Source: Rebecca billardiae RCC1528
Taxonomy: Eukaryota; Protista; Haptophyta
DNA: 64,000 bases
Reading direction: 5' to 3'
NCBI GenBank assembly: GCA_965240325.2
Contig: OZ251225.1
Location: forward strand, 3,224,001-3,288,000
The position numbers and the translations under genes were made by a program. Numbering within the stretch: the first letter of the stretch is position 1; every line of letters begins with the position of its first letter. Under the pieces are notes generated by a model. That model did not search any database. It worked only from the letters and a program-made list of their open reading frames with translations, and was not told where the DNA came from. This document shows, one piece after another, positions 1-64,000 of this stretch.

Positions 1-6
1 GTGCGC

Positions 7-921
7 ATGAGTGCCGTGCGGCGCGTGGCGCCGCGGCTGCTGGTGGGCGACCCGTCCGTCGCGTGGGACGAGCGCACGCTCAAGGCCCTCGGCGTCACCC
101 ACATTGTCACCGTCGGCGAGCCATCCGAGCTGGGCGCACTCACGACGCACGCGCGGCCGGTGCGGGCGGGCGACCCGCGCGTCGCGCCCGCCCTCGCCGT
201 GCTCGGCCTCGGCGGCCTCGCGCCCGACGAGACGGTGGACGCGGCCGCCGCACGCGCCGCGTACCTCCGCGCGGCTCGCGAGCTGCACCCCGACGCACTG
301 CCCGCCGGCGCGCCCGACGAGACGCGCCGCCGCGCCGAGGAGCGCTTCTCGCACGCGCGCGAGGCGTATGCGCAGCTGTGCGACGCAGGCCGCGCGGAGG
401 CGGTGGAGCTGCCGCGCTTCGGTGAGTTTGCGTACCACGTGTGCCCGCTCGGCGCCGGGGCGGGCGAGGAGAGCGCGGTGGGCGGCGACGAGGGCGGCGC
501 GCGCGCGCTCACGGTCCGCGCGCTCGGCGAGGCCAGCGCCTTTATCCACGCGGCGCGCACCGCGCCCCTCGCCACTGTTGTGCTCGTGCACGCGGCGGCG
601 GGCTGGGGCCGCGCCGCAGCCGTCGCCGCCGCGTACGCGCTCACGGCGCTGGGTCGGCCGTTGGGGGAGGCGCTTGCGCTCTGCGCGCCGCCAGCCACGG
701 CCAATGTCGTCAGCGCGGGCTCGGAGGACGACGGCCCGGTGGCTCTCCCGCCCCGCGTGCGCGCCGCCCTTGTCGAGCTCGAGCGCGCCGTGAAGCAGCA
801 CAGCCGACGCGTGCACGTGCACGTGGAGCCCGGCGCGCGCGTCGCCGACACCGCAGACTCCCGCTCGGCGTCGGGCTCGACGCAGGCAGGCGAGGAGGGG
901 GTCACGTTCGGCCTCAACTGA
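7..921 (+). CDS. Dual-specificity phosphatase-fold protein (probable pseudophosphatase) with an inserted DnaJ J-domain
   Basis: DSP motifs VAPRLLVGD, LKALGVTHIVTV, FIHAAR..VLVHAAAGWGRA (Cys replaced by Ala). J-domain AARAAYLRAARELHPD...AEERFSHAREAYAQLCD. ATG at 7; the gene may extend upstream of the window. Confidence 0.75.
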   Translation: MSAVRRVAPRLLVGDPSVAWDERTLKALGVTHIVTVGEPSELGALTTHARPVRAGDPRVAPALAVLGLGGLAPDETVDAAAARAAYLRAARELHPDALPAGAPDETRRRAEERFSHAREAYAQLCDAGRAEAVELPRFGEFAYHVCPLGAGAGEESAVGGDEGGARALTVRALGEASAFIHAARTAPLATVVLVHAAAGWGRAAAVAAAYALTALGRPLGEALALCAPPATANVVSAGSEDDGPVALPPRVRAALVELERAVKQHSRRVHVHVEPGARVADTADSRSASGSTQAGEEGVTFGLN

Positions 922-1269
922 TTCCTCAGACGATGCGGCGTAGCTTGCTGCTGAGCATGCGCGACCGACGAGTAGCACCGCGTCGTCGTCGGAGGCGCCG
1001 ATCTCGGATCGGATCGTCTGTCAACGAGGCCCACGGCCGGGTTCTGCGAGACCGGCGGCGAGCAATAAATGATGACAGAAATGTGTCGTCTGCTGAGTGA
1101 TGAAAGTCTGCACGACGAGTGAATCATAAGTGTATTGAGTGTACTTCGCCCATCTGGCATCAACGTCGCCGGTGTCGGTGAGTAAGTATTATATAATAAT
1201 AAGCAGAATAATAATAGCTAATAATAATACAAGCTATATATATACATATACATACATACATACATACTA

Positions 1270-3121
1270 CAGTGGGCTGGTCCCACTGGCGGAGCAGAAA
1301 TTCAAAACTATCTGACGATCGGCGCGGTCTCAGCGACTCGGAACAAACGGGGTGCGACAGACTAGCGCCGGCGGGGTATGCGCCGGCGTCTGAGCTCACC
1401 AGCGCGACTTCAGCAAAGCGCGCGGACGAAAATCAGCTCTCCGGGAGGGCCCCTGGCCTGCGCGGGGTCGCGGTCGCGGCGCCGGGCGCGGGGATGCTGT
1501 CAGCTTCCGAGCCCGTACAGCTCGTCGCGCGCGCTCGGGGTGCGCGAGGCGACGCGGTACGACGGTGGCGTGGACCACCACCTCACGCCTCGCTGCGTCG
1601 TCAGCGTGTACAGCCCACCGCTGCCACTAGCGCCAATGTGAATGGCACTGCTCGGAACACAGCTCGATGCGTCGCGCGTTGTCGTTTGCGTCGACTCGTC
1701 GCTCGGCCGGAGGTGCAGCTGACGCGCTTGCCGAAGCAGCACCGCAGACCCCGCTCGATGGTGTGCGCGGCGTGAAGTTCGCACCGAACGTCTTCTTGTG
1801 GCGAGATGCGCACCGCCCGCCGCAGCGCCCGCCGCTGCCGAGCCGGCCGCCGCTGCGGCCGCCGCGCCGGCTGCCGCCGCCGCGACCGCCGTCGCTGCGC
1901 CATCAGCCGGCCCGGTGCTGCCGCACTCGCCGGGCGACCCCTCGAAGATGCGCGCAGCGTGACGTGCGCGGCGAGTAACTCCTCGTCGCGAGATGCGCTC
2001 CACCCGCCGTCGCGCCGGCCGCCGCGGCGTCCGCCGCCGCGGCGTCTGCCACCGCGCCGCCCCGGCTACAGTGCCGCGCCAGCGCGGCAGGCGCAGCGCC
2101 CGACCGCTGCGGCGCCCGCCCGGCTGTCACGCCCGCATTCAGCAGGCCCGGTGCTGCCGCGCTCGCCGGGCGACGAATCGATATCGCGCGCGGCGTGACG
2201 TGCGCGCCGAGTGACTCCTCGTCGCGAGATGCGCTCTGCCAGCAGCCGCGCCCGCCACCGCTGCTGCACTCGCCCCCGCGCCCCGGGATGCCACCGCGCC
2301 CGCGCCCGACCGTCACGCCCGCCGTCAGCAGGCCCGATGCTGCCACGCTGGCCGGGCGCCGCGGTGGTCGCGGCGTTTGATGCCGTCGCAGACGGCGTGC
2401 GAAGCGCGGCGTCGGTACCCGCCCACCCTGCACGATGTTGCCGCGCTGCAACCTCAGCTTGATCGCTGACTCCACGCTGAGAGCTCGCGAAGAGACAGCC
2501 CACCCGCACAGTGGCAGTCTTCGCCCAGGAGCGCCGTATGCGTAGCGGTGGGTGCGGAACGTGGCGCTCGACTTCTCCTCGGCGTCCGAGTCCTGCATCT
2601 GCTCCTGCACCAGCCCCTCCCATTCTGCGCGCGGGCGCGGAGTCGGTGGCCGCGCCGCACGATGTCGACGCGAGGGGCGCCGCAGCAGATGTCAGGTATG
2701 GTGACCGCGCTTCCGGCGGGCGTTTTCAAGCGGAACTTCTGGAACGCGTTGCTCATTGAAACTCGTGCGGAACCACCGTGCCCGATTTTGCACCCCGCGG
2801 ACGCACGGTCGGCGCGCCGCGCGAGCGCGCACCAGCGCGGGCACCCGGCTTGTGCCTCTGGTCGTGGAGCCAGTCGCCACGATTCGGCGGCGCCTTGAGC
2901 TTGCGCGCGTCCGCAATCGCCCAGGTTCGCCTCACAACTCGTGGTGCTCACTTCCCCGCCGGCTCACGCGGCGGACTTGCATTCGCCTCGCGCCACAGCG
3001 CCCGCGCCTCCTCGTGGGGGCGGCTTCGAAGCCGCCGCCGCCGTCCGCCGCGCAACCGCCGAAGCTTCGCCAAAACTCCGGTCCGTTGTTTTGCAGGTCC
3101 CCCAGTGAGACCCGCCCACTG
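1270..3121. mobile_element. Non-autonomous TIR DNA element flanked by TA, inserted in a (TACA)n/(TA)n tract
   Basis: Left end CAGTGGGCTGGTCCCACTGGCGGA (1270) vs reverse complement of right end CAGTGGGCGGGTCTCACTGGGGGA (3121): 21/24 match. TA at 1268-1269 and 3122-3123. No recognisable transposase. Confidence 0.7.
1770..2330. repeat. Three imperfect ~190-240 bp internal repeats within the TIR element
   Basis: GCGTGACGTGCGCG.CGAGT.ACTCCTCGTCGCGAGATGCGCTC at 1957 and 2193; diverged copy at 1770. Confidence 0.7.
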
Positions 3122-3123
3122 TA

Positions 3124-3385
<262 letters not shown>

Positions 3386-3803
3386 GTTACAAGCTGACCC
3401 CGCGGCGCGATCGATCGTCGGATCGACGATCGACGACGTGACCAGCCTGCGCCCTTGAGGCTTGACTCTGAGCAGACTGACCAGCGAAGTCCTACGGTGA
3501 GCAAGTACTATAGTAGTGAGGCAGCAGTATGACAGTATCACATCAGCACTTTTTTGCAATCAGTTCAGATGTCAGCGCTGCTATTCTAATTCGGCACCAC
3601 TGTCCACTAACCTACTGCTCACCAGCTCAGAGTCAGTACAGTAGTCACTCAATCCTCGGGCCAACTGACTTGCTAATAACTGACAGTCTGACTCTGACTC
3701 TCCACAGTCCACTCGCGGAGTGTCCGGCGAGTGAGACTGTGACCGCGTCCGACTCGTTCAGAGTCTGTGTAGATAGACTGTGAGTCAGACTGAAGCCTCA
3801 CTG

Positions 3804-5050
3804 CAAGGGTGGAGCGGGATAGCTCTATGCCTGGAATACGGACCCATAAGGAATCAAGATGACGACTTGAATAAATCAAGCGCGGCGCGCAGCGCCGCGG
3901 GCCGTGGCGAGCGGTGCGCGGCGCCGCGGCGGCCGCGGGCCCGGCCGCAGGCGCCGCACCGCCCGCGCCGCGCGCCGCGGCCGGCGCGGCCCCGACGGCC
4001 GGCGCTGCGCCGCTGGACGACTAGTCATCGTCAGACGTCAGTGGCTCAGTCGTCGTCAGGACGAGCAAGAAAGTACGCCTTGTGCGCAGCCTCCCTCAGC
4101 CGCGACAGCACCTGCTGCCGCTGGGACGCACCGCCGCTGTCGCGAGCTGCGCACTGGGCTTCGGATCTGCTTGCTTGATGCTGCGGTGTCCACCGCAGCG
4201 TACCACTGCCGTACGTACCTCGAGAGGTCAAGTTGGTGCAGCTGCGGGAGGTTGAAAGACAGCCACACGAGCATGGCCAAGGTTCCGTCGGCAAGCGATG
4301 CTCGCTGGGTCGTCTTCGTCAGCGTCATATTGTCCGACTCTTGCTAAGTGAGAGTGCGCACGAGCTGCACAGGCGGTGGTGATCAACAGCAGCGGCGATG
4401 CGCGCACGAATATCCGATAGCGATCATGTAGTCCCTTGGACTCTCGAGACAGTGTCATCGCAGCGGAGGCGCTCTGACCTGGTCAAGCCGCCCGCGCTCA
4501 TTGCGAATGCTCGCGTTCCAGCAAGCGGAAAGGCTCATCGAAGACGAGGCTTTGCTGCTCGAGCACGCAAAGAGTGACTTGCTCCGAGAACTTGACAACC
4601 GGACGGGCGGTGGAGCCACTCTCGACTACTCACCAAGAGCATTCCTCAGGACCGCAACCACATCTGGTCGAACACCATCTGCTCACATGTCGTTGGGCAG
4701 CGTGCACGTGGAGTGGAATTGCACCCGGTCAGACACGTGATCGCTCATGCAGTCGGCAAGCAGCGGCAAGGAGCCGGGGTTGCGGGCCACCAAGGTGTCC
4801 CAAGGGTCTGAGCATACCCACAGACGACATTTGAGGCCACCTGCGCCGCCACAACCGCACCGCCAGTGCGTGGATTCCCGGCCTACGCTCGCTGTGGACC
4901 ACGCCGCCGCCGGCCAGGCAGCCATGCTGACAAATAAGAGGACGGGTGGGCGCCCAGCCACGTCTTGATTTTCTGGCGGTGGGCTCGACAACTTGATTTT
5001 TCCTGCATCTGCAGGCGTAATACGCTCGATCAAACCCGATTCCAGCCTTG
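3804..5050 (-). mobile_element. Decayed hAT-family transposon remnant (C-terminal dimerisation-domain fragment)
   Basis: Minus-strand fragments LLLITTACAARAHS and MTLTKTTQRASLADGTLAMLVWLSFNLPQLHQLDLSRYVRQW (~4200-4400, frameshifted) resemble the hAT dimerisation consensus. Degenerate ends CAAGGGTGGA (3804) and TCCAGCCTTG (5050), subterminal AATCAAG motifs, and AGCCTCA on both flanks. Confidence 0.5.
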
Positions 5051-5329
5051 AGCCTCAGTCTCAGACTCTGATTACTGAGTCAGACTCAGTCGGCAGGCTC
5101 ACTCGGCGAGGGAGTCGATCGTCTCACTGTCTGCATGCACAGACCGACCAGACACGTCTAGACATAGTATAAGACAGCACACTGACACGACTACTGCCGA
5201 CTGAGCTAACAGTCCGAGATTGTCAGTACGGCTCGGTCTGAACTCAGACTGAAGTAGAAGTCGTATTATTCTACTCTCTAGTAGTAGTACTCGTAGTATA
5301 CTGATGATGATGTCGTCGATCGTCATTGA

Positions 5330-5332
<3 letters not shown>

Positions 5333-5380
<48 letters not shown>
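5333..5380. repeat. (TA)n microsatellite
   Basis: Directly visible. Confidence 0.97.
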
Positions 5381-5382
<2 letters not shown>

Positions 5383-5713
5383 TCTGACACAGTAATAATT
5401 AATAATATTATAATCGTCCGCCAATCGTCGACATATTAAATATTCTGCTCAATTTAATAATACTATGTCCGTATGAATGATACTCATAGTAACACTGCCG
5501 TCACGTCGAGTCAGTCAGGCGGGTATCCGCTGACGGTGATCGACGACAGACGCTAGACGGTGCACTTTCGACGCCAACGGTGTCGTCACTGTCAGTCACT
5601 ACCGTAGTCAGTCAGCATGTACGGACGTGGTACTCGGCGCCGCTGCTGAGTGCTGGAGCCCGGACCATACCACCCTCCCGAGCCGGCGCGAATGCCACCA
5701 CCGGTACGCTTGG

Positions 5714-6502
5714 TCAGAAAACGAACGGGACCAGCGCTTTGCGCTCAGCTGGGAAGTTGTCGAACTTTGAGCGGTACCACTCCCGTGTCGCATAAGAGCG
5801 ACCGCTCAGGTAGTTGACCATGCTCGCAAAGTTGAGGAGCGCAAACAGCGAGTGCGATGAGAGGGCGACGCCGAGCCACGCCACGAGCTCGAAGAGATAG
5901 TGAGGGCACGCCACGAGCTTGAACAGCCCGCTGTTTGGGACGACGTACGCTGAGGCGGCCTTGCGCCCGCCGGAGCGCAGCGACGCAAGCAGCCAGTGAT
6001 GGAAGCCATTGCCTGCCGAGCCGAGGAGGAAGAGCACTGCGCCCGCTGCTGCCACGCTCCCCAGCTCGATCTCCTTCGGTGTGTAGTGGACGATGCCGAG
6101 CGCGGCGAGCCCGTAAAAGACGGAAATGGCACAGGACGTACCGAGGTCAAGGTTGCCCGAGTAGCGATGCACGAGCATGACTTCCAGCTCGCGCTTGAGG
6201 TAGTGAAGCACGAGCATCGTCGCGACGAGGAGCGCGCGTGGCCGAGGATCCTCCGCTCGCGTGGCGGCGATCAGAGCAAACAGGCTGACGAGTAGGCCAA
6301 GTGCGTAGATGATAAGCATCCCTCGCCGCGAAGGAATGCCCGGCATTCCAGCGGCGAACTTTGAGTACTTGGCGTTGCTCTTCATCGAGAACTCACCGAG
6401 GCCGGACGTGAGCGCGCCCAGCACCTGCACGCCAATCACGCCGAGGTTGACAGGGGTCGGAGGCGGGATGAAGCCCGACGCGGTGAGAGCTGAAAGCACC
6501 AT
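5714..6502 (-). CDS. 3-oxo-5-alpha-steroid 4-dehydrogenase / very-long-chain enoyl-CoA reductase family membrane protein
   Basis: HYLKRELEVMLVHRYS, NGFHHWLLASLR, GLFKLVACPHYLFELVAW, WYRSKFDNFPAERKALVPFVF. First ATG at 6502. Confidence 0.9.
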   Translation of the reverse strand: MVLSALTASGFIPPPTPVNLGVIGVQVLGALTSGLGEFSMKSNAKYSKFAAGMPGIPSRRGMLIIYALGLLVSLFALIAATRAEDPRPRALLVATMLVLHYLKRELEVMLVHRYSGNLDLGTSCAISVFYGLAALGIVHYTPKEIELGSVAAAGAVLFLLGSAGNGFHHWLLASLRSGGRKAASAYVVPNSGLFKLVACPHYLFELVAWLGVALSSHSLFALLNFASMVNYLSGRSYATREWYRSKFDNFPAERKALVPFVF

Positions 6503-6676
6503 GGCTGGCCCGGGCGTGCGGGGCTGCCGAGTCCAGGCGAGGCGCGCTGCGAGATGCCGACGACGCGATAGACGCACGCAGCCAGTCTTGGAAGACGCTG
6601 AGAATTCGATTCTGCGTTAATTAGCTTATTCTCAGCTGGAAAAAATGGCGGCGCCGTCGGCGCGACACGTGAACTC

Positions 6677-8152
6677 ATGGCTGCCAATGTCGATGCCCGG
6701 GGCCAAGCACTCCGGCCGCTCGTCGGGTTGCTTCTCGTTGCGACGCCTGTTTTCGCGCCGTACTGCCCAAACGCGGCGAACGCACCTGCAGACGCTGCCG
6801 AGCGGCTGCGAGCTCACCACACGGAGCTGCGCAGCCGATGTGGCTTCCGGCCGCTCAACGGCGCGCCTGCAACCTCGGGCGGGATGCCGCCGCGCGATTT
6901 ACGCCTGGCCTCTGCGTGGACGACGCCCGTGCTGCCGCACTACGAGAACGACGACTGGCCGAAGCCCGCGCACTGCAAGACGGTGGACCGACACCTCCCG
7001 GCATCGACGTGTGATGTCCCCACGCGCTTCCTCACAACGCCACCTCGCGGGCAGGGCGAACCTCCTGGGCAGCCACTCGTCGTCCAGCTCGTATGGAAGA
7101 CGGGGATCACGACTCTGAAGCACTTTTGGCGGTGCGCGTTCGACCAAAAGCGCCACACTTCCTCTGCCGACTTTGTCCCCGAGTCGCAGCTTGGTGAAGC
7201 CACCGTACGCGTCGGCATGACGCGCGATCCGATCGAGCGGCTGCTGTCCTCGTATGGAGAGATCCTCAAGCGCACGACCGAGGTGGTGCGCGGCGAGCGC
7301 GAGGGGCAGACCTTCCGACTGCCGGACCTGAAACAGATCGAGCGCGTCGTCGCGTCGACAGACCGCGAGCTGATGCAGGCGCACCACGATCGCGGCGTTG
7401 CCTTGCGGCAAAGCACGCCCAAGCAGGAGCGCTGGCGAGCGAAAATCACAGAGTCGGAGCACGCAGCAGCCGCAGCTGGCGCGGCCGTCGAGACGCCGCA
7501 ATCGGCAGCCGCAGACCCCACAGCCGGCGCACGCAACGCTATTCTGCGCGACCCGATCGGCGCCCTGCAGCGGGCCGGTGTCGGTTGGCTTGTGGCGGGC
7601 TGGACAGGCGGCTTGCCGCAGTACGAGCCGGGCGCAAGAGGCACGCCTGCGCTGGTGGCGCGCGGTGAGCTGAACGAGAGCGAGCGCTTCTCGCACTTTG
7701 TCCGCTCGCTGGAGTGCGTCGAGCGCTACGTGAGCTGGCAGCATGCGGCGACAGCGGCGGCGTTCATGAGCGCGGACCATGTCGTTTCGAGCATGCGGGA
7801 AGCTGACCGGCGCGCAGCAGTGCGGTGGGTGCGGGGCGAAGGGCAGTGTGCGCAGCACCAGATGCCAGCGCCGCACGTGACCGAGCTGATTCGACAGGAG
7901 TCCTTCGAGTCGGACCTTCTCCGGGTCGTCCGTCGGACCAACGCGACCATCCCGTCCGATTGCACAGTGGAAGCACGCAACCCGTCAAAACTGCACGAGC
8001 TTCCTGGCTTCCCTTCAAAGAGCACACTGCGCGAGGTGCTTGAGCGCGACCCAGCTCTCATGCGCATCGTGTGCCGCGTGTACTTCCAGGATTTCACGTG
8101 CTTTGGCTACCCGCTGCCCCCGGCGTGCCGAGCACCGAACGCTCTGTGTTGA
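6677..8152 (+). CDS. Carbohydrate sulfotransferase (Sulfotransfer_2-type) with N-terminal signal/anchor
   Basis: 5'-PSB-like VWKTGITT, 3'-PB RDPIERLLSSY, C-terminal CRVYFQDFTCFGYPLP, hydrophobic N-terminus. Confidence 0.75.
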   Translation: MAANVDARGQALRPLVGLLLVATPVFAPYCPNAANAPADAAERLRAHHTELRSRCGFRPLNGAPATSGGMPPRDLRLASAWTTPVLPHYENDDWPKPAHCKTVDRHLPASTCDVPTRFLTTPPRGQGEPPGQPLVVQLVWKTGITTLKHFWRCAFDQKRHTSSADFVPESQLGEATVRVGMTRDPIERLLSSYGEILKRTTEVVRGEREGQTFRLPDLKQIERVVASTDRELMQAHHDRGVALRQSTPKQERWRAKITESEHAAAAAGAAVETPQSAAADPTAGARNAILRDPIGALQRAGVGWLVAGWTGGLPQYEPGARGTPALVARGELNESERFSHFVRSLECVERYVSWQHAATAAAFMSADHVVSSMREADRRAAVRWVRGEGQCAQHQMPAPHVTELIRQESFESDLLRVVRRTNATIPSDCTVEARNPSKLHELPGFPSKSTLREVLERDPALMRIVCRVYFQDFTCFGYPLPPACRAPNALC

Positions 8153-8405
8153 GCCGATGCGTGCGCCCTATACATGCATTATGAAAGCGCTCAGAGTCAG
8201 AGAGTGCTTAATCTAGTGTCAGGCAGAGTTATATTGAGACGAGTATCATAGGCTGTCGCGCGAGTTACGACTAAAATACTAATGTTATACTATTCCGGGA
8301 AATTTTCAATTCTGATGAGTCATCGTGCATATGCGTGACGCGCGATCCGATGATGAGGCGGCGGATTATATTGTCACCAGCCGCCATTCAGATCGACGCG
8401 AAGTC

Positions 8406-10349
8406 TCAGCAGCAGCGTCGACGTCGGCGGAAAACAGCGCACATGAGCGCGATGAGCACGCTCATTTGCAGCGCAGTCGCCATCAACGCGTGCTGGTGAA
8501 ATGGCGAGCCTTCGTGCCAAGTGATCCAGGCATCGCGCGTTGCAGCTTCTGCAAAGCTGTGCGACGCACTGCTGTTGCCGCCGTCGCCGTGTAGGCCGCC
8601 AGAGAATGCTCCAACGCCGGGCGTGTACGGTCGGCCACCGCGGAGACTCAGCTGAACGCGCACGCCGACGGACCGAGCTTGCGCCGCGGCGAGGCTCACA
8701 GCGGCCGGCGTCTTCGCAGAGGACCTCGCTCGACGCTGCACGGCTGTGTCGGCCGCACGGGCGCGAGCCGGCCGCGACGGGCCACCGGCGACGACGGCAG
8801 CGCCTGCCTGCGCGGGGACACCAGCGGGCCCTCGCTCAGCAGGGAGAGCAGCTACCGCTGCTTTCACGTACCGCCTCGCGCCACGAAGCGGGTGCGGGCT
8901 CGAGGCGCTCCAGTAGTAGCCGCGGCTGACGTTCGCTGGCAGGAGATGCACGCACAGCTTGAAGCTGCCTGCACACCCGCTGTGGCATGGGTATGGCTGC
9001 GCCGCTGGGCACACCCTCTCAAGCCCGTCGGCGAAGAGGGCTCGCATGCATAGATCGATGTTCTCCCCAAAGCTCGAGCACAGTGTCTTGAGCGTTGCTT
9101 TGTAGCACAGCTCGAGCGACCCGATGTACTTCTGCGCCGCCCGGCCCCACATGCCCTCGTACGTCTGCCCGGCATCCACGTCGATGGGGAAGAGCTCGCC
9201 CCCGCGCAGCACGATGTTCCACGGGGCCGGGTCCTGGTGCACGGGGAGCGAGAGGAACATCATGACGAGGTGCTGCCGGGGCAGATCCAGCTCCGCCGAC
9301 GAGAGGTACGCCGAGCGCTGCAGCATGACCAGCGTGTGCAGGTTGATCGAGCCTGTCTCGTACGGCAGGACGCGCCCGGAGCGGCTGTTCACCAGCTGAG
9401 GCGCGCCGCGGACGAGCGGCGCGCTGACGTTGGCCTCCGACCAGTTGTGCCGCACGAGCTCGTCCACGTCGGCGCTTGCCGAGTGCGCCACGTACCGAAG
9501 CATGTAGCTCCGCGAGTTATGCGTCTTGCACCTGCCGTAGCAGAAGTGGTGGCGGTTGGTGCGCTGCAGGGCCAGCGTCTCGACCACCCACAGGCTGTGC
9601 GAGCCCGCACAGGCGTGCGGCCGGTCGGCGCCGAGATGCAGTTGTGCGGCGGTGGAGTCAGGCCGTGCCAGGCGTTCAACGCGGACGTCAATGCCAGCGC
9701 GCGCGGCGGAGCCGCGCACTGCCTCCGCCACACCCGCCGCCCGCCGCACCCATTGCTGCACGAGCCGCGCGCCTCGCGAGTGCGGCTCGCAAGTGCCATC
9801 GCCCTCCAGCGGCACATCCGGAAGCACGAGGCACGTGGATCGGCCGAGCGAGAGGAGCTGGCCTATCACGGCGTCAACGAGCTCGACGGTTGCGATGCTC
9901 GAGCCGAGCGCGCCAAATCGCTCCAGCATAGCCGCCTGGTGGTCGAAGAACTCGTTCGAGTGCGCCATCGCCTCAAACACGTCAGCCTCCAGATCGTTGT
10001 GCGCGATGGCAAGGTTGTGCACGCCCCGTAGGAGAGCGTCGGCGTACACCTCGCGACAGGCCTGCGAACTGGGCTCCAGCATAACAACGGTCGCCTGCGT
10101 CTCCACGCTGGCAAGGTCAACAGCAGCCGTTGCGGACGAGCCGCGCGCGACACCATACAACGCCAGCGAGAAGTTGGCCAGCCGCACATGCGTTCGGTCG
10201 AGGTACGCCTGCAGGCCGCGAACGAGCGCCCCTGGGCCATCACCATCTGATGGTGCTGCCATTTCCGCCGCGCTCGCCGCCAAGCACACCGAAAGACATG
10301 CCACTGTAGCCAATAGCTTGGTCGTCACCCCGAGCACGCATCGCCACAT
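8406..10349 (-). CDS. Signal-peptide protein with a C-terminal kinase-like motif and a possible methyltransferase-like N-terminal region
   Basis: Long ORF; signal peptide KLLATVACLSVCLAASAA; HQDPAPWNIVLRGGELFPIDVD resembles a kinase HxDxxxxN...D loop. The 3' end is uncertain. Confidence 0.55.
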   Translation of the reverse strand: MWRCVLGVTTKLLATVACLSVCLAASAAEMAAPSDGDGPGALVRGLQAYLDRTHVRLANFSLALYGVARGSSATAAVDLASVETQATVVMLEPSSQACREVYADALLRGVHNLAIAHNDLEADVFEAMAHSNEFFDHQAAMLERFGALGSSIATVELVDAVIGQLLSLGRSTCLVLPDVPLEGDGTCEPHSRGARLVQQWVRRAAGVAEAVRGSAARAGIDVRVERLARPDSTAAQLHLGADRPHACAGSHSLWVVETLALQRTNRHHFCYGRCKTHNSRSYMLRYVAHSASADVDELVRHNWSEANVSAPLVRGAPQLVNSRSGRVLPYETGSINLHTLVMLQRSAYLSSAELDLPRQHLVMMFLSLPVHQDPAPWNIVLRGGELFPIDVDAGQTYEGMWGRAAQKYIGSLELCYKATLKTLCSSFGENIDLCMRALFADGLERVCPAAQPYPCHSGCAGSFKLCVHLLPANVSRGYYWSASSPHPLRGARRYVKAAVAALPAERGPAGVPAQAGAAVVAGGPSRPARARAADTAVQRRARSSAKTPAAVSLAAAQARSVGVRVQLSLRGGRPYTPGVGAFSGGLHGDGGNSSASHSFAEAATRDAWITWHEGSPFHQHALMATALQMSVLIALMCAVFRRRRRCC

Positions 10350-10437
10350 GCGGCCGCGGCCGCCATTGATCGGCGGCACCTGCGTGAGTCCCGAACTCGT
10401 TGGCCAACCCGCGGCCGGCAGGCGTCATCGGCGCAAG

Positions 10438-11445
10438 ATGCTCGTGGTTCACGCCGTCATCGCCGCGATCGCCGCGTCCGTGGTTCCCGGGCGCGCGGGT
10501 GTGCTTCCTGCAGCTGCCATGCGAGTAGCGTCAGTTCCTCGTCGTCACGCGGCCAAGTCGCCGCCGGCTAGCTTGCAGATGACATCGGCAGTCGCGCCGC
10601 CGAGCACGTTTGCGGCCCCGGGCGCGGACGCGAGCACGCTGAAGCTGCAGATCCTTCAGCTTGGCGCCGCTCTCGACCGTGGCCAGGCGTACAACCCGAC
10701 ATCCGGGGAGTACTACGCCGGTACGATGGAGGCGGCGAGGGAGCGCGTGGAGGCGCTTGTGAAGCTCGGCGGCCCGCCGCCGACGTCGCTGCAGCAGATG
10801 GAGGGCGAATGGGAGCTCGTCTTCACCACGGTCAAGCACGGCATTTTTCGCTCGTCGCCCTTCTTCCTCGCCATTCAGGAGGCGTACGTGAAGCACTCGC
10901 CTGAAGGCGAGCCGACCGGCGTCGACAAACTCGGCTTCTTCCTCGGCGCGAAGGACAACTCTGGCCCGGCCAAGGCGAACCTCTTCTTCAAGCTGCACGA
11001 GCTGCAGACCTGCTCGTGGGGCGCGAGCAAGGTGGGGCGCGTGGCGCAGCGCATCGACGCTGAGGGCGGGCTGCTGTACTCGGAGTTCGACACGTCGCTC
11101 TTCTCGCTGACCGTCATCCCGGTCCTCGGCTGGTTCAAGCTGCTTCCCACCTTTGGCGGCTGCGTGGTCACGGTGAGCTCGGCGGAGGTGAAGGAGCCTG
11201 GCCGTATCTCGATGACGGTCGAGTACACGACGGCCAAGAAGGTGGAGGGGCTCACTGGGCTGGGCCAATGGATCTGGGGCACCAAGGTGCCTGTGCGTGC
11301 GATTTGGAAGCTGCTGCCATGGAACAAGGGCCGAGAGCCCACGTGCGAGGTCGAGGTTGCCTACCTTGATGATGACTTCCGTGTCGTGCGGGATGTCGAT
11401 GGCGAGCTTTTCGTGTACACCCGGCCCGTGGTTGCCCGCCCGTAG
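10438..11445 (+). CDS. Plastid lipid-associated protein / fibrillin (PAP_fibrillin) with bipartite targeting leader
   Basis: LKLQILQLGAALDRGQ, MEGEWELVFTT, YLDDDFRVVRDVDGELFVYTR; signal plus transit-like N-terminus. Confidence 0.85.
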   Translation: MLVVHAVIAAIAASVVPGRAGVLPAAAMRVASVPRRHAAKSPPASLQMTSAVAPPSTFAAPGADASTLKLQILQLGAALDRGQAYNPTSGEYYAGTMEAARERVEALVKLGGPPPTSLQQMEGEWELVFTTVKHGIFRSSPFFLAIQEAYVKHSPEGEPTGVDKLGFFLGAKDNSGPAKANLFFKLHELQTCSWGASKVGRVAQRIDAEGGLLYSEFDTSLFSLTVIPVLGWFKLLPTFGGCVVTVSSAEVKEPGRISMTVEYTTAKKVEGLTGLGQWIWGTKVPVRAIWKLLPWNKGREPTCEVEVAYLDDDFRVVRDVDGELFVYTRPVVARP

Positions 11446-11911
11446 CTCCGAGACCGATGCCGTGCGTGGAATACGACCCAGAACTTTGACGACGCCTACT
11501 CGCTACTCCTCACCGGGGAGGCTCGGACCCCCGGACCGGCCCCGGGCCGGCGGACCGGCCGCCGCAGTCGTCGCATCGCCAGAGTTCACTCAAGTCTGAG
11601 CACAGTATTGAGTGAGCTACGGACTACGGCGCGCCAGGTACTCACGGTGCGCGCGCGTCAGACTTCTGAAAGTCTCAGCCTGGGCTGACTGTCAGAAGTG
11701 AATTAGACTGCACACGTGCGCGACAGCTTCCGCGCGCTCAGCTGTCAGCATCAGAGTCCTGACAGATCGAAAATACACGCGCGACTCGAGGAAAAAGAAT
11801 AAAAAGCAGCAGGCGGCAAAATGAATAATTCTTTCGCCCGGGATGAAAAATGGACCGCGAGCGACGCCATCCTCCCTCTCGCTACTGCGCCACCTGAGCC
11901 TGGCGCCCGCG

Positions 11912-13726
11912 ATGCGGGGTTGGGGCTTGGCGCTGGCGCTGGCGGCGGTACTCGCCGCCGCGCTTGCTGAGGAGACCGAGCTGAAGCTCGGCGAGCTCAC
12001 CTCGGGCTACGTGGAGGAGGATGACTTTCTCTACTACTCTGCGCGGATCCCGCCGTCGGCGGGCGCCGTCAAGGTGATCATCACACCCATCTTCGGCGAC
12101 CCCGACCTGTACCTCTCCTTCTTCGTGCCCGAGCCGGATGACACGACGGCGACGTGGGTGATGGACGAGATGGGCACCGAAGAGCGCCTGATACGCCGGC
12201 AGGCCGCTGATTTCTGCACCTCTGAGCCGTGCATCCTGCACCTGTCCGTGTACGGGTACGAGGCAGCCGAGTTCCGGCTGGCCGTGTACAACACGTCAGA
12301 CATCGGGGCGTCGACGGAGCCGCCCAAGTGCGCGCCGAGCTGTAACGAGTTCGACCTCTCGGACGGCATCTGCGACACCGAGTGCAACACGACCGCATGC
12401 TTCTACGACGGCGGCGACTGCCTCGTGACGCACTCGCGGGGGACCTGCGACTGGCGAACGCGCGCCGGCTGCCCGAGCTCGTGGATCGGCGACGGCGTGT
12501 GCGACGAGGAGTGCTTCGTCGAGGAGTGCGAGTGGGACGGGAACGACTGCGCCATGACGCAGTCTGAGGAGATCTGCCACCCGGGCTGCATGTCCAGCTG
12601 GATCAACGACGGCGAGTGCGATGAGGAGTGCAACAACGAGGAATGCAACTTTGACGGTGCGCGGCTGGCGCCGCGCGGCGAGGGCGGCGATGCGCGCGCG
12701 CGCGCGCGCGCGCGCCGTGGGTGACGTGTACGATGGCGGTGTGCTCACCCGCGTCCGCTCTCGGCCACGCGCGCTGCCGCCCGCCGTGCCCGTGGGTGCT
12801 GCGCGCCGGCCGCGCAGGCGCGGACTGCGCGCACGGCGCCACCGAGTGCTACCACAAGTCTGATGGCTCCGACTACCGCGGCCGCGTCTCCAAAACGGCG
12901 TCCGGCCTCGAGTGCATGAAGTGGACGTCGCAGTTCCCGCATCAGCACACGGTCACGCATCAGAACTACCCGAGCGCCGGCCTGGGCGGGCACAACTTCT
13001 GCCGCAACCCGGAGGGGCGGGAGGAGCGGCCGTACTGCTTCACTGCCAACCCGACCGTGCGCTGGGAGTTTTGCGACGTGCCGCAGCCGTTCGGCTCGTG
13101 CCTGCAGAACGAAGTGCCGCACGCGGTGCAGGTGCAGGCGGGGATGCCGTGCTACATTGACGGGCCGGTGCCCAGCGGCCCGCTCGTCAAGTTCAAAGAG
13201 GAATGCGGCGAGACGGGCGACAACTCGACGTACGGCGACATCTGCTCGCGCGCGTGCTGCAACGCGGCCGAGCAGGCGGCCCTCCGCTGCCCGTCCGACA
13301 CGTTGTATCGCGAGCAGTACGCGCAATACGTGATGGACGTGCAATGGACGATGCTGCAGCACGACTGCACAAACTGCCGCGTGTACAAGCAGTTCTTCGA
13401 CAACGCCCACGTGATCGGCTCGATCGGCGGCCCGGCGGTCGTCTCCTTTTTCAACACGATCGGCTTCAAGCTGCTGCTGCTCGGCGTCGGGCTGGTCGTG
13501 CTCCTGCTCGTCCTCATCGTGTGCGTGCTCGTGCGCTTCCTGTATGCGCGTAAGAACTACAACTTGCAAACAGCGGACGTAGAGGTGCGTCAACGCTTGC
13601 GTCATCCCCGCGCGCCGCGTGCGTGGCACTGCGCCCCCATCCCCTCGCCGGCTCACACGCGGCGCGCGCAACGGATACTGCGCGCAGGGCCCGGACGACG
13701 ACGACGAAGAGGAAGAGTTTGAATGA
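11912..13726 (+). CDS. Type I membrane protein: PPC-like domain, three LNR (Notch) repeats, kringle domain, TM helix, short acidic tail; introns 12657-12817 and 13585-13687
   Basis: Signal peptide MRGWGLALALAAV; GDPDLYLS; LNR pattern C..SWIGDGVCDEEC...C.WDG.DC x3; kringle DYRGRVSKTASGLECMKW..HNFCRNPEG..PYCFT..RWEFCDVP; TM LLLLGVGLVVLLLVLIVCVLV. GT-AG splicing restores the frame. Confidence 0.85.
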
Positions 13727-13859
13727 TCGCGCTGATGTGGCAGCCATATCGTATACTGTCAGCGGGTGCTGCTGCTGTTCTGCGTGCAGACCTGGAGCAC
13801 GCCCGACCGGCGGCCCGCATTTCAGTTCGCGGAGTTACAGCATGTATCATCAGCATACT

Positions 13860-14002
13860 TAGAGAGAGCCTGAGAGGGAGGGAGAGAGAGAGACTCAGTC
13901 AGTGACTCAGAGAGACAGAGATGAGAGAGAGAGAGAGTCAGAGAGAGAGTCAGAGATCAGAGAGTCTGAGAGAGAGAGAGAGAGAGACTCAGAGAGAGAG
14001 AG
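13860..14002. repeat. Interrupted (GA)n microsatellite
   Basis: Directly visible. Confidence 0.9.
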
Positions 14003-14320
14003 AACTTTCGGAAGTCGTGACACTGCTGATAATGCCGCGGCCGGCGAATCATCAGCATCAGCAGTATATACTTAGTCGTGAATGAGTATAGTATAGACGA
14101 CGAGACGAAGTATGATCATCATCGCGATATCAGCTGCTTATTATTATTATTATTATTATATTATTATAATATATATATATATAGCAGCGTAGGCTTATTA
14201 GTTATTTCAGCCGGCGCCTGCTGTAGAGTCTGCATAGTGCATAGCCTGCGGTAAGGCGCTCAGGCTATGGGCGCTGCTTAGCTACAGCTATATAGTTACG
14301 TCCGCGCTCGTCATTCAGAT

Positions 14321-16102
14321 TCAGAACAGGGGGCCCTCCCGAGCGAGCAGCACGCGCGACCACGCCCAGTCCGCGACGATGATCGCGACGCCCGCGCTCA
14401 CGACCGACGCCGTGATGACATGCGGCACGGCGCGCGGCGGCAGGTCCGCGTCGCGCCGCGCGATCAGCTCGGCGCACGCGAGCGTGAGCGCGATAAACGA
14501 GGCGGACTTGAGCGCGTGGTGCGCCAGCGGCCACGAGAGGAGCTCGACCGCGTCGGCGGACAGCGCGGCGCGCGAGCACGCCGCGCCGTCCGACGCGCCC
14601 CACGCGCCGAGCGCCCACGCGCACTTCAGCCGCAGCTCGGGCACCAGCGCGTCGCGCACGCGCCGCCAGAACCACGAGTCCAGAGCGAGCGCGCGCGCCG
14701 CACTGCCGAGCAGCGCAGCGGAGCCGGCGGCCGCGCCGGCGGCCCCGGCCGCGCCTTCGGGCGCGACGGCGCCCGCCTCACCCGGCGGCGCGAGCGCGTA
14801 CCACTCGCCGACGAGCGCGGCGAGCGCGAGCGCGAGCGCGGTGCCCAGCGCCGAGAGCAGCGGCGCGGCGAGCAGCGCGGCGAGAGACGCCGGCAGCAGC
14901 GTCCAGCGGCGCGCGCTCGCGCCGAGCACGGAGAGAAGCTTGGACTGCGCGCTCGCCTCCATCGTGCCCACCTCGCCTGCGTACGAGCCGCCGATGCGGC
15001 CGGCGAGGAGCAGGCCAGTGAGCAGCGGGCCGAGCTCGAGCGTGAACAGCTTCGCCACGCCGTGCGCGTACAGCGCCGCGCGCGCGCCCGGCAGCGCGCC
15101 GTCGACGAGCGCGCGCGCCTTGCCCTTGACCATCATCATCGTCATCCCGAGCTGGAGCGGCGGCGCGTCTGCGCCGAGCAGCGCCTTGACGAGCGGCGTG
15201 ACCTCGGCCTCGAGGACGCGCTCCACCGCGGCGCGCACGTCGACGCGTAGCAGCAGGTCCGCGAGCAGCGACGCCACCGCGATCCCCGCCGCGCTGAACG
15301 TGAGCAGGATGAGCGGCAGTGAGTAAAGTGAGTAGTCTACCGCCTTGGCGCACAGCCGGTGCGCGAAGCGGTGCGCGCGCAGCCCGCCGTGCTCGCCGGG
15401 CGCGGCGGCGGCGGCGTCGTCGGCGTGGGCGGGCGTGAGGTCGACCACGTCATCCTTCGCGCCGTCGTGCACCAGCGCGACCACGTCCGGCTGGTGCGAG
15501 ACGAGCAGCAGCGCGGTGCCGTGCTCGGCGCGCATGTGCGCGAGCTCGCGAGCGACCGCCGCCGCCGCGGCGCGGTCGAGGCCGGTGAAGGGCTCGTCGA
15601 GGATGATGGCGCGCTTGGCCTGCGCGAGCTGCAGCGCGAGCGACGCGCGCCGCGCCATCCCGCCCGACAGCTCGCCGGGCATCTTGCACCCGTCGCGCGC
15701 GTAGTCGAGCCCGACGGCCTCGACCAGTCTCTTCACCTCCGGCTCGAGCGCGCGCGCGCACGAGCGGCCCGAGAGCTCGAGCGCGGCGGCGACGTTGCCG
15801 CGCACGCTGAGCGAGTCGAGTAGCGTCGTCGACTGGAAGAGGGCGCCCACGCGCTCGCGCGGCGGCACGTCCTCGCGCCAGCGCACGCGCACGGAGATGC
15901 CGAGCCCGCGCAGGCGGTGCCGCGGCGTCAGCCCGGCGAGGCAGCCGGTGAGCGTCGACTTGCCAGCGCCCGTCGGCCCGCGGAGGTGGACGCACGCGCC
16001 CTCACGCAGCTCGAGCCGCACCCCCGCCTCGGCGAACGGGCATTTGCGCGGGTCGACGCGGCGCGCGACGAGCGTGACCAGCGGCTCACCGCCGTCGTGC
16101 AT
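14321..16102 (-). CDS. Fused MlaF/TGD3-like ABC ATPase + MlaE/TGD1-like permease
   Basis: Walker A GPTGAGKS, signature LSGGMARR, Walker B IILDEP, H-loop VSH; MlaE motif ELGPLLTGLLLAGRIGGSYAGEVGTM and VPHVITASVV in the same ORF. Confidence 0.85.
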   Translation of the reverse strand: MHDGGEPLVTLVARRVDPRKCPFAEAGVRLELREGACVHLRGPTGAGKSTLTGCLAGLTPRHRLRGLGISVRVRWREDVPPRERVGALFQSTTLLDSLSVRGNVAAALELSGRSCARALEPEVKRLVEAVGLDYARDGCKMPGELSGGMARRASLALQLAQAKRAIILDEPFTGLDRAAAAAVARELAHMRAEHGTALLLVSHQPDVVALVHDGAKDDVVDLTPAHADDAAAAAPGEHGGLRAHRFAHRLCAKAVDYSLYSLPLILLTFSAAGIAVASLLADLLLRVDVRAAVERVLEAEVTPLVKALLGADAPPLQLGMTMMMVKGKARALVDGALPGARAALYAHGVAKLFTLELGPLLTGLLLAGRIGGSYAGEVGTMEASAQSKLLSVLGASARRWTLLPASLAALLAAPLLSALGTALALALAALVGEWYALAPPGEAGAVAPEGAAGAAGAAAGSAALLGSAARALALDSWFWRRVRDALVPELRLKCAWALGAWGASDGAACSRAALSADAVELLSWPLAHHALKSASFIALTLACAELIARRDADLPPRAVPHVITASVVSAGVAIIVADWAWSRVLLAREGPLF

Positions 16103-16305
16103 CTCGCCGACCGACGCGTGCGCGCGTGCAGCCCTGGACTGCGGACCAGAGTCTCAAGTCCGGTACCATCGCCACGGGATTTCCGGTCCTGGCCTCCACG
16201 AAGACGCGGCGCCGACCGGGCGCAGCTTGACCGAGCACGCTGGCGTGGCGCGCGCGCGCGTGTTGGATCCTCGTCGCAGCCTCCGCGTGTGCGCTCGTCG
16301 ACGCG

Positions 16306-19300
16306 ATGACCGTGACGCACGGCACCAAGCGGCTCCGCGCGTCCCACACGGCCGGCACCACGAGCGTGCTCAGCAGGTGCGCGCGCGGAGCCAGAGCGCG
16401 CGCGCGCGTGTGCCGCTGCGCGCCTGAGCGTGCCGAGCGCGCGTATCCTCCTGCCGCGCGTGCCTGCGCAGCGACGGCATCGCCAAGCCGCTGAACGACA
16501 AGCGGCAGTATCGCCTCGTCGAGCTGCCCAACGCGATGCGCGTGCTGCTCATCTCCGACCCGGAGATGGCGGCGTCCGCTGCAAACGTCGAGGCCAAGGC
16601 GGAAGGCGACGCGCAGATGGCCGAGGCGGAGGGCGAGGCGGAGGGCGAGGCGGAGGGCGAGGCGGAGGGCGAGGAGGAGGGCGAGGAGGACGAGAGCGAG
16701 GAGGGCGAGGAGGAGGACGCTGAGGCCGAGGGCGAGGACGACGAGGGCGAGGAGGCCGAGGGCGAGGGCATGAAGAAGGCCGCGTGCGCGCTCAGCCTCG
16801 GCGTCGGCTACCTGTGCGACCCGCCGCGCGTTGACGGGCTCGCGCACTTCACGGAGCACATGCTCTTCATGGGCAATTCCAAGTACCCGGGCGAGAACGA
16901 GTGGTCCGAGTTCCTCGCGCGCCACGGCGGCGAGGACAACGGCGAGACCGACGCGGAGAGCACCACGTTCTACTTTGACGTCGCGCCCACGCAGCTGCGC
17001 GAGGCGCTCGACCGCTTCTGCGCCTTCTTCGCCGCGCCGCTGTTCGCGTGGGAGTCCGCGTCGCGCGAGGTGAAGGCGATCGAGTCGGAGTTCCAGCAGG
17101 CGAAGCAGTCGGACAGCGCGCGGCGCGCGCAGCTCCTCTGCGCGCTCGCCGAGCGCGCCCACCCGTACCACCGGTTCGGCTGGGGCAACCGGCGCTCGCT
17201 CGTCGAGCTGCCCGAGCAGGCGGCCGTCGACGTGCGCGCCGAGCTGGCCGAGTTCCACGCGAAGCACTACTCGGCGAACCTGATGTCGCTGGTGGTGCTC
17301 GGCAAGGAGCCGCTCGACACGCTGCAGGCGTGGGCGACCGAGAGCGCCTCGCCCATCCGCACGCTCGGCGTGCCGCGGCCGTCGTTTGGGAGCGCAGGCC
17401 TGCCGCTCGACGGCGCGCGGCTTCCGCTGCTCGCGCACGTGGCGCCGCTCAAGCAGCGGCGCACGCTCGAGATGGTGTGGTTCCTGCCCTCGATGCTCGA
17501 GCACCACCGCACCAAGCCGGCCGACTACGCCTCGCACCTCCTCGGCCACGAGGGCGAGGGCTCCGTCCTCGCCGCGCTCAAGGCCGCCGGGCTCGCGTCC
17601 GCGCTGGTGGCGGGCGTGGACGAGGAGCACACCAGTGCCGCGATGCAGTTCACGCTCACCGTCACGCTGACCGAGGCGGGGCTGGCCGACGTGGACGCGG
17701 TGGTGTGCACCGTGCTCGCGTACACGGGCATGCTCGCGCGCACGCCCCCGGCCGAGTGGGTCTTCGCCGAGCTGCGCGACGTCGCGAGCCTGCGCTTCCG
17801 CTGGGCTGAGGACGAGCCCGAGGTTGAGTACGCGCGCAGGCTTGCGCTGGCGCTGCAGCAGCCGTACGCGCCGGAGGAGTGCCTCTCGGGCGACGCGCTG
17901 TACTCGCACTTCGACGCGGAGCTGATCGCGCGCGTGTGCACCGCGCTGCGCCCGGACACGGCCGTCGTGCTCGTCTCCGCCCCGGGCCTCGTCGACGCCG
18001 ACGGCGCGGGCAGCGCACACGGGGAGGCGGCCGAGGAGGAGGTGGAGGCTTGGTTTGGCACTGCCTTCCGCCGGCAGCCGCTGCAGCCCGCGCGGCTGGA
18101 CGCGTGGCGCGCGGCGTACGCGCACGAGGAGGGCGAGGGCGAGGCGGGCGCGGCGCAGCGCGCGCGGCGCGACCGGCTGCACCTGCCCGCGCGGAACGAG
18201 TACATCCCAACCGACCTCAGCCTGAGGCACGCGCCGCCGCCGCCCGCGACGACCGCGGGCGCCGCCGATGCGCACGGCACCGCCGCCGCGGCCGCCGCGG
18301 CCAAGTCCGCGGAGTGCGCCGCGACGGCGGCGTCCGCGCCGCCGTCGCGCCCGCGGCCGCGCGTGCTGATCCGCGAGCCCGAGCCCGACGGTCGCGGCGT
18401 GCTCTTCCACACGCTCGACCAGCGCTTCTTCACGCCCAAGGCGGTGTGGTGCTGCGAGGCAGCGTGGGCTGATCAGGCGCTTGCGGCCGGCAGCGCGCGC
18501 TTGGCGCTGCTCTCGGCGCTCGCAGCGTCGGTGGCGAACGAGCTGCTGAACGAGGAGGCGTACGCCGCGTCGGTGGCGGGGCTGACGCACGGCCTCTCCG
18601 TCTCCGCGCACGGCCTCGTCATGGACGTCTCCGGCTTCAGCCAGCGGCTGCCCCGCCTCGCCGAGCGCGTCTTCTCCACCTATGCCTCGATCGCGGACGG
18701 CGCGTGCGACGGCGCGCTGCTGGAGCGCGTGCGGCAGACGACCGACCTGCGCCTGGCCAACTCGGGGTTCGCGGTGCGCGCTCGGCCGTGCGCGGCCCGC
18801 GCCGCGCCGGCCCGCGCGCTCACGCCCCGCGCCCCGCCGTCCCCGCCCATCGGCCCGCGCGCGCGCTCGCGCGCCGCCCCGCAGCCCGGCGACCTGTCGG
18901 GGGACGAGCGGCTGCGCGTGCTGCAGCGGGTGTTCCACACGGCGGAGGCGCAGCGCGCGGAGCTGCCGAGCGTGACGCCCGCAGAGCTGACGGCGCACGT
19001 CAAGGCGCAGCTCGGCGCGGGCGTCAGCCTGCGCGCGTACGCCGGGGGCAACATGGACGCAGACGAGGCGCGCTCGCTGTTTGGCGCCGTGCACGCGGCC
19101 CTCTCGCGCGCGCCCGGCGGCGGCGCGCACACGTACGGCGTGCCGAACGGGTGCATCCGGCTGCCGCCCGGCGCGTGCGCGCGCGAGGTGGACGGGCGCA
19201 ACGCGCACGACGCCAACGCCGCGCTCGAGCTGTACTGGCAGCTCGGGCCCAACGAGCCCGCGCTGGGCGCGCGCGTGTCTATGCTGGAACACCTGCTGTA

Positions 19301-20007
19301 TGAGCCGCTGTTCGACAGCCTGCGCACCAAGCAGCAGCTGGGGTACTCGGTGTCGTGCTCGGCGCGGCAGACGTGGGGCGTGCTCGGCTTCGTCGTGCAC
19401 GTCGTCACCGCCACGCACTCCGCCGCGCACGTCGAGCACGCCGCGCTCGAGCTCGTGCGCACCTTTTGCGACGGGCTCGAGACGATGGCGGCGGAGACGT
19501 GGGCGCGCAACGTCGAGGCGGCCGTGGCCAACAAGCTGCAGGACGACCACTCGGTCAACGAGGAGGTGCGCCGCGCGCGCGTGGCCGCTCGCACCTCGCC
19601 CCGCCCGCGCCGCGCCGCGCACGCCACGCACGCCTCACGCCGCGCCGCGCCTCGCCGCTCGCGCGCAGGCGACGCGCTTCTGGGCCGAGATCGAGAACAG
19701 GCAGTACGTGTTCGACCGCGCCGAGCAGGAGGCGGCGCAGATGCGCGCGCTGTCGCAGCGCGACATGTGCGCTTGGCTACGGACGGCTCTCGCGCCGGGC
19801 GGCGCGGACGTGCGCCGCCTCGCCGTGCGCGTGCGCGAGCGCGTGCCCGGCGAGCGCACCGCCGCCGCGGCAGCTGCCGGCGGCGCCGAGACGGCGCCTG
19901 CGCCCACGCCGGCCATCGACGTGGCGGATGCGGAGGACTTCAAGCAACGCGACGGCACGCAGTGGTGGCCCAATCCGTCGCAGCCGCTCCCGCCCGTGAC
20001 CGCGTGA
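16306..20007 (+). CDS. M16A insulinase-family metallopeptidase, nardilysin-like (acidic insert); introns 16377-16471, 18774-18884, 19566-19668
   Basis: KPLNDKRQYRLVELPNAMRVLLISDP, Glu-rich stretch, GLAHFTEHMLFMG (HxxEH), SHLLGHEGEGS, FDSLRTKQQLGYSV. Confidence 0.92.
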
Positions 20008-20418
20008 GAGGCGCGCGACTGCGCGAGGCGCACGCGCCGGGCGTGTCCTCATTTGGCCCAGTCCGGTCTGCTTTCGTGTTCCGGTCCTGGACAGTTCACG
20101 CGGTACCTGGTAGCGGAATCTTCCGGCGCCCAGTCACAGCCGCCGCTGGCAGAGCCTGACGAACAGTGCAATTGGTTAGTTTTTGGCATATTATGGGCAT
20201 CAATAGAATTCGTCAGTGCTCTCTGTGAGTGGAAGCGACCAGCTTTGATGTTCATCACATCGCTTCGTCGCAGCCGGAACACCGAGCGTCCAAAGCGCAT
20301 CCAACTCTTGCGAGCCGCACCTCGATAGGCGTCGTGGGCCCCGCGCGTCCGTCCAACCGCGTGGAGGGCCCCGGAGTTCCGCCTGCCACCAGCTTTGAGT
20401 CGCACGCGCAGCCTCGCC

Positions 20419-22056
20419 ATGGGTGCAGGACCGAAGTTCAAGCGGCTCAAGGATGAGGCACTCGGTGTCCGCGCACCGGTGGTGACCAAGCGCCACGTCC
20501 GCGCGCGCTCCGCACGCTCGTCGGTCGGCAGCCGCTCCGAGCTGCATGACAAGATGCACGACGGCTTGGCGATCACCGAGGCCCTGCGCGATGCGTCCCC
20601 GCTCTTCCGGTGGCTCGAGCGCCTGCTCAACGTCTTCGTCCCCTACGCGGGCCGGCCGCTGCTCGAGGTGCACGTGCCGACGGCAGTCGCGGCGGTGCGC
20701 CCGCACATCGCGGTGGTCGAGGGTGCGGCCTTCGTCGACGCGTGGGAGGGCGAGGTGGAGAAGGCGTTCTCGGCCCTTGCCGACGCCGCGAACGCCGACA
20801 GCTACAACCTCGCCGGCCGCGTCTTCGTGCAGAAGCTCTTCGACCGCTCGGCGACCACGCGGCTGCGCGTGTACGAGCACATCGCGCGCAACCCGTCCAT
20901 CAAGGAGATCGAGCTCGCGCCGCCCGTGTTCGTGATCGGGCTGCCGCGCACGGGGTCGTCGCACCTGCAGGCGCTGCTTGCGTCCGACGCGGACGCGGCC
21001 ACGCTCAAGCTGTGGGAGATGATGCAGCCGCTGCCGCTGTGCGAGCACTCGTCGCTGCGCGCGACCGCGCGCCAGCAGTACCTGAGCTTTGAAAAGACGC
21101 TGGTGGACATCCTCGCGCCCGGGTGGAACGAGGCGACCAGCCGGTTCCACGACGTGAGCATGTCCGCCCCCGAGGAGGAGGCCGTCCTGCTCGCCGGCTG
21201 CGGCGTCAGCCTGATGCCCTTCGTGTGCATCGGCGGCGCGGCCTCCCCGTACGAGGCGCTGCACAACGACTCGACCAACAAGCGCGCGGCGCTGCGCTAC
21301 CTGCGCCGCTTCCTGCAGATGCTCGACTCGACGCGCGCGCCGAAGGGCGGCGGGCCCGGCCGGCCGACGCGCTGGGTGCTCAAGTCGCACTACAACGCCC
21401 TCTGGATCGACGCGCTCCTCGCCGAGTTCCCGGGCGCCAAGGTGATCGTGACGGTGCGTGAGCCACATGACGTGATCCAGTCGTTCGTCTCCTACTCGCT
21501 CAGCACGCTCAGCTTCGTCGCGGGCAAGGAGCGCGGCGTGGACGTGCGCGCGCGCGCGGCGCCGCGTCGGACCGCGCCGTGCCGCCTCGCGACCAGCCGC
21601 TCATGCCCGTCCCCCTCGCCCCGCCCGCCCGCGTGTACCCGCCGGCAGCTCGCGCGCAAGAACGCGGCCGCGTCGTACGCCTACCTGCACGCCAACGCGA
21701 GCGCGCTCGTGCAGCTGCACCGCCGGCTCGCGAGCGCGTCGAGCGGGAACTACCACATCGTGCGGTACGACGAGCTCGTCGCCAACCCCGAGGAGGTGAT
21801 GAAGCAGATCTACTCGCAGCTCGAGATGCCCCTCACGCCGCGCGCCGTGGAAGGCGCGCGCGCGTACCTGGCGGGCAGCCGGCAGCACCGGCTAGGCAAG
21901 CCGGCCAAGGTCGCCATCTCGGAGCTCGGGCTGAGCGCGGAGCGGATCCAGGCGGACTTCCGCGAGTACTGCGAAGAGCTGCTCCATCGCCCTCCCACGG
22001 TGCCGGCCGCGGAGGCTGACGTGCACGCCGCCGTCGCGGACGAGCAGCGCGTTTGA
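20419..22056 (+). CDS. Sulfotransferase (Sulfotransfer_3 / Stf-like); probable in-frame intron 21544-21648
   Basis: PVFVIGLPRTGSSHL, WVLKSH, TVREP...S, VRYDELVANP. Confidence 0.85.
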   Translation: MGAGPKFKRLKDEALGVRAPVVTKRHVRARSARSSVGSRSELHDKMHDGLAITEALRDASPLFRWLERLLNVFVPYAGRPLLEVHVPTAVAAVRPHIAVVEGAAFVDAWEGEVEKAFSALADAANADSYNLAGRVFVQKLFDRSATTRLRVYEHIARNPSIKEIELAPPVFVIGLPRTGSSHLQALLASDADAATLKLWEMMQPLPLCEHSSLRATARQQYLSFEKTLVDILAPGWNEATSRFHDVSMSAPEEEAVLLAGCGVSLMPFVCIGGAASPYEALHNDSTNKRAALRYLRRFLQMLDSTRAPKGGGPGRPTRWVLKSHYNALWIDALLAEFPGAKVIVTVREPHDVIQSFVSYSLSTLSFVAGKERGVDVRARAAPRRTAPCRLATSRSCPSPSPRPPACTRRQLARKNAAASYAYLHANASALVQLHRRLASASSGNYHIVRYDELVANPEEVMKQIYSQLEMPLTPRAVEGARAYLAGSRQHRLGKPAKVAISELGLSAERIQADFREYCEELLHRPPTVPAAEADVHAAVADEQRV

Positions 22057-22739
22057 TTTGAGTTGGGACCGGGTCCGGCGGGACCGCTTTCTGGCTGACG
22101 CCGGGACGACTGAGGAGTGCTGAGGGCATGCGCCGATATGATGCTGCGGGCCTCACCCGTCGGTTACGCAGGCAGCAGTGACTAGTGCACTGCCCTGCCG
22201 CCACCGCCGAGAGCACTCGTCAACGACAGCACTGATTCACTCAGACTGAGGCTGAAGGCCGGCCGCATTAAGGCTACTTAGACTCGCGGTACTGAGCCGC
22301 TGACTGACTAATCGATCATCACTATCAACCGCTCGGAGCTAATCACGGACAGAATGCTGTCATCAAATGGCTTTTTGGCAGAATATCACATATAGCTTGA
22401 GAGCCCCGGAGCCGGGGCTTCGGACACCAAAGAGATCAGCGGCGGAGGGCGCTGAGGCCGCGCACGGCGTGAGGCGCGGCGTCGGCCGAGTCGGTCCGCG
22501 GAGGATGTGCGGCGCTCGGCCCGCTGCGCAGCGGCAGTGCGCCTCACTTTGCCCCGAGCGCCGTCCTCAGTGTCGCCTCCTTCCCGCCTTGGAGCAGTCG
22601 CACGCATGACCATGTGCCTGTGCCTGTGGCTGTGGCTGTGCCGGCGCCCGGGCCGCGGGCGGCGCCGCCCCGGGCCGAGTAAGATAGTACTAGCAGTAGC
22701 AGTACGTACGTCGTTTATCTACATCACGCTCTCGACTCT

Positions 22740-22776
<37 letters not shown>

Positions 22777-22837
22777 TCTAGCTCTCTCCGTCTCTCTCTC
22801 CAGGGAGCAGGGGGGGCGTGCGCCTTCATGTAGTTCA

Positions 22838-24448
22838 TTATCCGCCCGGCGCGCCGGGCATCGTCGCCCCGCCGCACAGGGTAAGGCGCTGCCCTTGGCC
22901 ATGGCCGCCAGGGGCACGGTAGCGACGGCTGTCATGTGCACCGCTTTGGGCGGGGGCGCACACCGTGCGGTTGGTCGCCCATGCGAGGCTCTGGTCGCAC
23001 ATGGGCACGACGGTGGTTGCGCCATCGGCGGGTATGGCGCTGGCGGCGTGCGTGAGGGGCAAACAGCGGCCTGGGCACAGGGGGCAGCGCTGGCGCAGCT
23101 CGAATCCCTGCGGATCAGCGGGGTAGCGCACGGTGCACTTGCCCTCGTCGAACTGCGCGCCCCCCAGCTCGTTCTCGCGCAGCGTGCGCGCAAACGGCCA
23201 CGGCAGGAAAACGAAGACATCCTCGCAGTAGGCTTGTGCGACCAGCTGGCCGATCGTCGTGCCCGGGCAAGCGAGCAGGATGTTGACCGCAAAGGGCAGC
23301 GGACGTTGCGCGTGCTGCGTGCGCGCCGCCGGCCCATCAACGATGCGCATGCGCAGCGCGTGCAGCAGGCCACCGCCCTCGCCCTGCCCAAGCAACGTTG
23401 GCGGTATGGCCACCATCGGCGACAGGCGCATGTTTGGATCGACGAGGAACGCCCGGCCCTTCCGGTCGACGCGCACGTCGATCTGCCCGACGCCCGTAAA
23501 ACCCATGGCGCGCACCAGCTCAGCAAAATGGCGCTCGGCCTCGGGCAGGTTGACCGTCCTGAAGAGGATACCGGCGCCGATCTGGCCCGAGCCGGCAATC
23601 GTCACGTAGCTGTACCCGCCGAGCACCTCGCCGTCAACCGCGACCGCGACGTAGTCGGCCTGCGCCCCCGCCACAAACTCCTCAAGGCGGAGCGCACGCC
23701 CCGCGCTGGCGGCCGCGGTGATGCTTGCGTTGAGGTCGGCGCGCGTGCGGCAGATGTGAACCCCGCTGCTCTGGCCGTCGGCATTCGTCTTGGTCACGAG
23801 CGGCAGTTGCAGCGCCAGCCGGTCCAGCTCCGCAGCGTCCATCGCGCGCGACTGTTTTGGGGTGAGATGCGTGGCGCGCGGGGGCTTCGCCGTGCCGAGC
23901 AAGCTCGCCAGGTTGAGCACGCTCAGCTTGCTCGAGTAGTTCTTCCAGTGCGCCGTGTGGCGCGGAAGCGAGCAGCGCAAGGTATGATACACGTGCGCAA
24001 CGGCAGCCGAAGCGTGCGCACGTGGAGCCAGCTTCATGGCGGTGTGCACCATCACCATCGCCGTCGCGCGATAGTCAGGGAGAACAAGCGATGGGCTCCA
24101 CTCCCGGATCGATGTGATGAGCGCACTGACGAGGTCAGGACCCCGCCTCGAGCGCGCGAGGCGAAAGTAGCGGATGAGCGCAGGGTCGCCCGCCGTCCAC
24201 GGCGTGCAGTGCGGCGTGCCGCAGATCGACGCATTGTCTGCCGAGGCGTACTGCAGCACGCCCACCTCCCAGCCCGCATCGCTGAGCCCCGTGAGCATGT
24301 GCGGCAAGAAGCGTATGTTGGAAAGGGCAAAGACGAGGACCCGTGAGCCAGCTGCTCGTCGCACGTCTTGGCAGTCGTAGCCTGCATCGCCGTAGGCCGC
24401 CGCCAAGCACGTGAGGGCGCCAGCCACCCAGGCCCATCGACGGGACAT
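22838..24448 (-). CDS. ATP-grasp domain protein with signal peptide
   Basis: LPLVTKTNADGQSSGVHIC, LEEFVAG, FTGVGQIDV, FLVDPNMRL; signal MSRRWAWVAGALTCLAAA. Confidence 0.75.
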   Translation of the reverse strand: MSRRWAWVAGALTCLAAAYGDAGYDCQDVRRAAGSRVLVFALSNIRFLPHMLTGLSDAGWEVGVLQYASADNASICGTPHCTPWTAGDPALIRYFRLARSRRGPDLVSALITSIREWSPSLVLPDYRATAMVMVHTAMKLAPRAHASAAVAHVYHTLRCSLPRHTAHWKNYSSKLSVLNLASLLGTAKPPRATHLTPKQSRAMDAAELDRLALQLPLVTKTNADGQSSGVHICRTRADLNASITAAASAGRALRLEEFVAGAQADYVAVAVDGEVLGGYSYVTIAGSGQIGAGILFRTVNLPEAERHFAELVRAMGFTGVGQIDVRVDRKGRAFLVDPNMRLSPMVAIPPTLLGQGEGGGLLHALRMRIVDGPAARTQHAQRPLPFAVNILLACPGTTIGQLVAQAYCEDVFVFLPWPFARTLRENELGGAQFDEGKCTVRYPADPQGFELRQRCPLCPGRCLPLTHAASAIPADGATTVVPMCDQSLAWATNRTVCAPAQSGAHDSRRYRAPGGHGQGQRLTLCGGATMPGAPGG

Positions 24449-24486
24449 CAACGTGACATCGAAGCAAGGACACGAGTGTTTTGACG

Positions 24487-27400
24487 ATGGCGGCCGCATC
24501 AGGCTGGGATGTGATCGTCATTGTGTGCCCGCCCGGCCAGGGTCGCGCGTTCGAGGAGGCCCTGCTCACGCGCCGGATGGCCTCGCTCGGCGGGCGGCTC
24601 GTCGTCACCGCCGTCGAGCCCGCCGCGGAGCCGAGCGGCAGCGGCAGCGGCTGCGTGCACGGCCTGTATGCCGCGGCGGAGAGCCTGTCCGCGCAGGCCG
24701 GCTTTGGCGCGCTCGCCGCGGAGGTGTTCGACGGCAGCGCGCGCGTGCTCGTGCTCGATGCGAGCGCGCGCTCGCGCCCGCATCCATGCTGGCCCGCGGC
24801 GCTGCTGCCGTGCACGCCGGACGGCAGCGACGCGCTCGACTGCGCCCTCGCTGCGGTCGGCCAGATGTGCGCGCGGCCGCCGCCCGGCGCGCTGATGCTC
24901 GCAGTCGACGAGGTGCTGGCGATGGGCGAGCTCGCTCCGGTGCAGTGGGACACGACTGGCGCCGTCGACGTGACCCTGCTCGCTCTCGCGCACAAGGACG
25001 CCCTCGCGCGCTCCACGGCGCCCGAGGGCGCGGACCGCGGCAGCGGCGGGGCGGCGGCGGCGCGGATGTGGGCAACGGTGGCGCTGGGCGAGGGCCTGGC
25101 GTCGGGCGCGCTCGCCGCGGTGCACGAGCTGCACCACGGCCTCGGCGCCGCGAGCGCCGCCGCGCCCGCCGCCGCCGCGCCCTTCCCGCTCGCGTGCGGC
25201 GCGCACCTCTCGCCGCGCGTGTGCGCCGCCCTCGCAGCTCTGCTCGACGCGCCTCCGGTGGGCGCGGCGTGTGCGCGCGCGGCGGACGGCGGCGGCGCGC
25301 CGATCCGGCTGCGGCTGCTGCAGGACGTGCTCGCGCCGCTGCACGGCGTGGGCGTGCGCGCGCGCGCGCTGCGGCACGGCGCGCACCCGGACGAGCACGG
25401 CGGCTGGCTCGAGGCGGCCGAGGCGATGAGCGGCCGCGCGGCCACGGCGGAGGTCGCGGCGCTTCGCGCGCTCGAGCGCGCGTTCGTACCGGCGGAGGAC
25501 TCGCCGCCGCCCGTCGTGGTGGCCGCGCTCGTGCACGCGACGTCGACGCGGCTGGCCGCCGCCGATGCGCGCGCGTACCTCGAGCTCTTGCGAGCCGCGC
25601 CCGCGCACACCGACCTCGCCGCCGAGCCAGCGCCGTCGGCGCCACGCGCGCACGCGAGCGGCGCGCGTGTCGGCGGCGCGGGCGGCGGCGGCGCCTCGGC
25701 TGCGTCTGCCGGCGCCACCCCGCCGCGCGGAGGCGACGGAGCGCAGCTCGCGCCGCCGCCGTGCGTGCTCGTCAGCTCGCAGCTGGACGGCCCGCTGCCC
25801 ACGGCCGCGCACGGCTCGGCGCTCGTCTGCTCCGCGCTCGCGCCGCCGTGCTTAGTGGGCGCGCACTGCCTCGCCCTCGGCCTGAGACCACCTGCCGCCG
25901 CGCCGCTACCGGCTGAGCCCGGGGCGCCCGCGCACGCCGGTGCGGCTGGGCCCGGCGCGCATGCGGGCGCATCCGGCGTGCGCGTGCCGGACGGCATCGC
26001 GCTCTTCGAGGTCGCCCTGGACCGCGCGGCTGTCGCCGCGCTGCTGGCGGCGCGCGCGGCCGAGGCGCGCGACGCGAGCGCGGCCGGTAGCGGCGCCGCC
26101 GGCGCGGCCGACGCCGCCGCGGCCCACGCAGCAGTACCCCTCGGCGGGGGCTGGCGCGTGCGCGTCTTCCACGGCATCGACGACAGCCTCGACGCGCCGG
26201 CGCGCCTCCCCGGAGCCGAGCTGGGCGCCGCACCGGACCCCGCCGCCCCACCGGACTCCTTCTGCGCCGTGCCGTGGGCCGAGTGGCTCGCGCGCACCGG
26301 CGCGCAAGCCCAGAGCCTGTGGCCGAAGCGGGCGGGCGGGGCGGCGCGCACGCTGCGCTCCGCGCGGCTGTTTCCGCTCGTCTTCGCGCCGGACGAGACC
26401 GCGCCGCCGCCGCCGGCCGAGTCGGTGCGCGCGCTCAGCGCGCCGCCGACGCGCGAGCGCGCGCGCGCGCTGCTGCTGTGCGCGTGTGCGGACGTCGGCG
26501 CGAGGCCGTCCGACCGGCTCGCGGCCGCGGCGCTGCAGAGTCTACGGCACGACTCGGCCGCGGCCTGGGCGAGTGCGGCCGCGCGCGCCGCGCCGGCCGC
26601 CGGCCCGACGGCGGCACTCGGCGGCGCGACGGCGGGAGGCGGCGATGCGTCGGCGCTGCTGGCGGCGCGCGCGGCCAGCGCGGGGCACGCTGCGGCCGCC
26701 TCCCTTGCCAGCTGGGCGATGGATGCGCGCCGCGCGCCCGACACAGACCTGGCTCCGCCGAGCAATCCGAGCGCGGCGGCGTGCGGTGGCGCCGCCGCGG
26801 CGCAGCCGGGGCTGGCGGTGTGGAGCGCGGGTGTGGACACGAGCGCGGGGGCGGGGTGGGCGGGCGCCGTGCGCTTGTCCCTCGCCGAGGTGGCCGCGGC
26901 CGTCGACCTGCCTGCCGAGCTGGGCTGGCGCGCACACATCACGCTGCGCACAGACTTGTGCGCTCTCGCGCGCGCGTGTCGGCTCGGAAGCCGCGGCGCG
27001 CCGGACGGCGCGGCGGCGGGCGCGGCGGGCGCGGGGGCCGCGGGCGGCGGCGCGGCGCCGCCCGTCTTCGCGCCGCTCCGCCGCATCGTGGGCCACTCCG
27101 CCGCCGGCGCCGCCGCAGCGCTCGCGCTGCTCGACGCGCACGCCACCACCTGCGCCGCATCGGAGCTGGGCCGCACGCTCGCCGCCATCGCCGATTCGCT
27201 CGGGTTGCTCGCGGGCGGTGCGGCCGGCCCGCGCTCGGCTGAGGCGCGGCATCGCGAGTGGGCGGCGCCGACGGCCGAGCTGGCGCGTGCCGTGCGCGCG
27301 GAGGCCGCGGCGGGCGGCGGCGGCGCAGACGACGCCGTGCCGCGCCTCGCGCGCGCGCGCGCCGCGCGCGCGCGCGCTCTCGACGCCCTCAGGGCATTGC

Positions 27401-29075
27401 GCGAGCGCGCGGCGCGCTCGGGCGCGCGCACCGACGTGCTGCGTGCCGCGCGGCAGTACGATGGCGCGGTGGGCGCGCTGACGGAGGGCGCGGTGCTCGG
27501 CGTGCGCGTGAGCCCGCAGCGCGCGCCGCCGCCGCCCGGCGCGCACTGGGCCACCGCGCGCGCGCCCGCGCGCGTCGACCTCGCGGGCGGCTGGTCTGAC
27601 ACGCCGCCCGTGTGCTGGGAGCGTGCGGGCGGCGGCGCGGTCGTCAACGCGGCCGTGGCGCTGACGGAGGGGGCGCTGCCGATCTGCGCGCGCGCGCGGC
27701 GGATCGCCGAGCCCGTGCTCCTCTTCCTCCCGCCGTCGTGCGCGCTGGCAGACGCGCCGCCGCGCGCCGCCGACGTCTCGCGCCTGCTGAGCGGCGCGGC
27801 GCGCGGCAACGCGTCGGCCAGCCCGGAGCTCGGCGCGCCGCCGTGGCCAGGGGCGCACGGGCCGCCGCCGGCGCAGCCGCCGCTGCTCGTGGACTCGCTG
27901 GCTGGCCTCGCCGACATGGCGGACCCGCGCGCGCAGTACGCGCTGCTCAAGGCCGCGGTGGTGGCCGCCGGCGTGGTGCAGGTGGCGCGCGCCGACGGCG
28001 CGGAGGGCGAGGGCGCCGCGCCGTCGGGCGCGCCGCCGCCGCTGCGCGCGCAGCTTGAGCGCGAGGGTGGAGGGCTTCAGCTATGCGCGGCCGCGGACGT
28101 GCCGCTCGGCTCCGGCCTCGGCACCTCCTCGATCCTCGGCGCGGCGGCCATCGTGGCGGTCGGCGCGGCCACGGGCCGGCACTTTGCGCCGCACGAGCTC
28201 GTCATCGCCACCCTGCAGCTCGAGCAGCTGCTCGGCACGCGCGGCGGCTGGCAGGATCAGGTGAGTGAGCGAGCGAGCGGACGAGGGCGGGCGCGCGGGC
28301 GGCTGCCGTGCGCCGCAGAGCGCGCGGGCTGCGCGCCGCCCGCGCCCGCGCCCCCCAGCCGCGCCTCGAACGCCTCGGTCCGCGCGCGCGCCCGCCCGCG
28401 CCCCGCCCGCCGCCACCGTGCGCGCAGGTGGGCGGCATCTACCCGGGCGTGAAGCTCGGGCTCTGCGCCGCGGGCGCGCAGCCCGCCGTGAGCGCGCGCG
28501 TGCTGCAGCTCGCGCCAGCCGCGCGCGCGGCGCTCGACGCGCACCTCTGCGTCGCCTTCACCGGCCGCACGCGGCTCGCGCGCGGGCTGCTCGACGGCGT
28601 GCTCCGCGCGTGGCAGCGGCGCGACGGCTCCGTGCTCGCCCTCTTCGACGGGCTGGTCGGGGGCGCGCACGCGATGGCTCGCGCGCTCGAGGCCGCGGAC
28701 ATGGCGGCGGCGGGCGCTCTGCTCTCTGACTATTGGGCGCGCAAGCGCGCGCTCGCGCCCGGCGCCGAGCCCGCGGCGGTGAGCGCGATGCTCGCCGGCA
28801 TCGCGCCGCACGCGCACGGCGCGGCCCTCGCCGGCGCGGGCGGCGGCGGCTTCCTCCTCGCCATCAGCCGCGAGCCGCACCCGGCGCACGGCGCGCTCGG
28901 CGCGGTGCTGCGCGCGCACGGCGCTGAGGTGTATGCGGGCGCGCGCGTCGTGCACGGCCACGGGCTGCAGCTGTCGCACGAGCAGGCCGCGGAGGAGCAC
29001 TACCCCGCCGAGCGCGACGCGCTCGACGGAGGAGTCGACGTTGCCAGCGTCTCGCAGCTGGAGAGCTACTACTGA
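24487..29075 (+). CDS. L-fucose kinase (GHMP kinase, FCSK/FKGP-like); intron 28261-28427
   Basis: APARVDLAGGWSDTPP, PLGSGLGTSSIL, LEQLLGTRGGWQDQ|VGGIYPGVK, GAGGGGF; N-terminal WDVIVIVC and VRVFHGIDD. Confidence 0.88.
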
Positions 29076-29638
29076 CGATGGGCCGGCGCAGATGATTGCA
29101 GCGCTCGTCGGCCGAGCTGCCAGTTACAGTAGGTGAGTGAGCGTCAGCACAGCCTACAGTAAGGCTCATCAGCGCCACTCCGACGATCACGATGACTCTC
29201 GGCGGGGCGCCTAAACTGCGCACCGCCGTTTATTCATTCTAACATGCGCTGACGCGATGATGACGAGCGCAGGCCGCCGGGCCGCGCGTTTATATTGACG
29301 ATGATGATTTGATGCGCATATCAACTCAAGACGACTAGCTGCGCGGCGCCAGTGGCAGTAGTCACTGTCACTGAGTCACTGTAATCTGTATAGCCGCCTC
29401 GTCGTCAAGCATGGATCTGATCCGACGACGACGTACGTTTGACGCAGTGAGACATACGGCGAGTACGCCGACACCGTCACACCGCGGGCACAGATCCTAA
29501 CCGCTGACGGAGGCGGACGGCGGTACTGCTGATGGCCTGTGCCAGCCGAGCACACGCCTCGGGACGCGCGCGCGCGCACCGCCGCGGCGGCTCGGCTCCG
29601 CTCGAGCCGCGCAGCAGCGCGCCGCGCGGCCGCCGCCC

Positions 29639-32600
29639 TCAGCCGTACATGGAGAGCGCCGCCTCCGAGGCGGCGGGCGGCACCGCGGCCGGCTCGCCCA
29701 TCTGCACGTCCGCGCCGCCGACATGCGCATCGTCGCTGCGCCTGTCCTGGTCGATGTCGGCGGCGGCGGCGGCGGCGTCGGCCGCGTCCGCGCCGGCGTC
29801 GGCGTCGTCGTCGCCGGCGGCGAGCGCGCGGCCGAGCCAGCTCTGCGCGCCGACCGCGCCCGACGCGCCATGCGCGCCGCCGTTCAGCCCGCCGCTCCCA
29901 ACCCCCGCGCCGGCCGCGCCGTGCCCGCGCACCGCCTCGCGCCTCTGCACCACGTCCCGCCGCTCGTAGAAGAGAACGTACGCGGCGGCGGTCACGATCT
30001 CGTCCTCGCCCACCTTGCGCGCCGAGCCGTCGTCGAAAAGGTACCACTCGCCGTCCACGTGGTTCTTGGCGTAGGCGGTGTAGTGCCCGCCGTGCAGCGA
30101 GCCGAAGTGGTTGGTCACGGCGTACAGGTCGTAGACTGCACGCGCACACACGGGCGCACACGCGCACACACCGGCGCACACACGCACACACGGGCGCACA
30201 TCCGGCACGCGGCAGCGGGCCGCGGAGGGGCGGCGAGGCGCGACGGCAGGTGCGTCAGAGTGCTGCACGCCAGAGCGCGCCGCCCGCCCTCGCCGCACAC
30301 GCCGCCACGCCTGCCCTGCCGCCCCGGCAGCACAGCCCGCACGCCGCCGCGCGCGCGCTCGCGCGGCGCTCCGCACCGGGCGGCGCGTCTCCGGCCGCCG
30401 CGCGCTTGGCCTGGTGGCTGATCACGTACGGCGTCAGGTCGAGCCCGCGCGTGGGGAAGCGCACGAGCGCAGAGTTCTTGAGCCGTCCGGAGTGAAAGCG
30501 CTTGAGCATGATCACGAGCACCTGCGGCGTGGACCACAGCTCCATGCTGCGCACGCAGGGTGGCAGCGCGCGCGCGGGCGGGCGCGCGGGCGCGCGGTCG
30601 GCGCGCGCGTCGGCGCGGCAGCGCGCGCGCGTGCGCGGGGGGCCCCGCGAGGCGGGGGGCCGCGGCGTGGCGGCGGCGGCGCCACGCGCGCGCGCGTGCG
30701 CCCACCGCTTCACGGCGTCCACGTGCGTCTGGCACTTTGAGCAGTACCAGCGCTCGTCCCCTGTGAGCTGCTCGGGCGACGTGTGCAAGTCGAGGCACTC
30801 GGTGAGGTCGAGCGCCTTGCCGCCGCCGCCGCCCGCGCCGCGCGCGCTCTCGCGCGGGAACGCGGCGGGCAGCGCCTCCGACATGGCCGCGACGTGCGCG
30901 CCGAGCGCGGCGTACGCCGGATGGGAGGGCGCGGGCCACTCCACGTGCACCGCCAGACGCGCCGAGGCCGAGGGCAGCGCCTCGTGCAGCTCGAGCGAGC
31001 CCAGCTGCCGCCGCTGCGAGGGCAGGCCGTCGACCGCGCCGATCGTGAGCGTGGCCCCGCGCCAGAGGGCCGCGAGCGCGCGCGTGCGCTCGCCGAGCTC
31101 TGCGGTGCCCGGCGCGCGCTCGGACGCGGCGGCGGAGGCGTCCGCGTCCGCCGCGGCGGGCGCGCTGCCGTCCGCCGCGCTGCCCGAGCTCCGCGCCTGC
31201 CCGCCGCCGCTCGGCGTGCCTCGACCACTCACGTCCGCGTCCGCCGCGCGCCGCCGCCGCGCGCCCGCACGCTCGCCGCCGCCCGCCGCGCCGCCCGCCG
31301 CCGCGCCAGCCAGCTGCGTCACGAACAGCCGTCCGAGCTTGCGCTCGAGCTGCGCGCGCGTCGCGCCGTCCGGCAGCGTGAGGAGCAGCGGCGTGCCCGA
31401 CGCGCGCTCGGCCGGCGTGCTGAGCAGCTGGCCGCTGCCGAGCACGCCACCGCCCTCGACCATGGGCCTGCGCTGGTGCACGGCCGTCACAGCAAAGCCC
31501 TTGCCGCCGCTGCCGCCGCCGCCGCCGCCGCCGCTGTTGGCGGGCGCGCCGTGCACCGCGCGGTGCAGCGGCGCAGAGCCATACATGCTGCCCGCGGACG
31601 CGGAGTTGTCGACAAACTGCCGCGCGTCCTCCACCTGCGCCCGCACACGCACACGTGCGGACGCACGGACGGACGGAGCGCACGCACAGCGGGATATCGC
31701 ACGCACGCACGCACGCACACGCACACACGCGCGCACGCACGCACACGCACACACGCGCGCACGCACGCACGCACACGTGCACGCGTGGCGCCAAGTCAGC
31801 CGTCGGCCGCGCACGCGCGCGGTGGTGCGGCGGCGCGGCATTGCGGCGGCGCGCGCACCTCGTACGCGACGAGGATGTCGTCCGGCTGCACCGTACCGAT
31901 CGGGTCGGTCGGCAGGAACGTTTTGTACACTTTGGACTGGTGGATGGCCGTGCACGCGCGGAGTGCAGTGCACGCGCGGCGTGTGCACGCGCAGAGGCGG
32001 AGGGGCGGGGCGCCGCAGAGCGTCAGCCGTGTGTGTGTCAGCAGAGCCGCGCACACGGCCGGCCGAGCGCGCGCGCGCGCGCGCCGAGGGCGCGTGCCCA
32101 AGGGCGGCAGCACGGCGCTGGGTGCCAGCGCGCGCACGCCCCTCTGCCGCCCGCCGCGCGTGCGCCGCCCCGCGCGCCGCCCCGCACCTGGAAGATCTCG
32201 GTGAGCACCAGCCGCGCGGTGGGCGCCTCCCAGGGCATCGGGCGCGCGCCCTCGGCCGAGACGGTTCGGCAGCACGGCAGCTCCGCCGCCTTGGCCAGCG
32301 CCTCGAGCAGCTCGGCGGCGGAGGCGCCCTGCCTCAGCGTGAGTGTGTGCACGCTGCTGAGGCCGTCCGCGGCGCACGCGTCCGCGGCGATCGCGAGGAG
32401 CTCGGGCTCGCGCGGCAGCGCCGGCGTCGCGCTCGGCTCCGCCGCGGGCGCGCCGCCGCCCTCGCCGTCCGCCGCCGCCATCTCGCAGTCCGCCTGCTCC
32501 GCGAGCGCGGCGGCGGACTCGGCGAGGTCCGGGTCGAGCCCAGCCTCGCTCAGCCTGCGCTGCTCTTCGCCCGCGCCCGCGCCCGCGCGCACGAGCGTGA

Positions 32601-34006
32601 GCGTCACCTCCATCGTGCTGGTCGCGGCGGAGCGCACCTCGGGGTTGAGCAGCAGGTACGCATCGAACGTCGTGTTCGAGTGCCCGCACGCGGAGCACAC
32701 GAGGTGCGACTTGTACTGCCCGGCCATCAGGTCCTGCACAATCGACTGGTTGCGCAGCCGGTGCCCTGCAAGCTGCTCGGCAGCCACCGCCTCGTCCGGC
32801 CGCCCCGCGCTGTCCTTGATCTCGACGTACGGCTTCTTCGTCACACGGTTCAGGTCCTCGTCCAGCGTCTGCACGAGGAAGGACATGAGCTCCTGCGCGT
32901 CCTGCTGCCCGTACCTGCGGGGTGGGAGGGGCGGCGCACGGCGCACGGGCGGGAAGGGGCGTGGGCGCGCGTGTGCGTGCGTGCGCGCGTGCGTGCGCGC
33001 GTGTGCGCCGTGGCGCAGAGCGGGTGCGTGGGAGAGTGGGAGCGCGCGCGGGGCCGAGCGCGCAGGCGCCGCGCACCCGGCGAACTGCGAGGCGCACTGC
33101 GCCAGCGTCCACTTGAAGTCGCGCGGCGCGATGGCGAAAGGCGGCGCGTCTGCCCACATCTGGCGCATCAGCGCGGCAAACTCGGTGGCGACCTTGCCGC
33201 CCGAGCCGATCGGGTTGTCGACGTTGAGCTCCGACTTCCACGCGCCCGAGGTGAAGTACTTGTGCAGCTCGAACGTGTGCGCGAGGCACTGCGGCCGGCG
33301 CGCGCGGCGCGGAATGGGCGCGGGCACTCAGCGGCGGGCGCAGGCAGGCCGCACTGGGCGCGCGCGCGCGGGGGCGAGCGGCGGGAGGGCGCAGCGCGGG
33401 GCGCGGCGTGGGCGGCGTGCCGCACGTGCGCACTCCCGCCCCACCCCGGACCCGCGCGCGCTGCGCCCCCGCGCGCACCTGCAGCGACGCGTTCATATAG
33501 CACGTGTTACCCAGGTTGTTCAGGCCGACCACACCCTGCAGCGGGCAGCTCGGCGGCGGCGAGGTGGGCGCGCCGCCGCCGAGGAAGGAGCGGCCGAGGA
33601 TCGAGCCGCCGCCTGAGGACTGCCCGAACCCGTTGCCGTTCGCGCGCGCGAGCGCAGCCGCTCCAGCCGCCTGCGTCGCAGACACAGCGCCATCGCCGGG
33701 CTGCTCCGCAGCGCCGCCCGAGCCAACCGCCCAGTCGGCGGCGTTGGAGGCGGCCGTGTCCATCGGATCGGCGTTCGCATCCGCATCGTGCTCCTGGCCC
33801 GCGCGTCCAGTGGCGTCCTCGCCGTTCGCCGCGCTCTTGGCCGCGCCTGAGGCGCCGTTTGCGTCGCCAGCGCCCGGCGCAGCCGGGGGCACGAGCACCA
33901 GTGCCGTGGAGGCGGACAAGGAGATGGCGGTCTCGTCGGTGGAGCTGAGCGGCGACCGCGTGCCATCCGCGCGCGCGGCCGCCGTGTCTTCGTCCACACC
34001 CGTCAT
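29639..34006 (-). CDS. Ubiquitin-specific protease (peptidase C19, USP4/11/15-like), about 6 introns
   Basis: Cys box [32 protein letters not shown], His box [34 protein letters not shown]. Introns include 32915-33076, 30547-30705 and 30136-30376. Confidence 0.92.
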
Positions 34007-34230
34007 CACAATCGCGCCCTCTCACCCGCCGCTCGCTGCGGATGCGCGCGCTGATAGGAGGGGCACGGGACACGCTGGGGCCACACCCGCGATGTGAGCA
34101 AGCTTGAGCCGGATCGCGCAGAACCTGGCAATTTTCCAAGATTCGCGCATTTTTCCTGCGTCAGGTTTTTTTTCCCTTGACGTTACAGCGGCTCGACGAT
34201 TGACGTTTCGATCGAGGCGAGCTTGCGGCC

Positions 34231-34824
34231 ATGTCCGATAAGGCCGCGCTGCGCGGCCGATGGGGCGCGACTAACCACGACTTTGACTTCAGGAAGTACA
34301 ACACCTTCGCCGAGCAGATCGCAAAGGAGCAGGACGCGCAGATCCGCGCGGCGGAGCAGAATGAAGGCCGGGCAGCGCGCGACGGTGCGAACGCGTATGG
34401 GCACCAGTACACGACGGGAAACTACCAGTCGGCGTCTGGCGAGGCGAGGGACATCGACTGGGGCAAGCAGCGCGCCAAGCCACGGCCGGTGCCCATCACT
34501 GGCGTCCCTCGCCCGCGCTTCCATAACCGCGGCGGCGACGGCACGCGGCGACACTGGGACAGCACGCCCGAGCCGCTCGTCTCGACCGAGATTGGCGGCT
34601 GGTGGGGCAAGGAGATCTACACCGACATCGACTACGACGGGCTCAAGGACGCGGACGAGGCGGCAGGGATCGATAAAGTACGCGCCCACGCCCAGGGGCC
34701 CCAGATCGACGCTCGCGACCGGTCGGACGAGGCGCTGCTCCGCTCGATCAACGGCAGGCGCGACAACTTTGGCACCGACATGTACACTGTGGTCAACATC
34801 GAGAACACGGGCTACATGCTCTGA
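34231..34824 (+). CDS. Hypothetical 197-aa protein
   Basis: Clean ATG ORF with GC3-biased codons and normal amino-acid composition; divergent from the USP gene; no recognised domain. Confidence 0.7.
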   Translation: MSDKAALRGRWGATNHDFDFRKYNTFAEQIAKEQDAQIRAAEQNEGRAARDGANAYGHQYTTGNYQSASGEARDIDWGKQRAKPRPVPITGVPRPRFHNRGGDGTRRHWDSTPEPLVSTEIGGWWGKEIYTDIDYDGLKDADEAAGIDKVRAHAQGPQIDARDRSDEALLRSINGRRDNFGTDMYTVVNIENTGYML

Positions 34825-36115
34825 GCGGGGCCTGCGCGACGCGGGGCGCTCGGTGGGAGCCGCGTGGGTGACATCATGCAAGCCGGCCTGACGCGGCGCC
34901 GGCATGACAGTCCGCGCGCGCATCCGTGGCGGCTGTCGGACAGCGCGTCTCAATCCGAGTGCTGAGTGCCGCCTGACCCGGTTCCGATGGCGTGCAGCCG
35001 CTGCGGCGCTGGCCGCTGGCCAGCGGCCATGGGTTGGCCTTCCAGACGCTAGCAATGAGTGCACGTACGCCTTACTGTCGTGCCAGTGGGCGTAGAGCAG
35101 CCTCGGAGTGCGTACATAAGTTATAAATAATATATATATATATATATATCGGATATCCCACTGCGATCCTATCCCATAGGATTCAATCCTATGGCATAGG
35201 ATGGCCCCAGGGACGACTCAGCAGACGACATTTTCTCATGTTGCCGAATGGTACGACTGCACCTAGGGGTCGGTAGCAGTGTCGCCACCATCCGCCAGAG
35301 CGAGCTTGTTGTGATTTTCGACCACCACCGCATGTTTTGGGCTCCACGGATGGAGCGCGTGAAGCCGTCGCGGTCGTTGCCGCCTTGCGACTCCACGGTG
35401 GCAACGCCGACCAACATGTGGCACTTGTGATGACACCCAGCTTGATGCTCACACATCGTGGTTCACTGTGTTCGACCGGAGCCGTACGAGGTTCAATCAC
35501 AATGCGTTTTGGTCCTCGCCAAGCATGGCATTGTACGTCACGCCGGGGCTGCGCGCACAAGCCGCTGCGGGTCGCTCGCGTCGTCAGGTGGTTGCGATCG
35601 AGCATCGGCACGCATGTAGAGCAAGCCTCGGAGGTAGCCGGAACATCTTGCCATGTCGCGTGCGTGGATGGTATCGCACCTGTAGACACGCCATGCGTGT
35701 GCCGCAGTCGATTTACGCGACGCTCGACCCGCACGCTCTTGGATTCGTGGGCTAGTGGTCCACAAGGACGGCCGCCACCATCGTGGGAGGTCCGTGGCCG
35801 CACGCACGATGGCGGTTGCCCTCTCTTCGCCCCGCCCCAGAATCGGTGTGCCACGGGCAGCAACGCGCCTGGCGGCGTGGGCGGCGGTGCGGGCGGCAGC
35901 GCGGGCATCCGGTGCGAGCACTCGCCTGCGCCGTCCGTGCCCAGGGTCGCCGCTCGGCTGCCAGGGGCGAGCAACTGACGCTGTCATGCCGATCCTATGT
36001 AGCCGTCCCTGGCGCGGATCCTATGGCATAGGATCGCGCGCGCGCGCGGGGTCACGCGCGCGCGCGCGCGACCGCCGTGGCAGTGGCGGCAGGCGGAGAT
36101 GGTGTGTGTCGACAG

Positions 36116-37833
36116 TAGGGGGGCCAAACCGCCCATTTAAAAATGAAAAGCAAAGTCGCGTCGCATTTTCGCTCCGCCCTCGGCCTTTTAGGGTGGCGCG
36201 GAGCCTTTTTCTCGGACCCCGCTCGAAAATCGAGCTCCGACGCCGTCGGACGCTCAGAGCTCGGTTCCGCTCCAGCGCGAGCGGCCGGAGGCAGTGGACC
36301 GCCGCGCGCTCGCGACCTTTGAGACGCCGAGATGGTCTCGGGTGCGCGCGCGCGTGACGCTGGTGTGCGCTACTGACCCGTGCCTTTGCGCCACCAGCGG
36401 CTCACCACCCGCTTCTTGGCCATCTCGCGCCGTGCGCGGCGCGCGTCGGCCGGCTTGAATTGGCGCGCTGCGTGCGCCCGTCACGCTACCGCACGGTGTG
36501 GCTCATGATCAACTCGCACAGTTGAGATCGATGCTCGCACCAAGTGCCCATGTATGTATGTGGATGCCCAGCTCGCCTAACCTGCCCTGCTGCGCCGGAA
36601 TCGCCGTCAGCAGACCGGCGCGAGCTCGCGCGCAACACCTCCGCGGAGCTCGCAACTGTCATGTTCCGCTTGTAGGGCCCGTGTTTGCACCTGCCGTGGC
36701 ACTTGCGATGGTCAGTACGTTGGGTATGGGTCACGTGTGCCCTCTGATGGCGTCTGGGCGCCTCCCATTCGCCTCTCAGGACGTCGCGGGGCGTGCTCGC
36801 AGGCAGCGGTTGGCTCATTCGACAGGTCCGACGTGCACTCGACCGTGCCTGCAAGCGCGCCCCTGTGACGCTCATGCCTGCAGAAGCAGATGCAGATGGG
36901 CCCTCATGCACCCTGGTGCGCCCAAGACCGGCGGGAGCGTCAGAGACCGTCTCAATCTTGACACCTTGCACACGCCGGCGCTTGCCGGTGGGCTCCGCGC
37001 AGCCAGCCAGGAGCGCCGAACAGCGCCGGATCAGCCTCTGTAGGCCGAATATCCGCCCCTAAGCCCAGAAATAGCGCGGAACAGGGTAGTGCGTACCTAT
37101 ATGGACCAATCCCATCCAGCCTGGTTTGGTGCAGACACGCCAGCCACCGCCTGGAGCAGACGTTTGCTGCCGAATCGCATGCTCGGCACTGTGCCGCACT
37201 GCGACGACGACAGATTTGACCTGCCTCGTAGGTCTCGGCCAGGGAGCGGTGACGGTTGGCTCGAGTCACTTTAAACCTTGACTATGACCGAGAGCACTCC
37301 CGGGCTAAGGACGTGGGGCCGGTGCTTTGGGTCTACTATGTCTGCAATACGCCGTACGCGTGGCCGTATACACAGTCTGAAAACGTATCTCGCAGCTCGA
37401 GATCAGACGAGGCTGTATTCATCAGCATGGCGCCTATATACACAGTGGGTATGTAACGATCGGTGGCTTCTAGGAAACTACATATTTGACAGCCTGCCAG
37501 TACACAGCCTATATCGCATGTTGGGACCTGCTGCTGCTGGGGACTCAGAACGATCTCGCTGAGATGCTCTATCAAAGTGAGGTCGACATGGTCTATATGT
37601 CACATATAGGACGACCGTTACATACCGTTTCCAATAAGTTCAGGCTCATTCTAATAAGTAAATATGCTAGCCGTTACGCCCTATATTCAGGGTATGTGCA
37701 CCTGATTTTTTTACATGGCCGGCCCAGACCCCTCCAGAGGGCAAATGATCCAGCCCGAAATCAGCTCTAAACACTCGCTAGGACCCGCGCTCGTGGCCGT
37801 CAGTAACGCTACAGTGCCACTTTGGCCCCCCTA
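36116..37833. mobile_element. Nested 1718-bp TIR element with 7-bp target-site duplication
   Basis: Perfect 13-bp TIR TAGGGGGGCCAAA; TCGACAG at 36109-36115 and 37834-37840; no long ORF. Confidence 0.85.
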
Positions 37834-37858
37834 TCGACAGCCGGTAGAGTTGTGTGTA

Positions 37859-38670
37859 TAGTGGCCCTCAAGTTTAAGCGATAAAATCAAGCGGCGGCTC
37901 TATCGTCGGCGCTGAAGGTGAAGGCCGTGGTGCTGATGGCTGCGTACTTGGGGCTGATGCCCGCCCACAGTCACGTGTTCAACCTTGCCGTGTCGTGCGC
38001 GAGGCGGCGGTAGCGTGCGCTGAAAGTAGGTGCAGCCGATCGGCGAGCTCGACGGTAGCCGCGCGGCGGCCTCCCGACCAAGCCGTGTGAGGCAGCCGCC
38101 GGCCTGCGCCTGCGAGTCCTCCGTGCGTGGAGCTAGGCTCCCACGCGTGGCCCGAGGCGTACGCGGGGTGCCGTCCGAGCGCGCCAGTACACACCGAGCG
38201 CAGCAAGCTGGGCACCCTGCGCGGCAGGAGCATGCAATCGAGCGAGCGCTGCCCACGAGCTGAGCCTGTCGAGCCGCTGGCACGGCCCGGCGCGGCAGCT
38301 GCGCGAAAGTCTGTGGTGCGCCTGCACGTGGTCAAAGCACGAGCTCACACGCTGTGTGTGGACCAGGGACACAGAGTGTACGTGCATGCGCACCACGCTC
38401 GAATTTATTGCGTGCGCGGAGCGGCGCTGTGCGTGCACGACCATGCTGGTGCATGTGAGACCAGTCAGGTCTGTGCGCGATGGCCGGCCGCGCGAGCGCG
38501 CGCGTGCGCGACACAGCACACTTGCGGGCGAGCCGTGTGTCTGCGCAGACGCGGGTGCTCCCCGACCGTGCGCCACAAGCGAGAGAGCCGCCATGGTGCG
38601 CTCGTCACGGCGTGAGCGGGCGTGCAATCACGTAGCCAGCGAAGCGAACGCTTAAACCTGAGGGGTACTA
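37859..38670. mobile_element. Module A copy 1: 812-bp MITE-like element with 22-bp imperfect TIR
   Basis: TAGTGGCCCTCAAGTTTAAGCG vs reverse complement of the end TAGTACCCCTCAGGTTTAAGCG (19/22). Confidence 0.8.
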
Positions 38671-39414
38671 AGTGGTAATAAAAGAGAGGTAAATAGTGCG
38701 CTGGTGCCAGGGGTGCGCTGAGGCGCCCGGGCTGCACCACGCGCACGACAATATTTAGGTTGGTATTCCACCACAGCGCGACCTCCGATCATTCGGCCCT
38801 GGTGGGCGAGGAGGAGACCATGCGCGTAGTGATTTGCGAGAGCTCGCTGATGCTTAAGCGTTGCGGCGCGCGGCGGTGGCAATGCGCAGAGCATGGAGAG
38901 AAGGGCTGCAAACCACGATAGTACGACCCACTAGCGCTGTCTCTTTGAGGTTGTATGCGTCGATTGCGCTCTAACGCCGGGTGCTGCGCGCGCTGTGTCG
39001 CCCAGGCGGCCGCCACCGCGCCGCACGCGGCCGTCGCCGGAGCTCTTGGACGGATGATGGCTGCGATTCAAAAGTAGATTCTTGTAACCGACCAATCGGC
39101 AAGCAGCTTGTGCATGGCTGCAGGGCGACCGCCGCCGGCGGCCGAGAGCCCCACGGTGCGACCATGCGCACAGCGAGCAGCGGCGCCGACGATCATGGCC
39201 AACTTGAGCTTAGCCGTGGCATACAGGAAGGGTCAGCGCGTATCGAAGACTGCGATGGCAGCGACCTATGATCGCCACGACCTCTCCGTGAACGACGGGC
39301 TCGGCCAAGCCATTGAGATGGTGCTGGGGCTCATATGTTTGGGCCGGACTTCACCGAGCCAGATGCCGGTAACGTCGATGCAGGGCTGTGCGACGCGCGT
39401 GCACGCCCGCACTT

Positions 39415-41477
39415 GAGGTCACAGCTGCCCGCGCGCCACCACCATGGCCAGAGGTTTGGCTCAGCTCAGCTCACACGACCTCACGACCTGCCGATCAGCC
39501 GGCGCCTCACGGCTCAGGCAACAACACGGCTGCTGCGGCGCGTGCGCGCAAGCTGGCGCGCCGGCGCGGCGCGCAGTGCCAGGTACGGCCCCAGTGAGCG
39601 TATACATGGCACCGGCGGCCCGCCTCTACTGTCGCGCGCGCGAGAGCTCGAGCTCGAATCTGACCAAGCTGAGCTGGGTGTGTCACGGCCAACGGCTACG
39701 GAGAGCTGCGGCTGCGGCTAGAGCCAGCGAGAAGCGCCGAGTCGGCGCGCGCGCCGTGCGCATCTGAAGGGCGGGCTCGGGCACGCGGTACACGTGCGGG
39801 GGGCGTGCCGAGCGCGAGGGCGCGCGCGCGCGCTCGGCGCTCCTCCTGCGCCGCCGCCACGGCCGGAGTTTCGGCTCAGCTCAGATCTCACGACCTCCCG
39901 ACCTGCCGATCAGCCGGCGCCTCACGGCTCAGGCAACAACACGGCTGCTGCGGCGCGTGCGCGCAAGCTGGCGCGCCGGCGCGGCGCGCAGTGCCAGGTA
40001 CGGCCCCAGTGAGCGTATACATGGCACCGGCGGCCCGCCTCTACTGTCGCGCGCGCGAGAGCTCGAGCTCGAATCTGACCAAGCTGAGCTGGGTGTGTCA
40101 CGGCCAACGGCTACGGAGAGCTGCGGCTGCGGCTAGAGCCAGCGAGAAGCGCCGAGTCGGCGCGCGCGCCGTGCGCATCTGAAGGGCGGGCTCGGGCACG
40201 CGGTACACGCGCGGGGGGCGTGCCGAGCGCGAGGGCGCGCGCGCGCGCTCGGCGCTCCTCCTGCGCCGCCGCCACGGCCGGAGTTTCGGCTCAGCTCAGA
40301 TCTCACGACCTCCCGACCTGCCGATCAGCCGGCACCTCACGGCTCAGGCAACAACACGGCTGCTGCGGCGCGTGCGCGCAAGCTGGCGCGCCGGCGCGGC
40401 GCGCAGCGCCAGGTACGGCCCCGGTGAGCGTACACATGGCACCGGCGGCCCGCCTCTACCGTCGTGCGCGCGAGAGCTCGAGCTCGAATCTGACCAAGCT
40501 GAGCTGGGTGTGTCACGGCCAACGGCTACGGAGAGCTGCGGGTAGAGCCAGCGAGAAGCGCCGAGTCGGCGCGCGCGCCATGCGCATCTGAAGGGCGGGC
40601 TCGGGCACGCGGTACACGCGCGGGGGGCGTGCCGAGCGCGAGGGCGCGCGCGCGCGCTCGGCGCTCATCCTGCGCCGCCGCCACGGCCGGAGTTTCGGCT
40701 CAGCTCAGATCTCACGACCTCCCGACCTGCCGATCAGCCGGCGCCTCACGGCTCAAGCAACGACACGGCTGCTGCGGCGCGTGCGCACACGCGCGCGCGC
40801 CGGCGCGGCGCGCAGCGCCAGGTACGGCCCCGGTGAGCGTACACATGGCACCGGCGGCCCGCCTCTACCGTCGTGCGCGCGAGAGCTCGAGCTCGAATCT
40901 GACCAAGCTGAGCTGGGTGTGTCACGGCCAACGGCTACGGAGAGCTGCGGGTAGAGCCAGCGAGAAGCGCCGAGTCGGCGCGCGCGCCATGCGCATCTGA
41001 AGGGCGGGCTCGGGCACGCGGTACACGCGCGGGGGGCGTGCCGAGCGCGAGGGCGCGCGCGCGCGCTCGGCGCTCATCCTGCGCCGCCGCCACGGCCGGA
41101 GTTTCGGCTCAGCTCAGATCTCACGACCTCCCGACCTGCCGATCAGCCGGCGCCTCACGGCTCAAGCAACGACACGGCTGCTGCGGCGCGTGCGCACACG
41201 CGCGCGCGCCGGCGCGGCGCGCAGCGCCAGGTACGGCCCCGATGAGCGTACACATGGCACCGGCGGCCCGCCTCTACTGTCGCGCGCGCGAGAGCTCGAG
41301 CTCGAATCTGACCAAGCTGAGCTGGGTGTGTCACGACCAACGGCTACGGAGAGGTGCGGCTGCGGCTAGAGCCAGCGAGAAGCGCCGAGTCGGCGCGCGC
41401 GCCGTGCGCATCTGAAGGGCGGGCTCGGGCATGCGGTACACGCGCGGGGGGCGTGCCGAGCGCGCGCGCTCGCGCTC
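39415..41477 (+). repeat. Five tandem 409/415-bp units (B copy 1), likely decayed Sel1-repeat coding sequence
   Basis: Units recur at 415, 415, 409 and 409 bp spacing; translated fragments AARLYRRARE, DQAELGV/ANGYG, AVRI/GLGHAV. The repeat itself is certain; the Sel1 origin is inferred. Confidence 0.9.
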
Positions 41478-41781
41478 GAGGTCACAACTCCTGTGGCTGA
41501 TTTGATCTTGCGGTCTCAGTGGCCTAGGCCATGGTCATCACATGTCACGTCCCTGACTGACGCTTACGAATGACAACCCAGTCATGTTGCCAATGGAGCA
41601 GCACAGTCTCGTGCAACGGGGAGAAGCCGGCTACTCCGAGCGCTCCGGCACGATCCGTCCTAGCCATATAGCGCGCGCGCCAGCCAGAGTCGAAACGGAC
41701 TGCGCGCGTCAGAGTGAATCTTCGTCGACACCTCCTACGATGATGCTCACGTCTCACGCGGGTTTTCAGCAGCCTCCGACT

Positions 41782-42593
41782 TAGTGGCCCTCAAGTTTAA
41801 GCGATAAAATCAAGCGGCGGCTCTATCGTCGGCGCTGAAGGTGAAGGCCGTGGTGCTGATGGCTGCGTACTTGGGGCTGATGCCCGCCCACAGTCACGTG
41901 TTCAACCTTGCCGTGTCGTGCGCGAGGCGGCGGTAGCGTGCGCTGAAAGTAGGTGCAGCCGATCGGCGAGCTCGACGGTAGCCGCGCGGCGGCCTCCCGA
42001 CCAAGCCGTGTGAGGCAGCCGCCGGCCTGCGCCTGCGAGTCCTCCGTGCGTGGAGCTAGGCTCCCACGCGTGGCCCGAGGCGTACGCGGGGTGCCGTCCG
42101 AGCGCGCCAGTACACACCGAGCGCAGCAAGCTGGGCACCCTGCGCGGCAGGAGCATGCAATCGAGCGAGCGCTGCCCACGAGCTGAGCCTGTCGAGCCGC
42201 TGGCACGGCCCGGCGCGGCAGCTGCGCGAAAGTCTGTGGTGCGCCTGCACGTGGTCAAAGCACGAGCTCACACGCTGTGTGTGGACCAGGGACACAGAGT
42301 GTACGTGCATGCGCACCACGCTCGAATTTATTGCGTGCGCGGAGCGGCGCTGTGCGTGCACGACCATGCTGGTGCATGTGAGACCAGTCAGGTCTGTGCG
42401 CGATGGCCGGCCGCGCGAGCGCGCGCGTGCGCGACACAGCACACTTGCGGGCGAGCCGTGTGTCTGCGCAGACGCGGGTGCTCCCCGACCGTGCGCCACA
42501 AGCGAGAGAGCCGCCATGGTGCGCTCGTCACGGCGTGAGCGGGCGTGCAATCACGTAGCCAGCGAAGCGAACGCTTAAACCTGAGGGGTACTA
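41782..42593. mobile_element. Module A copy 2
   Basis: Same sequence and TIRs as copy 1. Confidence 0.8.
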
Positions 42594-43337
42594 AGTGGTA
42601 ATAAAAGAGAGGTAAATAGTGCGCTGGTGCCAGGGGTGCGCTGAGGCGCCCGGGCTGCACCACGCGCACGACAATATTTAGGTTGGTATTCCACCACAGC
42701 GCGACCTCCGATCATTCGGCCCTGGTGGGCGAGGAGGAGACCATGCGCGTAGTGATTTGCGAGAGCTCGCTGATGCTTAAGCGTTGCGGCGCGCGGCGGT
42801 GGCAATGCGCAGAGCATGGAGAGAAGGGCTGCAAACCACGATAGTACGACCCACTAGCGCTGTCTCTTTGAGGTTGTATGCGTCGATTGCGCTCTAACGC
42901 CGGGTGCTGCGCGCGCTGTGTCGCCCAGGCGGCCGCCACCGCGCCGCACGCGGCCGTCGCCGGAGCTCTTGGACGGATGATGGCTGCGATTCAAAAGTAG
43001 ATTCTTGTAACCGACCAATCGGCAAGCAGCTTGTGCATGGCTGCAGGGCGACCGCCGCCGGCGGCCGAGAGCCCCACGGTGCGACCATGCGCACAGCGAG
43101 CAGCGGCGCCGACGATCATGGCCAACTTGAGCTTAGCCGTGGCATACAGGAAGGGTCAGCGCGTATCGAAGACTGCGATGGCAGCGACCTATGATCGCCA
43201 CGACCTCTCCGTGAACGACGGGCTCGGCCAAGCCATTGAGATGGTGCTGGGGCTCATATGTTTGGGCCGGACTTCACCGAGCCAGATGCCGGTAACGTCG
43301 ATGCAGGGCTGTGCGACGCGCGTGCACGCCCGCACTT

Positions 43338-45400
43338 GAGGTCACAGCTGCCCGCGCGCCACCACCATGGCCAGAGGTTTGGCTCAGCTCAGCTCACACG
43401 ACCTCACGACCTGCCGATCAGCCGGCGCCTCACGGCTCAGGCAACAACACGGCTGCTGCGGCGCGTGCGCGCAAGCTGGCGCGCCGGCGCGGCGCGCAGT
43501 GCCAGGTACGGCCCCAGTGAGCGTATACATGGCACCGGCGGCCCGCCTCTACTGTCGCGCGCGCGAGAGCTCGAGCTCGAATCTGACCAAGCTGAGCTGG
43601 GTGTGTCACGGCCAACGGCTACGGAGAGCTGCGGCTGCGGCTAGAGCCAGCGAGAAGCGCCGAGTCGGCGCGCGCGCCGTGCGCATCTGAAGGGCGGGCT
43701 CGGGCACGCGGTACACGTGCGGGGGGCGTGCCGAGCGCGAGGGCGCGCGCGCGCGCTCGGCGCTCCTCCTGCGCCGCCGCCACGGCCGGAGTTTCGGCTC
43801 AGCTCAGATCTCACGACCTCCCGACCTGCCGATCAGCCGGCGCCTCACGGCTCAGGCAACAACACGGCTGCTGCGGCGCGTGCGCGCAAGCTGGCGCGCC
43901 GGCGCGGCGCGCAGTGCCAGGTACGGCCCCAGTGAGCGTATACATGGCACCGGCGGCCCGCCTCTACTGTCGCGCGCGCGAGAGCTCGAGCTCGAATCTG
44001 ACCAAGCTGAGCTGGGTGTGTCACGGCCAACGGCTACGGAGAGCTGCGGCTGCGGCTAGAGCCAGCGAGAAGCGCCGAGTCGGCGCGCGCGCCGTGCGCA
44101 TCTGAAGGGCGGGCTCGGGCACGCGGTACACGCGCGGGGGGCGTGCCGAGCGCGAGGGCGCGCGCGCGCGCTCGGCGCTCCTCCTGCGCCGCCGCCACGG
44201 CCGGAGTTTCGGCTCAGCTCAGATCTCACGACCTCCCGACCTGCCGATCAGCCGGCACCTCACGGCTCAGGCAACAACACGGCTGCTGCGGCGCGTGCGC
44301 GCAAGCTGGCGCGCCGGCGCGGCGCGCAGCGCCAGGTACGGCCCCGGTGAGCGTACACATGGCACCGGCGGCCCGCCTCTACCGTCGTGCGCGCGAGAGC
44401 TCGAGCTCGAATCTGACCAAGCTGAGCTGGGTGTGTCACGGCCAACGGCTACGGAGAGCTGCGGGTAGAGCCAGCGAGAAGCGCCGAGTCGGCGCGCGCG
44501 CCATGCGCATCTGAAGGGCGGGCTCGGGCACGCGGTACACGCGCGGGGGGCGTGCCGAGCGCGAGGGCGCGCGCGCGCGCTCGGCGCTCATCCTGCGCCG
44601 CCGCCACGGCCGGAGTTTCGGCTCAGCTCAGATCTCACGACCTCCCGACCTGCCGATCAGCCGGCGCCTCACGGCTCAAGCAACGACACGGCTGCTGCGG
44701 CGCGTGCGCACACGCGCGCGCGCCGGCGCGGCGCGCAGCGCCAGGTACGGCCCCGGTGAGCGTACACATGGCACCGGCGGCCCGCCTCTACCGTCGTGCG
44801 CGCGAGAGCTCGAGCTCGAATCTGACCAAGCTGAGCTGGGTGTGTCACGGCCAACGGCTACGGAGAGCTGCGGGTAGAGCCAGCGAGAAGCGCCGAGTCG
44901 GCGCGCGCGCCATGCGCATCTGAAGGGCGGGCTCGGGCACGCGGTACACGCGCGGGGGGCGTGCCGAGCGCGAGGGCGCGCGCGCGCGCTCGGCGCTCAT
45001 CCTGCGCCGCCGCCACGGCCGGAGTTTCGGCTCAGCTCAGATCTCACGACCTCCCGACCTGCCGATCAGCCGGCGCCTCACGGCTCAAGCAACGACACGG
45101 CTGCTGCGGCGCGTGCGCACACGCGCGCGCGCCGGCGCGGCGCGCAGCGCCAGGTACGGCCCCGATGAGCGTACACATGGCACCGGCGGCCCGCCTCTAC
45201 TGTCGCGCGCGCGAGAGCTCGAGCTCGAATCTGACCAAGCTGAGCTGGGTGTGTCACGACCAACGGCTACGGAGAGGTGCGGCTGCGGCTAGAGCCAGCG
45301 AGAAGCGCCGAGTCGGCGCGCGCGCCGTGCGCATCTGAAGGGCGGGCTCGGGCATGCGGTACACGCGCGGGGGGCGTGCCGAGCGCGCGCGCTCGCGCTC
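43338..45400 (+). repeat. Five tandem 409/415-bp units (B copy 2)
   Basis: Matches the first array at +3923. Confidence 0.9.
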
Positions 45401-45704
45401 GAGGTCACAACTCCTGTGGCTGATTTGATCTTGCGGTCTCAGTGGCCTAGGCCATGGTCATCACATGTCACGTCCCTGACTGACGCTTACGAATGACAAC
45501 CCAGTCATGTTGCCAATGGAGCAGCACAGTCTCGTGCAACGGGGAGAAGCCGGCTACTCCGAGCGCTCCGGCACGATCCGTCCTAGCCATATAGCGCGCG
45601 CGCCAGCCAGAGTCGAAACGGACTGCGCGCGTCAGAGTGAATCTTCGTCGACACCTCCTACGATGATGCTCACGTCTCACGCGGGTTTTCAGCAGCCTCC
45701 GACT

Positions 45705-46516
45705 TAGTGGCCCTCAAGTTTAAGCGATAAAATCAAGCGGCGGCTCTATCGTCGGCGCTGAAGGTGAAGGCCGTGGTGCTGATGGCTGCGTACTTGGGGC
45801 TGATGCCCGCCCACAGTCACGTGTTCAACCTTGCCGTGTCGTGCGCGAGGCGGCGGTAGCGTGCGCTGAAAGTAGGTGCAGCCGATCGGCGAGCTCGACG
45901 GTAGCCGCGCGGCGGCCTCCCGACCAAGCCGTGTGAGGCAGCCGCCGGCCTGCGCCTGCGAGTCCTCCGTGCGTGGAGCTAGGCTCCCACGCGTGGCCCG
46001 AGGCGTACGCGGGGTGCCGTCCGAGCGCGCCAGTACACACCGAGCGCAGCAAGCTGGGCACCCTGCGCGGCAGGAGCATGCAATCGAGCGAGCGCTGCCC
46101 ACGAGCTGAGCCTGTCGAGCCGCTGGCACGGCCCGGCGCGGCAGCTGCGCGAAAGTCTGTGGTGCGCCTGCACGTGGTCAAAGCACGAGCTCACACGCTG
46201 TGTGTGGACCAGGGACACAGAGTGTACGTGCATGCGCACCACGCTCGAATTTATTGCGTGCGCGGAGCGGCGCTGTGCGTGCACGACCATGCTGGTGCAT
46301 GTGAGACCAGTCAGGTCTGTGCGCGATGGCCGGCCGCGCGAGCGCGCGCGTGCGCGACACAGCACACTTGCGGGCGAGCCGTGTGTCTGCGCAGACGCGG
46401 GTGCTCCCCGACCGTGCGCCACAAGCGAGAGAGCCGCCATGGTGCGCTCGTCACGGCGTGAGCGGGCGTGCAATCACGTAGCCAGCGAAGCGAACGCTTA
46501 AACCTGAGGGGTACTA
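45705..46516. mobile_element. Module A copy 3
   Basis: Same sequence and TIRs; followed by unique sequence and the outer TIR. Confidence 0.8.
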
Positions 46517-46624
46517 TACGATATAGCAACACCGATGATCGTATGCGCAGAACTGAGCCGCTGGCGCTCTGGTGAACTCATCCTATGCCATAGGATCAGA
46601 TCCTATCTGTTGCAGTGGGATATC

Positions 46625-46726
<102 letters not shown>

Positions 46727-46882
46727 TACTAAAAGCAGTCACGCTGACTCACGGGTCACGCATCACGCTACTACTCTCAACTCACTCGTCAAGACTCAAC
46801 CAAGGGTGTACTCAACTCGGCCTTGTCCGTTGTATTAGAGTATGGGGGTACTGCACGTTCAATCTTAGTAGACGGTACTACG

Positions 46883-49544
46883 ATGGCAGGCGCGCCGACG
46901 ATGCTCGCCCGATGGCTCGTGGTGGCATGCCTCGCCGCGGCGTCGCTCGTCGTGGCTGAGTTCCCGCGGGTCGACGCGGCGAGTTCGGGCGCTCGCCGTC
47001 CCTTTGCCCCCGCGCAGGGCGCGCGCCGCGCGAGCCACGGCAGCGGCGGCGGCGGTTTTGGCGGCCCCGGGGGCGGCGGCGACGGGCGCGACGACGGCGG
47101 CCAGGGGCGCGGCGCGAGTGGGGTCGGGATGCGCGGTCTCGTGCGCGCGTGGCTGAGGATGACAGCCTCCTCTTCCGCCGCCGGGGCGCCCGACGGCCGC
47201 AGCTCGCCCGGCAGCGCCGACTTCTCGGGCATGAACCTGAACGACGACGACGACGCATCTGACAGCAGCGACGACGGCACGCGCGCGCGGCAGCGCCGAC
47301 GGTGGCGGCACGGCGTGGGCGCGGTGCTGGCGGCAGGCGGCGGCGCCGCGGTGCTCCGCCGCGTCGCGCCGCGCCCCGTCGTCCTCGTCCACGGCGTCCT
47401 CCAGATGGCCGACTTCATGCGCGAGGTCGCGGACTGGATCCACGAGGAGATCCCGGGCACGTACGTCAAGGCGGTCGAGGTGGGCAACGGCTACTTGGAC
47501 TCGATCACGCGCTCGATGAACTGGCAGTCGGAGGCGCTGGCGCGTGAGATCCGGTCCGACCCCAAGCTGCGCTTCGGCTTCAACCTCATCGGCTACTCGC
47601 AGGGCTCGCTGCTCGCGCGCGCGTACGTGCAGCGGCACAACAGCCCGCGCGTGTTCAACTTCCTCTCGTGGAACGGCCCGCAGGGCGGCCAGTTCGGCGT
47701 GCCGGACTACGAGCCGCTGCTCAAGCACCTCAACTGGATCACGAGCCCGATGTGGTACACCGACCCGCTGCAGGAGCGCGTCTCCTTCGCCAACTACTGG
47801 CGCGACCCCTTCCGGCTGCAGCTGTACCGCGACAAGTCGGCGTTCCTCGCCGACCTGAACAACGAGCGGCCCGCGGCGCAGCGCAACGAGACGTACCGCA
47901 GGCACCTGCTCTCGCTCGAGTCGCTGCTGCTCGTGTACTCGACGGTGGACACGATCATCATCCCGCGCGAGTCCGGCTGGTTCGCCACGTTCGCCGAGAA
48001 CTCGTCGACCGAGCTCGTGCCGCTCGAGGACCAGCCGCTGTACACCGAAGATCGCATCGGTGCGCGCGCGGCACGGCGCGCGCGCGCCGCGCGGCACGCA
48101 GCCACCGCCAGCAGTGCGCGCGCCGTTGGCGTTTGCAGCGCCGACGAGTGTGCGTCGTGCACGCCCCGCCGCAACGGCGTGCGCTGAGCCCCGTCTGCGC
48201 GCGCACACCCGTGCACGGGTGGCTGCGCTCCCGCCAGGTCTGAAGGCCCTCTCCGAGTCCAACCGACTGCACTTCGGCGTGACCAACTGCAAGCACTATG
48301 AGGCGCGCGCGCGCGCTGCGCCCTCGTCCGCGGCGCGCGCGCGCGCGATCGGGGCCGCTGAGGCTCAGCCCCCGACGGGCGCGCGGCTCGCCTCACGCCC
48401 TCGCGCGCCGCGCGTGCGCCGCGCGTGCGTGGTGACGGGCGCGCCACAGGTGGTGACGAGCGCGTGCAAGTTCCAGCTCTTCGACAAGCTCAGCCTGCCC
48501 CATCTGCTGCCGCCCTCGTCGGTGCTGCTGTCGCTGCTGCGGCGCGTGCTGCCGCGCAAGCGGCGCGGGAACGCGGCAGACGGCGGCGGCGGGCGCGGCG
48601 GCTGGTTTGGCCCCAACACGGCGTACGACGCGAAGGCTGTGGAGCGCGAGGAGCTGGAGCTGCTGCGCCGGCGCTGCGTGGCGCTCTCCTCGCAGCTGGG
48701 CCAGATGCGCGTGGGCGAGGGCGTGTCCTCCGCACGCATCGCCGCCCTCGAGGGCCAGCTCAAGGAGCTGAGCTCGCAGCTGGAGGCGGCGCGCAAGCGC
48801 GCGCGCCACCTGTCGCTCGGCGGCATCGACATGCCCGACGTGAGCGGCGGGAAGGGGCGGCGCAGCGAGGCGGAGATGCGAAGGCTTCGTGACGAGAACG
48901 ACGCGCTGCGCGCCGACAAGGCGCGGCTCGAGGCCCTCACCGCCTCGCTGCGCCGCGGCGGGCTCGACCCGGACGCGCTCAGCGCCGCCATCGACGAGCA
49001 CGAGGCTGAGCTCACGGCCGACCGGCTGCGCAACCGCACGGACGAGGCGAGGCGCGTGCGCGCCGCGCGGAGCGGCGGCGGCGGCGCGGGCGCGGAGGGC
49101 GGGTCGCGGCCAGCCGCTCGCCCACTGCTGCTTCGCCTGCTCCCGCGCTGGCCACCGTGGGCGGCGCAGGCGGCGACGCCGCCACCGCTGGGCGCTTCGG
49201 CCGGGTCCATTCTGCGGCACGCGCGCTCGAGGGCTCGAGCTGATCGGCAGAGCCGCCTGCTGGGCTTCATCCCGATCCCGTGGGCGGGCGGGCGCGCAGA
49301 TTCTCCGGGGGTCCCGCTGACTCCGCCACCGGCTCCCTCCCCGGCGTCGGGCTCGCCGACCGTCTCGCAATCACCCCCAAGCGCAGCCCCTGCTCGCGCA
49401 GGACGAAGCGACTCGCCGACGACACGCCATCAGAGCCAGGGGGGCGCCCAGCCATTTTGGGCCAGGTGGTTCGGACGCCGTCCGCGCGGCCAGTGCCAGG
49501 AGGCAGGAGTCGCAGCAGTCTCAAGGTCCACGGCCGCCACATAA
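46883..49544 (+). CDS. Palmitoyl-protein thioesterase (PPT1/2 family) with C-terminal coiled-coil extension; introns 48060-48237 and probable GC-AG 48303-48449
   Basis: PVVLVHG, GFNLIGYSQG (nucleophile), GPQGGQFGVP, ANYWRDP, DTIIIPRESGWF, EDRIG|LKAL, CKH. Confidence 0.9.
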
Positions 49545-49898
49545 CGGTAACGGGACGGCTACAGTCTACTACAGCGGAGTACTGACTGCTCGGTAGCCGT
49601 ACCGCCGGGACTGACCGGCCGTCTGACCTGGTCTGGCCGGGTCAGTGTCCGACTGAACTCAGTCTCAGACGTACCGTCTGACTGAGAGTGAGACTCTCGC
49701 GAGTCGCGGTGCGGCGATTTAACTTAACGAGACAGAGTCTACCATATCCGACGGGCGCAGCGGCGCCTGATCTTGCGCCTTAAATAAGACTCCCGGACTG
49801 TTTACAGTCGTCCGAAGTTGTCACACGTTCACCTCTCATCCCCTTTCCCATGAAATTGAACTCCAAGGGCAAGACGGCCCAAGTGCGGCACTAGCGGA

Positions 49899-50618
49899 TC
49901 ACCACCGCAGCCGGTCCATGCTGGTTTGCTGCGGAATGTCGTCGACCGACGCAGAGCGCCGGACCCGCTGGACCACGACGGGTCGCTGCGGGAGCGGCGG
50001 GCGCGCTCGTTCTCCGTGCGGCCGTGCTCGGCCCATGAGGAACGACTTGGCTCGCTCGATCAAGCTGGGGCGCTGCGCCATGGGCGATTCAGTTTGGTAC
50101 ACGCCGTAGCTGTAATGAGGGGTGCCGAGGAAGTACGGCTCGTCAGGAGGAGGGGGCATGCTCGCCATGATGGCCGCGAGCTGCGCGGCGCGCTCACGGC
50201 GCCGTTCGAGCTGCTCCTGCGCCGCCGCCATGTCCTCGTCCGTGACGTGCACGAACGCTGCCATGTCGAAGGGTGTTCTGCAGAGCGGACATTTGCATGT
50301 TCGTGAGGCAAGCATGCGCGCACCGGCGGATTCGGAGAGCAGCGCGTACGCGATCAGCTTGCCAGAGGGCGCGCCGTAGTGCCTGAGCATCCGCTCGACA
50401 CACGCTCCGCAGAACTCGTGCCCGCATGGGAGGCGCTGCACGGACACCGCGTCAGCGAGTAGATCGATGCAGACAGGGCACTCGTCTGCGTGGTTGTGCT
50501 CGAGCACCAGCGGCAGCGAGTCCGAGCGTGCCAGGCGCACGCGTGGAGAGTCTGCCGATCCGGCCTTGAGAGGCGGAGCCGGTTGCTCCGCCTCGCCGAG
50601 CTCCACGGCTTGGGCCAT
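49899..50618 (-). CDS. RING-finger (C3HC4-type) protein
   Basis: CPVCIDLL...LPCGHEFCGAC...CPLCR. Confidence 0.85.
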   Translation of the reverse strand: MAQAVELGEAEQPAPPLKAGSADSPRVRLARSDSLPLVLEHNHADECPVCIDLLADAVSVQRLPCGHEFCGACVERMLRHYGAPSGKLIAYALLSESAGARMLASRTCKCPLCRTPFDMAAFVHVTDEDMAAAQEQLERRRERAAQLAAIMASMPPPPDEPYFLGTPHYSYGVYQTESPMAQRPSLIERAKSFLMGRARPHGERARPPLPQRPVVVQRVRRSASVDDIPQQTSMDRLRW

Positions 50619-51073
50619 GCGAACGGTGACGACCGCGAGGTGTTTGCCGCCCCCCCCGCGGCGGGGTGCGATTACCTATCGCGGTTCGGACGAGGCTCCG
50701 GCGTTTGTTGGCGAGATTGCTATTGCTGCAGAAATCTCGGGCGAGCTCCAACCCTCCATTATGAGTTGGTTATTGCGGTTGAGGACGCTTGCTCATCATT
50801 CTGCACGTGCCTTTCAGGCTTCCAAAAGGGGTGGCACTGATATGAGTTGACCGTCCTTCCCGTTCGTTCCTCGCCTTTCATCGAGCGTCCTCGATGTGCA
50901 ATCATATTGAAAAGCGAGCGCTATTGATTATTGTTCCTCCCCTCGAAGTTCATCCTCATCTGGTTTAGCGGAGTCCGGGATGTCCGGATGAAAATTACGA
51001 CGATTTATTTTCCGCTCTTGGTCAGGACCGCCGCCGACGACGCCCGCATCCGCGCCCTGTCGTTGTCAGCGAA

Positions 51074-52681
51074 ATGCTCGCGGCGCTGGCAACGGCGGCA
51101 CTTGCGCTGGTGGGGCCGCCTGGTGCCCGGCCCCCAATGGGTGCATACACGATGGGTGCACGCCCGAGCGCGCGCCCTGTCGCGCGCCGGCCCGCGCGCA
51201 CGGCCGCGGCACTCGCGCCCATGGAAGCCGGTGGCGGCGAGCTCTTTATTGCGGCGGCGGTGCTGGTCGGTGGCGCGGTGGCTGTGAGCTCGGGCTCATC
51301 GAGCAAGACGTCCACGCCGACCGCGCCCAAGCCCAACCTGCCCCCGCCCAGGCGCATTGTCAACGCGCCCCCCGCTGGTCGCAAGCTGCCTCCGCCGGCC
51401 TCGCAAAAGACCACGGCCCGCGCTGCGCCCGCCGGGCGCAAGCTGCCCACTCCGGCCTCGGCAAAGCCCACGGTCCGCACGGCTCCCGCTAGGCGCACGC
51501 TGGGCGCCACGACTGTGTCCACGCCCGCCGTCCGCGCGGCGCCCACGGGTGCCGCCGGACGCGCGCTGCCGCCTCCCAACTCGGCGGCGGTGTTCCGCGG
51601 CAAGGCCCCGGCAAAGCCAGCGGCCGCAGTCGGCAGGACCGTGCCCAAGCCCGCGCCAAAGCTCGTGGCGAAGCCCAAGCCGGTGCCCAAGCCCGCGCCG
51701 AAGCTTGCACCCAAGCCCGCGCCGAAGCCGGCGGCGGCCGTGCGCAAGCCCGCGCCCAAGCCCGCGCCCAAGCCCGCGCCCAAGCCCGCGCCCAAGCGCA
51801 AGGCCGCGCCCGCAAAGGCAGCTGGTGGCGGTCGTGTGGCCGGCCTGTTTTCGGTCGCGCCCCCCAAGGCCGCCGCCAAAGCGTCCTCCCGCGCCACCAA
51901 GCCGCCGAGCAAGCCGCCGAGCAAGCCGCCGAAGAAGGCGCGTCCGGCGAGCAAGGCCAAGCCGGCCAGCTCGCCGTCCTTCTTCGATTCGCTCTTCAAG
52001 CCGTCGGCCGCGCCCGCCAAACCTGCCGCCAAGCCGGCGGCCAAGGCGGTGCGCAAGAAGCTGCAGGTGGACAAGCCGGGCAAGAAGCTGCCGCGGCGCA
52101 AGCCCACGCCGCTCAAGAAGGACGCCGACGACGACGACCTGGTCAGCTTCATCGGCTCGCTCTTCACGCCGGTCGACAAGGCAGGCAAGGCCGCCGACGC
52201 GTCCAAGTCGAAGGACGGCGTCCGCTCGGTGTTCGACGGCCGGCCCATCCCGACCGACCCGTCGGGCTACACGCCGCCGCTGGACCTCAAGGTGCCGACC
52301 GAGGGGGCGAGCCCCGCCGACGAGTCCGCCCCCCAGGACGAGGAGGCGCGGCGCGCGCAGGAGGAGATGAAGCGCTTGAATGACGCGCGCCGCGAGGCCG
52401 AGGCGTCGGTGAAGCGCGTGCAGGAGGAGGCCGCCAGGCGCACCGCACAGAAGGAGGCTGAGAAGGCCGCGGCGGCCGTGGCGGCGGCGGAGGCGGCGGA
52501 GGCCAAGGCCAAGGCCGAGGTGATGGCGGCTCCGCAGTGGGCCGGTGGGCCGGTGACGGCGGCTGCGCTCGGCGATGCCAACATCGCGCGCAAGAAGGGC
52601 ATCGTGCTCGCCATCGGTGTGCAGGCGCTAATGCGCGAGCAGGGCCTGCTTGGCAAGGGCGAGGGCTTTCTGGAGGACTGA
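51074..52681 (+). CDS. Pro/Lys/Ala-rich low-complexity protein with signal/transit-like leader and one TM segment
   Basis: MLAALATAALAL leader; hydrophobic LFIAAAVLVGGAVAV; KPAP tandem repeats; GC3-biased codons. Confidence 0.7.
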   Translation: MLAALATAALALVGPPGARPPMGAYTMGARPSARPVARRPARTAAALAPMEAGGGELFIAAAVLVGGAVAVSSGSSSKTSTPTAPKPNLPPPRRIVNAPPAGRKLPPPASQKTTARAAPAGRKLPTPASAKPTVRTAPARRTLGATTVSTPAVRAAPTGAAGRALPPPNSAAVFRGKAPAKPAAAVGRTVPKPAPKLVAKPKPVPKPAPKLAPKPAPKPAAAVRKPAPKPAPKPAPKPAPKRKAAPAKAAGGGRVAGLFSVAPPKAAAKASSRATKPPSKPPSKPPKKARPASKAKPASSPSFFDSLFKPSAAPAKPAAKPAAKAVRKKLQVDKPGKKLPRRKPTPLKKDADDDDLVSFIGSLFTPVDKAGKAADASKSKDGVRSVFDGRPIPTDPSGYTPPLDLKVPTEGASPADESAPQDEEARRAQEEMKRLNDARREAEASVKRVQEEAARRTAQKEAEKAAAAVAAAEAAEAKAKAEVMAAPQWAGGPVTAAALGDANIARKKGIVLAIGVQALMREQGLLGKGEGFLED

Positions 52682-53272
52682 GCAACCACCAGTGGACCAT
52701 CGAATTTGAGGTGTCCCGAGCTCATCGTGCATGATGGCGGGGTGCTGTGCGCGCGACAGTCTTGCTCGAAAGAGCTCGGACTAGACGGGCCCACAGTGGA
52801 CTGCAGGATATCTCACGCAGACTTGACGCGTGTCCGCGAGGCGTGAGTCGGCGAGGCGCGAACCGGAACGGCGTTGAAGCCTAGGTGCCTGTCTAATAGT
52901 GTCCGATGGCATATTGCATCACGACTGCTACTACTATACATCAATAAGACATCATTCACTCGTCAATCGTCATCATCAGTAATCTAAGTAGGCGCTCATA
53001 TCACTTGCCTCGGACTTGGTCAGTCCGACTCCGAGGTCCGACTGCCTGTCTGCCTCAACTGACTGAGTGCCGTGTCGCGCAGTAGTTAATGCCGCTGTCG
53101 TACGGACCTAACGTCGTAGACGCGTCGTCAGTACTGCAGACCAGTGGCAGTATAACTAGTCAGTACTCAGACGGTGCGTCAGCGGACGCCGTAATGGCAT
53201 ATCAGCTGCTTCGTCACGGTGACACGGCTTACAAGTTGAAGTTACCACGAAGCCCCAGTGATATGCTGCCAG

Positions 53273-53821
53273 TCAATCGGCTCCGGCCATGATTGCATAC
53301 CGTGCGCTGAGCAAGAAGAGTAGCACCGTCGGGTAGAATGTGAGTGCAAAGCCCATCGCGCGCTTAGGCGCGCCCTTGCGGTAGCCCTGAAAGAATAGGG
53401 CGCGGCCCAGCACGAACTGGACCGCACCCACAGGCAGCACACCAAGGCGCGCGCGTGGCACAACAATCGCGCCCGCACAGTGCACACCCAGCGCGAGCAC
53501 GGCTTGCTCCAGAGTATTCTGCAGCATGGCCTGCAGCAGCTTGGCCTCGGACGTCCCCGAGGTGAGTCCACTTCCGTGTATGTCCGCGGGTGTGAAGAAG
53601 CGGTGTGAGGCCAGCCTTGCGATGGCCAGAAGCAGACAGCCCACAAAGCACAGAGCTGACTGGGCGAGCAATCGGGCTCGTGCCTGGATCGAATCGCTCA
53701 GAGGGACGAGTGCGGCGGGCGACAGCACGAACGCCGCCGAAAGACCGGTCAGTGTTGTCACCATCCCGAGCGCCATGCCCTTGGCGACGCCGCGCCGCGT
53801 AGCAGCGTCGTCTTTTGACAT
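53273..53821 (-). CDS. MAPEG family membrane protein, bacterial-type
   Basis: RLASHRFFTPADIHG, LQNTLEQAVLA, FVLGRALFFQGY, RAMGFALTFYPT; about four TM segments; intronless. Confidence 0.8.
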   Translation of the reverse strand: MSKDDAATRRGVAKGMALGMVTTLTGLSAAFVLSPAALVPLSDSIQARARLLAQSALCFVGCLLLAIARLASHRFFTPADIHGSGLTSGTSEAKLLQAMLQNTLEQAVLALGVHCAGAIVVPRARLGVLPVGAVQFVLGRALFFQGYRKGAPKRAMGFALTFYPTVLLFLLSARYAIMAGAD

Positions 53822-54009
53822 CGTCGCAGTGGTCGAAGTGCCGTATCTCGCCGGAGCTCACGGGCGGGCCGTGGACGACGCCAAGGCAGCCGGCAATGGT
53901 GACCGCCACCCCTTGCGGCCAGCCGTCCGCCCGGCAGGTTGCTCTCCGGGCTGGCGGGAACGGTGGCAAAGTGCCGCCTCCGCGGGGCGGCAAGCCGGCG
54001 ATTCCAGCA

Positions 54010-57000
54010 ATGGAGGCCCCCCACGTAGTCACGGCCACCGTCGTTGCCACGTTCTCGGCCGAGGTGGTGCTGCGCCAGCTGGGGGAATGGCTGCGTGAGC
54101 TGTACGGAGGCGATGCACGCGTCGTCGCCGCCGAGTACGGCGCCGTCTTTCACGAGCTCCTCGCGCCCGCCTCGGCGTTCACGGCGACGCCCGGCGCGCA
54201 CGGGCTCAACATCATCCTCTTCCGCACAGAGGATTGGGCCAGCTCAGCCGAGGCGCGGGCGGACGCGCTCGCGCGGCTCGAGGTGGCGATGCGCGAGTAC
54301 GCGCTCTCCGCGCCCCTCCTCGTCGTGCGCTGCAAGCCCTCCCCCGCCGAGCTCCCCGAGGACAGCCTCGGCGGCGTGGACGCTCGGCTGGCGAGCGCGA
54401 GGCCATCCGGCGCAGGCACGGTCGCGTACGCGTCGTGGGCGGAGGTCGAGGCCTCGGTCGCGCCGTCAGCTGCGGCCTCCTCGTACCACACGCTCGCCGG
54501 CGAGCGCCTGGCGCGCGCGCCGTACACGGCCGCCTACTGCGAGCTGCTCGCGACCGCCATCGCGCGGCGGGTCCGAGCCGAGCTCGACAGCCGCTCGGCG
54601 CCGATCAAGCTGGTCGCCGTGGACTGCGACCACACGCTATGGGACGGGATCGTCTCGGAGGACGGCCCGGCGCACGTGCGCATCCGCGCACCGCACGCCG
54701 CGCTCGGCCGCGCCCTCGCCGCCGCCTCCGCGCGCGGCGTCCTGGTCGCCCTGCTCTCGAAGAATGACGAGCGACAGGTGAGCAGCCGGAAGCGCGCGCG
54801 CGGCGCTGCGGAGCCGCGCGCGCGCCGTCGCGAGGACAGGCGGCGCGTGTCTGCCGGCCCGACTCACGCGCGCCGCCTCCGGGCCTCATCACCCGGCGGC
54901 TCCCCGCTCGCGCACGCGCCGGCCGCTTGGGCAGGTGCTGGCGACCATCGCCACGCGCGGCGCTGAGCTTGGGCTGGCGCCTGAGCAGCTGGTCGCGTGC
55001 CGGGTCAACTGGCGGCCCAAGCCGACGAACCTCGCCGAGCTGCTCGCCGAGCTGCAGGTCTCGGCGCGGCACGCGTGCGTGATTGACGACGACCCGCTCG
55101 AGCTGCGCGCCATCGCCGACGCGCACCCGCACGCGCTCTGCCTCCGCTTCCCGCGCCGCGGCGCGCGCGGCGCAGAGGCGGCAGGGGCTGAGGGCGCGGC
55201 CGCGTGGCGCGAGGCGGAGGGGTTCGTGTACGCGCTGTGGGCGCTGGACGCGGCGCTGGCGGTGAGCGCGGAGGACGAGGCGCGGACGCAGCGCATGCGC
55301 GCCGAGGGCGCGCGCGCACGGCTGCTGCGCGCGCACGCCGCCGCCGCGCCCGCCGATGCGGCCGCGCGCGCGCCGGCAGACGCGGCGGAGGCGGCGGAGG
55401 GCGCGGAGGAGGGCGCGGCGGCGGCGGAGGGCGCGGAGGCCGACGCGTCAGCGCGCGCGGCCCGCATGCTCGAGTTCGTGCGCTCGCTCGAGCTGCAGAT
55501 CCGCATCGAGCGCGCGGCGGGCTCGGACATGGCGCGCGTCGCGCAGCTCAGCCAGCGCACCAACCAGTGCAACGCGCAGGGCGCCGCGTACACCGAGCCG
55601 GGGGCGCGCGCGGCCGCGGCACCGCACGGCCGCGGCCGGTGGGAGTGTGTGCGCGTGGCGGACAGGTTCGGTGAGTACGGGCTGGTGGGCGCGATGCTGC
55701 TGCAGCCGGGCGCGGGGCGGGCGGGCGGGGCGGGCGAGGCGGGGCGCGAGGGCGAGCCCGGGCCCAAGGGCGGCGAGGACGCCACCGGCGCCGGAGCGGC
55801 CGGTGGCGGAGGTGAGCGCGCGCTCGGCGCGCACGCGGGCGCGCTCGGCGAAGACGCGGGCGCGCTCGGCGCGGACGCGCTGCTCGTGCGCACGCTCCAC
55901 ATGTCGTGCCGCGTGCTGCACCGCGGCGTCGAGCACGCGATGCTCGCACACGCTGCGCGCAGCGCGCTCGAGCTGGGCCTGCCCCGTGTAGTCGTGCCGC
56001 TCGTGCGCACGGGCCGCAACGACCGGCTCGTCCGCTTCCTCTTGCGCGCCCACGCCGCCGTGCACGCGCCCGCGCACGCCGCCGCGCACGCGTGCGCAGA
56101 GCGCGTGCGGCCTGCGGGCCAACCCGCCGCTGTGCCACGGCACTCGGCCGTGGAGGGCGCGGCCGAGGGCGGCGTGCGCGACGCGGCGGTGGAGTACGTC
56201 GTCTTCGACGCGGCTGCTCTCGCGGAGCTCACGCTCGAATCGCTGGAGCGCTCGTGCCCCGAGCCTGAACCGGCTGCGGCGAGCAGCACCGCGGGCGAGG
56301 GCGCGCCCGGCCGAGTGCGCGCGGGCGTGCCGGCGGCCCTTGGCGGCGCCGCCGACGCCGCGGATGATCCGTCCGCGCTGCGCAACGCGCGCTTGCACCG
56401 CGTGCTGCGTCGGCTGGTGCCTGGCGAGAGGGTGGAGCCGGGAGCTCGCGCCGGCGCGCCCTCGGCGCTTGGCAGCACGCAGGACCCGACACCGTCACTC
56501 GGCGCGCCCGCGCCTGCCGCGGCGCCACTTCAGCTGGAGGCTCGATGGCTGGCGGTGCTCAGCGAGATCGCGCGCTCGAGCTTTGCGCCGCCGCCGACGG
56601 ACGGCGGGCGCTCCGCCCCGTGGCACCCGCCCGCGGACGTGCCCATCCTCAGCCTCGGCGTCGACTCGATGGAGGCGCTCGTCCTGGTCGAAGCGGCAGC
56701 GCGCGCCGCTCGCGCAGAGGACAGTGAGAGTGCGGCCGCGCGCGAGTTGGCCTCTTCGCTGCACGACGGCACGACACTTCGGGAGCTCGCGCGCACGCTG
56801 GCGAGGATCGCGCCGCCGCCGTCGTCATCGCCGGCGGCGACCGAGGCGGCGGCTCGCGCAGATGCCGCCGCGGCCGATGCTGGCCCGGCCGCCCGTGGCG
56901 GGGCGCCGAGCGCGCGGGAGCCGCCGTGCGCACGCCGCGGCGGTGTCGGCGGCGGCGGCGGCGGCGACGACGGCGGCGGCGATGGCGACGGCGACGGCGC

Positions 57001-58447
57001 GTCGGCTGGCGCGGCCGCGAGTGCGTACGCGCACACGCCCGCGCAGCCCAAGATGCCGGCGGAGATCCTCGAGCGCGATGGACGCACGCCCGGCGCGGCG
57101 CTCACGCGCGTGGGCGGGCTCGAGGCGTGCTGCGCGGGCGACCTCGAGCGCGCGCGCGCGCTCGCCCGCGAGCGCGGCTGGGTGGCGGCGCACGCGTGCG
57201 ACCGGCAGGGCACAACCGCGCTGATGTGGGCAGCCGGGTACGGCCGGCTGCCTGTCGTGCGCTGGCTGCTCGAGGAGGTGGGCGCGGCCGTCGACGCGGC
57301 GAACAAGGACGGACGGACCGCGCTCATGTGGGCGTGCAAGAACGGCCAGCTCGACGTGGTCGACCACCTGCTCAACAGCGCGCGCGCCGACCCGACGCTG
57401 CGCATGAAAAAGGGTGGCTCCTCCGCCTTCGACTGGGCGGTGGCGGGCGGCAGCATCCCCGTGGTCGAGCTGCTCGCCGCGCACCCCGGCGTGGACATCC
57501 ACGCGACCAACCTCACGGGCTGCGCGCCCGTGCACTGGGCGGCCGCCGCCGGCCACCAGCACGTGTGCGAATGGCTGCTCGCGCGCGGCGCCGACTTTGG
57601 CGCTGTGAACGACTGGCGGCACGGCGCGGTCGTGAAGGCGGCGTGGCGGGGCCACTGCGAGCTGCTGCGCTGGCTGGTCGACCCGGACGCGGGCGGGCCG
57701 TGGCGCGAGTGCGCGGGGCAGCTCGAGCTGCCCGACCACGAGGGCACCACGCCCGCAAACCTCGCGCGCGCGGCGGGCCAGCAGGCCACAGCGGCAGTCC
57801 TCGATCGAATTGCTGCGGCGGCGGCAGCCGCGGCGGCGGCGGCGCGCGGCGGGAGCGGCGAGGCTGCTCCGAGCGCGGACGCCGTCGCCGGCGCACCGCC
57901 GGCGCCCTCCTCCGCCCCCGCGCCCCCCGCCGCCCGCCCGCGATACGTGCCCAAGTCGGACCGCGCCGAGTGGCTCGGCCTCAAGCTCGAGCACGCGCTC
58001 CTGCGCATGGCCTTCCACGGCGTCGGCGCCGAGTGGTCGCGACTCTGGGAGCCCGCGCTGCAGGCGAATCGCTCGCGGCCGCTCACGGAGGATGAGCGGC
58101 GGTGGCGCCGTCGCATCCTCAAGCGCCGCGCCGCGGTGAGCAGCCGGTACCAGTCGGAGGTGCTCAACAAGATGCGGCACGACGAGAAGGCCAAGCTACT
58201 CGCTGAGCTCAAGCGCGCGCTGGCGGAGGGCGCGCTGACAGACGCACACCAGCGGCTGGTCGCCGAGCGTGGCGTGGCGGCCTTTGAGCACGAGCTGCGC
58301 GAGGCCGCTACTGCCGACGCTGCCGGGAGCCCAGAGGCCGGCGCCACCGCAGTCCTCCGGGATGAGACTCCGAGGGCAGAGCCGCACGTACACCGGGTGC
58401 TCGCCGAGACGACGGCAAACGGTGGCGGGCCCGCAGCAAATCGGTGA
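54010..58447 (+). CDS. FkbH-like HAD-IIIC glyceryl transferase/phosphatase + acyl-carrier (PP-binding) domain + ankyrin repeats; intron 54778-54934
   Basis: VVATFSAE, KLVAVDCDHTLWDGIVSEDG (DxDxT), LSKND, VNWRPK, IDDDPLE, QLSQRTNQ, DRFGEYGLVG, MSCRVLHRGVE; ACP motif LSLGVDSMEAL; ankyrins GTTALMWAAGYG, GRTALMWACKNG, GCAPVHWAAAAG. Confidence 0.88.
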
Positions 58448-59163
58448 CGACGTCGCAGTGAGTCAGTGACGACTTCGTCGTCCCCGCGCTGACCAGTGAC
58501 CTGATTCGTGTCGTCCTTCATCGACCTTCGTCAATTCGACTGATTGTCAATTGTCGTCCTCGGCCCTCGAACCTTCACGACGACGACGGGCCGTTGAAGC
58601 CCCGAAGCCAGCGCAGCCGAGCGGCGGGGCGAGCTGCGCCAGCGGCCGAGGGGTGACCGCCGAGCCGCAGCAGTCGTGATGAGTCGATTCAGCGATATTC
58701 TGCTCGACTGCTCCCGCGAAGACGGCGGGCCGAAGTGCTCGTCATCATCCTAATATATATATATATATATATGTGGCGTTATAGGGGACGCCTTGTACGA
58801 GCCGGGCATGGCCGCATCATGGCGGAGTGGCTAGACATATATAATATATATATACCGCCGTCCAGATGAGTCACAGCAGTATCATGATGATACGTAGTAT
58901 GATGTGTTCACACAGAGACACGCAAGAACATGTCTGTACATCGGCAGGACAGGATGCAACGTCATGCGGTCATGCCTTGTGCTTGGAATCGTGTCGCGGA
59001 CGCACGAGTCAGACTCAGTGCGGATGACACCAGTGCTCGTCTGTCCACGGGCCGGGGGGTGCGCCGCGGCAGCCCCACAGCACCTGGCCGCCACCGTGCG
59101 TCATCGGCGCGACAAGGGCGTCCGTCCGATGCGGCCGTCGACCCGCCCGACGTGACGAGCCGC

Positions 59164-60597
59164 TTACTCGACAATGGCCGACTCTCCGCGCTCCGAGAGC
59201 TCCGCTGCGGTCGGCATGTCCGCAGCGACGAGCTGCTGCAGCTCCTCCGGCGACACGTTGCCGTCCGAGCTCGGGTCGAGCTTCTCGATGAAGAGGCGGT
59301 TCGCCTGGCGCATGCGCGCGCGGTCGATGGCGTTACGCACAGTGCGCGCGTTCGAGAAGAACGGCAGCTCCATGCGCTTGGTGATGTAGTCCTTGAGCAC
59401 CGGGATCGCGTCGTCCGCGAACGAGTACTCGAGCTCGCGCGCCATCACCTTGGCAATGTCGACGAGCTCCTCCGGCTCGTAGTTGGGGAAGTCGATGTGG
59501 TTGCCGATGCGCGAGGACATGCCCGGGATGTACGAGAAGAACTTGTCCATGCGGTCCTTGTACCCGGCGAGCGTGACGATCAGGTCGTCCTTCTGGTTCT
59601 CCATCACGTTGAGCAGGATCTCGATCGACTCCTGGCCGTAGTCCTTGTCGTTGGCCGCGTTGTACAGGTAGTACGCCTCGTCAATCAGCAGGATGCCGCC
59701 GAAGGCCTTCTTGATCATCTCCTTCGTCTTCGGCGCGGTGTGGCCGACGTACTGGCCGACAAGGTCGTCGCGCGTCGCGACGACCACGCCGCCGTGGCGG
59801 CAGTAGCCCATGCGCTGCAGGATCTGGCCCATGCGCATCGCGACGGTCGTCTTGCCCGTGCCGGGCGCACCCGTGAAGCACATGTGCAGCGAGGGGATCG
59901 AGGTGTCGAGGCCGAGCTTGCGGCGCATCTTGTCGATCACCAGCAGCGACGCGATGTCGCGCACGCGCTGCTTCACCGGGACGAGGCCGATCATGTCGTT
60001 GTCCAGCTCCTCCAGCACCTCGACCACGCCGTCGCGGTACATGAAGTCCTCGACCTGGACAGAGGGACAGGCGGGGCGCGCGGGGCCGGGGCCGGGGGGC
60101 GCGCGTGAGCGGGTGGGTCGGCGAGGGGAGTGCCGAGCCAGACGCGGCGACTTCGAGCATGCTCGCGCACCACCCTCGCGTGCGCGCGCGCGCGCTCTCT
60201 GCCACGCGCGCGCGCGCGCGCGCGGGTAGCTGCGGGCGCGCGTCCGGACCTTGCCCGCGGGCGTGTCGTCAGGGATCGCGTTCATCGCCGCGATCTTCTT
60301 CTGGCGGCGCATGCGCTTCTCCTCCTCGGCCTTGAGCGCGGCCATCGCCTCCTCCTCCTCCTTCCGGCGCTCGACATCCGCCTCCTTGAGCGCGTCCGAC
60401 AGCTTGCGGTAGTTACCCGCGTTCGGGTCGCCCGCCATCGCCTTGTCCTCATCGAACTGCAGACCACCGCCGCCCGAGGACATCGTCACGGCGACGCGCG
60501 AGGGCGCGACACGCGACTTCACCGGCGCCATCGGGCCGGTGTGCATGGCCTCGGCGCCGAGGAGCAGGCAGGCCGCGAGCGGGAGCGTGCGCCACAT
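59164..60597 (-). CDS. cbbX: Nuclear-encoded CbbX (red-type Rubisco activase, AAA+) with bipartite plastid leader; in-frame intron 60055-60249
   Basis: [83 protein letters not shown]. Confidence 0.96.
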
Positions 60598-60958
60598 CGT
60601 GTTGATTGCTTGTCGGACGTCGCTCGCTCCTCGCCGCGACGAGCGCGCCGAAAGACGCAATCTCGGCCGCGAACAGCGATGAAGCTCGCGCAACCAGATT
60701 GTGGCAATTGATGCGGCGTGGGTATTTGCGGCTGGCAACGCGGCCAACAGCGTCCGGTCGCAAGTCGCCGTGAGTCCGCGTCTGGCGTCTGGAAGATGCG
60801 ATCATGCCACCGGAGTTTCGTCGGTCACCGCAAACACGGCGGTTTTTCGTGAAAATAAAAGGCGCCGAAAACTCGAGCCGGACTGTCTCACGTCCGGGCC
60901 GTGCACCGGGCACCAGCCGACGCAGCACGGCGCCGTATCGCTGCCGGCTGCGTAGCAC

Positions 60959-62070
60959 ATGTCGTTCAGGCTTTTCCACCATCGGCTACGCCTGCCAGTG
61001 ATAGGCTCGCCGCTCTTCATCGTGTCCAACCCAGAGCTCGTCATTGCCCAGTGCAAGGCCGGCATTGTCGGCTCCTTCCCCTCGCTGAACGCGCGCACGC
61101 CCGAGCTGCTCGAGCAGTGGCTCGAGCGCATCGAGCGCGAGCTGCGCGACGCCGCGGCAGGGGGAGCAGTCGTCGCGCCGTTTGCGGTGAACCAGATCTG
61201 CCACTCGTCCAACGACCGCTTGCGCCAGGACCTCGAGCTCTGCGTGCGCTTCCGCGTGCCGATCGTGATCACGTCGCTGCAGGTGAGCAAGGAGGTCATC
61301 GATGCCGTCCACTCGTACGGCGGGCACGTGCTCCACGACGTGATATCCGTGCGCCACGCGAAGAAGGCCATCTCGCTGGGCGTCGACGGGCTCATCCCGG
61401 TGTGCGCTGGCGCCGGTGGGCACGCCGGCACGCTCTCGCCCTTTGCGCTCGTGCGCGAGCTGCGCAGCTTCTTCTCTGGGCCGATCGCGCTGTCCGGCTC
61501 GATCAGCGACGGAGCGTCGGTGCTCGGCGCGCTCGCGATGGGCGCCGACCTGGCGTACATGGGCACGCGCTTCATCGCGAGCGCGGAGGCCAACGCCGAC
61601 GACGAGTACAAGAAGATGCTCTTCGAGTCGAGCGCGAGTGACATTGTGTACAGCTCACTCTTCACCGGCGTGCACGGGAACTACCTGGGCGGCTCGATCA
61701 AGAAGGCGGGCCTCGACCCCACCGCGCTCCCGGAGGCGGATAAGACGTCGATGAACTTCGGGTCGGCCAAGAAGGGAGGGAACACGGGCGCCAAGGCGTG
61801 GAAGGACATCTGGGGCTCCGGTGCGTAGTGCCGCACGCAGCGCGCCACCAGCGTGCGGGTTCCCGCCGGCGTGCGCTGTGCTGCCTGCGATGCGCCCGCG
61901 CGCCTTGCACTCACCGACCACCGAGGCGCTTGCCGCACGCTTCTTGCGCCGACGCTACCGCAGGCCAGGGGATAGGCAGCATCGTTGACGCGCCACCAGT
62001 GTCCACGCTTGTGGACCGGCTGGAGGCCGAGTTCACCGCCGCTCAGACACAGCTGAGGTCCAAGCTATGA
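60959..62070 (+). CDS. Nitronate monooxygenase (2-nitropropane dioxygenase) family; intron 61821-61963
   Basis: LRLPVIGSPLFIVSNPEL, AGAGGHAG, AYMGTRFIAS, AWKDIWGSG|QGIGSI. Confidence 0.92.
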
Positions 62071-62123
62071 AGTATGAGTCACTGGCGTCACTGCTTTAGT
62101 GCTTAGCTCATCGAAAGAACAAT

Positions 62124-62176
62124 TATATATATATGTGTATATATATGTATGTATATATATATATACATATATATAC
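62124..62176. repeat. Interrupted (TA)n tract between convergent genes
   Basis: Directly visible. Confidence 0.9.
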
Positions 62177-62365
62177 TGAGTCACTGACGGTCTGAGTGAG
62201 ACTGTCTGTGAGTGACGGGACATCGGAGTATCCGCATGGATCGCGACCGTACTGGCACGCGGACTCGGTCAGCACGGACTGCTCGGGTTGATGACTCGTC
62301 GGTCATTCCGAAGATCATCCAGCCATCGCATGCTGGATGATGACGAATGACGATCTGAGCCAGAT

Positions 62366-64000
62366 TCAAGCGACCGAGGCGGAGGCACTCGCGGTTGCGG
62401 TCGTCGAGGTTGCGGGCGTCTCGGCCGCTGACGAGCCGGTGGCAGTCGCCCCGCCTCTGCCCGGCGCTGACGTGGCTCGTCGGACTGACGATGAACCCGA
62501 CGTTTCCTGCACCGCCGGCGGGTCGATTGGCTTCTCTGCGAGCGCAGCTGCACGCTGCGTCAGCGTGAGGACGGCCGAGGGCTGGTACCACTGCTGACTC
62601 AGCGACGGGCTGCGCGCGCGCGCCTTTGTGCCCGAGCCGCGCCTGTCGTGCGGGATTGACTGCGGCTGCTTTGGGTCGAGCGGCATCATCCTCTGGTGGA
62701 TCACCTCGAGGATGCGCTCCTCGACCGTTGGGTGGCGGGCGATGACCTCGCGCATGTCCTGGATCGTGAGCCTGAGCAGCAGCGCGAACGAGATGGTCTC
62801 GATGGTCGCGCTGCGCACGCGCGCCGACTCGACGCCGACTACGGCCATCTCGCCGAAGAAGTGGCCCGCGTACAGCGTCGCCACGCGCCCCTGCCGCCGC
62901 GGGCGCCGCGGGCGTCGCACGCGCGCGCCGTGTGAGCACGACACGCACGCCTGGGCGCGCGCGCACGCCAGCGCGCGCACGCCGGGCGCGCGACGGCGCT
63001 CGAGCGCGCACCCGGTCGCGCTTGGCCACGCGCACGGAGCCCTGCTTGATGACGTACATCGCGTCGCCGTCGTCGCCCTCGGCGAACACAAGCTCGTTGG
63101 GCGCGTACAGCAGCGGCTTGATGCGCCACAGCACGTCGACGACGGCGGCCTCGGGCACGTCGCGGAAGAAGGGCACCTTGACGATCAGCTCGCCGTGCGC
63201 GGCGAGCAGCGCCTGCGCCTGCAGCTTGGGCGAGACGCCCTCGAGCACCTTGGACTCGTCGAACATCAGGTTGGACTGGCCGTAGAAGCGGAACCACTCA
63301 CGCAGCGCCTGCCGCGTGCCGAGCGGCAGGTTGTTGCGCTCCATGTAGCTGTTGAGCTCGTCGATGCGCTCGATCATGCGCAGCTGCGCCTTGTTCTTGT
63401 CCGTGACCGCCTTGATCGTGTTGGTGATCCCAAACGTGAAGGTGAACGCGCCGATGCCCATCACGAAGATCGCAAAGCCGCGCTCAAGCGTGTTGGACGG
63501 GTAGATGCCGCCCGTGCCCGTGCCGGGCGACATCTGGCTGAACGCCCAGAAGAGCGAGGCGACGTACTGGTCGAGCGCGTCGGCGTCGGCGAGGTCGGAG
63601 TTCACCAGCCAGCTCGAGCCGTAGTGCTCGATCCTGCCGAGCGTGTAGTCGCCGCACAGGAACCACGCGGCGGCAAACCAGTGCGCCACGACGAGCGTGG
63701 CGAATGCGAACTTGACGACCACGCGCGTCGAGCGCGGCACGAGCAGCATCACGCCCGAGCGCATGAAGACGTGGAGCAGGCCGGGCAGCCGCAGCAGGCG
63801 GACGAGCGTGAGCCAGTGCCGCCGCATCCACGCCGGCTGAAGCAGGTCCCACGGGATCGCCGAGACCAACGCCACCGGGAACTCGGTGCGCGCGTACTGG
63901 CGCGCAATCTCGACCGGCTCCATCGAGACGCGACCGGTCGGAGTGATCACGCCTGTGCGGAAGCCGAGCACGACGTCGAGGAGGAAGAAGGCGTCGTTGA
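62366..64000 (-). CDS. Cyclic-nucleotide-binding-domain cation channel (CNG/HCN/KCNH superfamily), 5'-truncated by the window; intron 62891-63011
   Basis: S4 LVRLLRL, HWFAAAWF, YVASLFWAF pore helix, C-linker, CNBD FAEGDDGDAMYVIKQGSV..|..FFGEMA..RSATI. Confidence 0.9.

Follow-up and report, generated by a model that had tools for sequence, protein, structure and literature searches.

The locus raises the question of whether a haptophyte alga, Rebecca billardiae, carries in a single nuclear gene an FkbH-type enzyme, the carrier domain that such an enzyme would load and a set of ankyrin repeats, and of what a protein so composed may do. 1,3-Bisphosphoglycerate is the expected substrate of the bacterial FkbH-like glyceryl-S-ACP synthases (PMC7489565). 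FkbH chemistry amounts to the diversion of a glycolytic intermediate into natural products, and here it occurs in eukaryotes, in a family that is conserved and whose output end is unusual. An earlier note on the 64,000-nucleotide stretch of DNA analysed here (the window) had described a stand-alone eukaryotic FkbH-carrier-ankyrin gene, and every sequence feature that it named was found where it had been placed.

Read from the sequence, the gene consists of two exons, the second of which extends from 54935 to 58447, and of one GT-AG intron with the borders CAG/GTGAGC ... GGGCAG/GTG (Table 1). The existence of this intron follows from three observations: the two exons lie in different reading frames, the unspliced frame runs into a stop at 54966, and splicing yields a junction (NDERQ/VLATI) that restores colinearity with SKNxExDVW in all the relatives. 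The earlier claim of a spliceosomal intron thus stands. Exon 1 has a coding-like composition (GC1/2/3 of 76/55/92), and the intron shows no codon periodicity (GC by codon position 81/81/85). The encoded protein is made up, in this order, of an FkbH-type unit (SGNH-like N-domain, HAD-IIIC phosphatase and Cys domain), a carrier domain, a disordered linker, 6-7 ankyrin repeats and a tail of ~200 residues. Bacterial contamination is ruled out by the intron, by a GC3 like that of the neighbouring genes and by the eukaryotic genes that flank the locus.

Table 1. Features of the FkbH-carrier-ankyrin gene, in positions of the window
Feature	Position	Strand	Content or basis
Exon 1	54010..54777	+	Start codon, SGNH-like N-terminal domain, first half of HAD-IIIC phosphatase
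Spliceosomal intron, GT-AG, phase 0	54778..54934	+	157 nt
Exon 2, part 1: second half of HAD (Lys, DDDP), RTNQ, DRFGEYGLVG, Cys domain	54935..56134	+	TIGR01686, column conservation, translation
Putative carrier (ACP/PCP) domain, phosphopantetheine Ser in LGVDS at 56666-56668	56525..56815	+	Relatives, profile, model
Disordered Ala/Gly/Asp-rich linker	56816..57058	+	pLDDT <50
Ankyrin domain: ILERDGRTP lead-in, then 6-7 repeats	57059..57826	+	Pfam, model, Foldseek
C-terminal tail of ~200 residues and stop codon	57827..58447	+	Same ORF, no stop within

Low-complexity words swamped an initial word search, which returned two bacterial-type matches; the relatives came up once the ankyrin half, and after it a family profile, served as the query. 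The order FkbH, carrier, ankyrin is shared by at least 10 protein clusters (~1030-1110 residues), whose sources are Prorocentrum cordatum (CAK0838293.1), a transcriptome of Polykrikos kofoidii, with a complete transcript ORF, and eukaryotic metagenome contigs; in the eukaryotic genomic contigs of relatives the fusion gene is a single unbroken ORF. JGI data already machine-name this family 'FkbH-like protein'. The earlier suggestion that the system was an undescribed one agrees with our literature search, which found no publication describing the FkbH-carrier-ankyrin architecture and no paper on an algal FkbH, the FkbH literature retrieved being all bacterial. By sequence comparison, the window gene is probably a divergent member of a family conserved in dinoflagellates and other marine eukaryotes, and no one-off.

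As stop codons are rare in DNA of 78% GC, one might argue that the joining is only apparent, the ankyrin part (alone or together with the tail) belonging to a gene or transcript other than that of FkbH-ACP. Long spurious ORFs are indeed common here (for example 529 and 663 codons antisense over the same gene), codon periodicity is weak in the linker (residues 631-675) and at residues 946-990, and the relatives are without the tail. We nevertheless regard such a split as highly unlikely, with relatives from several lineages keeping both the order and the position of the linker in single ORFs and transcript-like contigs, with no start codon context for the ankyrin part on its own, and with the conserved ILERD lead-in standing in the very same position after the linker as in relatives. 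FkbH, carrier and ankyrin thus appear to form one intact nuclear gene in R. billardiae, a conclusion that rests on comparison. For the tail, searches gave no Pfam match and no ESM Atlas lead, and its residues 991-1125 have a GC3 of 84-98% and a GC2 of 42-60%, coding-like in this frame; the chance that it is no part of the protein is appreciable, if somewhat short of even.

Within the enzyme half, the alignment of exon 1 with a bacterial FkbH-ACP-TE protein (P0002, residues 29-274, E=5e-27) sets in at residue 11; exon 1 also aligns with all the algal relatives and is matched by both TIGR01686 and TIGR01681. Applied to each exon separately, the NCBIfam FkbH domain model TIGR01686 scores 47.6 bits over its positions 3-63 on exon 1 and matches exon 2 in 3 stretches with 95.8 bits; the curated cutoff of 146.65 bits refers to a whole protein, and the orthologues, at 152-214 bits, lie above it. 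The catalytic motifs DCDHT, SKN, K, DDDP and MSCRV are all present. Translation gives VDCDHTLW at 54619-54642 and MSCRVLH at 55901-55921, which bears out the intact DxDxT and the conserved MSCRV cysteine reported earlier. HAD motif I (DCDHT, 54622-54636) and motif II (SKN) lie in exon 1, and the four motifs are completed by K29 and D51/D52 of the exon-2 ORF, all in 100%-conserved columns; the Cys domain carries MSCRVLHRGVEH (Cys codon 55907-55909), RTNQCN and DRFGEYGLVG. In a set of 67 FkbH domains, conservation reaches 85% or more in 67 columns, of which the window protein keeps 53, and the 100%-conserved columns aligned to window rows are all kept except for a Phe to Cys change in NQFN, which reads NQCN. 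Three low-complexity inserts interrupt the enzyme in the first part of exon 2, in loops that are variable in relatives too (P0005, for example). A PDB sequence search with the FkbH part of the window protein gave no match; residues 1-350 of the model of the orthologue P0004 (pLDDT 86) match PDB 3slr (Z=30.1 over 340 residues, 18% identity). This entry, the N-terminal part of BF1531 of Bacteroides fragilis, is the only solved structure that we found to span N-domain and HAD, but unlike the window protein it is a structural-genomics fragment without Cys domain, carrier, ankyrin or assigned function.

The phosphopantetheine-site motif GVDS, on which the earlier note had relied for the carrier, fared less evenly: LGVDS is in place (LGVDSMEAL at 56654-56680, by translation) and the predicted fold is four-helical, but Pfam PP-binding (PF00550) gives 12.8 bits (E=0.14) on the window copy, below the gathering threshold of 20.8. 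The same model is passed by the orthologues P0004 and P0054 and by P0011 and P0047, whose loading domain is of the adenylating (A) type, and P0007 falls just under it at 20.3 bits. The carrier domains of the relatives have the same Ser and Gly, preceded as here by DVP. The assignment of this region as a putative carrier rests on its alignment with the passing orthologues, on a family profile that matches the solved NRPS carrier domains of PvdL, LgrA, GrsA and TycC (E=1.7e-6 to 1e-3) and aligns the GGDS motif with solved PCP domains, and on an AF2 model with four helices (7-25, 54-67, 74-84 and 91-101; pLDDT 55-82), the second of which is opened by Ser54.

The linker that follows has its counterpart at the same place in relatives, at variable length. 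Beyond it stand the tandem 33-residue repeats of an ankyrin repeat domain (PF12796/PF00023). The earlier count of about six is upheld by Ank_2, which at 100.4 bits (E=8e-29; cutoff 27.3) covers residues 731-920 of the exon-2 ORF, and by an AlphaFold model with 6-7 ankyrin helix pairs at pLDDT >90. Pfam Ank families match across the domain with E=1e-16 to 8e-29, and Foldseek retrieved ordinary solved ankyrin domains (E=1e-12). A search of PDB sequences with the full-length profile returned ankyrin proteins only, and an ESM Atlas look-up of the main protein gave nothing usable.

The window gene stands far from its relatives in sequence. Its FkbH part is 28-36% identical to that of the algal clade, whose members are 43-57% identical among themselves in this part, and its carrier 23-36%; the best score of the exhaustive search was 115 bits. 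The algal FkbH-carrier-ankyrin clade (P0003-P0010, P0054, P0055 and others, n=14) has an SH-aLRT of 99, and its domain order is identical to that of the window protein. A free quick tree places the window gene outside the clade on a branch of length 1.86, and a tree constrained to have it inside reaches a higher likelihood (+8.1; p-AU 0.68). Since the AU test does not reject one origin, the ankyrin tree is unresolved, and the carrier retains the cassette-type DVP..LGxDS, we prefer to see a fast-evolving orthologue over a second, independent fusion of another FkbH to the carrier-ankyrin cassette. The same divergence might be the mark of an enzyme half that is decaying or has been re-purposed (inactive, phosphatase only, or using another acyl phosphate), with the ankyrin domain as the selected part. 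Such a state would account for the asymmetry with the ankyrin domain, which is 55-58% identical to relatives and has many invariant residues, as well as for the long branches, the change of NQFN to NQCN, the carrier below the Pfam threshold and the inserts; it is made improbable by the intactness of the four HAD motifs, the Cys motif and the carrier Ser, by the number of highly conserved columns kept, by the fall of the inserts in loops variable in relatives, and by an ORF of ~1,420 codons that is open with a GC3 of ~90% all along.

Comparison with known systems suggests how a protein of this kind may work. With the bacterial glyceryl-S-ACP synthases (FkbH of FK520, OzmB, Mad7/Mad14) the window protein shares the HAD-IIIC motifs, DRFGxYGLVG, the cysteine of SCRVLGRGxE and a carrier protein as the predicted acceptor, RTNQFN being RTNQCN in the window; it differs in being eukaryotic, in its intron, in having the carrier in cis and an ankyrin end, and in belonging to no biosynthetic gene cluster. 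Its nearest non-ankyrin relatives (~37-39% identity) are bacterial FkbH-ACP loading or extension units followed by C, TE, R, KS or DH-FkbM. The FkbH-ACP-C/-KS/-TE/-R units (33-39% identity; P0061, P0065, P0104, P0181, for example) likewise have an SGNH-like N-domain and a fused carrier, but their downstream, unit-consuming catalytic domain is replaced in the window protein by a non-catalytic ankyrin domain, which points to a hand-over in trans. In dinoflagellates, trans-acting PKS/NRPS domains are frequently joined to ankyrin, HEAT or TPR repeats, for which a scaffold role in assembly out of separate parts has been put forward (PMC6361889, PMC8283056); the FabD-like AT-ankyrin, thiolation-TPR and HEAT/PPR fusions resemble the window protein in combining a single function with an interaction repeat. 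Neither paper mentions FkbH, and a literature search for FkbH and dinoflagellates found no relevant paper.

By analogy with these systems, there is a slightly better than even chance that the protein is a cytosolic stand-alone loading module, which would turn 1,3-bisphosphoglycerate into glyceryl-S-carrier and hand it to an ankyrin-held partner. As in the FkbH family, a phosphopantetheinyl transferase would prime the carrier at Ser578, the FkbH unit would take glycolytic 1,3-bisphosphoglycerate with acylation of the conserved Cys (MSCRV), the HAD aspartates (DCDHT) would strip the 3-phosphate, and glyceryl would move to the carrier arm in cis to give glyceryl-S-carrier. The Cys-intermediate mechanism reportedly comes from work on OzmB. 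FkbH-family members can yield products other than glyceryl, so that glyceryl is not certain to be the unit. With KS, C, TE and R domains all missing from the protein, the unit would pass to a separate partner (a ketosynthase, a condensation enzyme or an acyltransferase) bound by the ankyrin domain. Such docking, suggested in the earlier note, seems to be the most reasonable role of the ankyrins and fits the repeat-fused trans-acting domains of dinoflagellates (PMC6361889, PMC8283056). Counted against the loading-module reading are the divergence of FkbH and carrier, the Phe to Cys change in NQFN, PP-binding below threshold, the three inserts and the lack of a nearby partner gene both in the window and at the loci of relatives.

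The surroundings of the gene are in line with the earlier statement that the window holds no PKS: there is no PKS or NRPS among the long ORFs scanned elsewhere in the 64 kb, and no KS, C, TE or R domain in the gene, in the long ORFs of the window or beside the relatives, an arrangement other than that of a modular loading module. The neighbours of the relatives differ (eIF2B-epsilon, an E1-like enzyme, kinases), and the N-terminus begins straight at the conserved domain, where no room is seen for a targeting peptide. The idea of a tie to the Calvin cycle through the adjacent cbbX therefore has to be abandoned; with no targeting extension and no conserved neighbour, a functional link to cbbX or to the plastid is ruled out, and the adjacency of cbbX is coincidental.

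A sister family (P0008, P0011, P0047) carries an acyl-adenylating domain ahead of the same carrier-ankyrin cassette, in a region 43-44% identical to that of the window protein. These algal proteins share with it DDVPF..GGDS, the ILERD lead-in and the invariant ankyrin residues, and differ in that their loader is an AMP-forming adenylating domain, not FkbH. Because the cassette stands behind an acyl-adenylating domain in other algal proteins, different starter acids probably share the ankyrin part as a means of delivery or docking, and the sister family suggests a general rule and not a one-off.

One might alternatively speculate that the cassette modifies proteins or lipids and feeds no assembly line, the ankyrin domain capturing a target or a membrane enzyme and the tethered glyceryl (in the sister family, an acyl group) being moved onto the target. 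This would suit the sharing of one cassette by two different loading enzymes, the conservation of the ankyrin domain, which exceeds that of all other parts and includes many invariant residues of surface type, and its structural matches, among them substrate-recruiting ankyrins like the one in the palmitoyltransferase HIP14/zDHHC17. At none of the loci examined was a PKS or NRPS gene linked either, but eukaryotic genes are seldom clustered, so that absent linkage says little; the protein has, moreover, no transferase domain for the last step, and the close non-ankyrin relatives of the FkbH half are all in NRPS or PKS lines. We hold this reading to be unlikely; if the acceptor were a protein or a lipid, it would amount to a new kind of carrier-dependent modification system.

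If the protein is instead a loading module, it may bear on the origin of algal starter units. Algal polyethers, okadaic acid and the amphidinols among them, have a non-acetate, glycolate-type starter whose loading enzyme is not identified (PMC5484107), and the PKS parts of dinoflagellates are products of separate genes that have to come together (PMC6361889, PMC8283056). For the loading of such a starter, a carrier that loads itself and has a docking domain would be a concrete, clonable candidate. A broader reading, which we advance only tentatively, is that the cassette is a portable, eukaryote-specific delivery device, in which different self-loading enzymes (FkbH with a unit derived from 1,3-bisphosphoglycerate, an adenylating domain with a free acid) charge the same type of carrier, which the conserved ankyrin domain then docks on a common acceptor. 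If this is true, the dispersed single-domain polyketide machinery of dinoflagellates and haptophytes would find in it its missing starter-unit loader.

The FkbH-carrier-ankyrin fusion is not peculiar to the window gene. A search with its ankyrin half found about ten protein clusters of 1020-1110 residues, 52-59% identical over that half and with FkbH and a carrier domain arranged as in the window protein; a profile search added further relatives. Where the source is named, it is the Prorocentrum cordatum genome (CAK0838293.1) or, for one complete ORF, the EukProt transcriptome of Polykrikos kofoidii. Three clusters (P0007, P0010 and P0018) sit on genomic metagenome contigs. The first two are single unbroken ORFs adjoining eukaryotic housekeeping genes (eIF2B-epsilon, ubiquitin-like E1, protein kinases); in P0018 (contig L001:10001-13569) the ankyrin part runs on in a separately called 166-residue gene beginning where the first ends, a break most likely due to a frameshift or to an intron missed in that contig. 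Other relatives fill transcript-sized contigs with their ORF. As the same order recurs in several lineages, the arrangement is a conserved single gene there, and sequence comparison makes it very probable that the fusion is real in the window gene too. Our literature search found no paper combining FkbH with ankyrin as a fusion, and none on FkbH in dinoflagellates or microalgae.

At the GC content of this DNA (window 62-82%, window gene about 78%) both strands are rich in long ORFs, so that an open frame carries little weight by itself, and the two antisense ORFs overlapping the gene (529 and 663 codons) are composition artefacts of 78% GC DNA, where ORF length means little. Excision of the intron gives ...LLSKNDERQ/VLATIATRG..., a gap-free match to the family pattern SKNxExDVW. 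GC by codon position is 76/55/92 in exon 1 and about 80/55/90-100 over most of exon 2; neither the intron (81/81/85) nor the 188 bp before the gene shows such a difference between positions. Like its relatives, the protein begins at once with the conserved N-terminal domain (MEAPHVVTATVVATFSAE versus MHVVAVAGTFSCDP and similar); as no room is seen for a signal or transit peptide, we take it to be cytosolic.

Features of the fusion gene and its surroundings (window positions)
Feature	Position	Strand	Remark
Palmitoyl-protein thioesterase	46823-48187	+	PF02089, E=2e-66; about 6 kb upstream of the fusion gene
MAPEG-family membrane protein gene	53273-53821	-	PF01124, E=5e-8; head to head with the fusion gene
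First ORF	ATG at 54010; stop at 54966 if unspliced	+	First part of FkbH domain
Intron, 157 nt	54778-54934	+	CAG/GTGAGC ... GGGCAG/GTG, between both ORFs
Second ORF	54935-58447	+	Frame different from first ORF; remainder of FkbH domain
Carrier domain	Residues ~531-627 of exon-2 ORF; Ser codon 56666-56668	+	LGVDS; after FkbH unit
Antisense ORF, 529 codons	54889-56478	-	Overlaps fusion gene
Antisense ORF, 663 codons	56530-58521	-	Overlaps fusion gene
CbbX-like AAA+ ORF	59164-60747	-	Arg/Ala/Pro-rich stretch roughly 60040-60250, flanked by plausible AAG/GTG donor and CAG/ acceptor

The enzyme half retains its catalytic motifs. With the exons scored separately, NCBIfam TIGR01686 matches exon 1 (47.6 bits) and exon 2 (95.8 bits), and TIGR01681 (HAD-IIIC) matches exon 1. 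Of the 67 columns with 85% conservation or more in a set of 67 FkbH domains, the window protein retains 53, and it retains every aligned 100%-conserved column (D205/D207/T209 of DCDHT, S250/N252, K29, D51/D52, RTNQ, DRxGxYG, and S324/C325/R326 of MSCRV; K29 and D51/D52 numbered in the exon-2 ORF) apart from the Phe of NQFN, an invariant residue replaced here by Cys. Modelled at full length, the P. cordatum orthologue gives a confident structure (pLDDT 86, pTM 0.69). Over residues 1-350 it aligns with PDB 3slr, which comprises the N-terminal part of Bacteroides BF1531 including its phosphatase domain (Z=30.1, 340 residues); GDSL/SGNH esterases are similar to the first ~190 residues (7e16, Z=13.4), and MDP-1 to the HAD core (1u7o, Z=16.2). 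Pfam PP-binding gives just 12.8 bits on the window carrier; the relatives' aligned carrier domain passes the threshold (27.6, 26.8, 46 and 31 bits), and the family profile of the region matches the solved NRPS carrier domains of PvdL (1.7e-6), LgrA, GrsA and TycC. The AlphaFold model of the window carrier has the four-helix layout, helix 2 beginning at the Ser (pLDDT 55-82). A disordered linker leads to a confident ankyrin domain (6-7 repeats, pLDDT above 90) matching ordinary solved ankyrin domains. The C-terminal tail of about 200 residues has no counterpart in the relatives and no family match; its in-frame GC3 is coding-like, and it is somewhat more likely than not part of the protein. The earlier note's observations, namely FkbH, carrier, ankyrin, intact motifs, intron and no PKS in the window, are confirmed, the last of them for the long ORFs scanned. 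Its interpretation stands in part: the gene is no singleton but belongs to a family, and it includes a shared cassette.

Beyond the ankyrin-bearing group, the next-best matches are bacterial proteins with a similar FkbH unit, N-terminal domain and fused carrier, followed by a condensation domain, thioesterase, thioester reductase, ketosynthase or DH-FkbM; where these have a catalytic domain downstream of the carrier, the window protein has ankyrin repeats. Common among them are stand-alone FkbH-ACP-thioesterase proteins some 1000 residues long (clusters P0002, P0065, P0183, P0188 and similar), a three-domain layout for which we know of no described product. An exhaustive HMMER search with the window FkbH-carrier part, in a library lacking the protein's own sequence, returned 4,942 matches at E < 1e-3, with a top score of 115 bits and none below 1e-30, so that nothing in that library is closely related to the protein. 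Its catalytic half (54935-56134) is far more diverged from the relatives than its ankyrin half. Identity to the algal group is 55-58% for ankyrin (60-63% within the group; bacterial modules are not comparable), 28-36% for FkbH (43-57% within; 33-38% to bacterial modules) and 23-36% for the carrier (38-52% within; 22-24% to bacterial modules). In the FkbH-domain tree 14 ankyrin-bearing sequences form a clade (SH-aLRT 99) and the window gene's sequence lies outside it on a branch of 1.86. A tree constrained to join the two has the higher likelihood (+8.1; p-AU 0.68), and a single origin is therefore not rejected; the ankyrin-domain tree is unresolved. We take the window gene to be an orthologue that evolves fast; a second event, joining a different FkbH to the cassette, is the less likely alternative.

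Clusters P0008, P0011 and P0047 differ in their loader, which is an AMP-forming adenylating domain instead of FkbH (AMP-binding 130-144 bits; best NCBIfam match FadD-type ligases). Their carrier-ankyrin half, 43-44% identical to that of the window protein, keeps DDVPF..GGDS, the ILERDxRxP lead-in and the same invariant ankyrin residues, so that carrier and ankyrin behave as a unit accepting different loading enzymes. The ORF of P0047 (1251 residues) spans the length of two contigs of transcript size, which come from different samples (L006:35-3790 and L007:34-3789), and its architecture is thus expressed as one mRNA somewhere.

The function that we infer follows from this layout. OzmB reportedly proceeds via a Cys-bound phosphoglyceryl intermediate. 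Since the catalytic residues are all present and the carrier is part of the same protein, the FkbH unit would load that carrier, and glyceryl-S-carrier is the likeliest product. As the protein has no domain to consume the glyceryl unit, this would have to be taken in trans by a separate partner, which would most obviously dock on the ankyrin domain. We favour a KS or C enzyme as acceptor; it could instead be a protein or lipid target. Docking in trans fits what has been published on dinoflagellates, in which single PKS/NRPS domains are frequently joined to ankyrin, HEAT or TPR repeats that may act as scaffolds (PMC6361889, PMC8283056). A link to the amphidinol starter is speculative: labelled free glycolate enters amphidinol as its starter (PMC5484107), and this would suit an adenylating loader as readily as FkbH, if not more so.

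No PKS or NRPS occurs among the window's long ORFs or adjoining the relatives' genes. The other long ORFs are ordinary genes (sulfotransferases, PAP-fibrillin, ABC/MlaE protein, M16 peptidase, fucokinase-like protein, palmitoyl-protein thioesterase, MAPEG protein, CbbX-like AAA+ ATPase, cyclic-nucleotide-gated channel). The thioesterase gene is probably unrelated to the fusion gene. The proposed Calvin-cycle link finds no support, the cbbX neighbour not being conserved in relatives; the Arg/Ala/Pro-rich stretch of that ORF is better read as an intron, in frame and unspliced, than as protein sequence. The start codons of the MAPEG and FkbH genes are just 188 bp apart, and the two may share a bidirectional promoter.
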